Shown here: piece after piece, positions 1-64,000 of the stretch
Numbering within the stretch: the stretch's first letter is position 1
How the letters are laid out: each line of letters begins with the position of its first letter
Assembly (NCBI GenBank): GCA_951406725.2
Contig: OX597817.1
Location: 50,592,001 to 50,656,000, forward strand
Length of the DNA stretch: 64,000 bases
Origin: Octopus vulgaris
Taxonomy: Eukaryota
Direction: 5' to 3'
Program-made: the position numbers and the translations under genes
Notes under the pieces: generated by a model
Seen by the model: the letters and a program-made list of their open reading frames with translations, nothing else
Told to the model about the DNA's origin: nothing
Databases searched by the model: none

Positions 1-249
1 ATGAGGCGGAGAATAGAATCTTTGACAGTAGCAGAAAAAGTAACGACGGGAATCTTAATCAAAAGCCTAAGATTAACCTACACTTATTAGAGCCACACTA
101 AATAATGTTTATTAACCACATTATAATGTAATGTGCTGCAGAAATTTAAAAGACCTCGCCAAACGACGAGGCCGCTGATTTAGAAAGATGTGAGGCATGT
201 GCAAAATAAGACAGCGTACACGTAGTTATTCTTGTCGCTATAGATGAAG

Positions 250-911
250 TACGGATCCTTTGTATTATTGTGGCGATAATGATGTGTGTTATTGTGTTCT
301 GGTGTCGGCCTCTACTGAGGAAGTTGTAATTATTAATTTAAGGACTTGTGTGGTTTTCTTCCTGCTGTCTCTGCTACCAGGGGTGGCATGGATACTGCTG
401 GTGTTCTTTTGGCAGTACTTGATACTATTGCTCTTGCTTTTCATGCTGATGTAGTTGTCGCTTTTGGTGGGAATTTTTTTGTTACTCTAGTTGTATAACT
501 GGCAGTCGTGCGTACTTTCCTTCTCGCGGCGTCTTTTCTAGGCAAACCGCTTCCATGTGGTTACTGGTACCACATACGTATGACATGTGCCTTCCACCTT
601 CCAGTATAACAAGCAGTTCGATGGCGACTGGAATGTATAATTTATTCACAATCTTTACAATTTTTCAGGACTTCCTCAATGGCAATTCAGACAATACATT
701 TCGCTGCACACACAAGATGTTTAAATCTGTTGGTAAATACAACATTCGGTTTAGCATCATCACTTGGCACTGTATATTCTTTAAAATCCACTCTGTGGTA
801 ATCATTCAGATCACATCCTTGGTTTGTGGATGCGTAACTTCCTCCATCCTCGTAGTAATGTGGCCCTCTAAATAGACATAGGTAGTGCGCTTCGACATGA
901 TTAAAAGACAA
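250..911 (-). pseudogene. Degenerate LINE (L1/Tx1-like) ORF1 remnant with CCHC zinc knuckle
   Basis: The minus frame around 640-500 reads IVNKLYIPVAIELLVILEGGRHMSYVCGTSNHMEAVCLEK. This is [C>S]x2Cx4Hx4C at about 583-542, preceded by an LVILEG motif typical of ORF1 and followed by a K/T/S-rich low-complexity tail. Stops and frameshifts are present. Confidence 0.5.
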
Positions 912-1276
912 AAATATCCCCGAAGATCATACTGATATACAAAGCTGTGAATTCATTTCATCTACCCTTTCATATTTGGCTGGCTTCTATATCATTATGG
1001 GTAGTTAAATTTTAGGTTTTATATTTTTGTAGTTATGTTAGGACAAAGGGGGAACCCTACATTTTGGACGTTCCCATACGTTACACGTTGCCTTCTTCCT
1101 GCCACACGTCATGAGTAGTGGCAGAAACATTAATCCGTTTGATGAAACAAATCAAAGGGCACATATAGATATCATTGTAATTTATATTTGTAGGGGTAAT
1201 CTTTCAACAGAATGAACTTATATATTTGTCTCTGTAAGTATGTATATATGCGCGCGCCCCCTTTTGTATACAATTG

Positions 1277-1483
1277 CTCTTTTACTTGTTTCAGTCATGT
1301 GACTGTGGCTATGCTGGAGCACCGCCTTTAGTCGAGCAAATCGACCCCAGGACTTATTCTTTGTAAGCCTAGTACTTATTCTGTCGGTCTCTTTTGCTGA
1401 ACCGCTAAGTTACGGGGACGTAAGCACACCAGCATCGGTCGCCAAGCGATGTTGCGGGGACAAACACAGGCACACAAACATAT

Positions 1484-1551
<68 letters not shown>

Positions 1552-1714
1552 GACGGGCTTCTTTCAGTTTCCGTCTACCAAATCCACTCACAAGGATTTG
1601 GTCGGCCCGAGGCTATAGTAGAAGACACTTGCCCTAGGTTCCACGCAGTGGGACTGAACCCGGAACCATGTGGTTGCCAAGCAAGCTATTTATCACACAG
1701 CCACTTCTACGCCT
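1277..1714 (-). mobile_element. tRNA-derived SINE family A (internal (TA)n(TG)n microsatellite)
   Basis: Family head consensus AGGCGCAGGAGTGGCTGTGTGGTAAG...GGTTCAGTCCC (A/B boxes), CORE-like CCTTGGGCAAGT, central microsatellite, 3' end GACTGAAACAAGTAAAAGAG. About 18 copies in the window. Confidence 0.85.
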
Positions 1715-3356
1715 AGAAAAATTTTTTAAAGGGAAGTACAACGAGCGACGATCCTAGGTTGACGGCTCGGCATATTCGTTCGAGAGTCACACAAAACACG
1801 TTGAGATATTTTTTTCCGATTCATTATGCGCTGGAGTCTAGTTAAATCGAGTTGAAATTTATTTTTCATCTTAGTTCCATAAGAAAGAGAAAATGCCTAT
1901 TTTGCCCTTCCGCTGGTTTAACTGACGAATCGTCTCCGTCATGAAAACGAAAGCCTTGTTCTTATGTGGAGAACAATTATTATAATTGATAGTCAAAAAT
2001 TAAGCACCGAAAAAATACATAGAAGGGAAACCAGGGAGACACGCAGAGAGGGACAGAGTGATAAAACCAGGGAGAGAAACAGTCAGAGAGAGAGAGGGGG
2101 GAGACAGACAAGAAGAGAAAGCGAGTGGGGCTGAAGTGTGATTTAAATATACGATGCTTTATTGTCAATTACTCGGAAAACACTAATTCCATTAATGGCT
2201 TTTATCAACAACATATCTCGTTAATTACCCCGTTTTCATTTAATTGTTTAAAATATCGATTCAGAATGTAAAATTAAACATTACAGTGAATTACATTTTA
2301 ATATTATCTTTGTTCAGGCTCATTGGGTTAATTAATAATTGAATTTCATTATAATAATTAGTTTACAAGCACTTGCACAGATATATACATACACACATTC
2401 ATATACACGTATTTATATGTGCGTGAGTATGTGTGTGTGTGTGTGTGTGTGTGTTTGTCTCTGTGTGTGTGTGTGTGTGTTTGTCTCTCTCTGTGTGTGT
2501 GTGTGTGCGTATTCAATGTTAAATGACTACAGCAAATCAAGCAGAAAAAATGACACTCGAATTATATATGTGTGTATGTGTGTGTGAGCATGCGAGTGTG
2601 TGTGTGTGTGTGCGTGTCTGGGCGCGAACGCGTGCATAAACGTTCAATTTGGTTGAGCGAAGGAATGTGGTTTATATTTGTTGTGAATATAACTCATTAA
2701 ACATCAATCTTTATCACGCGACACGAATTTAACGGAGCATTATCATTAAGCGTGAAACTCGGCTTGCGAGACAAACTCAATTTTACTCAGCATACATACA
2801 TACAAAAATACATACATACATGCACACACTCTCATACATACGTGCATACACACATATATAAATACACACACTGGTATATGTAACACACTGCATAAATAAC
2901 AATTTTGAGACATTAAGCTTCTCAAAACCGGAAAGGAGAAAGGTAATTCGAAGACTACTGATCCAAACCATCATTGGAACTGTAAAAATCTGTACAACTT
3001 TCCGAACATTTATCATTTATATATATATGAACATGTTTAGATATGCAAGTGTATGCATGACAAAGCATACATAAAAATTTTTTTAAAATATACCAATCTT
3101 CACATATATATACATATATCCATGCATGTATACATACATACAAAAATACCCTGTTGGTGTTGTAAAAATTCTAATAAAGGATAGATCTAAGGCAAAAAAA
3201 AACGGCTTTTCTCTAAGGGCAAGAAATCTTGAAATAAAACTGAATAATGACATGCATATATATACAAGCATAAATATATACACACATACATACAAACAGA
3301 CAGACAAACAGACAGAAAGACACACAGACACATCCACACACACACACATATATATA

Positions 3357-3966
3357 TATCCGTTTCTAGGTTTTTCATTTTTCAGATGTTCTTCCTAGAG
3401 GTAAGACAATTTATTCATGTTTGTTGCACACACGCATCTTTACTAGTACATACGCAGTGAAGCTATACATTAGCGTCGTATTTATTACGTTCGCTATTTT
3501 CCAGTAAATATCAGGGCTTCGTTGCGCCATTCATTTACTTTTATATGTATAATTTTACCCTCACGGGCTATCCTTTACTGGAAAGCAATACTCTCGTATT
3601 GCATTACTATTTTCATTTAAACTTCTTCACTGTTCTCGTTCTGTTAACGTTTTGGCGTTCAGACGAGTGTACTGGCATAGATGTGGCAACATTTGAAATA
3701 TTGTCGAGGCATATACGGCTGATGAAGATAAATCAAATATACGTTGGCAAACGTATTTTGAAGAATCTGAAACCGGTACTGCATTATCCGTTTCTAGGTT
3801 TTTCATTTTTCAGATGTTCTTCCTAGAGGTAAGACAATTTTTTTCATGTTTGCTGCACACACGCATCTTTATTAGTACATACGCAGTGAAGCTATACATT
3901 AGCGTCGTATTTATTACGTTCGCTATTTTCCAGTAAATATCGTTGCTTCGTTGTGCCATTTATTTA

Positions 3967-3970
<4 letters not shown>
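3357..3970 (+). mobile_element. Hammerhead-bearing non-coding element, about 1.4 tandem monomers (429-nt period), in (TA)n
   Basis: 3357-3545 is repeated at 3786-3970, with a hammerhead between the copies. TA runs lie on both sides. Confidence 0.8.
3714..3783 (+). ncRNA. Type I hammerhead ribozyme
   Basis: tacgg-CTGATGA-agat[long hairpin tcaaatatacgtt ggca aacgtattttga]atct-GAAA-ccgg-TA-ctgca. Stem III is a minimal palindrome. Confidence 0.75.
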
Positions 3971-4047
<77 letters not shown>

Positions 4048-4068
4048 CTGAGAATACGTGTCTGTCTG

Positions 4069-5210
<1,142 letters not shown>

Positions 5211-5211
5211 T

Positions 5212-5270
<59 letters not shown>

Positions 5271-5695
5271 TGCACATACATATAGTCCAATGGGAACCAA
5301 TTTGATAGAGTGAAATGCAAATGGGTTTCCAAGTATCTAATTTCACACTCACATAAGCCTTACTTCAACGTTACGCGACGACTCATCTAACCAAGGTGCA
5401 GTTTTCTTTCAAGCTCCCTTCATATATATTCAATCCGGTTCGTTTTTTTGTTTAGCTATCGCTTTCATTCGATATATTCTACATATTCCGTCTGCGTGAC
5501 GTATTATGTATTTTTGAATTTGAAATATTCTAGCGTAGCTGGTTGTGTAATCATCATCGCTCGATATTTCATTAAATCTTTATTCCGTATTTATCTTTAT
5601 TGACCCGTTATCGACTACCTGATGTCGCTAAATTTCCTTATTTCGTCATCGATTTCCTTTCCAGATTTAGAATCTGATGCTACTAAATTGTTCAC

Positions 5696-5848
5696 GCACG
5701 GCTGCGTAGTTAAGACGTTCATTTTCCAACAAAGTGGTTTCGGTTTCAATCTCACTGTGTGGTATTTAGACAAATGTATTCTGCTTTAGTTCCGTGCCAA
5801 CCAATGCTTCTGACTGAATTTAGTAGACGGAAACTGTGTAGAATCCCT
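5696..5848 (+). mobile_element. Degenerate SINE A head
   Basis: Diverged match to the SINE A 5' half, ending GTAGACGGAAACTG. Confidence 0.55.
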
Positions 5849-6094
5849 TTGACTATATATATAGTAACCATAATCAGAAAACAAATTAGGCATTCAATGT
5901 TTTACAGGACGTAGACACGTTTCATCAAAATTTCGAAATATTTACATAAGAGTCGCAAATGCCAAGCACGATGAAGTGAAGTGTATGAATACGTAAATTT
6001 ATATAAATCTTATGTAATCAATTCAACATTTTGATGAAACGTGTGTACGTCCCCTAAAGCATTGAAGGCTACGCCTGTTTTCTACTTAGTTTCT

Positions 6095-6350
6095 ACTTGA
6101 GCAAGGCACTTTATTTCACGTTGCCGCAGTTCACTCAGTTGTTGAGATGAGTTGCGATATCAGTGGTGCCAAGCTGTATCGGCCTTCACCTTTCCTTTGG
6201 ATAACATCAGTAGCATGGAGAGGGGAGACAAGCATGCATAGGTGACTAGTGGTCTTCCATAAACAACTTTGCCTCCGAATTTGTGCCTCGGGGGGAACTT
6301 TCTAGGTGCAACCTCACGGTCATGCTTGACCGAAGGAAGTCTTTTCCCTT
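6095..6350 (+). mobile_element. SINE family D, 5'-truncated
   Basis: Matches 6545-6790 (CTTGAGCAAGGCACTTTATTTCACGTTG CORE-like block). Confidence 0.7.
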
Positions 6351-6461
6351 TACCCTTGTGTGTGTGTATGTGTGTGTGTGCACGCGCGCGTGTGTACGTA
6401 TAAACGTATGTGTGCGGGTGTATATGAATGTGTGTTGTATAAGTATGTATTAGTGTGTGTC

Positions 6462-6792
6462 GGCGCATGGATCAGTGGTTAGAGCGTCGAGCTTATGATC
6501 ATGATGTTGTGAGTTCGAATCCCGGACCGGTCTAGGTGTTTTGTTTTTAAGCAAGACACTTTATTTCAGGTTGCTCCAGTTTACTCAGCTGTGGAAATGA
6601 GATGCGATGTCACAGGTGCCAAACTGTATCAGTCTTTGCTTTTCCCATGGATAACATCGGTGGCGTGGAGAGGGGTGGCTGGTATGCATGGGCGACTGCT
6701 GGTCTTCCATAAACCATCTTGCCCGGACTTATGCGTGGGAGGGTAACTTTCTAGGTGCAATCCCATGGTCAGTCATGACCGAAGAGGGTCTC
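6462..6792 (+). mobile_element. tRNA-derived SINE family D (CORE-like)
   Basis: Head GGCGCATGGATCAGTGGTTAGAGC...GAGTTCGAATCCC followed by a CORE-like block. Confidence 0.75.
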
Positions 6793-7001
6793 AGCAGTGT
6801 GTGTCGATAAACAGGACCAAATATCTACTAAGAAATGTTTCGTGCAACTAATTTTGTATGAATTATTTAGTTACTCTCTGACTTAGGAAGACATATACGT
6901 AAACTAAACAACGAACATTCAGAACATAAACGGGCATTAAACATATTTAGGTTTGTACAGTTATGCATAAATAATGATGTTGCGTGTATGTGCTTGAGGG
7001 A

Positions 7002-7090
<89 letters not shown>

Positions 7091-7450
7091 TGTGTGTGTG
7101 TGTGTCTCTTTGCGTGGGTGAGCACAAATACATATGTAAATTTTCTCGCATCACATCCGCCCTCATCTTCCTTGCAAATTCATCTTTTCGGCAAATACTT
7201 TGTTCCATTCATTATCTTATTTATTTCGTATTTATCTTTTTCCAGTTTCTCTCTCTGACTTCCCCTCCTTCCGTCCTTTTCCAATACACTTTGCCACCAT
7301 TTTCTTTCTTTTATTTTTCCTTTTGCATTTTTTCCATTCTATCTTTATTATGTCCGATTTCTATTTCTCTTTCTCTTATTCCTCTTCTCATTTGTTAGAA
7401 TTATTCCAACCTGGTGTTACTAGTTTTTGCTTTTTATAATCTGTCTTTTC

Positions 7451-7544
<94 letters not shown>

Positions 7545-7756
7545 ATCTCCTATACACAAACCATTCACTTCGTCCCTTTGACGCTATTTCCAAACATGTA
7601 TTTTATCTTCTCTTTTATGCTTCTCTCATCTTTTTTAATCATCCTTTTCAAACTGTCACGATGGTATACGTAGTTATGATATCGTTTAACTTCTTTGTCG
7701 CTTTATATTCCCATCTCTCTTTTCTCGTTTATGCCCACCTACATCCTTCACCAATG

Positions 7757-7885
7757 GTCGGCGAGCTTGCAGAATCGTTAACACGTCGAACTAAACGCTT
7801 AGCTTCATTTCTTCCTGCATTTCACGTTCTCGGTTCAAATCTCACCGATGTCAACTTTGATTCATCCGAGATCTATACAATAAAA
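7757..7885 (+). mobile_element. Degenerate SINE C
   Basis: GGCGAGCTTGCAGAATCGTTAAC...GGTTCAAATCTCACCGATGTCAACTTTG. Confidence 0.55.
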
Positions 7886-7982
7886 CATGTCTCGCACTTC
7901 CCTTCATAATTGACCCATGGGACATACCGAGAATGTTATGATCTCCGACGATTATGTGCCAAGGAAACCATGTGAGTACATA

Positions 7983-8974
7983 TTGGGTTGTCTGGAAAGT
8001 TCGTGCCGATTTATAGTAGCTTACATTTCGACTTATTTTAGAGCATGGTTGAGTCCATAAAATAGTATTTGACTACACCTCCATTTAGAGCACAATTTAA
8101 GCTATCTTTTCGTTGAAGAAGGTTTATGTTCCTATAACCTGTGTTAATTCTGTAACCCTTTAAAATGGAACATAAGAAAGTTCATTTTCGGCACTGGATG
8201 CTTTGGGAACCAGACAAAAATTGCTGAAGCACGGCTGTGATGTGTTACCCCACCCTCCATATTCATTAGACGTTGCTCCTTCGGATTGTCACTTATTCAG
8301 GTCTCTGCAGAATAGTCTTAATGGTAAAAGTTTCGGTTCCTTGGATGACGTAAAAAGATACGTTGATGAATTCTTTGCCATGAAACCACCTCAATACTGG
8401 TTGATCTCTTATTATAAAAGGCAGATTTTATCTGCCTCCCTTTGTAAGTTATAGAAATCTACAATATAGGATTTCTTCAATTACAATTTACCTAGCATTT
8501 TTAAGAGTAGAATGCATCGGGTCATGCCAAGTCCAGTTTTTAAAATTTAAACTCCAATTAAGCAAAATTTACAGAAAACTCACATTCTGGTGTGTATGTC
8601 AAATGCTTTTCTTAATGTGGTTTACACCACACGCACACGCACACACACAGTGTGCAACGAATAAAATGAAAGTAATTGGAAGAGAGTAAATAGCGACAGA
8701 GTGATTTGAGGAAGACTAAACTGAAAGTATTTAAACCACTACTCAAAAAGTAAAAAAACACAGCAAACAGAAACAAATAAATACATAACGATTTACTCCT
8801 CACACAATTTCTTCAATTAGAGTTTACCTAATATTTTCAAAGTACTCCATTCGGTCATGCCATAATATATTTCTTTCAATTTCACCCCCAATTAAGACAA
8901 AATTCGAGAAAACTCAATATTTTAACATTTCACTCCGAAAGCATTGATGTACATGTGTGCGTGCGTGAGTGTGT

Positions 8975-9006
<32 letters not shown>

Positions 9007-10197
9007 TTGATGGGTTGTGCGACACAGAAAGTGTGGTGTGTAAGTGAAGTGCTTTTGTTAGTGTGTGTAAAGAGACAGACAGAGTGAAAGACAGAAATAA
9101 CTGAACTTTTTTTATTCACTTTTTGTAGTGAGTGACTGAGAGAGAAAAGAGAGAGAGAGGTTATGTATGTATATATGTATGTATGGCTTCAGTGACACAC
9201 ACACACAAAAACACATACCTACGTACACCTAAAGCACGCACACGCACACACACAAGCGGAGCGCGAACTTCAAAATTTTGGTAGTATTAATTTGCGAGCG
9301 TACTTCTAAGAGCGCGTAATTGAAAGTTTTCACTATGATATCATCACGTGCGAAAAAATTCGAAGGGTTTTGAACAATTGAGATACAGATGTCACGCCTG
9401 TATTGAAACCATTGCTAAGCTGCCGTAATTGCTTAATTAAGACTTTGTTTAAATTGAAAGGGGCAAATATGTGACGAGGTTGAAAAAAAATACCCCAGAA
9501 AAAAAAATGTACTGCTGGTATTTATATAATTCACTACTATTTTGCTACAATGTCATGAAAAAGAAAAAATTTAGGTATGTAAATCGAATTCGCCACCCCC
9601 TTTTCCCCGTTCGCGTTTGTGTAAAAAAATTATTATTTAAGTTTTAAAAATTATTTACTTTGTTCAAAAAATATTAATATTAATTAATTTTCAAGAATTA
9701 TTTAATTTTATTCTGTAAAATAGTAATTAATTCATTTATCTGTAAATCCGCGAGGTTGTTACTCAGGCACCTAGAATGGTAACCTTCAACTAACACTATC
9801 TCCTCCGAGACCCTGCGGCGCAAGTTGACCAAAATTGAGAGTATGGTAGAAGAAGGGTTGCTCTTCCTTCCGTAGAACATAAAATTCAAATCGGACCATG
9901 TTAACACCAAAAATTATTTACATCAAAAAGATGCTTTTTTCTATGAAAATCCCTATTTTTTACGATTTTGTCACTGCTGTGTCGCCACTTTTCGGTGTAT
10001 TTCGACCAGAAAAATGTTCACAAAATTTTTACTTTTCAAAATTACAATTCCAGCGGGTCGAAACAAACCCGAGCAACGCCGGGCGATACTGCTAGTTAAA
10101 AATATAATGTTGATGTAAAAATGTAATGCCAAGTATTTATCGACCTTTTTTCTTTCCTTTAAAAGTCGACACGAACTTTCCGGACGAAGCTACCCAA
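7983..10197 (+). mobile_element. Internally deleted mariner (Tc1/mariner) interrupted by a Helitron
   Basis: TA|TTGGGTTGTCTGGAAAGTTCGTGCCGA on the left pairs with TCGACACGAACTTTCCGGAC..ACCCAA|TA on the right. Transposase N-terminus MEHKKVHFRH at 8164 is joined to C-terminal LPHPPYSLDVAPSDCHLFRSLQN (YSPDLAPSD motif) at 8203-8400. Confidence 0.85.
8405..10095 (+). mobile_element. Non-autonomous Helitron
   Basis: Starts A|TC (TCTCTTATTATAAAAGG) and ends with hairpin CCCGAGCAACGCCGGG then CTAG|T. No TSD. Removing it restores the mariner sequence TTGA|TTAAAAAT. Confidence 0.85.
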
Positions 10198-11027
10198 TAC
10201 TTTGGTATGGAATACAGTCGACAGTAACGATCACAGTATTCAGAGGTACATATTTTATCAAATCTAGAAGGAGGAAAAACAAAGATGACATCAACAGAAT
10301 TTGATCACAGAATGGAAAGGGCCTTGACTAAGTATTGAGAGGCATTTCTGTCATTTTGTCGCTTTCCCTATCGGATCTTCCGAGGAAAGAGTATCTCGTT
10401 AAATATTCTCCTCAGTTACCAAAGGTTATTTGAACAAACACCTGAAGCTGATTTGAAACCTCACCAATGATTTCTGAGAAGTTAGCTTTAAAAAGTTATC
10501 AAAATATTCTTTCCTTTCTATAGAAAGGATTTGTCTCAGTAGACAAACAGTGTAACATCTGGAAAGTGCTCGAATGCTTTTAATCTAATTAGTGAATCTG
10601 AGGATAGACTAAACGTATAAAGATGCCTACGAGGAAACATTCTGATATCCAATCAATCTACGTTCATGCAATTGTCTCTCACTGCAACCCATATATTCCA
10701 GCGTTCAAATTGGAATCTCTGCATACTTCTAAGACAAGAACCATGTTGACTTAATTAACCAGAAAAATGAACGCGATAATGAAACATGTATGTTCTTTCA
10801 TCTTCAGTTGCTAGAAGGTGTACTGCAAGGGTTTAAACTAATTTCCAGCGTACAGCACTTCTGTGATCTCACTCGGTTCTGTTCTGTTCCGCAATAAGAG
10901 AGCTTCTTACAATAACAGTACTGCTTAACTTAGAAGAATTTAATCTAATGAAATTTGAATTGATCTCCCTCTTTCTCTCCTAAGATACAGTATTTATATA
11001 CCTACCAATCTACATACATATACACAC

Positions 11028-11065
<38 letters not shown>

Positions 11066-11083
11066 GCAGACACACACACACAT

Positions 11084-11137
<54 letters not shown>

Positions 11138-11394
11138 GTTGCACACACACAGAGACACACACAAGTATATATATGCACTTAGATGGTTAGCTATCATTCT
11201 GTCTTCCTGCTCATCTAGTTACGTTCGTATCTCTGCATGCACGCACACACATACACACGCACAAACACAGTGGTGCCCAAATGCACTTGGTTTCTCCAAT
11301 TGTGCTTATGCATGTGTGTGTTGCTTGTGTACCTATTGATCAGTTTCACTACTCTATGTGCATCTATACACACAAATAAACTATACATACATAA

Positions 11395-11457
<63 letters not shown>

Positions 11458-11628
11458 GTGTGTGTGTGTGTGTGTGTGTGTATAAATATACATATTCAGA
11501 CACACACTCACACATACAATCGAATAAAGACTCAATAAGTGAAGTGGTGTGATATAATTATTTCCTTTAAAGGTAGCTTTGACTTCGGAGATTACCAAAT
11601 CTAGCTTCCCAGATTATATCTCAGATGA

Positions 11629-11695
<67 letters not shown>

Positions 11696-11697
11696 AT

Positions 11698-11881
11698 AGG
11701 CGTAGGAGTGTCTGTGTCGTAAGTAGCTTCCTTACCAACCACATGGTTCTGTTTTCAGTCCCACTGCGTGGCACCTTGGGCAAGTGTTTTCTACTATAGC
11801 CTCGGGCCGACCAAAGCCATGTGAGTGGATTTGGTAGATGGAAACTGAAAGACGTCCGTCGTATATATGTATATATATATA

Positions 11882-11948
<67 letters not shown>

Positions 11949-12149
11949 GTCTGTGTTTGTCCCCGCAACATCGCTTGACAGCCTATGCTGGTGTGTTTAT
12001 GTCCCCATCACTTAGTGGTTCGCCAAAAGAGGCCGATAAAATAAGTACTAGGCTTACAAAGAATAAGTCCTGGGGTCGACTTGCTCGACTAAAGGCGTAG
12101 CTCCAGTATGCCCACAGTCAAATGACTGAAACAAGTAAAAGAGTAAAGA

Positions 12150-12150
<1 letters not shown>
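11698..12150 (+). mobile_element. SINE A, full length
   Basis: Head, CORE-like block, (TA)(TG) core and 3' end all present. Confidence 0.85.
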
Positions 12151-12214
<64 letters not shown>

Positions 12215-12878
12215 CTTACACATGTTAGAGAATCAATTAGCTTTAATAAAAGTAGTAGTACTAGAGAAAAAATAGTAATTCAATACATACCGAAAGAAAT
12301 GAAATGAAGCCGTATTCAATACATGTTTAAATTTTGTGTTGGTAGTGGATCAGTATATAATAGGCATGTGTTTGAGATTTGGTGAAAAAAATTGTTCGTA
12401 TGGAGGGAAGATTAATAAATATAGTATTGTATTCATGATTTCTATGGTTTGCGGATCTTTGCATATATTGCTTCTAAATAGGAAATACACCATGCAATTT
12501 AATAACGGATAATAGTGATAGAGCTAAGCACAGCAATAGTTCTGTGTTTAATGCTAAGCTTAAGGATAAATTTAATTAAAAAGCTTTACAGTTCACTCTA
12601 AAAGTTATTGGAATATTACAGAGGCAAATGGAGCAGTTTAAATATATGGATGCCGTATTCATGAGTGACAAGGACATTTACCACCACCCCATGGACAATA
12701 AAACCCCCTAAGGACAACAGATGATTTTTTAAAAACTTCTTAATATATTGGAGAAGGGGAAATTAACCAAGGTGGTAGTTGTCATCGATGGGAATTGTCA
12801 TATGGGGGTAACTGTCCTGATTTGAAGTATGTATATATGTATATATATGTATATATATATATGTATACGTCCCCTCAA

Positions 12879-13080
12879 CTTACTTGTTTCAGTCATGTGA
12901 CTGTGGTCATGCTGGAGCACCGCCTTTAGTCGAGCAAAACGACTTATTCTTTGTAAACCTAGTCCTTATTCTATCGTTCTCTTTTGCCGAACCGCTATGC
13001 TACGGGGACGTAAACACACCAGCATCGGTTATCAAGTGATGTTGGGGGAGGACAAACAAATACATACACACAAACACACA

Positions 13081-13116
<36 letters not shown>

Positions 13117-13297
13117 TATATAAATATATACATATACACGACGGACTTCTTTCAGTTTCCGTCTACCAAATCCACTCACAAGGTTTTGGTCGGCCCGAGG
13201 CTATAGTAGAAGACACTTGCCCAAGGTTCCACGCAGTGGGACTGAACCCGGAACCATGTGGTTGGTAAGCAAGCTACTTACCGCACAGCCACTCCAG
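12879..13297 (-). mobile_element. SINE A
   Basis: Near full-length family match. Confidence 0.85.
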
Positions 13298-13523
13298 CTA
13301 TTTCGCTTAGGCAAAAGTCACCCGATAGTAAATCAAATTCCATAGATTCTGTATTGCCAGGAATGGAAAAATATGTCGCTCAAGAAGGACAATTTTAAAC
13401 AATTTTCATGTTTCATATTCAGATGCCTTTATCAAATTCAGTTGTTAAACATAAATAAATCTTGGAATTAAATAGTTTTGATTTACTGTCAAGTGCCTTT
13501 TGGCCAACACTGTATATTATTTT

Positions 13524-13855
13524 ATTCTTTTACTTGTTTAAAAGGATTTAGTCGAAGAAATCGACCCCAGGACTTATTCCTTGTAAGCCAAGTACTTATT
13601 CCATCCAGCTTTTTGCTAAGCAGCTAGGTTATGGGGACATAAAACACAGCAGCAACACACTCATAAAATAAATATATATATATATATATGTAAATATATA
13701 TGTAAATATATTCAGTTTTCATCTACGAAATCCACTCACAAGGCTTTACCCGACCCGAGGCTATAGAAGAAGACACTCGCAGCGGGACTGAACCCGGAAC
13801 CATATGACTGGAAAGCAAAGCAAGCTTCTTACTCCACAGAGGCACGCCTGCGCCT
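13524..13855 (-). mobile_element. SINE A, degenerate
   Basis: Diverged and deleted family match. Confidence 0.7.
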
Positions 13856-13869
13856 ATAAGTATATTTTA

Positions 13870-14215
13870 TTTTTACTTGTTTCACTCATTTGACTGTGGC
13901 CATGCTGGAGCACCGCCTTTAGTCGAGCAAATCGATCCCCAGACTTATTCTTTGTAAGCCTAGTACATATTATATCGGTTCTTCTGATGACCGGCAAAGT
14001 TACGGGTACGTAAACACACCAGCATCGGTTGTCAATCGATGTTGGGGGGACAAACACAGATACACAAACATATACACACACATACATATATACATATCTA
14101 CGACGGGCTTGTTTCAGTTTGCATCTACCAAATCTACTCACAAGGCTTTGGTCGGCCCGAGGCTATAGTAGAAGACACTTGCCCAAGGTTCCACGCAGCG
14201 GGACTGAACCCAGAA

Positions 14216-14218
<3 letters not shown>
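13870..14218 (-). mobile_element. SINE A, head truncated by (TA)n
   Basis: The family match stops inside the tRNA head at the TA run that precedes the palindromic element. Confidence 0.8.
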
Positions 14219-14251
<33 letters not shown>

Positions 14252-14255
<4 letters not shown>

Positions 14256-14564
14256 ATTAAGGGTTTAGCAACGAATTGCCTCACCAACACACCGAATTTA
14301 GAAATAGCAGTCAAAGAGATATAGCTATTCCTTCTACTAAAAGGGGGATCTCAGTAAAAACACTGAGATCCCCCTTTTAGTAGAAGGAATAGCTATATCT
14401 CTTTGACTGCTATTTCTAAATTCGGTGTGTTGGTGAGGCAATTCGTTGCTAAACCCTTAATTACTTAGTATTACTTAAATTTTCCTCGAATGGGGCTTTT
14501 ACATACCGAAATCTACTTGGTGTAATTGATAATTATCCCTAATTAATTAATTTCACCCTTTTAT

Positions 14565-14565
<1 letters not shown>
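14252..14565 (+). mobile_element. Fold-back element: perfect 104-bp palindrome plus about 100-bp tail, in (TA)n
   Basis: Arms 14252-14355 and 14362-14465, loop AAAAAC. A diverged single copy of the right arm lies at about 54890-54985. Confidence 0.8.
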
Positions 14566-14620
<55 letters not shown>

Positions 14621-14636
14621 GTCAAAGAGATAGATG

Positions 14637-14727
<91 letters not shown>

Positions 14728-15967
14728 GGATATCTACATATATATATATTTTTATACAGAACACACCCACACATGCACACATATATACATATATACATAC
14801 AAATACGCACACACACACACATATACATATGCCGGTTTGCACCACCGGCTCAACACTTTATCATATAATGAATAAAGCCTTAGTTCAGCCAATTCCATTG
14901 GATATTGAATTACATATTATCGATAATACTGCTATGTTTATTAAAACTGCTTGATCCTCAAATACGTGTATACATTACCCATTCTCCTAAGACACGTTCG
15001 TAAAACAGCGCGGTAAACATCATATTGTAAAAAAAAATCGACGAATAACATTCTTACGTCAGTACTGTTGCTAGCCCTTGAGCTAATTTATCTGATTTTA
15101 ATCTACCTATTGCTCTCATCCTCTTCATTTCTCTTTCTCTCTCTCCATCTATCTATCTATTTATTTATGTTTCTATTTATTTATCTAGCTGTCTGTCTAT
15201 GTATGTATCTGTGTTTATCGTGTCGTTCTTCATTCTGTAGAACCACATGTAGATGAAACTACTTGTATCTCTGAAAATACCATTAGATATTACAAGGTTG
15301 TATCAAATAGCGAATGTGGGTGCATGTATATTACAATTTCACTATGAGTCAACTTAATAATACATTCGAGAAGTTATTATGAAAAGAAAGCACGGTGATG
15401 CGTAAATTTAAACGAAAATAGTTTGTAGTAAAAGTTACGCAATAGCATATGAAAGGATTAAAAAGGTAGGGAAAATTATTCAAATCCAGAAAATCTGATT
15501 ACAAAATTTGCAGAATTAGGTTAAGCCGGAGTACGATCAAGCGTAATAGGTTTAAATTGTACGAGAAATACAAAGAAACCATAAAATAATCAAGAAGAAT
15601 TCTTGCATATAATGTTATATTATTTAAATGCAAGGTTGCTCAAAAGCAGTTATGCGTAATATTTGATTTCTACAAGAGTTTCATGAAGTTGTGAACGAGG
15701 ATGAACTAAAAAAATTTAGGAAAAAGTTCTACTAAGTCCAATTGAATGAACGTATATAAGTAATGTATGAATTCAAAGAGGTAGGATTAAATTAAGATAT
15801 CAAGTAAAAGAACACGAATTTAATAAGAATATAAACAGTTATATCACTACCACAACACTTGCGATTGATATTAAAGTTCTGGTTTTAAATATTTCTGTTG
15901 TATACTTTCTCGGAAATTATGTTACAAAGAAGGTAGTTTTTAATGATAACTTACATATAATAAAACG

Positions 15968-16065
<98 letters not shown>

Positions 16066-16279
16066 AATTAGAAAAAAAAAAAACACCTTTTATCAATTCA
16101 ATAATGCAAAAATTAAATTATACCATTTAGAAAAAATGCATATTATAGAAAGATTAAATATACGATAAAACATATAACAATGATTAAGTAATGTGTAAAA
16201 TAGTAAATGTATTTATTTACTAAATGGTATAATTTAATTTTTCATTATTGAATTGATAAAAGGTGTTTTTTTCTAATTT
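16066..16279. mobile_element. MITE-like element with about 65-bp inverted termini in (TA)n
   Basis: AAATTAGAAAA..CACCTTTTATCAATTCAATAATG..ATACCATTTAG pairs with CTAAATGGTAT..GAATTGATAAAAGGTG..CTAATTT. Confidence 0.7.
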
Positions 16280-16294
16280 ATATATATGTATGTC

Positions 16295-16357
<63 letters not shown>

Positions 16358-16442
16358 TTCGAGACAAAACCACTATTTTGCAAAACAAACAAGGAAAGAC
16401 TTAATCAATACATAAAAATTTTTAATATAAAGAAATAAACCG

Positions 16443-16485
16443 CCACTACAATCGTTTCATGTCTTCAATGACATTCGTCAGGTGG
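16443..16485 (-). ncRNA. Type I hammerhead ribozyme (antisense mirror copy)
   Basis: Exact reverse complement of 16533-16575. Confidence 0.8.
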
Positions 16486-16532
16486 ATTTTCGATCTCCTA
16501 ATCTGTTTAAAACAGATTAGGAGATCGAAAAT

Positions 16533-16575
16533 CCACCTGACGAATGTCATTGAAGACATGAAACGATTGTAGTGG
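16533..16575 (+). ncRNA. Minimal type I hammerhead ribozyme
   Basis: ccac-CTGACGA-atgtc(attgaa)gacat-GAAA-c gatt g-TA-gtgg. Canonical core with perfect stems I and II. Confidence 0.88.
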
Positions 16576-16845
16576 CGGTTTATTTCTTTATATTAAAAAT
16601 TTTTATGTATTGATTAAGTCTTTCCTTGTTTGTTTTGCAAAATAGTGGTTTTGTCTCGAATTAATATTATAAAATATTTTACTATAAAATTGGATTTAAT
16701 CCTAAATCTGATTTTTTCCCTGTAAATTTGGATTTATTCCCTAATATTTATTATTATATATATATATATATATATCCAACCATACATACATATATACATC
16801 CATCCATCCACACTACATACATACATACATACATACATACATACA

Positions 16846-16876
<31 letters not shown>

Positions 16877-17073
16877 TTCCAGTGACGTTGTAATTGAAAA
16901 CAATACAATAACATACACGGGGTGAAATTTGTGTAAAACTTGTGAACAAAATTCTAATATAAGCGTGATTTTATCAATTATTCCAATGGTACGTTGTCAA
17001 ATGGAACACGATATATTGGTGGAAATGTTTGGCTGTCAGAAAAAAAAAAGAGCTTGAAATATTTGTTCAGGTG

Positions 17074-17278
17074 AAGGCGAGCTGGCGGAACCGTTAACGC
17101 GCCGGGAAAAATGCTCTGCAATATTTTGTCCTTTTACGCTCTCAGTTCAAAATCCGCTAACATTGACTTTACCTTTCAAACTTGAGGGTTCGATGAAATA
17201 AGTACCAGTTTAACAGTTGAGTCAATGTACGCCCCCCACACATAATTGCTGACCTCGTGTTAAAATTTGAAGCCAATA
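17074..17278 (+). mobile_element. SINE family C
   Basis: AAGGCGAGCTGGCGGAACCGTTAAC...GTTCAAAATCC...GATGAAATAAGTACCAG. Confidence 0.65.
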
Positions 17279-17651
17279 CGTGTTCACTCTTCGTTCTGGC
17301 AGTGGGCAAAACCAGACGTATCCAGATCTGTCTTAAATATAATACTTGACTTGGTCGGTGCATCAGTGCAACTTTTAGATTATAAGACAAAAATGTCTTC
17401 CCTTATTTAGCCTGGGACTTCTTTTTGTTTGCCAGGTTTTGCTGGATAGACAAATTGAAAAATTTCATCTAACTAAAACTATCTACACAGCGTGAATAGT
17501 GAAGGAAAAATGACAGAGAGCTTAAATGTCCTTGAACTTAAATATCTTATCAGATATCAGATGAAATATGAGCAACGAATTGCTAGCAGTTCCATCGGTA
17601 TAGCAGGTCATAACAGATTGTCTTTTCCTGATGTATTTTGAGCTCTCATTC

Positions 17652-17798
<147 letters not shown>

Positions 17799-17804
17799 AT
17801 ACAA

Positions 17805-18058
17805 TATATATATATAATTTCAACAATATTAAGGAATGGCCCTGACAGGCCATTCGACTCACCAGAAAGAGCAGCCAAACTCAAACCGCTAAATAGCTAT
17901 TTAGCGGTTTGAGTTTGGCTGCTCTTTCTGGTGAGTCGAATGGCCTGTCAGGGCCATTCCTTAATATTGTTGAAATTATATATATATAGTCTGTGACTAT
18001 TTTTTCTTTCTCACTAGACCGCTTGTGGCGATAAATTTTTCTTGAATTTTTTGCTACT
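17805..18058 (+). mobile_element. Fold-back element: loop-less palindrome with about 92-bp arms plus tail
   Basis: Centre ATAG|CTAT at 17896/17897, arms 17805-17988. The tail CTAGACCGCTTGTGGCGATAAA...TTTTTGCTAC resembles the reverse complement of 61450-61500. Confidence 0.8.
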
Positions 18059-18074
18059 CATTACTCATTTTACT

Positions 18075-18474
18075 CATTTACTTTTTTCAGTCATTTGACT
18101 GCGGCCATGCTGGAGCACCGCCTTTAGTTGAGCAAATCGACCCCGGGACTTATTCTTTGTAAGCCCAGTACTTATTCTATCGGTCTCTTTTGCCGAACCG
18201 CTAAGTGGCGGGGACGTAAACACACCAGCATCGGTTGTCAAGCAATGCTAGTGAGACAATCACAGACACACAAACACATGCACACACATACATATATATA
18301 TACATATATACGACAGGCTTCTTTCAGTTTCCGTCTACCAAATCCACTCACAAGGCATTGGTCGGCCCAGGGCTATAGCAGAAGACACTTGCCCAAGATG
18401 CCACGCAGTGGGACTGAACCTGGAACCATGTGGTTGGTTAGCAAGCTACTTACCACACAGCCACTCCTGCGCCT
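18075..18474 (-). mobile_element. SINE A, full length
   Basis: Family match. Confidence 0.85.
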
Positions 18475-18482
18475 ATATTGAT

Positions 18483-18528
<46 letters not shown>

Positions 18529-18532
<4 letters not shown>

Positions 18533-19177
18533 ATAAATCTCTGAACGAGATATAAACAGTAACCGCTCGACAACGTAAGGGGTATTAGCCATCTGAATGT
18601 GGCTAGCCACTGGGGTGGGGGTGGGGTGTTACTGATGCGTTTAGCCCCAGGCGATCAACGTCACCAGAAGGACTTTAGACACTATCTCAGTGCCCCTGTG
18701 TTATTTGCAAAGGGAGGTCATCCTCCCTCGAAGACCCGAGTACTACATACGGACTATGGTTTCAAGGTATTTGCCTCTCGTCAACGCCCCCCAGTGGCTA
18801 GCCACATTCAGATGGCTAATACCCCTTACGTTGTCGAGCGGTTACTGTTTATATCTCGTTCAGAGATTTATTATTGTTTTCAGACAATTTTTCTACATCA
18901 GTGACAGTGGTTGCTGTGAAAAACGTTATATATTATTTGCAAGGGGACACCTTCATCGAAGACCGGTGCTTAACATGCGTTGACGAGAGGCAATTACCTT
19001 GAAACTATAGTCCGTATGTAGTACTCGGGTCTTCGAGGGAGGATGACCTCCCTTTGCAAATAACACAAGGGCACTGAGATAGTGTCTAAAGTCCTTCTGG
19101 TGACGTTGATCGCCTGGGGCTAAAAGCATCAGTAACCCCCCAGTGGCTAGCCACATTCAGATGGCTAATCCCTTACG

Positions 19178-19267
<90 letters not shown>

Positions 19268-19412
19268 GTAAGGGATTAGCCATCTGAATGTGGCTAGCCA
19301 CTGGGGGGGGGGTTACTGATGCTTTTAGCCCCAGGCGATCAACGTCACCAGAAGGACTTTCGACACTATCTCAGTGCCCTTGTGTTATTTGCAAAGGGAG
19401 GTCATCCTCCCT
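18529..19412 (+). mobile_element. Retrozyme/pLTR-like element: inverted copy, 349-nt permuted monomer and a second inverted fragment
   Basis: Inverted copy 18529-18786. Forward unit 18787-19179 has terminal direct repeat CCCCCAGTGGCTAGCCACATTCAGATGGCTAAT (period 349). An inverted fragment 19265-19412 lies across (TA)n. Confidence 0.82.
18974..19018 (+). ncRNA. Type I hammerhead ribozyme (UUGACGA core variant)
   Basis: catgcg-TTGACGA-gagg(caatta)cctt-GAAA-ctatag-TC-cgtatg, with palindromic stem III. A mirror copy lies at 18746-18786 on the minus strand. Confidence 0.78.
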
Positions 19413-19538
19413 TTGTATGTATGTATGTATGTATGTAGTGTGGATGGATGGATGTATATATGTATGTATGGTTGGATATATATATATACATATACATATA
19501 TATATACATATACATATATATATATGATATATATATAT

Positions 19539-19817
19539 AACGTTAATCCAAACATGAAAACACAAAGAGAAAACACAACAACGCGAGGACGTGGAACAAA
19601 TATAGTATTATTTGACGCTCAAGAAAAAAGGAAAGAAGGAGGGTTTCACGTTTCGAGCGGAGCTCTTCGTCAGAAACATAGGAAACGTCACTGGAAATAT
19701 GCATGTATGTATGTATGTATGTATGTATGTATGTATGTATGTATGTATGTATGTATGTATGTATGTATGTATGTAGTGTGGATGGATGGATGTATATATG
19801 TATGTATGGTGGGATAT

Positions 19818-19851
<34 letters not shown>

Positions 19852-20063
19852 ATATATGATATATATATATAACGTTAATCCAAACATGAAAACACAAAGA
19901 GAAAACACAACAACGCGAGAACGTGGAACAAGTATAGTATTATTGGACGCTCAGGAAAAAAGGAAAGAAGGAGGAGCTCTTCGTCAGAAACATAGGAAAA
20001 GGAAAGATCCAAGGAATGGAAGACGGAAGAAAAAGAATTGCCAACGGTACACACGCGGTCACA
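19539..20063 (-). mobile_element. Two tandem copies of a Penelope-pLTR-like 3' end with degenerate hammerhead
   Basis: 19539-19685 is similar to 19871-19998. Minus strand 19677-19643 reads gttt-CTGACGA-agagc tcc gctc-GAAA-cg-TG-aaac (G at the cleavage position, so probably inactive). Related to 61871-61988. Confidence 0.65.
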
Positions 20064-20090
20064 TTTATATATATATATATATATATATAT

Positions 20091-20353
20091 ACCAATTAAG
20101 GACTGAACACGAAAAGTGGACAGTCAACATGCTAGATATAGACGTCAAATCGTCATTCTCCACAAAAGATTATGTTCTCAGAGAACATAATCTTTTGTGG
20201 AGAATGACGATTTGACGTCTATATCTAGCATGTTGACTGTCCACTTTTCGTGTTCAGTCCTTAATTGGTATATATAAATATTTTAATCTTCGGATTCTTT
20301 TTTAATATGCTAGACCACTGGTCTTAATTGATAAATATCAATTTCTACCCTTA

Positions 20354-20362
<9 letters not shown>
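20091..20362 (+). mobile_element. Fold-back element: perfect 89-bp palindrome plus tail, in (TA)n
   Basis: Arms 20091-20179 and 20181-20269. An unfolded copy of the left arm at 49182-49272 continues past the fold point. Confidence 0.82.
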
Positions 20363-20421
<59 letters not shown>

Positions 20422-20719
20422 GATTATTTAATAACATTTTTTCGTCTCCACGCAACGTAAAAAAATTGTAGGCCCGAAATTCGTTTGACGAATCTACGAA
20501 ACCTTAAGGTGCATGAAGCCGAATCAAATTGTTAGTAAATAATATATGTAACTCCTACTAAATGTATTGAGTGACACATATTTTCATTTCTCCACACTCC
20601 TGTGTATGAGGGGGTGGGTGGGTGTTTGTGTGTGTGTGTGTATACTCATAGAAACAGACAAACAGATATTCAGACAGACAGACAGACAGACAGACAGATA
20701 GATAGACAGACAGACAGAC

Positions 20720-20778
<59 letters not shown>

Positions 20779-21839
20779 CAGACAGATAAATAGATAGGTC
20801 CATAGATTCATGCATATAAATATATACGTGTATGTATAAGTTGAAATGGGTTTGCTTATATAATTTCGACTAAAAGGTCCAAGGGAATGCAAATCAATTT
20901 TATAAGATATTGTATTGTTCCTAAAGTGATGAAATTCCTTTTGGGTAAAAATAAAATTCGTAGCGTTAGGTTCGACTGCAAACAAAATAATTTAATAAAT
21001 CCTACACGCGTAAAAATAGGATCTCGAAGGATTTAATATAATCTTATACATAATGTAGTGAAATCAATAAAGTATATGTATGTGAAAACACCAATAGATA
21101 ATAATAATACCAGTTGTTACTAAAAGGGAATTGCAATATGCGAAATAGTAGTATTGTTAAAGTAAAAGCAAACAAAAAAAAATAATGTTTTCAATTGAAA
21201 TATTAATATTGATGTAAGATGGCTATAAACAATATGTGCTCGAATAGGGAAATATACGTAGCTGTCGGTAAAAACACATCTAGAGAAAATCATTTAATAT
21301 ATCTAGAAGTTCCTTCGACTGACTGGGAAACTTTTCAGGATATTAATGGTGCAGAATAAAAAAACAAAACAAAATATGACATTTAATTAATTGAACTTCG
21401 GGGAAATTGTGAATATATTAAAAACGAACAAAAATATTTTCATATAAACATATGAAGCAGTGAAAATCCAAAATATAGGTTTGTCTGTTTATTTTAAACA
21501 AGTTTCTGCACGCTACAACGTAAAAGACATCCGTTGTGAATTTTTGTAGTTCAGAAAAAATTCTCTGTATAGGTTACTAACTGACGTACTTGGGAATTCT
21601 CAGAAAAGCGGGGTTTATCCCTTGGTCCCATTCTCATAACTGTTTCGCTAAACCAACAGTAACAATACAAAGTAAGTAGCCCTTGAAACGATTTTTATGC
21701 ATTTACAGAGAATACCGAACCGTCTGATATAGGATCTTGTTTTTAGGAAATTCCAATAAGTTATGAAAATCCAAAATCGTGAAGTCAGTGTATTTGTTGT
21801 AGAGTACATCTTTAAAAAAACTTCTACACAACTAGCAAA

Positions 21840-22190
21840 GTAAATTAAGAAAGTGTTCTTACACATAAACAGCGTGTAACCTTTTGGGCGGGAAAGAAAA
21901 TTAAAGGATTTTTAAATGGATTATTTCCCCTTCCTCGTTAAAGACAAGTAAAGGGTACATCTTAAGGTAACATCAACACAGCTTTCAATATGAATTAAGA
22001 TGTTCCTACATGTAGACAGCGTGGGAACTTTATGAAGACAGAACAGATTGTAATGTCATTGATAGATAAGTGGCAGTTTCTGTCTGATTCTATGGTTCGT
22101 TGTTATAGAAAGTACATCGTTACAAAACATTCACACATCTATCAATATAAATTAAGGTATTCCTACATGTAAACAGGGTGTGACCTTTGC
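21840..22190. repeat. Degenerate tandem repeat, about 150-bp period
   Basis: AATTAAG..TGTTCCTACATGTAAACAGCGTG-like motif at about 21842, 21993 and 22150. Confidence 0.45.
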
Positions 22191-22281
22191 TATGGCAGTT
22201 CATTTATCTAAAAGCAGAACAGTCCTTCATGCAGCGCTTGTCTATTGGCTGAAGTCACACGAAAAGCATCGTCATTCATGG

Positions 22282-22767
<486 letters not shown>

Positions 22768-22769
22768 TG

Positions 22770-23370
22770 CTATTTCTAGCATGTGGCAGACTACCTAGCA
22801 GTCTTACCCTGTAAATATATACATGTATTAGAATTTTCTCTGATTTTTCAGATTTTTTGTACGCTACACTACTGGTTTTAAATTGATATTAAAATTAATG
22901 TTGATTTATCTCCCTCATTATTTAAATATTGAAATAAATACGTTCTCTAGTAGCAAGCACTAACAGCAGTGAATTATTTACTGCAGTTCTTCGCTTCAGG
23001 AATTTTTTAGCGCGCCGGAACTAAGACATTTGAAGTTTTATCCCTAATGTAATCGGTAAAACTAAACACGTGTCTGTTTTGGCACAGAACGCTGGGCTTA
23101 GTTTTTTCGGAATTCATTTACACTAAGCGATTGTACTGATGAAGCCACGGACATTTGAATTATGTAAGTAATTATTTTATTTAAGGCCGAAACCGAGGTA
23201 TGCAATTAATTCTGTTTTTTATATAAATTTTCATCTGCCCTGCCCGCCAAATTTGGTTCTGGTGTTCGCTGAATCTTTCCTCTAGAGAACTTTCTTTGTA
23301 GTTTGATCGTTGATGATCTATTTCTAGCATGCGGCAGACTACCTAGCAGTCTTGCCCTGTAAATATACAC

Positions 23371-23375
<5 letters not shown>
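22770..23375 (+). mobile_element. Hammerhead-bearing element with 58-bp terminal direct repeat (548-nt monomer)
   Basis: CTATTTCTAGCATG(T/C)GGCAGACTACCTAGCAGTCTT.CCCTGTAAATATA.ACATGTA occurs at 22770 and 23318. Ends in (TA)n. Confidence 0.78.
23130..23206 (+). ncRNA. Type I hammerhead ribozyme
   Basis: attgta-CTGATGA-agcc...ggcc-GAAA-c cgag g-TA-tgcaat. Confidence 0.78.
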
Positions 23376-23404
<29 letters not shown>

Positions 23405-23406
<2 letters not shown>

Positions 23407-23678
23407 AGGCGCAATGGCCCAGTGGTTAGGGCAGCGTACTCGCGGTTTCGATTCCCAGACCGGGCGTTGTGAGTGTTTATTGAGCGAAAACACCTAAAAC
23501 CTCCGCGAGGCTCCAGCAGGGGGGGAGGTCCCTGCTGTACTATTTCACCACTCTTTCTCCCACTCTTTCTTCTGTTGGCCTGCTCGCTTAGCCAGCGGGA
23601 TGGCGTCATTTGAAGGCTAAAACAATGCGAACGCATTGTGACCAGCGATGTGCAACTACATCTGATGGTCACGTGATA
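23405..23678 (+). mobile_element. tRNA-derived SINE family B (tail type 1)
   Basis: Head GGAGGCGCAATGGCCCAGTGGTTAGGGCAGCG...GGTTTCGATTCCC. Confidence 0.8.
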
Positions 23679-23754
23679 TATATATTATATTTTGTGAAAT
23701 TTGATTTAGTATTTCTAAATTGAATTTCTCCCTGTAAGTTTGGAATAATATTCC

Positions 23755-24065
<311 letters not shown>

Positions 24066-24111
24066 ATATGTTTGTGTGTGTGTCCGTGTGTGCTTGTATG
24101 TATGTATGATT

Positions 24112-24477
24112 TTATGGTGACGAGGGTTCCAGTTGATCCGATCAGCGGAACAGCCTGTTCGTGAAATTAACGTGCAAGTGGCTGAGCACTCCACAGACAA
24201 GGGTATCCTTAACGTAGTTCTCGGGGAGATTCAGCGTGACACAGAGTGTGACAAGGCTGGACCTTTGAAATACAGGTACAAGAGAAACAGGAAGAAAGAG
24301 TGAGAGAACGTTGTGGTGAAAGAGTACAACAGGGTTTGCCACCACCCACTACAGGAGCCATGTGGAGCTTCAGGTGTTTTCCGTCAATAAACACTCACAT
24401 CGCCCGGTCTGGGAATCGAAACCGCGTTCCTACGACCGCGAGTCCGTTGCCCTAACCACTGGGCCATTGCGCCTCCA
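24112..24477 (-). mobile_element. SINE B (tail type 2)
   Basis: Same head as 23405. The tail ...GTGGAGTGCTCAGCCACTTGCACG... is shared with the SINE D copy at 46816. Confidence 0.82.
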
Positions 24478-25506
24478 TGTTTGTATTAAATTATGCGTAT
24501 GTACATAGACAAATTAAGCCTGTCAGGCCGCATATCCGAACTTTCTGGCACACCTGTCTATGGAAAAGTTTTATAAGTATGTATACTGCAAAAAACTATT
24601 GAGTATTTCTTTTAATATTAAATTGTTTTTATGCGTAACTCGACATAAAGACAAACACACACACCCTTTACACAAACATCTATTCTTGTATATAAGTACG
24701 TAAGTATATATGTTTGTAATTCTTTACCAATAATACTAGTCTATCCATTACAACAATTGTTTCCATCTTTTATTCTTGTATTATTCCAGTATAATAGTCA
24801 CAACCACTCTCCCAAGGCAATTTAAAATACACTTTATGCAAAACTTCAAATTCATGTTCTATAAAAAAATACTCGAGTTCATATGTGTGAGTATATGCGA
24901 GTTTGTTTCTCTCTGTTTTTGTGTTTATTCGCTTTCTCTAAAGATGTTATCTTTCTTTACAGAACACATAATATTTTCATTGTTATTCACAAGACTAAAT
25001 TCAAATTAGGTTTTCCTAAGTATGCTGAGGATATATTTAATGTAAATGCACTACATTAGTTAGTTTTCTTCTGATAGACTCTCATGCATGCCAATCCTCC
25101 ATCACTATAAAAGATATTATGCGGTGATATAGAATCATCGTATCTACTTTTGAACCTGTTTCGTTTCTTGGTTCAATGTACGTTTAGTGCTTCTTCACTT
25201 CTCACTAAATTTATGTGCGTGTGTCTTTGTGTGTGTGTGTACGTGCGTTTTTTTTTCTTTATGAATTCAGAAGCGGTGAAGGGTGATAATTCTGTTAATA
25301 ATAATAATATTTTATAAGCTTAAAGCTAATAAGAGATCACTGTGTATTAACTAAAGAAAATAGTCTAATGGTGGAACATGTAAGACCTCAACGGAAACAA
25401 GTAGATTTTCCGTACGCATGAGACGTGAAACTACATGTCTTATATTCGAGATAAGTATCCCATATGTACGGAAAACCCACTACCCTCAGTCCAGGGCTTA
25501 TATACT

Positions 25507-25739
25507 TGTTTCTTTACTACCCAAAAAGGGCTAAACACAGAGGTAACAAACAAGGACACACAAACGGATTAAGTCGATTACATCGACTGCAGTGCGTAAC
25601 TGGTACTTAATTTATCAACCCTGAAGGGATGAAACGCAAAGTCAACCTCGGCGGAATTTGAACTCAGAATGTAACGGCAGCTGAAATACGGCTACGCATT
25701 TCACCCGGCGTGCTAACGTTTCTGCCAGCTCGCCGCCTT
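25507..25739 (-). mobile_element. SINE C, full length
   Basis: AAGGCGGCGAGCTGGCAGAAACGTTAGCACGCCGGG...GAGTTCAAATTCC...TTTCATCCCTTCAGGGTTGATAAATTAAGTACC. Confidence 0.82.
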
Positions 25740-25780
25740 TCCATGATATATATATATATACCACAATATTAGATTATTTT

Positions 25781-26058
25781 CTTGGACAAGTGTCTTCTAC
25801 TATAGCCTTGGGCCAACCAAGGCCTTGTGAGTGAAATATATATTTAGATAGATATATAGATATGTGTGTGTATGTATATATGTGTCTGTGTTTGTCCCCC
25901 CTCCATCGCTTGACAACCGATGTTGCTGTGTCTCCTTAGCGGTTCGGCATAAGACCGATAGAATAGTTATTAGGCTTACAAAGAAGAAGTCCTAGGGTCG
26001 ATTCGTTCGACTAAAGGCAGTGCTGCAGCATGGTTGCAATCAAATGACTGCAACAAAT
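25781..26058 (+). mobile_element. SINE A, partial
   Basis: Family match lacking the head. Confidence 0.7.
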
Positions 26059-26399
26059 AATATATATATATATTTATATGTGTGTGTGTGTCTAGATATT
26101 TTATGCGCACGGTGTTAGTCGTTTTTTTTTTTTCTGCTTGGTAGTTAGACTGGTTTGTAAACTATTCTTGTGATAAAAAAAATGCATTGTTCTCTTGCAG
26201 TATTTTTCACTTATTTAATTATTTGTTTATTTATTTATTTATTTATTACCTATTTGCGGAATCTGAGATATCAATGCATGGCCCTTCTTTTTAGGTCAGC
26301 ATAATTTTCAGTAGATATAAGTTTAAATATTTGTACAAATAAAGAGTGGATGTGCATAAATTAGTAGAAGTGCAGAGTTGGTAAAAGGTAGCTACAATT

Positions 26400-26885
26400 T
26401 AGTCTTTAATAGAAAGTGCGCTACTTGATTCGAAGCAGAGAAGTGTTGCACCTCAACTGTTTGGCGGAGATAGCAAGTCGGAGACTGGTGTAGCTCGACT
26501 TTGCAGCATGATTTAATGACATTCATAGCTCTCAGTTAAAGATGCGAAGTTCTGTGAAAGGATGATCATAACTGCTAAAATTCGAGAAGCGATAGCTGAT
26601 TAGAAGAGAGAGTCACCGGAGCTGGATGGTCTGCACGGCGAGCTATATCTTCGTATACCAGGCTTATTGACTAACTTTTCACGAGGTACAAGAGATGTGG
26701 TGGTTCATCTACGAAACGATAAAAACAGGGGCGGGGATAATTTAAACAACTCCAGGCGCATAACTCTGCTAAATGCAGAGTTGAAGCATTTTACTAAGAG
26801 CTTGATGCATCTCGTCGACAGGTGAGTTACAAACATGTGCCATTCCGAATAGATCTATCCACTACAACCTCCACCTCAAGCGACA
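26400..26885 (+). pseudogene. Degenerate L1/Tx1-like LINE reverse transcriptase fragment
   Basis: Pieces read SPELDGLHGELY, DNLNNSRRITLLNAELKHFTKSL and QTCAIPNRSIHYNLHL. These match the SPGxDG, NxRPITLLN and QT(C)xPGRSIxDN motifs. Confidence 0.7.
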
Positions 26886-26907
26886 CGTAGTATTATTAAT
26901 TTTATTA

Positions 26908-27750
26908 AGGGAGGCGAGCTAGTAGAATCATTATCACGCCGAGCGAAATGCTTGGCGCTATTTCGTCTGCCGCTACGTTCTGAGTTCAAATTCCGCCGAG
27001 GTCGACTTTGCTTCCATTCTTTCGGAGTAGGAGAAATAAGTACCAGTTACGCACCAGGGTCGATGTAATCGACTAGCTCCCTTTCCCCAAAAAATTTCAA
27101 AGCCTTGTGCCTAGAATAGAAATAATTATTAATATTATTAAAGCAGTAACTTGGTAGAATTGTTAGCCCAAGGGAAAAATTGCTTGGCGTCATTTCGCAC
27201 GCCTTTTCGTTCTGAGTTCAAATGACGCCGGGGTCGACTTTGCCTTTCACCCTTTCAGGGTTGATAAAGTAAGTAACAGTAGAACACTGGGGTCGATGTA
27301 ATCGACTTACCACTCCTTCGAAATTGCTGGCCTTGTGCCAAAATTTGTAAACAATATTATTTAAGGTGGCGGGCTGAGTGAACCGTAAGCATAGCGGAAT
27401 ACATATTTGGCGGTATGTCGTCTGTCTTTACGCCCTGTGTTCAAATTCCACCGAGGTCGGCTTTACTTTTCACTCGTATGGGGTCGATAAAATAACTGCT
27501 AATAGAACACTGGGATCTATGTAATCGACTACACCCCTCCTCGTATTCTCATACTCGTTATCATAACTATTGGCTGATTAATTAGAGCGTTGGGCAAATG
27601 ATTTTTCGGTCTTTGTTACCGTCCTTTGCGTTCCGACTTCGAATCTTGCAGAGGTCACAGTTGACATAGGTTTCCCGCTCGATAAAATAACGAACCAGCA
27701 TTTGCCAATTCACCTCCTCCTAACCGTTGCCATGATGCCAACGTTAGAAA
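26908..27750 (+). mobile_element. Head-to-tail cluster of four SINE C copies
   Basis: Copies start at about 26910, 27140, 27363 and 27570, with ATTATT-type spacers. The last copy is the most degenerate. Confidence 0.75.
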
Positions 27751-28604
27751 CTGTCATAGTAGAAGGAAAACCGATCGCATCTATCTGCTTAAATGTTCGC
27801 TCAAAACTCTAGAGACATTTTGATAAGATTAACAAATAGTAAGCCATTTTGTGGTATCTTTCTTTGGCTCCTGTCCTCTTTATCCCTCTTTAAAATTTAG
27901 TTTTTCTCTTTCTCCCTCTCTTATAATCCCTGAATCACCTCTCCTCTTCCTCTTACTCTGTCTATCTCTAATTCTTTGACAAATATTCTAAAATATTATA
28001 TAAATTATTAGGATTCGTTCAGACTTAATTAGACATAATGAAGATATATATCACATCAAGTAGCTGATTTATTACCAAATGGGAATACACTAAAATGTAC
28101 ACAGGCCTGTCCGATTGTCTCTTTATATATATATATATATATATGTGTGTGTGGGGGGGTGCGTGTGTGTGCGAGAGAGAGAGAGAGAGGGAGAATTTAA
28201 TCGATTAGACCCTTCCTGTGGTGCAACATTTCAATTTTATAATGAAATAATCTGTTTTACACTATCAAATTGTTGTTTCTATATTACTTTCAAATTTAGG
28301 TAAAAATGTTTTGTTCTATTTATTCAGTTTTGTTTATTCTATTTATGTATTTTTGTTTAAATGTGATAAGAATCTAAGAATCGTCTTATAAAATGACTGC
28401 ATTTTATAGATTAACAAACTTCAGCTTTCGATACCAATTAAGGCTTATTTGTTGGTAGTTTTCATTTTAATTATTAGAGAACCAAACCACTAACTAGTTT
28501 GTGTTTCACAAAATATTGACAAACATTATGTTTTCAAACGCACACATATCTATACATATGTGTGTGCGTGTGTGTGTATTTATATATATATATATATATA
28601 TATA

Positions 28605-29221
28605 TAACTAATGTAGGATAAAAAATTTTTTCCCGAAAAATTTTTTATCGTACATTAGTTATTAACCAGCATATCAAAAAATACCTTTAAAGGTTAAATT
28701 TATAAATAATTTACAAAATGAGGGCAGAAGAAAAATTCTAATGCCAAATATGCCGAAAAAAAACAAAAATTGTCAATAACCATTATAATTTATGCATCTC
28801 GAAACAAACCGATAGAAATTTCTAAAAAATCCGTTATTACCGTATTGGTCCCAATTTCGGGGTTAATTCATAAGACGTTTCCCCTCTTCAGCGATAAATA
28901 CGTAAGATATAAGTGAAATACTTACTCATACCCATGGAAAAAGCAAGCACCAAGTCCTGAGCAGACCTAAGTACCCCAAATATATCCAAAATAGAAAATC
29001 TTCGGCACATCTCGAGACACATGTGATTCGTACTAGAAACTTTCACCGAGTGAGAGAATCCGGAAGTGAACACTATTGAATTTATAACTAATGTAGGATA
29101 AAAATTTATACGGGAAAAAAATTTATCAATGGCCAGCATATCAAAAAATACCTTTAAAGGTTAAATTTATAGATAATTTACAAAATGAGGACAGAAGAAA
29201 AATTCTAATGCCAAATATGCC
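28605..29221 (-). mobile_element. Hammerhead-bearing element, about 1.3 tandem monomers (480-nt period)
   Basis: TAACTAATGTAGGATAAAAA...GCCAAATATGCC occurs at 28605 and 29085. It abuts (TA)n and is a paralogue of 33550. Confidence 0.8.
28837..28897 (-). ncRNA. Type I hammerhead ribozyme with full stem III
   Basis: Minus strand: ttatcg-CTGAAGA-gggg[18 nt]cccc-GAAA-ttgg(ga)ccaa-TA-cggtaa. Confidence 0.85.
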
Positions 29222-29627
29222 TGGGAAGAAGTGCGTACAAATCCCTCACCATCTTCACAGGTATGAGATACCATCCTTTGTGGCCGAACTCCATAACCAA
29301 CTGGATGTATTTGGCACTATTCAAAGTTACTGTCAATTTTAACCAACTTTCTTGAACCATCACTTTTTATGTTTCCCCAAAGCATCAGACTCTTATTTCC
29401 CAAAATTCACTGTTTTTGTCGTGTAACGTGGGTCTTTTCGCTTGGTACTTATCTTATCCACCTAAAAAGTATGAGAGGCAAGATCGACCACGGTGGCACA
29501 GAGAACATATAGAGGGAAGGGAAAACTAAATCATGTGACACACCAGAGCGCCACATTCCTTAAATACCGATATTATTTGTGTTGTTGTTGTCGCCACAAC
29601 GATATCCTAATTCTTTAATTATCTTAA

Positions 29628-29766
29628 CGTGATGATGATGATGATGTTGATGATGAATGTGATGATGATGATGGTGGTGGTGATGATGATGATGACGACG
29701 ACGACGACAACGACGACGACGACAACGATGACGACGATGATGATATCGATGGCATCAGCGATGATA
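29628..29766. repeat. (GAT)n/(GAC)n trinucleotide microsatellite
   Basis: Seen directly in the sequence. Confidence 0.9.
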
Positions 29767-30807
29767 AAAATAGTAATTGTTAAAAATTTCGACACAAGCC
29801 CAGCATTTTATGGGGAGTTGCAAGTCTGTTACATCGGATCCGATATTTAACTAGTATTTTATTTTATCCACCTCGAACGGATGAATGGCAAAATTGTCTT
29901 CTATGGTTTCTGAAATCAAAATTTAAAGCATGAGAAGAAATACCCCTAAAACTTCTGTCATTTACGGTAATGATAATTTTTGTAATTCGATCCCAGGTCA
30001 ACTGATTTTTAAGAGAGAGGTTAAGCTGAATCCCATAAATTGTACATGACAGGTGATTTATTTCATCGATCAGAAAATGAAAAGGCAAAATTGATTTAAG
30101 AGTGTTTCGAATTCAGATCCTAAAAATAACACCACGCATTTCGTTCAACGCTGTAAAAATTTTCTCAGTCCACTGCTCTTATTGTTTCTAAGATGGATTC
30201 AAGATCTAAACTTTAAAGGGAGATTTAATTGCTTACATTGACCTTAAAACTTGGCTGGTACTTAGGGTTATCGACCCAGGAAGGGCCGGAAGCAATATGG
30301 AAAAGCCCTTGCTAAACATTGTTACAAGCATCCTAACGCTCCTGTCCATCTATCGCCACCTCGACAAATCCATTTATTTGTTGGTAGCCGGATGTATTCA
30401 AATACAGAAAATATCACTTAGCCGGGTTTATAAGTTCGATCATTTGTGGAATGAAAGTATGTAATCCTTCTCAAATTACCGAAAATTAATGCTAATTTTT
30501 ATATAAAAAAAAAAGTACATTATGTATCGCAATCGTCACAGTATATATTCTATAATCATTAAAATGTAATTAACTTTATTACCCATCTCATAGTCTTTGA
30601 GTTCATTAAGTTGACTTCTGGTGTATCAGATTACAAGAAAATCTCTTTGAGGCACACACACACGCGCACACACACACACGAACACACACGCATACACAAA
30701 CACACACACACACACATATACACATGTTTGTACGTATATACATACATATATGTTTACAAGTGAGATACATCATTAACGATGAAATTAATCACAATCTGGG
30801 AGAAACA

Positions 30808-30842
<35 letters not shown>

Positions 30843-31167
30843 GTGTGTGTGTGTATGTGTAAGTGTGTGGTGTGTTGTGTGTGTGTGTGTGTTTTCATAG
30901 AACGTTAACGAATCGAGAGAAATGAGAGAAAGTTCTTATTTTCTTTTAGATATTAATAGCTTTCTCCATGGAAGTTCTACTTTAAGAAAATGTTGTATAG
31001 TAGCAAATAGGCGCAGGAGTGGCTGTGTAAAAAACATACAGTTTTTATTTATATAAGAGAGGAAAAAAATGGAAATTGGGATGTCAATAATTGTTTATTA
31101 TTAACAGCAAATTAATCATCATCCCTTATAGCCGCTTCAATTAATCCTCAGTAAATATTAAGGAAAT

Positions 31168-31570
31168 AGGCGCAGGAGTGTCTCTGTGGTAAGTAGCTTG
31201 TTTACCAACCACATGGTTCCGGTTTCAGTCCCACTGCGTGGAACCTTGGACAAGTGTCTTCTACTATAGCCTCGGGCCGACCAAAGACTTGTGAGTGGAT
31301 TTCGTAGACGGTAACTGAAAGAAGCCCGTCGTATATATGTATATATATGCGTGTGTGTGTTTGTGTGTCTGTGTTTGTCCCCCTAGCATTGCTTGACAAC
31401 CGATGCTGGTGTGTTTATGTCCCCGTTACTTAGCGGTTCGGCAAAAGAGACCGATAGAATAAGTACTGGGCTTACAAAAGAATAAGTCCCCGGGTCGAGT
31501 TGCTCGATTAAAGGCGGTGCTCCAGCATGGCCGCAGTTGAATGACTGAAACAAGTAAAAGAGTAAAGAGT
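31168..31570 (+). mobile_element. SINE A, full length
   Basis: Family match. A lone head fragment also lies at 31008-31028. Confidence 0.85.
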
Positions 31571-32019
31571 ATATGTACGTATATACATATATATGCGCGG
31601 ATATGTGTATACGTGTAGATGTATGTCTATGTGTGAGTATATGTGTATCTCTGTGTATATGCATGGACGTACGGATACATATACATATATGTGTGTGTAT
31701 ATGTCTACGTGCTTACCTGCATAAAAATTTTCATAACTTTATTTATACCATATGAACGAATATTCCATTTTAATATTAGCTATAAACTTATTTTATTTAA
31801 ATTTTCTCTATCATCTCTATTTAATTCCTTCATTCATTTTCCTAATTCGATATACATACTCTGTCTTATCTCCAGTCAAATCATAAACCGCATCATTCAC
31901 ACTGCTATAATGAATCCATAAACACGCATAAAACATCCTAGGGTATTTTCATTTTCCCTCTGTAGGTATTATGCTCTGGTCATATAAATTTAATATTTAC
32001 TTAATATTTACTGAATATT

Positions 32020-32405
32020 TAAGGAGATAACCTGACAGAATCGTTAACACATCGGGCGAAATTCTTAGCGGTATTTCGTCTGCCGTTACGTTCTGAGTTC
32101 AAGTTCCGTCGAGGTCGACTTTGCTTTTCATCCTTTCGGGGTCGATAAATGAAATACCAGTTACGCACTGTGGTCGATATAATCGACTTAATCCGTTTGT
32201 CTTGTCCTTGTTTGTCCTCTCTGTGGGTAGTAAACAAATAAGTATTTCGTCTCTCTTTACGTTCTGAGTTCAAATTCCACCGAGACCGACATTGCCTTTC
32301 ATCTTTTCGAGGTCGATAAATTAAATACCAGTTGCGTTTTGGGGTCGGTCTTATCGACTGGCCAACTCCCTAAATATTTCGAGCCATGTGGCTAGAGTAG
32401 AAAAG
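32020..32405 (+). mobile_element. SINE C dimer (internal duplication)
   Basis: GTATTTCGTCT..TACGTTCTGAGTTCAA block occurs at about 32070 and 32242. Confidence 0.78.
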
Positions 32406-33549
32406 AAAATTTACAGAGTATTAATTGAAACAGCTGTAAGGGCTGATGATTAATTTGCTGTTAATAATAAACAATCATTAACTTCCCAATCTCCACTTTC
32501 TTTCAATTCTTTTATATATAAGGTTCCTCTTTCATTTGCGTGCTATCACATTATCGTGGCCCATTCACTCTTAATCTAGTCGAACATATGACAACTCCAA
32601 CGCAAAGCTCCTTCTCCAGTATGGAATTCACATTGAACAGTGGTAATAGTAACCTCTGCCTGATTTGAACTCAGATGACAGATACAAGGAACCGATTAGA
32701 AACACTCATATGTCTCCGCAACTCCGATAACCGTATTGAAGCTTTTAAATGCACGCTAGGAAATTATCACGCAGATAATATTGCATATATATATATGTAT
32801 ATATAATTATAATATGTATGTTATATATATTATATGTATGTGTAATATGTATGATATGAAAGTGTGATAGATAGCTGTATGCATATAAATGAATATAAAT
32901 ATACATGTGAGTGTGTGCCTGTGTGTGCATATATATTTACTCATGAATATAGACATGTATACAATTTTATATATCCATACATGCATATATAATACACATT
33001 TCTCAATTCATCCAATCCCCACATTCATGGAAAAGAGAGCAATTAGAATTAGTGGACACAAAAGTCGCCAAAAATACATTAATTCAATGATTGATATAAA
33101 TAAACGGTACATTTCTCAAAGGGGATATTTTTCGTGTTGTTTATTGTAAGAACACTCCGGAGAACCATTTGAGCAAATGAGAAAATAAAACGTTCGCTGT
33201 ATGATCAATTATATGTTAAAACTGGTATTAAAAACTGGTATTAAAAACTGGTATTAAAAGTCAGGTGTAAAGTGTAGGAATTCTTAAACTCATAAGGAAA
33301 AATGTGCTGTTTTGTTTTGTTTTTTTGTTTTTTTTCTTCTTGAAATTGCTTTTAATGTAAATAACGTTTAAACATATTATTTCAAGATGTGTCCCTTGAC
33401 GGCAACACTACATTTTAAACGATTTGAAAGATAAATATCTTCGTGAAATACATACATACATACATATGCACGTACGTACATACATGCATACATACATGCA
33501 TACAGGCATATGTAAATGTATATATAAATATATATTTATAAATATATAT

Positions 33550-33963
33550 CTAATATAGGATAAACTTTGTCGAAAAAATTTTATCAATGGCCAGCATATT
33601 AAAAAATACATTTAAAGGTTAAATTTATAAACAACTTATAAATAAGAGCAAAATAAAAAAAAATTAATGCCAAATATGCCGAAAATAGACAAATTGTCAA
33701 TAACCATATAATCTAACACTATAAACACGCGTCTCGAAATAAGCCGACAGAAATTTCTAAAAAGTTCCGTTATTATCGTATCGGTCCCAATTTCAGAGTT
33801 AATTCATACGAATTTTCTCCTCGTCAACGATAAATACGTAAGACATAAATGAAATACTTACTCATACCCATGGAAGAAACAAGCAGCAAGTCATGACGAT
33901 TTGTCTATTTTCGGCATATTTGGCATTAGAATATTTTTTTCTTTTGCCCTTGTTTATAAGTTG
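33550..33963 (-). mobile_element. Hammerhead-bearing fold-back element (paralogue of 28605)
   Basis: Body 33550-33895 is homologous to 28605-28960. An inverted fragment 33896-33963 pairs with about 33630-33700. Flanks are TA-rich. Confidence 0.78.
33773..33833 (-). ncRNA. Type I hammerhead ribozyme (UUGACGA variant)
   Basis: Minus strand: ttatcg-TTGACGA-ggag[18 nt]ctct-GAAA-ttgg(ga)ccga-TA-cgataa. The stem changes relative to the 28837 copy preserve pairing. Confidence 0.8.
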
Positions 33964-34123
33964 TGTATAAATATACATATATATATGTGTGTGAATATAC
34001 ATATATATGTATATATTTGTACATATATATATACATATATGTATACATATAGATGTATATATACATGTATATATGAATGTATATATATGTATATATATGC
34101 ATATATATATACATGTATATATA

Positions 34124-34178
<55 letters not shown>

Positions 34179-34179
34179 T

Positions 34180-34655
34180 ACTCAACTCATGCAAGTGAAC
34201 TCTTACAAATCCACCGCAGTTTCACTTCCAGAGCTTCCTTGCAAATGGCAAATTCCCAGACGAACTAAAGGAAGAGATAATATGCCCTATCCATAAGGGA
34301 GGAAGCAAAGCAGATGCTAAAAATTATAGGCCTATCTCTCTGACTCCACACATCACTAAAGTCTTGGAACGAATAGTCCGCTAGAAACTAATCACGTTCC
34401 TAGAATAAAATGACTTGCCGACTGAAACCCAACATATATTCGTCCAGATATAATGTGTCTGGCACAACTAAGCGTGAATGTAATATATCTCGACTATACA
34501 AAAGCTTCTGACAAAGTTGACCATGGTATGATATGTCACAAACTGCACAATCTCGGTATATGCGGAAAACTTGGAGAATGGCTGCATAACTTTCCAAAGC
34601 ATAGATGTAAGAAAGTAGTGGCCAATGGGACCACCTCCAAGGAAACGCAAATAGC
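34180..34655 (+). pseudogene. CR1-group LINE reverse transcriptase fragment
   Basis: NYRPISLTPHITKVLERIV...VIYLDYTKASDKVDHGMICHKLHNLGICGKLGEWLHNF, with stops. Confidence 0.85.
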
Positions 34656-34800
34656 GTAACTGGTACTTATTTAATCGACCCCGAAAGGATGAAAAGCAAA
34701 GTCGACCTCGACGGAATTTGAACTCAGAACGTAGCGGTAGACGAAATACGGCTACGCATTTTCGCCCGGCGTGCTAACGTTTCTACCAGCTCGCCGCCTT
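34654..34800 (-). mobile_element. SINE C
   Basis: Family match. Confidence 0.8.
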
Positions 34801-35494
34801 ACTTTATTGGTAGAATATTAAGCACATTACACGCCTACATCTAACACATGTTATTCCCGAAATCAACTTCGTCCTTCATCCTTTTGAGGTTACACAAAAT
34901 TTTAAGCACTATGGTGGCGGATTAACAAAAAATGTATTCGGCCCCTTTCTGGCTACGTGGTTGCATTTATTGGGGGTCATTCAATACCAAACATTCTTGC
35001 CGTGTCTTCGGCTAGAGAATACATTCCTACATTAATCTTAGCTCTCTCGGGGACCCTAATAAAATCTCATGGGTAATGCTTTTCCTTTCGACTAAAATAT
35101 TTCTCTTTTTATTTGAAAGTTAATCCGCACCGTTCCTCGGTATCTTATACGGCTGCTACAACGGTTTTCTTCCTCTCAAATAAAGTGTATTACATAGAAT
35201 GATGCCAAACAGATGCACACATTTCTCTAATTATCACCACCCTAACTATTTTCAGAATTTTGTTCCGTTGAACTATTTGCCAAAACTCTTCCAAAATCTC
35301 ATTGGTCTACAACAACATCTGTACTTGCATTTCCAGTTCAGACACCGCTCCACAGGTTTTATGCTTAACATTCACCACTTCGACTTTGCCAGTAACAGAA
35401 TATCGTAGAAGGTAATTAGCACCACAAGTCTTCCATATCCTGCAATTAATAATATATCTAATAGAAACTGCAAGCCTGTATTCTCGCTTTTACT

Positions 35495-35893
35495 CTCTTT
35501 TATTTGTCTCAGCCATTTGACTACGGCCATGCTGGAGCACCGCTTTTAATCGCGCAAATCGACACCAGGACTTATTCCATCAGTCACTTTTGTCGAACCG
35601 CCAAGTTACGGGAACGTAATCACACCAGCATCTGTTGTCAAGCGATGGTGGGGGTACAAACACAGACACACGAACATATACACACAAACACACAAACGCA
35701 TACACACAAACATATGTATATATATATACGACGGGTTTATTTCAGTTTCCGTCTACCAAATCCACTCACAAGGCTTTGGTCGGCCGGAGGATATAGCAGA
35801 AAACACTTGCCCAAGGTGCCACGCAGTACGACTGAACCTAGAACCATGCGGTTGGGAAGCAAGCTACTTACCACACAACCACTCCTGCGCCTA
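35495..35893 (-). mobile_element. SINE A
   Basis: Family match. Confidence 0.82.
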
Positions 35894-36842
35894 TATACTA
35901 ACAATCAAGCTATAAACTAGTATACATTGCTAAGTTTTAGCAGCCTTTAGTATTTCATAAACTCTAGATGAATATCTTATACACGCTCTCTTTAAAAAGT
36001 ATTTATATGGCTAAACATATATATTTACGAATTTTATAAATACTGTTCACAATTTCCTATAGCTATTGAACGAAAATATTTTAAAGCAAACGTTAAAATA
36101 TTTACATCTGCTCAATGAGAATACTAGCATATTGTATAAGTTGATAATTTTCACGAGTAGACATACGTGCAGTTGTGTATGTATGCAACACACAGATAAA
36201 TATACTGTCAAATACGCATATATGAGTGTATGTGCGTATGTATAAATATATATATGTATATATATGCGTTTCTGTTATAAAACTGTTTGGCATGTTCTCA
36301 GCACATGAAACTAAAAGTAGCACTTAACATATATTGTGTATATTAAATAATATTTATCTCTCACCAGATGGCCTGCGTTTTTGCTGATCTTACTGTCAAG
36401 TGCACTATATATATATATATATTTATGTGTGTATGTGTGTGTGTGTCTTTATCTCATACATAACTTGGGTGTTGTGTTAGAACACAGAATACTGGGTTAT
36501 TTATTTCGAGAGCATCATTCATATAGACTCGTGGACCACTCAAGCTAAATAACGCAGTATTCTTTGTTCTAACACAACATCGAAGTTGCGTTGGAGTCAA
36601 AGATTGCCTCTAGGTACCAATAATGATTCTGTCGTTATAGAATTATAAACAGATAGAGAGAAGGAGATAGAGAAAGAGAGGGGAGAGATAAGAGAGATCG
36701 AAATTTTATTACGTCACCTGGATCCAAGTCTGGGGAAGACATTAAAATACGATAAACATGATTTTTATCCACGATCAATCAGATTATGAAACTAAGATTT
36801 AGGTTTTGGTTCAAGTTAATTGAATTTAATCATATATCTCTA

Positions 36843-38829
36843 TCTCTTCTCTATATATAAACCTGAAATGCGTTTTTACCGCTTGGATCGCTTTCAATGC
36901 CACTACGTCCCGTCCGATTCGCTCCAAAATTTACAGGGACATGTAGAATGAGGTGACGATGCTCGTGGGCTACCTTTGAAATCCCTATCTTAAAAAGTGT
37001 GGTTGCTAGGGGCCATCTTCCGCACTCACGCTATTTCCTCCTTTCCCTCTCTTACTCCCCTTCATATATAACTTTAAGAGATCCACTACCGTTATTTAAA
37101 GTATCTGTCACTCTCGCTATTTCCTCTCTTTTTCACTGACTCTGTTTCCTACCTTCCCATCACTTCGGCGGCGTTCTTTTAAGTATCTGTCTGTCACCAA
37201 CAACACACGAGCATGAGAACAAATATTATGAATCAGATATTCTTGCGTTCATTTATATATGTGTGTGTGTGTGTGTTCTATATATAAATATGTATATATA
37301 ATGTATGTGTGTGTGTGTGTGTGTTCTATATATAGATATGTATATATAATGTATATATACAAAGTGTATATATCTGTATTTAAACAAATTATAAATATAA
37401 TTTAATAATTTTTATTTTCAATTTAAATAATTTAAATTTTTCAATTTTATATTTTATATATTTTCTATAATATATTTTTTTATGTTTTTGTTTTTGGATT
37501 TTCACTGTTTGATTTGCCTATTAGTGGTTTTCTCTCTAATTTAATTTATACAGATATATATCTCATTTGTATACATTTGTATATATAATGCGTGCACACA
37601 CACACACACACACACACATATGTACATATATATATATATATATGTGTGTGTGCATTACGTAGTCGGTCGATTCAGCTGAAAATATGCACACCTATGTTAA
37701 AAGTGGTGGCAAGTTTGCATGACAACTATTTTTTTCCTCAAATGAAAGGCGTCACCTCTAGGAAAAAATTCCTCATCTTATAAAATGTGGCCCCAGTAGA
37801 CCCGAATGAAATCGGGTTATATAAACCAAAATGTGAAAAGGGGTCTAAATGGGGCTGGAAGGGCATTAAAATTTCAAGGAGCGGGTGTTTAGGAATTCTC
37901 TGTTACATCAAGCTAAAAAATTTGCGCCAGCCTTTTAATCGTCAATGTGTTGCCGTCCATGATAAAGAAGTTTTGAATGCTTGCCATGGTGAGTTTACTG
38001 TCATGAGAAAGAATCACTTCAAAACTTCGTGTTTACGAATTTTCTTTTACATCAAGTTCAAAATTTTACGCCAGCCGTTAAACTGTCAATACGTTGTTGT
38101 TCGTCGTTAAGAAATACCAGCCATGGTGACTCTACTATCCTCAGATTCTATCCCTTCAAACTTTGGTTTCCAATATTTTATTATTTTTATTGAGCTCGCA
38201 AGTTCGTCTGTCCCTTTTAAATGTTAGCGTTTTGCTGTCTGCCTTGAAGCAGACCTTTCCGTTGCCACTGCCTGATATTTATAATTGATCTTTCTAAATA
38301 TTTTATTTCTCAACCTACTCAAGATCTTCTGTTGTTTATAAATGGGAGAGAGATAGATAAAGATAGAGAGTAAGAGAAAGCAAGGGAGAGTCCGAGAGAA
38401 AAGAAAAGTAAGAGAGTGGGAAAGTGAGAGAGAAAGGAGAGAGAAACAAAGACGGAGAATCATCACCATCATCATGGTCCGTTTTCCGTGCTAGCACGGG
38501 TTGGACAATATGACCGGGGTCTGGGAAGCCAGGAGGCTGCACCAGGCTCCAGTTTGATCTGGCAGTGTTTCTACAGGTGGATGACCTTCCTAACACCAAC
38601 CACTCTGTGAGTGTAGTGGGTGCTTTTTTCGTGCCGCCGGCACAGGTGCCAGGGGAGCTCGCAACGGCAACGATCGGTTGGTGCTTTTTACGTGACACCG
38701 GCACAGAAGCAAGTCAAGGCGGCGCTGCAATCGGCCACGTTCAGATGGTGCTTTTTACGTGCTGAAAGGAAGCAACAGAAAGTAACAACCACACTTTTAC
38801 GCGCGCGTAGAGCGGGTCACCTTCAGCTA

Positions 38830-38830
<1 letters not shown>
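36843..38830 (+). mobile_element. Non-autonomous Helitron (older)
   Basis: 5' A|TCTCTTCTCTATATATAAACC...CCGATTCGCTCCAAAATTT. 3' GC-rich degenerate hairpin ACGCGCGCGTAGAGCGGGT followed by CTAG|T. Confidence 0.6.
38458..38765 (-). mobile_element. Retroposon 3' end (RTE-like tail) nested in the Helitron
   Basis: Minus strand GGTGTTAGGAAGGTCATCCACCTGTAGAAA...CCAACCCGTGCTAGCACGGAAAACGGAC plus a (TGA)n tail. Confidence 0.55.
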
Positions 38831-38860
<30 letters not shown>

Positions 38861-38874
38861 TATATATATATATA

Positions 38875-39830
38875 TATATATAAAAACGGCAGTTTGTCTG
38901 TCTGTGTGTCTGTGTGTCTGTCAGGTTGTACCCTCACCCTGACCACGGCTTTCAACCGATTCTGATGAAACTTGACACACACATAGCCCAATGTCATAAA
39001 TAAAAACTAACGCAGCGAAAATTTTGAAAAGTTCCCTCAGTTCTGGGAAAAAATCAATAAATTCCACATGGGGTCGAGAATCAGAAACACAAACCACAGA
39101 CTGTCTAGGGGACGCAACTCGAACTTTTTAACTCTCAACTCCATCAATATCCAGCTACATGAAGCTATTCCTGGTGATATCCACGTCTACAAATCTATTG
39201 ATAGGACAGCAGATCCCGCCGAGCTTGCCGATTATCCTGTTGAATTTCTGAATTCACTTGAACCGCCAGGCCTGCCGCCACACATCCTGAAGTTAAAAGT
39301 CGGTGCGCCCATTATGCTCATCAGGAATTTGGTTCCACCTAAACAGTGCAACGGCACACGTCTGGTTGTGAAACATTTGCCACCACATTTAATAACGGCC
39401 ACAATACTTACCGGTTGTGGGAAGGGAGAGGACGTCTTCATTCCACGCATGCACCTTCAACCGTCGGGCGCTGACCGACCAATCCACTTCAGGAGTTCTC
39501 AGTTTCCTGTTAAACTCTGCTTCGCAATGTCCATCAATAAATCCCAAGGCCAAACGCTACAAGTCGCTGGGTTACAGTTGGGCAAACAGTGCTTCGCCCA
39601 CGGTCAACTCTATGTGGGCTGTTCACGCGTTGGGAGGCACAATGATGTTTTCATGTTTTCGCCCAAAGAGACAGCTAGGAACATCGTATACACAGAAGTA
39701 TACCAGTGAAGAGAAGACATTGCAACCTACACATGCGCCTTCGTTCCCTAGAGGGAAAGGACTAGATTGGGATTAGCCGTTGCCTACTAGGGGCTCTTAC
39801 ATACCCGGGCAACGCTGGGCTATGCTGCTA

Positions 39831-39831
<1 letters not shown>
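38875..39831 (+). mobile_element. Internally deleted Helitron retaining the RepHel helicase C-terminus
   Basis: Left end shared with the 4168/5210 copies. 3' hairpin CCCGGGCAACGCTGGG then CTAG|T at 39828-39831. Confidence 0.9.
39068..39709 (+). CDS. Helitron PIF1-like SF1 helicase C-terminal fragment (213-aa open frame)
   Basis: Motifs YPVEFLNSLEPPGLPPHILKLKVGAPIMLIRNL, CNGTRL, QFPVKLCFAMSINKSQGQTL and FAHGQLYVGCSRV. The first ~22 aa come from the non-coding left end. Confidence 0.85.
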   Translation: MGSRIRNTNHRLSRGRNSNFLTLNSINIQLHEAIPGDIHVYKSIDRTADPAELADYPVEFLNSLEPPGLPPHILKLKVGAPIMLIRNLVPPKQCNGTRLVVKHLPPHLITATILTGCGKGEDVFIPRMHLQPSGADRPIHFRSSQFPVKLCFAMSINKSQGQTLQVAGLQLGKQCFAHGQLYVGCSRVGRHNDVFMFSPKETARNIVYTEVYQ

Positions 39832-39870
<39 letters not shown>

Positions 39871-39969
39871 GTATGTACGTATGTATGTATGTATGTATGT
39901 ATGTATGTATGTATGTATGTATGTATGTATGTATGTGTATGTATGTATATGTATGTATATGTATGTATG

Positions 39970-40022
<53 letters not shown>

Positions 40023-40045
40023 GTATGTATGTATGTGTGTGTGTG

Positions 40046-40918
40046 TGTGATCTGATCAATAAGTATACGGACTTTTGACATACCATAGTAACGAAGCTAA
40101 AGTACTCGAAGTAAGCCGCTTGGCATAAATTCACCTTGAGCTCTGCTGGGCATGCGTATTAAGTTTTAACGTTCTGGCTCACTTCTGCTGTTTACAGCAG
40201 TGCTTGGAAAGCACGTGTGTAGCGTGTGATCGTCGCGTTGACCGCGACAGAGAAAGTTGAGCAGAGAATCTGCATCAAATTTTGCCAAATTTTGCCTGCT
40301 CAGAGGCCAATGCAAAGTTTTCAAAATGTTTTCCTCGTTCTCGACACAATCAAGGAGATCTTGGCCAACTGAAACCCGAGTGTCAGCTGAAAGCAGTTTT
40401 GACACAAACTTGGTAGACATGCGTCTCATACCCAAATCTTCGGTGATAATAGACTGAAGTGTACCGTAACTAATCTGCACATCCTCTGACAACTCAGAGA
40501 TGGTGATTCGACGATTCCCCCTCACAACTGCACGCACATCTGCAATATTTTTCTCAGATCAGCTGGTTGCGGCTCGCGCAGAACGTTCGCCAATCAGCAT
40601 TTTTTCAGCCATCTTGGAAACGTCTGAATTGCTCGTGCATATGTGCGGTTCATACACTCCTCTCCATATAGTTTCTGCAACTTTGCGTGAGCCTCTTAGC
40701 AGGTATCACCATGACAACTTTCCTTCTCATGGTCGATGTGACGATCACACGCTACACAGCTTCCTTCCAAGCCGTAAACAGCGGAAGTGAGCTAGAACGT
40801 TAAAGCTTAGAGCACGTGTAGAACAGAGATGAAGGTCAATCTTTACCAAGCGGCTTTACTCTGTGTGCTTTAGCTTCGCTACTATGGCAACAGTCCTGAT
40901 AATTATTGATCAGACCTC
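40046..40918. mobile_element. Mariner derivative made of two inverted 5' ends
   Basis: About 200-bp imperfect inverted termini (GATCTGATCAATAA.../...TTATTGATCAGACC). The plus strand gives KVEQRICIKFCQ at about 40254. The minus strand gives the transposase HTH region NRRITISELSEDVQISYGTLQSIITEDLGMRRMSTKFVSKLLS. Confidence 0.8.
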
Positions 40919-40940
40919 CTAGGTGTGTGTGTGTGTGTGT

Positions 40941-41262
40941 AGGCACATGTCCTAGTGTTTGGGGCAGCGGACTCGCGGTCGAGGGATCGCGGGCTCGAAC
41001 CTCAGACCGAGGGATGTGTGTGTTTATGAGCGAAACACCTAAGATCCCCCCGGCTCCAGCCGAAGGTAATGGCGAACTTCTTCTGACTCTCTCGCCACAA
41101 CTTTCTCTCACTCTTTCCCTCTCATGGTCAATATGACTCTTTCCAACCGCAGCTCATCTGCGAGGACCGGCATCCTGTCCAGGTGGGGAAACTATGCGTC
41201 AAGGAAACCGGGAAACCGGCCCTAATGAGACAGGCGTGGCTCGAGAATGAACAAACAACAAT
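40941..41262 (+). mobile_element. SINE B (tail type 3)
   Basis: Diverged B head. The tail ends GGCTCGAGAATGAACAAACAAC. Confidence 0.72.
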
Positions 41263-41265
41263 ATC

Positions 41266-41310
<45 letters not shown>

Positions 41311-41975
41311 AGATTCAGCAAAAGATGTACTCTATCCAGTATAAAAGTATGCACTGAGCCAGAAAGATAGCTTGAAGACAACATTACTTCAATTACGTAA
41401 ACCTGCCAAGTTATTGTATCTCTACAGCATGTTCATTTTTAAATTGTGAGCACAAACATATGATCTGTATATAGTGAATGAAAATGCATAGTTGAATACT
41501 GCGTGTAACATATGCAGCTGCACATTTTCTATGCAGCAGAAACACATGGTGGTTATCTTGAAAGATTACGCTTGCTAATTACCTGTTAAAATTTTTTTTT
41601 TAATTTGAAGATGTTCCAATGTCCGTAATTCCTGTAATTGCTTTGAGTCTCTCCCTCGCTATTTCTCTCTCTCTCTCTCTCCCTGTCTTTCTCTCTTTCC
41701 CTCCCCCCTCTCTCTCTCTCGGACTTACTTTCACATGGTAGGAAAGTTGAACTGTAAAATTTTATGCTGCTTTTTTATTCTCTTTCTTCATCTCATTCCT
41801 TTCTTCTACCCTCTGTGTCGTCATTTCATTAATCTGTGCCCTTTTCATTTCCTCCATTTGCCTCCGATAACGGAATATCCCATAGTCTGGGATATCACTT
41901 TGAACTTTTCCAATAATAATAACGTATATGCCTTAAGTTGTTTGTCTTGCTTTAACGTTACTTGTCCGCTTTAAC

Positions 41976-42015
<40 letters not shown>

Positions 42016-42028
42016 TGTGTGTATGTGC

Positions 42029-42072
<44 letters not shown>

Positions 42073-42119
42073 TGTGTGTATGTGCATGTGTATATATATA
42101 TATATATATATATGTACTA

Positions 42120-42290
42120 TTTTACTTGTTTCAGTCATTTGACTGCGGCCATGCTGGAGCACCGCCTTTGGTCCGATACCAAGACTTATTATATGCAAGA
42201 AGCCTAGTACTTATTCTATCGGAGCTTTTTGCAAAATCCCTAAGTTACTCGAACGTAAGCAAACCAACAAATAACACACAAACACACACA
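42120..42290 (-). mobile_element. SINE A 3' part
   Basis: Family match. Confidence 0.7.
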
Positions 42291-42972
42291 TGTCTAAGAT
42301 AATAAATAAGAAAACTAATTTCTGTGTGTCTGTGTGTCACAGTTCGACCCCTCCACTATTCATTAACACTTTTACTATTGCTCATGTTGGAATGAAACTA
42401 ATAGTAGGCATATAGATGGTGGTCGATTGACGGTTGTGATGGTAATGGGGTGGGAGTAATAGTATGAGCTAAGGTTATGATAGAGGCGGGTGCGACGTTG
42501 ATGGTGGTGGTGGTGTTGGTGGTAGCTAAGGCGGTCAGGGACAGTGGTGATAGTGGTGGGAGGGAAGTCGGCGAAGTCAAACGTATTGATGGTGATGGCG
42601 TCAGAAGTCTGAATGGTGTGTGTATGGCAGTTGTGGTGGCGATGGTGGTAGTACCGGTGATGGTCATGGTTAAAAGCCATCAACAGAAAGAGAGAGACAA
42701 AAAGAAAGAGGTTAGAAAAAATTGCACTAAACCCTGAATGGTAAGAAAAAACGATTTTTAACATGCAGCTTTGCAATAAGATCCAAGTTGACAAATTATA
42801 TCATTGTTTTGATGAAAATTGTTCATTGCTTGAAAAATATTGGTCAAGTTTAATAAAATTTAATATGTACTCAATCCATGAAGTGTCATTATTGGGCTCA
42901 AGGCCCAATGAAGAGCCCACATGAGCTAGATTAAAAGCCGCCCTATAAGGCAGTGTTTAGCTAGAGTATATA

Positions 42973-43035
<63 letters not shown>

Positions 43036-43186
43036 GTGATGCTTCTTTCAGAAAATCGACTCACATGGCTTTGGTCTTCCCTTGGGTATAGTAGAAGGCA
43101 CTTAGCCAAGGTGCCATGCAGTGGGACTGAACCCGGAACCATATCGTTGGGAAGCAAGCTACTTACCACACAGCCACTCCTGTACC
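43036..43186 (-). mobile_element. SINE A 5' part
   Basis: Head and CORE-like block. Confidence 0.75.
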
Positions 43187-43231
<45 letters not shown>

Positions 43232-43235
<4 letters not shown>

Positions 43236-43640
43236 TAACAATTGAGGATAAAATCTTTAAAAGAAATTATCAGTAGTCAGCGTGAAAAACCTCGTAAGAG
43301 AAAAAATCCGTAAATTCTTCCTCTTTGAAAATATTCATTTATATTATATTGAGGGTACTACTATTCGTAGATACCAACACGCTAAGAGGGACCAATGCGG
43401 TCAAAACTACTAAAAATAAACAAAATTTTACCGAATGCAAAACTTCAAAACACATCATTTTAAAAAAGAATTCAGTTACATATCACATGTGATTTCGCAT
43501 TTAATGCAGAATATGCATTTCATGTTCATCAGTGCAACAAACTCAAGAAATATAAGAGAAAAACATAACATTACAAGCTCGATAGCCAACCGTAGAATTC
43601 GTCGTAGCATGTACGAATGTTTATCTTTACATATCTATGA
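43232..43640 (-). mobile_element. Hammerhead-bearing element between TA runs
   Basis: The minus-strand 3' end GCTGACTACTGATAA...TTTTATCCTCAATTGTTAATTT(AT)n shares the family subterminal motif. An internal hammerhead is present. Confidence 0.7.
43475..43538 (-). ncRNA. Type I hammerhead ribozyme
   Basis: Minus strand: gttgca-CTGATGA-acat[gaaatgcatattctgcattaa]atgc-GAAA-tcacatgtga-TA-tgtaac, with palindromic stem III. Confidence 0.82.
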
Positions 43641-44502
43641 AAATATATATATATATATATATACACCCCCACACACACACACACCGATTAATCAGGTGTG
43701 TAACAACAACAGTAGTATCTTTGAAATACAGAAATATATTTTTAATATATTATTCGTACATTATACCAAAACACCACGTTCTGTATGGAAGATTCCTATA
43801 TTTGTGTTACAGACTTCTATGCAATCATACACACATTCGCGTATACATACATATTTGTGTGTGCGCGTGTGTGTATACGTGTGTGTGCGCGCGTATTCAC
43901 CCCATTTCACATATTTAGATAGAGTACCACATAAAGCCTGTGTGTTTTTTATATTTTGTACACAAAATGTCAGTCGTGTCTTGGAAATTTGAATAGTCAG
44001 TTATATAATTGTGCCGGAGAATGCCTTAATGCAAATGATTTACAACGGGTAAACAATCAATTTTCTTAAGTGAAGAGATTAACGATCAGTTCTCATTAGG
44101 CATGTGTCGTAGGCTAATTCGGAAGTTACATGGAACCCTCTTAAAGACATCAGGAATTTACTTGAATGACAGACACATGTCTCTTCCAGATTGTTATGAT
44201 TAGAAAGTATTGCGACTAAACATTAACATCTCATTGGTTAATACTCAAAATTTGTGAATTTCTGTAGTATCATCTAAAGTGCATACACCATTCACGTATA
44301 CATACATGCATTACACGCATGTGTGAACGTGGCGTGCGTACGTGTGTGTATGCATGTATTTCTATAAAGGTAAGTAGGAATGGATGCTCTCAATTTGCGG
44401 CACGTGTAGCATCGATGTTTCGGCTCTCATTGTTAATCGTATGAAATTGCTTCCGTTGGATGATTCATATGTATATGTATATACATATATATATATATTC
44501 AA

Positions 44503-44592
<90 letters not shown>

Positions 44593-44857
44593 GGTTGTCA
44601 AGAAAGTTCTTGCGGAATTTTTTATTTTAGTTTTAAGTTATGTATTTACAAATTAATTTTCATTAAATTACTTTGAATTTCGTTTATGGATTTGGTTTGC
44701 AAGATTCTTTATATGAGTTCGTGTGTTGAAGCATATTCTGTTGTGTCTGGGGAGAGTCATTTTCTTTTTGTGCCTTATAACTTAACACATTCACCGTTAA
44801 AATTTCCACTTCTTAGTTTTTTTTGTGAATTCTCCCTATATATATATATACATATTT

Positions 44858-45230
44858 AAATAATTTGGTAACACGAATTTCCAAATCAATCAGGTAGAAC
44901 CATTTAGCATTATATCGTACAATGGGGTCTTGATTATAATATATTTATATATTTATCTAGAAATATACAAAATATATAAAAGAAATTAATAATAATTCAG
45001 TTTTGGGGATTAATAGATATGTGGATATTCTATTTTAGACTATGCAAAAAATAACATAACGAGTAAATATGTAGGTAAACTCGTGGTATCTATATACACA
45101 TCAAGAAATAATACTTTAGAGATAAAACATGTACACCAACAGGGTATCAAATGTACTTCCTTAATTATCTTCTACTTAAGTTAAAATTATCATAATGAAG
45201 GAACTACACGTGTTTCGGTATTGGAAGTAT
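44858..45230 (-). mobile_element. Probable pLTR-like fragment truncated inside its hammerhead
   Basis: The minus strand begins after TA with ...ccGAAAC-acgt-GTA-gttcc (3' half of a hammerhead only). Confidence 0.45.
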
Positions 45231-45699
45231 ACATATATATATATGTGTGTGTGTGTGTGTACATACATGTTTGAACAATCTTGTATATTACTACTCTTCC
45301 GCTTACAGTTTGCATTTGTAAAGTTGGCTTTTTGATTTCTCTCTCTGAAAGTTCCAAGTGACCCAGATTTCCACTTGGATATTTACTCACAAAGTCTCAT
45401 AGCGCCAATTATTATTGGCATAAATGTAAATTTATGACTTGTGTTTAGAAGTTGATGTTTCGAAGTAATTATGCGGTCTTGAATCTTCTCTCACAATATC
45501 TCCTTAGGTTTGCATTGTACGTATGTTACATTAAAATTTGCTTTGTGCCGTATCACCGTTTGCAAAACGTAATGCTTCTAACAATAATTTTGAACACATA
45601 TGCAAAATAAAAACACCTTGCTGTTCTCGTATCGATCTAATAAATCCAGCATCGTTAAGATAGTCATTATATTGGTCACGGAGGAAGGAATGATCTAGA

Positions 45700-45986
45700 G
45701 GGTAAAATTTGAACTCAGAATGCAACAGGTCGCGACAAAATATAGTTTGTCATTTGTTTTAACTGTTTAGAATTTGTACTATTCACTGCTCTAAGCCTTA
45801 TGGGAATAGCTCTATTTTAAAGTAAGTGAATCTGAACCCAGAATGCAACAGGGTAAAATTTGAACCCAGAATGCAACAGGTTGAGGCAAAATATCGTTTG
45901 TCATTTGTTTTAACTGTGTAGAATTTGTGCTATTCACTGCTCTTAGCCTTATGCGAATAATAGCTCTCTTTTAAAGTCACTGAATT
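45700..45986. repeat. Tandem duplication, about 151-bp unit, 2 copies
   Basis: GGGTAAAATTTGAAC.CAGAATGCAACAGGT occurs at 45700 and 45851. Confidence 0.8.
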
Positions 45987-46815
45987 TGTTTGAGAAAGTC
46001 AATAAATATAGAGACATTTATGAAACATTCAACATATCTATGGAATCATGAATGTTTTTCATCCCGCATCTATAAAGTTCAGTGAAGTCTTTGGAGACAT
46101 ATTCAAACTAGCCGTTGATGATTATCAATATAATTCTCAATAGTTGGCCATTATGATATATAATGGGACATTTTAAGGATAAATTTTGTTGAAATCTTGA
46201 GTACATCGATATATAAAGTGAGAGAAAATTAGCTATATTCCCTCTTACATGGACGAAATTGCTTCAAATGAAATGAAAGTTGACTGGCAAATGCTTTATA
46301 TTTTTCATGACAGAACGATGTGCATAATACCAATGTAGAAAACAATAATTAATTACAAGGAAGAACTCATTTTTGTTATTTTAAACCAGAAACGAGAAAT
46401 ACATTCAGATATGAAGGGATGTACTTTCAAATACGAGACAGGCTACCACACGTTTCCCTCTAACAAAATTCACCCACAAGGCATTCTGCCCACTCTGAAG
46501 GAGACTTAATTTTAAAAATAGCAAAAGACATGATCAAGTTGGACCACAGTCCATAAATGTGATAAAATCCATTATAGGCTTGATTTCGTTTTCATCATTC
46601 GAAAAAACATAAATTGTTATGTAAATGTTTTTAGAACACGCAAAACATAGGTTTTTTTATTGAAGCGCTTCATGCCAATTCACAGCTGCCATTATGATGT
46701 TGAAATCTTGCGTTTCTAGAAATTGCAGTTTCTTCTTTTCCTATCACCTTGATTTAATGTATTTCTTTCTAGATACATTATATCTGAGTTAAGTCATGGG
46801 TTATGTTTGAGCAAT

Positions 46816-47070
46816 AACACGTGCAAGTGGCTGAGCACTCCACAGACATGCTTACTCTTGATGTAGTTCTCAGGGAGATGCGGTTTGACACAGGGTGTGA
46901 CAAGGCTGGCCCTTTGAAATACAGGTACAACTCATTTTTGCCAGCTGAGTGGACTGAAGCAACGTGATATAATGTGTCTTGTCCAAAGACACACTGCGTC
47001 GCCGGGAATTGAACTCACAGCCTTATGATCGTGAGCCGAATACCTTAACCACTAAGCCACGCATCTTCAC
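46816..47070 (-). mobile_element. SINE D head and core with SINE-B type 2 tail
   Basis: Head TGGCTTAGTGGTTAAGG...GAGTTCAATTCCC with core like 6462 and tail like 24160-24280. Confidence 0.75.
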
Positions 47071-47389
47071 GGTTAAAACAACATTAGCAAATATATGTAC
47101 AAGGAAGAAATCTATTGATATGTAATACGTAGTTCAAGCTGCATCAACGGAAGAAGGAGAGAATTTCGATATCTGATATTTGAGGGACATGAATAAGGCT
47201 GGCCGTCAATTAAGTAATCTGTTTAATTAGGAGTGAAAATCACACATTTGCTTATTTTCTTGTTTTTTTTTTCTATTGATGAGATAGCTTAAACAATTTT
47301 GCATTAACGAATATTGGAATTTAACTAGCCAAAAGGAAGATTTGACAGTCGACTAAACAAAGATGGTATATTTAAGCTTTGCTGTATCT

Positions 47390-47845
47390 GGCACAAGTTT
47401 TCTTTTCTGTTATAAAAGCTCGCCTCTCTGTGATACAAGCTTTCCTTTCTGTTATACAAGCTGTCCTCTCTGTGATACAGGCTTTCCTTTCTGTAATACA
47501 AGCTGTCCTCTCTGTGATACAAGCTTTCCTTTCTGTGATACAAGCTGTCCTCTCTGTGATACAAGCTTTCCTTTCTGTTATACAAGCTGTCCTCTCTGTG
47601 ATACAAGTTTTCCTTTCTGTTATACAAGCTGTCCTCTCTGTGATACAAGCTTTCCTTTCTGTGATACAAGCTGTCCCCTCTGTGATACAAGCTTTCCTTT
47701 CTGTGATACAAGCTGTCCTCTCTGTGATACAAGCTTTCCTTTCTGTGATACAAGCTTTCCTTTCTGTGGTACAAACTTTTCTTTCTGAAATATAAAATTT
47801 CTTTTTCACTGATACAAAATTTCCTTTAGGAAATGCAAGCTTTCT
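47390..47845. repeat. 21-bp minisatellite with 42-bp higher-order period
   Basis: Alternating CTGTGATACAAGCTTTCCTTT and CTGTGATACAAGCTGTCCTCT, about 18 units, with degenerate edges. Confidence 0.92.
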
Positions 47846-48577
47846 TTTGTGCTTCTAAGAAGGAAAGTCATATACTTGCGCACCAGATAATCGAAACAGA
47901 ATCAATTCCTTCGTCTATTCTAACCAATACATTTTGCAAATAGATAAATCGTATTCTCTCTTCATCAGAATATTCTATCACCGACCTATACATACTAAAA
48001 GATTTAATAGTCAGCTGAGTAAACGTAAACGATAAAATGACTTTTATATAGTTAACAATTTAAGACAGCGATTAATCCTTAAGGGAATTTCATTTAATTG
48101 CTTCGCACTTGGGTCTGAAAACAATGTTGCAAAGGCAAACGTATTCAATGATAAATACTATTCAAATATGTTCGGTTTGTAAAGTTAAACTGAGATCAGG
48201 AGCTATAATGTTAATATGCAAGTCAATGTTACAGAAAACTTCAAAAGCGGTATGTCATCAAAGTCGCCATTGCGTCTTTGATGACGTATCATTTTATCCT
48301 GATCACATTATCTTTATCGTCGCCATTTTTCTTATATTTTTTGCCGATTTCTTTCATTATATTCCCTTGATCTTTTTTCTCTTGTATCCTCGCAATGCCG
48401 TGAAACGCGAAGGTTTTTGTGAAGCAGCATAAAATTCTGAAATAAAATAGTATAGAGAACTATCAGAAACTGTAACATATTACAGGGGAAAAAATTGAGA
48501 GAAAATAATTCGCTTCTACAAATATAATATAATTGACATTATGCCCCGACATACACGCACACACACAGACACACACA

Positions 48578-48665
<88 letters not shown>

Positions 48666-48668
<3 letters not shown>

Positions 48669-48872
48669 CGGAGTAAACACATAAATGTGAAACAAGGTGG
48701 AAAAAAGAGTACTCAAATACCAGTCGTAGAGTAATATGCTTTATTTTAAGCAGCAGAAAATTCAACAAAATCTGTTACTCTGAGTTTCTCGTTGCCGTTC
48801 ACTGTCTGATGAACGGCAACGAGAAACTCAGAGTAACAGATTTTGTTGAATTTTCTGCTGCTTAAAATAAAG
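48666..48872 (-). mobile_element. Fold-back element: 63-bp palindrome plus tail, folded inside a hammerhead
   Basis: Arms 48739-48801 and 48810-48872, loop CTGTCTGA. (TA)n on both sides. Confidence 0.82.
48802..48839 (+). ncRNA. Minimal type I hammerhead ribozyme
   Basis: ctgt-CTGATGA-a cg(gcaa)cg a-GAAA-ctc a gag-TA-acag. Confidence 0.75.
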
Positions 48873-48973
48873 TATATATATATATATATATATGAACACA
48901 TTCACAGATCAAACAAAACATACACAAACAAGCAAGATTATATATATATTCCTGCTTGTATATATATACATAC

Positions 48974-49029
<56 letters not shown>

Positions 49030-49181
49030 ATATGTACACATACGTACTTATATATGCATACATACAAAAATATATATCCATATGTAAGCATATATATATA
49101 TGCATAAACATACATGTATTTATATATGTATATATGCATATGTATGTGTGTGTGTGCATATATTTATATGTATGTATATAT

Positions 49182-49333
49182 ACCAATTAAGGACTGAACA
49201 CGAAAAGTGGACAGTCAACATGCTAGATATAGACGTCAAATCGCCATTCACCACAAAAGATTATGTTCTCAGATCAAACTCAACACAAAACCATAGCAAT
49301 AAACAAGTGAAAAATATACGAAATAAAATAATG
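49182..49333 (-). mobile_element. Unfolded paralogue of the 20091 element
   Basis: About 90 bp near-identical to 20091-20181, then unique continuation. Confidence 0.75.
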
Positions 49334-49372
<39 letters not shown>

Positions 49373-49842
49373 GTATTATATATATACATATTTGTGTGTA
49401 TCTATATGTATATATACGTATATGTACTGATGTTTATATCTATATATATGAATATATATGCATAAACATATAAGAAAGTGTGTGAGTGTATGTGTGTATG
49501 TGAATGCTTATGTATGCGTGAATGTATATATAATTTCCGTAAGTTCAAATACTTTTAGCAGGAGATAACAAAAATCTGTAGCAGAAAGTTTTTATTCACA
49601 TACTTATGACCTTTCGTAAATAGATATATCAAACGTCGCAATAGTTACATGAAATATCGAAATTGTATTAGTTTTACTTTCAAACAAGTGTAATATTTTT
49701 AGTACAGATCGGAGAACTATGTGAGACATGAATTAGCCGTCAAGTTGAGAAATTCATCAATGACGGCAGCGAACAATGCTTAGGTATGGCTGACGTCGCG
49801 TGAGCAGTTGTTGTGCATAAAAAAATGATAATGAACATAAAT

Positions 49843-50345
<503 letters not shown>

Positions 50346-50428
50346 ATAAAATTCATCTGTGTGGGGTCAAAATGCTCCTCGGGTTCTCATCCAGTAGGAA
50401 CTTAAATTGTAATTTAGCAATGGGTTGA

Positions 50429-50860
50429 GAATCTTTTCGTTTTGAACGGCAGTTTTTTTCTAGCGGTGTCATATGAAATTGTCATCCATAATTATGACCC
50501 TAGTATCGATCTATTGCATTTCAATCTGTTTTAGGTTTAGGGTTAGTTAGGGTTAGGGTTAGGTGTCAGGGGAAGGGTATCTTTTTCCTCAGAAATGTAA
50601 ATAAACCCAATCTGTTTCCTAAAGAAGGGACATATTCATACGGCACAGAATGTTTTCACCTCAATAGACGTCATTGATTGGTTGAAATTGCAGAAATTGA
50701 AGAAAAACAACAACAAATATCTTACAAACCATAGAATTGTCTCAATAAAGCAAGGAGAAAAAGATATTTTATAAAAATATTCTACCAGTATACGAAGTTT
50801 AAAAGTGATTAGTTACGTGGAAATTATTTTTAAAAACTGCCGTTCAAATCGAAAAGATCC
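50429..50860. mobile_element. MITE, about 30-bp TIR, 9-bp TSD (Merlin- or MULE-type)
   Basis: TSD ATGGGTTGA at 50420-50428 and 50861-50869. TIR GAATCTTTTCG.TTTGAACGGCAGTTTTT. Internal TTAGGG repeats. Confidence 0.88.
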
Positions 50861-50978
50861 ATGGGTTGATATCATAGCAAGATGGAGTCGGGCCTATTCC
50901 TGTTGAAAATTTTACCAGTGGAAGTTCATGAAATATAAGGTGAATTAAAGTATTTTTTGCTTATTTATATATATACTG

Positions 50979-51277
50979 GGATCTTTTCACTTTGACCGGC
51001 AGATTTTTAAAATAATTTCTTTGTAACTAAACACTTTTAAACTTCGTACCATAACAGCAGAAATTGTATTCACCTCAATAGACGTCATTGATTGGTTCAA
51101 ATTGCCGAAATGCAAGAAATTTAACAAGAAATAGCTTACAAACTACAGAATTTTCTCAAGAAAGCCAAGAGAAAGATATGTTTTACGTAACACATTCTAC
51201 CAGTATATACGAAGTTTAAAAGTATTTAGTTACAAAGAAATTATTTTAAAAATCTGCCGGTCAAAGTGAAAAGATCC
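50979..51277. mobile_element. Related MITE, about 70-bp TIR, 8-bp TSD
   Basis: TSD ATATACTG at 50971-50978 and 51278-51285. TIR GGATCTTTTCACTTTGACCGGCAGATTTTTAAAATAATTTC... Confidence 0.88.
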
Positions 51278-51349
51278 ATATACTGAACCGCAAAAGAAAA
51301 GCGAGACGTGAGTGACAGCGAAATATGTTTTAATTTCATTATGTCAGAG

Positions 51350-52200
51350 GCAAATTTTGATAAATCTGATAAAGACAATTTCTTGGATGCAATTTGACCG
51401 CAGGCTATGGGTCGTTGTCAAGTGTTCTGGTAGTGGCCGGGTCGAACACATCGAGATTGTACGGCATGTCGTGTTCAATACCGTGTATGCTCTCCTTGGG
51501 TGTTCAAAACGGGCATACACCGTCGTTACATGGAGAGCATGAGGCGGTTCACAAATGCCATTCGCACTTGTGCCTCACTCTGAGGAAAGCCACCTCCATT
51601 TCCACACGGTGTCAACCTAGGGGCCACCTGGTTCAGACGTCTCTGGATTTCATACATATTGTTTTTCTTAAAACTTTCCGGGTGATTCGAACACAAATAT
51701 GCCATTCGCTGTTGTGTACGTCAGAGAAGTGTTTCTTTTTTTTTTCTAGGAAAATGTCTTCAAAGAACTCTCGCCTCATTAACGTGAAAGATTCTCGGGC
51801 ATCGGTATTTCGACATACCATGATTCATCAGTCAGGAGCACCCTAAATAACAGCCGATGTTTTGTTAATAGTTTCAGCGAACAAACTCTTTGTTGATCAA
51901 TGTTGCCAACCGCTAATAATTGGGTTTTTTTTTCCAGTACCGTCAACAGCAAGATGAATTGCTTATTTATTCTTAATGTGTTTAAGCAGATGCGAACGCA
52001 CATATGCTAATCGCTGTTGTCAGAATTCGCAGAAGTGTTTCATCGTTATTTTCTGAATTTCACCTATAGGAAACATCCACTCCTCTGATAGATCAACGAG
52101 ACGATAATCATTATGAAATATCACCAAAATTTCCTTGAAAGATTGAGCTTCATCTTCTGTTTGTATGGGCATTCAATTGAGATTAAGAATATGTGTGGTG
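51350..52200 (-). pseudogene. Possible highly degenerate DDE (MULE-like) transposase
   Basis: Coding-like composition, with minus-strand pieces AIHLAVDGTG, RVLLTDESW and FFEDIFL..HFSDVHN. Many stops and frameshifts. Confidence 0.3.
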
Positions 52201-53256
52201 TCTCGTTCGAACTTTAAAGACACTAAGAGTAGAAAGAATGTGTCGTTCTGTAGAACTCCGAAGCAATTCAATTATATATCTGCTCATAAAATATGGGCTA
52301 CAATATAGTAAATAAAACATAGCGTACAATATCATAGAAAAGATATTTTCTACCGAACAGATTTCTCCGGCAACAAAACAAATATGGGCTTTCTATCGTA
52401 TTTCTCATCAGAACTTTATGGAGAGTTAGTGATTCAAGTTACTCAACAGTTCAGCATAAACAGAGCCGGAGGACGGAAGAAACAACATCAGTTTTGGGGG
52501 GATTTAAAAAAAATATATATATTTAATCTCAAATTTAATGGTTACCACGGGAAGGGTAATGAACCTACCAATATAAAAGACGAATGGTACGAAGCGCTCA
52601 TAAAAATGATATATGATCCCTACTAATACATGACCCCTACTAGTATATGATCTCTTGTCTAACCAAGCAACTGGCTAGTGAACCAGAGGCTCATTACAAT
52701 TTTCCAATTATCTGTATACGAACTTGAACGAAGACGAATGCATCATCGCCGGAAATAAATAATCATGTAAAATGTAAAGAAACGTCTATAAAGTTTGTAA
52801 ATCTCCGTCACCATTGTAAAAATATAATAACGTATATTGAAAGAAAAATCAACATTTTTTAATTAATAACAGAAAATAGACAGAATAGCTGGATTTCATC
52901 CAAATCATAACAGCTACAGGACTACATGCCAGAGATATTAAAGAAGCGTCAGGACAATGACCACCTACTCAAAATAATAAATTGACATTCTATATCATTT
53001 CGAAACATTCGTAAATTGTTTGTGACATTTCGCAGAAACTTTCCAAATTGTTGCTGGTATTTCTAAAACAAAAAGAGGAGAATAATAAGAACAGGTAAAG
53101 AAAAAGGAATGAGCAAAGGTTAAGTTGGTGAAAATAACTTTCCGTCGTGATTTAAACGCTGCGTGTTTAGTTGTAATTCATAATTGCTATTTGAAGACAC
53201 GCATATATATATACATACATATTCATAAAACAGATATATAAATGCATATACATATA

Positions 53257-53296
<40 letters not shown>

Positions 53297-53354
53297 CATA
53301 TATATATATATACATACATATATATATATATACATTCATATATATATATATACA

Positions 53355-53394
<40 letters not shown>

Positions 53395-53413
53395 CATATA
53401 TAAATATACATTC

Positions 53414-53450
<37 letters not shown>

Positions 53451-54141
53451 CATACATATATAAATATACATTCATATATATATATATATACATATATATA
53501 TACATTCATATATATATACATTCATATATATATATATACATATATATATATACATACATATATATATATACATATATATATACACATATATGTATATATA
53601 TTTGTATATTTACATATATATGTATGTATATATATATATATAGATAGATACATACATACATACATACATACATACATACACACACACAATCATTCACAAA
53701 TACATTTATATTACTCCGCCTTTAGCTTTTAATATGACTGTCGCATTAAGGATGGGCATGGTGAAGAATTTGAATTGCCGACGTTCTGAGAATCCAAATT
53801 TGGATGAAGTGGTTAGTACCAAGCTACTGGGGACATGACATCGGCGACAAGAGGACAGAGCTTCAAGTCATCCTGGAGTACATGAGTGGAAGGGGAAGAG
53901 GGTACTCATATTAGTGAAACAAAAATTAACTTCATGCCATTCATCTCAGTGGTACTATTTCGGTCCGGTCAAAGATATTTGTAGATGCTTCAACCGTTTG
54001 AACATCGACACAAATGTGGGCGTGGTAACTGCTGCTTGTCTCAACAAAGCTTTGGAGAGGAATTTTAATTTGGTCGGAATTGGAAGATTTAAAAAGTAAT
54101 ACCGGTCGTTTTCAGGCGATCAATTCTATGCTGTGGCTGCT

Positions 54142-54511
54142 GTTGTTGCTATTGAGCTAACCGTCTTCGTCCCAGAGCTCGCAAGATAGAAGAAGTCCGA
54201 AACGTGGTCCTTTTGCTATTCGTAAGACCCGCAGAAGAGAAAGCAGGTCAACCCCCGACACCCAGAGACGACGGATGGAAGAATGTGCATCCAGGCTCAG
54301 CGATTGGGGACAAGAAACAGGAAGAAAGAGTGAGAGAAAGTTGGAGCGAAGGAGTACAACAGGGGTGGCCACCCCCCACTTGCCGGAGCCTCGTGGAACT
54401 TTAGGTGTTTTCGCTCAATAAAAACGCACACAACGACCGATCTGGGAATTGAAACCGCGATCCTCAGACCGCGAGTGTGCTGGCCTAACCACTGGGCCAT
54501 TGCGCCTCCAC
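54142..54511 (-). mobile_element. SINE B (tail type 4) with 13-bp TSD
   Basis: TSD TGCTGTGGCTGCT at 54129-54141 and 54512-54524. Confidence 0.85.
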
Positions 54512-55059
54512 TGCTGTGGCTGCTCATTCGACAGGAAAAGACTTCAATTATAGCAAACTTCGTTATACATGGGATGCGTAAGTGCTCAAGCTGAACCGCA
54601 TACTGTTCATGTTTAGCGTAACGAGATAATGATAAGGTTTCTCTTGCGTGAGGATTAATCATAAGTCTGTATTGTTAAAAGAGACTAGAAATACAGCATT
54701 CCGTTAAATGAATTATACGAAATCACTCGTCGTTAAGTCAATGTTTGTTTAATGTGAGGCATTTTCCGTTAAAGCAGGTGCACATCGGGTGAGGTGTACA
54801 AGCGTTTACAAAAGAATGAAATGTAATACACTTTACATACATGTAACACCTCTTCAATAACACACGTAGGCAAAGAGTGGGAGATTTTCTTATGGTAGAG
54901 AAATAGCTAGATTTGACTGCTGTTTCTAAATTTCGGTATGTGGTGAAGCAAATTTTTTGCTGGACCCTAATTATAATTATACTCATAATTATAAAAAAAT
55001 TTGTTTACCGGTAATTGTTATTTTAATTAATAAAATTATTAATTAAAAAATGTTTCCCC

Positions 55060-55110
<51 letters not shown>

Positions 55111-55112
<2 letters not shown>

Positions 55113-55275
55113 GGCGGCGAGCTGGCAGTATTTCGTCTATCTTTACGTTCCGAGTTCAAATTCCGCTGAGATTGATTTGCCTTTCATCATTTCGGGGTCG
55201 ATAAATTAAGTACCAGTTACGCACTGGGATTGATCTAATTGAATAGCCCCTCCCTTGTGCCTAGAGTAAAAAAAG
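55111..55275 (+). mobile_element. SINE C (internal deletion) in (ATT)n
   Basis: Family match flanked by ATT repeats. Confidence 0.75.
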
Positions 55276-55342
55276 TTTATTATTATTATTATTGTTAATA
55301 TTTTATATATGCTTATATATATGTGTGTATGTGTGCGTGTGC

Positions 55343-55376
<34 letters not shown>

Positions 55377-55689
55377 TTGAGTGTGTGCTTATATATGTTT
55401 GTGTCTGTGTATATGCAGAGAAAAGACACAAATTTGCAGGGTAACAGATAAATACATAGCTGGATTTATACACATGTATTCCTATATTTTATTGTTTATT
55501 TTACCGTATATAAAACATAAATTAATGAATTCATTGCTACGTCGGGAGAGTAAACTTAGAGAAATTGCGCAGGTAGTCGAAACTCAGAAAATTTGGCTTT
55601 GTTCAGGGAGATGGCACTATACGAAACACAAGCATGCTCATACACAATATACCTGGTGTGTGCGCGAGTGTGTGTGTATATTAATATCT

Positions 55690-56106
55690 ATTTCTTTACT
55701 ACCCACAAGGAGCTAAACATAGAGTGGGCAAACAAGGACAGACAAACGGATTAAGTCGATTATATCGGCCCCAGTGCGTAACTGGTACTTAATTTATCGA
55801 CCCCGAAAGGATGAAAGGCAAAGTCGACTTCGGCGGAAATTGAACTCAGAACGTAACGGCAGACGAAATACGCATTTCTTTACTACCCACAAGGGGCTAA
55901 ACATAGAGGGGACAAACAAGGACAGACAAACGGATTAAGTCGATTATATCGACCCCAGTGCGTAACTGGTACTTAATTTATCGACCCCGGAAAGGATGAA
56001 AGGCAAAGCCGACCTCGGCAGAATTTGAACTCAGATCGTAACGGCAGACGAAATACGACTACGCATTTCGCCCGGCGTGCTAACCTTTCTGCCTGCTCGC
56101 CGCCTT
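55690..56106 (-). mobile_element. SINE C with duplicated 3' two-thirds
   Basis: 55690-55872 is similar to 55874-56056. The head is at 56060-56106. Confidence 0.82.
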
Positions 56107-56715
56107 ATATGTATATTAATATCGCTGTGTGAGTGCATGCTTGTGTGTATGCAATATTTGTCACACTTCCTGAATAAATGTGAATGAAATAATGTAAATT
56201 TACAAAGCAATATTTTTAGTAAAATAAAAATGTGCGAACAAACCCCGTCTAGAGATGTGCTTTCTTTTTGCGAACCAACAAAATATTTATGCTATTTAAA
56301 GGAAAGGAAATACAATACCCTAATCTTCGCCTTTTCGCCAAGATCCATATCGATGTAATCAAATTTATCTGTGTAAATATTTTCAATGGTGGCTTGAGAA
56401 GAATAATATTCGTGTTAGCGGCTTTGCAGGAATTTAATTATCGCTCTTCAGTATTTAAAATTTTGTTTAATTACAACACCATCAGACAACTATTAAAAGC
56501 AGGTGACATACACAAGCTACGTTTTGAAAAGATCCTGCTCTAATTGGCTCAATTATCAGATAACTCACCTCTACCATCTGTACTGAAAACCAACCCGCTA
56601 AGTATTAGTTTTGGGGAGTTACAGGGATGAAGGCGTGAATCCTGTTTCCCGCTTAAGCACAGGATCATGTTAGTATGTAGGTAACGCGGAGGAGCGCGAT
56701 ATGTGTGTATATTCA

Positions 56716-56776
<61 letters not shown>

Positions 56777-57621
56777 GAGTGTGTGCGTGTGTGTGTATTT
56801 ATTCTTGAACATGTGTGCGTACATGCCCGTGCAGGGGCGCGTGTGCCTCGGCGTGTGTTTGTACTCTGGTGTGTGTAATTATATCTGTACGTCTCACAGT
56901 ATACATACAGATATGTGTGTGTGAGTGCGTACGAACACAAAGAGACATAGAGAAGAGAGAGGGAGAGAGAGAGGCAAGAAGGAGAAAAGAAAGAAGGGTC
57001 AGCTCATTGAGAAACTGAAGTTTTGTTTTATCTGGCTAAGAAATGTAGGCTTGCCGTGAACAGAATATGCTATGTAGGTTTACCGTAAAGTGACTAGGAA
57101 CTGTAAGTTTGTCGTAAGGTGACTAGAAACGGTGGGTCCGTTATAAAAGAAGAACTGTATGTTTGCCGTAAACTGATCAGGATGCTTACAGATGGCATTT
57201 GTGCGTGTGTGGAATGATAAAGCAGAATGCAGACAAGTATGATTTCCATTTGAATATAGCGGCTTTAGACGTGCCATCAAGTAAGGCTTCGTAAGCTGAG
57301 TAGAAATATAGATTCCTAATGTAACTGGCACAACTGACACTACAGTGTAAAGAGAGAACGAGGGAGATAATATTGAAGTATCCTGTAAGTATGTTTGGTT
57401 CGTAAATATAAACTTCGCCTGGCGTAGCTGTGTGGTAAGAAGTTTGCTTCTCGTGCACTTTTTTCCTGGTACACTCCTACTAAGTGGCACCTTCAATGGA
57501 TGAATTCCGGCCTAAATTTTTGTAGACGTAAACTGAAACAGGGCCCGTCGCGCGAATGAATGTACACATGATATGTATATATGTGTGTATGTATGTATAT
57601 GTTTATATGTTTATATACTCT

Positions 57622-58014
57622 TACTCTTTACTCTCTTTTACTTGTTTCAGTCATTTGACTGCGACCATGCTGGAGCACCGCCTTTAGTCGAGCAAATCAA
57701 TCCCAGGACTTATTCTTTAGAAGCCTAGTACTTATTCTATCGGTCTCTTTTGCCGAACCACTAAGTTACGGTGACGTAAACACACCACCATCCGTTGTCA
57801 AGCGATGTGGGGGGACAAAAATATACACACACTTACATATATATACATATATATATACGATGGGCTTCTTTCAGATTCCGTCTACCAAATCCACTGATAA
57901 GGCTTGGTCGGCCCGATGCTATAGTAGAAGACACTTGGCCATGGTGCCATGCAGTGGGAATGGACACGGAACCATGTGGTTGGTAAGCAAGCTACTTACC
58001 ACACAGCCACTCCT
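57622..58014 (-). mobile_element. SINE A
   Basis: Family match. A degenerate plus-strand head also lies at 57420-57550. Confidence 0.82.
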
Positions 58015-58293
58015 GTATTATTAACCAGCTCAGGAAAGGAATTCATTCAGAGGGGTGTATAAAACATCCAGTTCACCGGTACATCTGTTGAATGCCACAT
58101 AAATAGTGGTATAATGCAAATAATGTATATAAGTCGAAACATATTCTTGGCTTCTTGGTTTTTAAATAATTTTTTGGTGTCTTATATTATATTCATAGTA
58201 TACTATGTTATAATATGAATAAATAAATCGATTGTCAATTGAATCTCTCTATTTAATTTCATTGTATATATATATGTGTGTGTGTGTGTGTAA

Positions 58294-58680
58294 TTAATAT
58301 TGAAAGAAGGAAAATGGAGAAAATGGATGTATGGATAATTTATTTGTATGATATAGATATGTTGAACTTTTTTTATAAAAATCATACAAATAAATTATAA
58401 GTTGTAAAGCTCACAAAGAAATGGAAGATCCCTCTCCCATTCTTTTTGAGCATTACAACTTATTTGTATTGCATTTGTATCAACATATTTATATCCTACA
58501 AATAAATTGTCCATACATCCATTTTTCTCCATTTTCTTTCTTTCAATATTAATGATATGTATTGCTATAATAATCCCTAAGATATTGCAGAAACTTTCTC
58601 CTTACATGATAGTGATTAACCAGTGGGATTTTGGGGGATTATATAATCCGTAATGTAGATCTAATATAACCGAATTAACC
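58294..58680 (+). mobile_element. Aged fold-back element (imperfect palindrome plus tail)
   Basis: ATTAATATTGAAAGAAGGAAAATGGAGAAAATGGATGTATGG pairs with CCATACATCCATTTTTCTCCATTTTCTTTCTTTCAATATTAAT. Centre about 58430, tail runs to (AT)n. Confidence 0.65.
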
Positions 58681-58696
58681 ATATATATGTATATAT

Positions 58697-59335
58697 GGCG
58701 GTATGGTAAGTAGCTTGCTTACGAACCATATGTTTCGAAGCTCAGTCCCACTCCATGGCACCTTGGGCAAGTGTCTTTTACTATAGCCTCGGGCCGACCA
58801 AAGCTTTGTGAGTGGATTTGGTAGGCGGAAACTGAAAGAAGACCGTCGTATATATGTATATATATATGTATGTGTGTGTATATGTTTGTGTGTCTGTGTT
58901 TGTCCCCCCCCCCCCCACATCGCTTCACAACCGATGCTGGTGTTTTTTACGTCCCCGTAACTTAGCGGTTCGGCAAAAGAGACTGATAGAATAAGTACTA
59001 GGCTTACAAAGAATAAGTCCTGGGGTCGATTAGCTCGACTAAAGGCGGTGCTCCAGTATGGCTACAGTCAAGTGACTGAAACAAGTAAAAGAGTATACAC
59101 ACATACATATACGTATTTGTATGTGTCTGTGTTTATTTTATATCCCACCGACGCTTGACAACCGGTGTTGGTATGCTTACGTCCGCATATCCTAGCCTTT
59201 CGGCAAAAGAGTCATGTAGAACGAGTACCACGCCTTAAAATATAAGTGATGGTTTCGTTCCGTTCGACTAAATGCCTTTAAGGCGGTGCCCCAGCATGGC
59301 CTCAGTCTAATATGTGAAACAAATAAACGATAAAA
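58697..59335 (+). mobile_element. SINE A plus a second diverged 3' half
   Basis: 58697-59094 is near full length. 59120-59335 is an older 3' half. Confidence 0.8.
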
Positions 59336-60108
59336 AATAAAGATACATAATTTACACTAGTTAAACATTATGACCATGTTGTGTAAAACAATATCCCCAG
59401 AGAACCTCACCACAATATGCTGCAAAAATTAATAACGATCGCTGGCGTATCTATTCTTAATACGCTCCGGTAGATTCTGCTTATCTCTCATGCGCTTCGT
59501 CACAGAATAGCTTTTCCTTCACAGCGAAAATGGTTTCATAACACTCTTGATTCATTAGCTCAAGGAATTCTAGGACAGCAAGTATGTTGACATTGTTGTC
59601 ACTCGAGAATCAGAGGTAAACCGAACCTATGAATTTAACAAGGACAGATGCTCATGTTTATAACTGCAGTGAAAACTGTGTGCTGATCCGTACTGATGTT
59701 TGGCAACTGGAAATATTGCATCTTCTGTTTTGAAGTTAGCTCTAAGATATTAAAACGTGCATATTATGTAACCGTAAACATATGAATTTCGCAATAGGAA
59801 AACAGGCTGAGGCAAATTTTCCGATACATGTTTCTCCATTAGTTCAGTGCAGTTAGAATCCCAAAATACATATTCTGCGAGAAGAACACGCAAGAGAAAT
59901 TATAAAATAAGGTTACGCTCTTTAACACTGTTCATAAGTGACATATTACGGATTTAATTCTTTTCAAAATGATATTCTATCAAAAGTTATTTCAAATTCA
60001 AGCCATCTTTGAGTAAATTACCTATTACGTTCAACATTAACATACAATATGGTTCCATGTTATCTGTCATTCCTATGGAATGAATAAGAATAGGTAACAG
60101 CAACATAG

Positions 60109-60598
60109 TGGAGGCGCAATGGTTCAGTGGTTAGGGCAGCGGACTCGCGGTCGTAAGAACGCGGTTTCGATTCCCAGACTGGGCATTTTAAGTGTTTATT
60201 GAGCAAAAACACATAAGCTCCACGAGGCTCCGGCGGGGGAAGGTGAGAACCCCGCTGTACTCTTTCACCACATCTTTCTCTCACACTTTCTTCCTACTTC
60301 TGCCGCAAAGCAGAGGAACCATGGTGTAACCCACTATACTGTGATAAACGTTCAGACCCTAGTCTAGATTGCGAATCCTCTGTATCCCAGGATGGTTCAG
60401 CTCTCCACCCGTTAAAAGCCACCCTTTACGGAATGAGGATAACAACGTAGATTTCGCGCCCGTGCAACCGCCAGTTTATCGCGCGTGGTGAGTGGATCTT
60501 CAAGTTGCCACACGCATTCTTAGTAGCTTAGAGTAGGCTCGAATTAGAGATTATTCTTTGTGGCTGATGGCGTGAGTCGTGATTGGAAGAAGAAGAAG
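60109..60598 (+). mobile_element. SINE B (tail type 5, (GAA)n end) with 12-bp TSD
   Basis: TSD ACAGCAACATAG at 60097-60108 and 60599-60610. Confidence 0.85.
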
Positions 60599-61440
60599 AC
60601 AGCAACATAGGGAAGGCGCGTGACCCTTCGGCTAGGGTGTTAGAACCATGATCGGAAGACCCTGGCTTCGATTCTTGGACGAAATGGTGCGGTGTGTTCG
60701 TGAGTAGAAAACTTCATTCCACATTCCTCTAGCCCAGTAAATGAGTGACCCTGCGTGTGCCCGATATTCCGTTCAGAAAGAGCGTGTGATTTCAGTATTT
60801 TATACGACATAGGAAGCGTGTAAACGGCTCAACGAATTCTTGGACTCGAAACTGCACTTACCACTAATATAACAATATCAATTCAAACAATTATTCACTA
60901 CGCATTTGGTATTTTGCCGAAATCAAAAATCAATAATACACAGAACTGGATTCCTTCAATGCCTTTAACGAGATTAGAAGCGAAGGACATTGTATTCAGA
61001 AGCATACAATGAGTCGTCACGTTATCCGATTCCATGATTACATTAATCGTTGTGTTCATGTTTGGCTAAAAACGGACACAAAAGGGCTGGAATAGGTTTC
61101 ACAAGTGTTTATCAAAGCCGCTGGACAATATGGATATGACTTTTGTCAAATAACTTTTTAATGTGTTTGATCTTCGTCCGAAACGTTTACTTTTTTCTGT
61201 TCAATTTCTTTTTTTTTTTTTTATTTACAATGAGCTATCTCGTAGGTAAAATTCCAGAAATGTGGATACATCTGAATAAATATTTACTCAACACCGCCCA
61301 CACCGAAACACACACACGCACACACACACACAGACACTCACGCATTTGCAACCACACACACATATGTATATATACACACATTTATACGCATATATATATA
61401 TATATATATATACGCATGTATATATATATATACATATATT

Positions 61441-61764
61441 AATCAATATAGGGTGGCAAAAAAATTTTGTAGAATTCTTTTGCCACCAGCGGCCTAGTAG
61501 GAAAAAATTAAAATAGTCATAGACCATTTTTAAGTTCAACATCAACAATAAAGGAACGGCCATAATAGGCCATTCACCCACTAGAAATAACAGCCAAAGC
61601 TTCAACCGCAAATAAAAGTTAATTCAGTAAACCAGGAGAAAATTTAAAAACATTTACCCTGTAATTTCTTATACGATATACCGTTTCATCTGCTGATTAA
61701 TGGTAAACTAACCTGATTAAATTAAATCAAGCCAATCTTCCACAGGCCCTCAGATTCATCAGTA
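61441..61764 (-). mobile_element. Hammerhead-bearing element between TA runs
   Basis: Minus-strand 3' end CTAGGCCGCTGGTGGCAAAAG...TTTTTGCCACCC forms a hairpin. The 5' junction is 2 nt before the CTGATGA. Confidence 0.72.
61668..61764 (-). ncRNA. Type I hammerhead ribozyme (stem I 5' strand clipped)
   Basis: Minus strand: ta-CTGATGA-atctg[long loop]cagat-GAAA-cgg tata tcg-TA-taag. Confidence 0.68.
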
Positions 61765-61826
61765 TACATATATATATATACGCATTTGCACCCACACTAC
61801 ACACTCCCCTGAAGTGCATATACATA

Positions 61827-61870
<44 letters not shown>

Positions 61871-61872
<2 letters not shown>

Positions 61873-61988
61873 CTCGAAACGTTAAAGACTTGTTTTATTT
61901 ATATTTCCTGAGCGCCATACTAATACAATTGTTTGTTTGTATTCCACCTGCCTTCGTCTTTTGTCTATTTTCATAAAGCTTCCCGTTA
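61871..61988 (+). mobile_element. pLTR-like 3' fragment starting inside a hammerhead
   Basis: (TA)n|GGCTC-GAAACGTT-aaag... The body is related to the reverse complement of 19871-19965 (TTTCCTGAGCG..TTTTCAT..CGTT|ATATA). Confidence 0.55.
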
Positions 61989-61992
61989 TATA

Positions 61993-62040
<48 letters not shown>

Positions 62041-62060
62041 TATATATGTATGTATGTATG

Positions 62061-62127
<67 letters not shown>

Positions 62128-62128
62128 G

Positions 62129-62169
<41 letters not shown>

Positions 62170-62540
62170 ATATATGTATGTATATATATGTATATATATA
62201 TGTATGTATGTATATATGTATATATATATGTATATATATATGTATATATATATATATGTATATATGTATATATATATGTATATATATATGTATATATATA
62301 TGTATATATATATGTATATATATATATATATTATATATATATGTATATATATATATGTATATATATATATGTATATATATATATGTATGTATATATGTAT
62401 ATATATGTATGTATGTATATATATATATATGTATGTATATATATATATATATATATGTATGTATATATATATGTATGTATGTATATATATTTATACATAT
62501 ATATATATAGATAGATAGATAGAGAGATAGATAGATAGAT
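61989..62540. repeat. Long compound (TA)/(TATG) microsatellite
   Basis: Seen directly. Similar tracts lie at 3971-4165, 53200-53690 and elsewhere. Confidence 0.95.
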
Positions 62541-63384
62541 TGAACATATGATTTATATGCATGCACATACATATACACACTTCACTGATAGCAAAATTAT
62601 TTATTCGTGCGCAGGTTTGTTTTGTGTTTAGTCCCGCATGAATAAGTAGTGTATGCATCAGGATGTGTGCGTATATATATGTGTGTGTGTACGATGATAA
62701 TCAATTAGTATGTGCTTGTTTGTTAGACGTATACATATACTTAAGATCATAAATTTGTGCTTATTTCTCTCAATACACAACGCTTCTCTATGAGGCGGCA
62801 ACCATATTTCTCTCCGTATCTGTTCATTCATCTAAAAGTTTTCTCCGAGAATCTCATTGCTTTACCTTTCAAGGAATTTATGGAAATAAAGAAACGCTAG
62901 GCCGACTTTTTTCTTTGATCAAGTTCTTATCAGTTTCCTAGTTCGTATTGTCTTTGATAGTCTTTGGCATTCATTCTTATTATTAACAATCTTTTCTTTT
63001 CTATATTGGCATTCCCATCCTTTTTGCATCATTGCTTTTTACTGATTAATGTTTGTTTTAATTTTGCTTAATTCATTTAAAAAGACCTGCTTTCTTAGAT
63101 AACTGCCATTTACAGCGAGTTTTCAGATTTTCCGCTAATTCAGTACTCATTAGCCCATAACATGCAGTCTGAGAGACTTAACTCACCATATCTATAAAGA
63201 CGCTATCGTGATTCATGCAAGCAATTATTCGCTTAATTTGTTCATTTTGTCTTCCTGACAATCGGCCATTGTTGTTCTCTGTTTATGCGAGTATATATGA
63301 ATATGCGTGCATACAAGTACGTAATTCTCTATAGAAATATTTATGAATGCGTGTCTGTGTGTATATTCACTATCAGTGTATTCT

Positions 63385-63654
63385 TTTATTCCTTCACTTA
63401 TTTCAGGGATTTTCCTGAGGCCATGCTGGAGCACCGCCTTTTATTAGTCGAACAAATCGAACTCAAGTTCTATTCTTTGTAAACACAGCAACGCTGGTTG
63501 TCAAGTTTGGTCTTCAACCACATGGTTCCAGGCTGAGTCCCACTGCGTGTCACCTCGGACAAGTGTCTTCTACTATAGACTAGGGTCGACCAAGGACTCG
63601 TGATTGGGTTTGGTGGACAGAAACTGAGAGAAACCCGTTGTATAGATGTGTGTA

Positions 63655-63696
<42 letters not shown>

Positions 63697-63838
63697 CGCG
63701 TGTTTGCTTTCGCGCATTTATCCTACACAACCAGTAGGTGTATTTATGCCTCCGTAACTTAGCGTTTCGGTCAAAGTGAGGGACAGAATAAGTACCTGGC
63801 TTACGAAAAATGTAGTGTGGTCAATTCGTTCGACTAAA
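63385..63838. mobile_element. Two SINE A fragments in opposite orientation
   Basis: Minus-strand 3' part at 63385-63500 and plus-strand copy at 63516-63838. Confidence 0.7.
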
Positions 63839-64000
63839 TCTATTCAAAGTAGTGAGCATGCATTGTCATGCAACAACAAAATTTCCTTCGACAATAGGCT
63901 TCGGCGTTTAGTGCAAATTGCTGGCTTCAGTTTGTTGGCCAGCAAAGCACTATACCTTGCATTATTGATTGTACACCCCTTTTCGTGGTAGTCTTCCAGT

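Follow-up and report, generated by a model that had tools for sequence, protein, structure and literature searches.

Metazoan non-LTR retrozymes are non-coding elements built head to tail from units of 150-450 bp with less than 50% GC, and they carry a type I hammerhead ribozyme with a weak palindromic helix III; their units measure 350-390 bp in mussel and 330/350 bp in axolotl (Cervera and de la Pena 2020, PMC7229834). Hammerheads with a palindromic helix III cut as dimers (PMC4209133), and an 'active' retrozyme, as defined by Li et al. 2026, needs two consecutive units with complete ribozymes. Penelope-like elements have been proposed as the partners of retrozymes (preprint 10.64898/2026.07.22.740005). 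They build partial tandems, with (TA)n as their target (PMC8557442, section 6), and make up 6.83% of the Octopus vulgaris assembly (PMC13282606 supplement); a search of that supplement gave no mention of ribozymes or of a motif of the family described below. In vitro, a Penelope-type enzyme starts internally, downstream of the ribozyme, and cuts AT-rich DNA, ribozyme cleavage is dispensable, and uncut RNA is the main template (PMC11167929). The role of the hammerhead in Penelope-like elements has been called unclear, and in the same literature circles are assumed as the template without end mapping (PMC8557442, PMC7761336). In R2 elements with a 5' HDV-like ribozyme, self-cleavage makes the RNA's 5' end, and second-strand priming by microhomology yields slightly variable junctions (PMC3774820). 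We found no mapping of retrozyme insertion ends against the cut, nor the present family, in the literature searched.

These systems were compared with an insertion in a 64,000-nt stretch of O. vulgaris DNA (contig OX597817.1 of assembly GCA_951406725.2, positions 50,592,001 to 50,656,000), hereafter the window. By sequence comparison the insertion spans 3357 to about 3975 of the window. Its non-coding unit of 428/429 nt with 36% GC lies inside the retrozyme range, and it shares with metazoan non-LTR retrozymes the type I hammerhead, the weak palindromic helix III, the head-to-tail build and a self-paired predicted circle (PMC7229834). It differs from them in comprising only 1.43 units with one ribozyme, and in an unusually long helix II (43 nt); with its single ribozyme it is an inactive offspring under the definition of Li et al. 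2026. The family to which it belongs has the testable features of a non-LTR retrozyme, self-cleavage and RNA circles being predictions. With Penelope-like elements the insertion shares a 5'-truncated copy ahead of a full unit and a TA microsatellite target (PMC8557442, PMC4209133), but it has no RT or GIY-YIG gene, and no tail or inverted arm was seen. Its 3' end, like theirs, lies downstream of the ribozyme (about 190 nt, compared with about 85-90 nt in lizard Poseidon), but primer and template match, whereas Poseidon starts at a site non-homologous to the cut DNA. The mechanism that has been proposed for the 5' end, a ribozyme-made end joined by microhomology, would resemble that of R2 (PMC3774820). 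R2, however, is autonomous and site-specific and uses another ribozyme class, with the ribozyme downstream of the cut and kept in the copy; a cut-defined end in the octopus family would lose the ribozyme. The class of element is already known, and this copy is a decayed member.

The partial-plus-full build, the TA flanks with microhomology at both ends, the hammerhead core, the abundance of the family and the lack of a protein are observed. We favour, at about even confidence, the view that this is a 1.43-unit non-LTR retrozyme copy, likely inserted into a TA microsatellite by a Penelope-type RT, with a variably truncated 5' end that falls near the cut by chance.

Architecture of the insertion

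All features of the insertion are given on the forward (+) strand. Upstream, a (CA)n tract is followed by a host (AT)6 run (3348-3359), the last TAT of which (3357-3359) is common to host and element, so that the 5' junction carries a 3-nt microhomology between element and host repeat. The insertion opens with a 5'-truncated partial unit without ribozyme (3357-3543), a pseudo-LTR-like repeat, and continues with a full 429-nt unit (3544-3972), 1.43 units in total. The element's own TA-like stretch of 5 to 10 nt runs into a (TA)38 target tract (3971-4046), the putative priming site; here the TATATGTATA stretch matches the (TA)38 run, which blurs the 3' junction over 3971-3980. When the flanks were examined for a target site duplication, both proved to be TA repeat.

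The 187 bases that open the insertion recur from 3785. Over their full extent the two copies of the repeated segment (3357-3546 and 3785-3975) differ in 9 of 191 columns, one of these being a 1-nt indel in a T run. Because this indel separates the copies, counting from the 5' end gives a period of 428, which rises to 429 farther along. The initial annotation had placed the start of the insertion at TATCCG (3357) and the unit at 429 nt, and both placements hold; its recurrence of TATCCG at 3786 was one base off and lies at 3785. No inverted arm or tail of this copy was found within the window. Such a Penelope-like tail or inverted 5' arm is optional, and is present in the two other hammerhead families of the window.

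The scan against Pfam covered 71 of the 385 window frames of at least 50 residues and gave no match in the six stop-free frames of that length that overlap the element. A coding role for the element was rejected.

An origin at the DNA level would also leave a short junction microhomology. The front of a longer array or of a dimer might have been lost by deletion or unequal exchange between the host's AT run and the element's TAT; alternatively, the 5' end might be a transcription start. The surroundings are suited to such events: with 140 tandem-repeat entries the window is microsatellite-rich animal DNA, locally unstable, and a second element sits in the same TA tract. Against this origin, the same partial-plus-full build ending in TA occurs in an unrelated family at 28606-29221, and it is the pattern described for Penelope elements (PMC8557442). 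We hold a DNA-level 5' end to be very unlikely.

The second element in the TA tract (4171-5211) has 133-nt inverted ends and is related to a segment at 38879-39136. It is likely a Helitron-type derivative, since this relative adjoins a Pif1 helicase frame (39011-39709, Pfam PF21530).

The ribozyme, its family and the predicted fold

The full unit carries one hammerhead only, of type I (3708-3789). Its parts are CUGAUGA (3719-3725), GAAA (3769-3772) and A17 at 3778, with the cut predicted between 3778 and 3779. Helix I (3713-3718/3779-3784) of this copy contains one mismatch and one G.U, and its pairing probability is near 0 in the folding prediction. Helix II (3726-3729/3765-3768) has a long extension and spans 3726-3768. 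Helix III is the palindrome ACCGGU (3772-3777), computed to pair with a second copy at -8.3 kcal/mol. The pair 10.1-11.1 is A-U, where G-C is usual. When the 428-nt unit was shuffled 20,000 times with dinucleotides preserved, a hammerhead descriptor, written post hoc, matched none of the shuffles. No Rfam family reached its gathering score in the window, and the 17 Rfam matches up to E 10 in 3200-4100 did not include a hammerhead. Because the ribozyme is single and its helix I has decayed, no monomer release is predicted for the copy.

In four runs of public contigs, 815-1473 contigs per run cover 427 bases of the unit. In three of the four runs, summed contig depth reaches tens to hundreds of thousands, compared with 27-79 for the listed long contigs of runs X1 and X2. 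The element therefore belongs to a high-copy repeat family, although depth gives no copy number. The unit boundary is crossed by contigs in all four runs, arrays of at least two full units were not seen, and in run X2 seven contigs run into (TA)n at 3969. Two motifs of the family had no matches in metagenome, viral or prokaryote genome collections. Within the window, a weak match at 61438-61475 (39 nt, 79%) had no extension and was not counted as a paralogue.

Across the contigs the ribozyme core at 3769-3777 has a single variant that reaches 1% (at 3776, with a maximum of 1.3%), and A to C is the only change at position 17. The family has G at 3715 in 72-98% of depth and A at 3717 in 74-82%, and these majority letters give helix I six Watson-Crick pairs. 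In unphased data, the minority letters G at 3717 (18-26%) and C at 3780 (16-32%) occur at similar frequency, as a swapped pair would; run X5 also has C at 3715 (21%), which, like C at 3768, has no partner change among the variants listed. Because the core is conserved and helix I is better in the contigs, the family ribozyme looks to be under selection, while the 3357-3975 copy has decayed. Loose contig ends at 3792 further revealed a sister family that shares the body downstream of that position and differs in hammerhead helix III and helix I. Apparently the ribozyme module has either been swapped or changes more quickly than the body does.

Folded as a circle, the unit was predicted to reach -107.9 kcal/mol (z -4.7), and none of 100 shuffles was as low. 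The linear unit also folds strongly (z -6.1), as does the reverse strand (z -5.1). Long-range helices (3574-3584/3927-3937, 3625-3633/3883-3891, 3668-3675/3872-3879 and 3679-3685/3862-3868; 3574-3937 overall), with pair probabilities of 0.88-0.98, form a predicted rod with the ribozyme and the 3'-end site at opposite tips. Of 10 listed variants that fall in these helices, 8 preserve pairing (P 0.03-0.13 for transitions).

A unit that pairs strongly with itself in both circular and linear form would suit a template of one monomer on which the cut sets the end, either a nicked ring held by helix I, whose gap the enzyme crosses once before dropping off at the second encounter, or a ligated circle with a junction that stalls some fraction of passes. 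Such a template would give insertions of 0.43, 1.43 and 2.43 units, with units identical at birth. The repeat differences at 3853 and 3872 are compatible with identical units that decayed later, as they are nearly private to this copy, the family having the other letter in 90-99.8% of depth. The folding evidence, however, is weakened by the equally strong reverse strand and by one of 14 other window stretches, used as controls, that folds more strongly than the unit. The internal junction 3778/3779 has no gained or lost base, and 5' ends do not cluster at the cut in the listed contig rows or in the other families. A one-monomer template accordingly appears improbable to us.

Unusually strong folding was also predicted for the control stretches 22501-22929 (z -5.8) and 18001-18429 (z -3.7; 10 shuffles each). 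A hairpin that would lock the ribozyme core (3759-3773/3790-3805) has a probability of about 0.8 in this copy and was discarded as a candidate switch, since only two of six family variants preserve it among the 40 of 81 variant rows listed. Just past the ribozyme, 3800-3835 comprises a pyrimidine tract with CAG, a 15-nt stretch starting with ATG, and GTAAGA, an order that resembles a splice acceptor, a mini-exon and a donor. Introns are retained in Penelope elements. Family variants at 3812-3813 disrupt the AG of the acceptor-like site in part of the copies.

The 5' end relative to the predicted cut

The initial annotation had predicted cleavage after 3777-3778, with the 5' end of the insertion just past it. 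Both points agree with the hammerhead described above, for which the cut is predicted after 3778. In the copy comparison the upstream partial unit lacks the six post-cut bases (3779-3784), and the first base retained is the seventh past the cut. As the host flank ends in (AT)6 and the element has TAT at this point, the junction can be placed anywhere 6-9 nt past the cut. This TAT is the first one past the cut. If 5' ends were uniform, the chance of an end in this zone would be 10/428 or 2.3% per copy; if TA microhomology is required, it is one of the 20 TAT/ATA sites in the unit, or 5%.

The initial annotation had further proposed that reverse transcription ran to the end of a cleaved multimeric RNA. 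A multi-unit, ribozyme-bearing insertion, most simply explained by reverse transcription and with a junction near the predicted cut, stands. The claim that the cut set the 5' end fared less well: among the other insertions no end lies near its cut, and the listed contigs show no clustering. In its full form, the proposal takes a linear multimer as template, with a 5' end made by the hammerhead. Synthesis would start from the UA stretch of the second unit, pass one uncut ribozyme and run off at the 5'-OH, and 6 nt would be lost when TAT annealed. This template predicts a junction where it is found, 6-9 nt beyond the cut and at the first TAT, and the palindromic helix III implies dimer-dependent and incomplete cutting. 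Multimeric RNAs are reported for such ribozymes in axolotl (PMC7229834), and R2 offers a precedent for ribozyme-made ends (PMC3774820).

Contigs also show an excess of depth downstream of the cut, the summed depth being 1.6-2.3 times higher over the segment from cut to 3' end than upstream. Such an excess is expected from a cut-defined end and equally from ordinary 5' truncation. Depth swings 3- to 18-fold within segments, which makes it unusable as copy number, and the profile has its minimum over the ribozyme, with high values on both sides; in run X2 it shows no sharp change at the cut.

Loose contig ends were also inspected. None of the 5' loose ends listed falls within 3779-3791, the rows listed being 24 of 470 and 24 of 66 in five runs; this is a weak test, since short contigs, as those at TA junctions are, may be lost to filtering, although 3'-end TA junctions do appear among the rows listed. 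Contigs lying partly on 3745-3840 numbered 19 of 206, 17 of 175, 16 of 112 and 12 of 54. The 13 5'-side loose ends listed fall at 3757 (four), 3792 (four), 3793, 3796, 3800 and 3804 (two), and most represent diverged relatives, not flanks. In the two other type I hammerhead families of the window, the distances of 5' ends from their cuts are -118, -62, -62, about +67 to +75, and +88 nt. None of these five ends is within 10 nt of its own cut, in controls that belong to other families and of which four lie at inversion centres. The near-cut tally in the window is thus one of six ends or one of four insertions, and the chance of one such match is 9-13% with four to six tries. Also against the linear multimer, insertion of the lizard element in vitro was unaffected by ribozyme mutants, and none of its RNA-seq reads ended at the cut (PMC11167929). 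We regard the linear multimer template as a tentative possibility.

For this copy, we put the hammerhead cut as maker of the 5' end at somewhat under an even chance and ordinary truncation at roughly an even one. Most likely the end is an ordinary variable truncation that was fixed by the 3-nt TAT match, as suggested by the family at 28606-29221, which has the same single-arm build and starts 88 nt past its cut. The small per-copy probability of the coincidence (2-5%) speaks against chance, as does the first TAT past the cut, which is where run-off with microhomology would be expected to place the end. A cut-defined end, drawn from one junction, is a fair hypothesis.

In the favoured mechanism, transcripts of tandem family members would be cleaved by ribozymes that pair in twos through their palindromic helix III. 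Monomers would be ligated into rod-shaped circles, or multimers would persist. An endonuclease of Penelope type would nick (TA)n, and the nicked 3' end would anneal to the UA-like stretch of the element and prime synthesis inside the RNA. Synthesis would pass one ribozyme, exceed one unit and stop, after which TAT could prime the second strand. No Penelope-type partner element was found.

A broader proposal, which we consider doubtful, is that the family's hammerhead cut sets the 5' ends of many insertions. The template would then be cut RNA (a partly cut multimer or a nicked ring held by helix I) in place of the closed circle assumed in the published model for retrozymes, with telomerase-like TA-UA priming at the far tip of the rod. 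If this were true, the genome would record in vivo cleavage by a hammerhead, and the Penelope-type hammerhead, dispensable in vitro, would gain a concrete role in retrotransposition. The high copy number of the family allows a cheap test by counting 5' junctions against the cut. A peak at the cut would mean that the genome bears evidence of cleavage in the animal, and it would indicate which RNA form was copied; a flat spread would support a circle or uncut-RNA model.

Other hammerhead elements and repeats in the window

No similarity was found between the 3357-3975 family and the two other hammerhead families of the window. On the reverse strand, 28606-29221 is a partial-plus-full element with a period of 467 that ends in a TA run. 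It carries a type I hammerhead with a stable helix III, C3 at 28891 and a cut after 28843, and a short hairpin lies at its 3' end (28604-28662). An older relative (about 80%) at 33517-33975 is two-armed and inverted, with a damaged ribozyme core; its arms meet near 33896 and start at -118 and about +67 to +75.

The third family is represented by a 99% perfect 327-bp palindrome at 16346-16671. Both arms start at -62, and in each lies an intact hammerhead of type I, whose cut on the + strand falls after 16571. The right arm extends about 85 nt further before a TA run (16346-16760), like a Penelope tail, and a tail-only piece lies at 23676-23791. Beside the palindrome and between TA runs, 16047-16279 is a short AT-rich element with inverted ends, MITE-like by eye. 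On the reverse strand, a frame of 130 residues (40166-40558) gave weak helix-turn-helix matches, and we take it to resemble a fragment of a mariner-type transposase. Finally, a minisatellite at 47393-47848 consists of about 22 copies of a 21-nt unit with a higher period of 42 nt.
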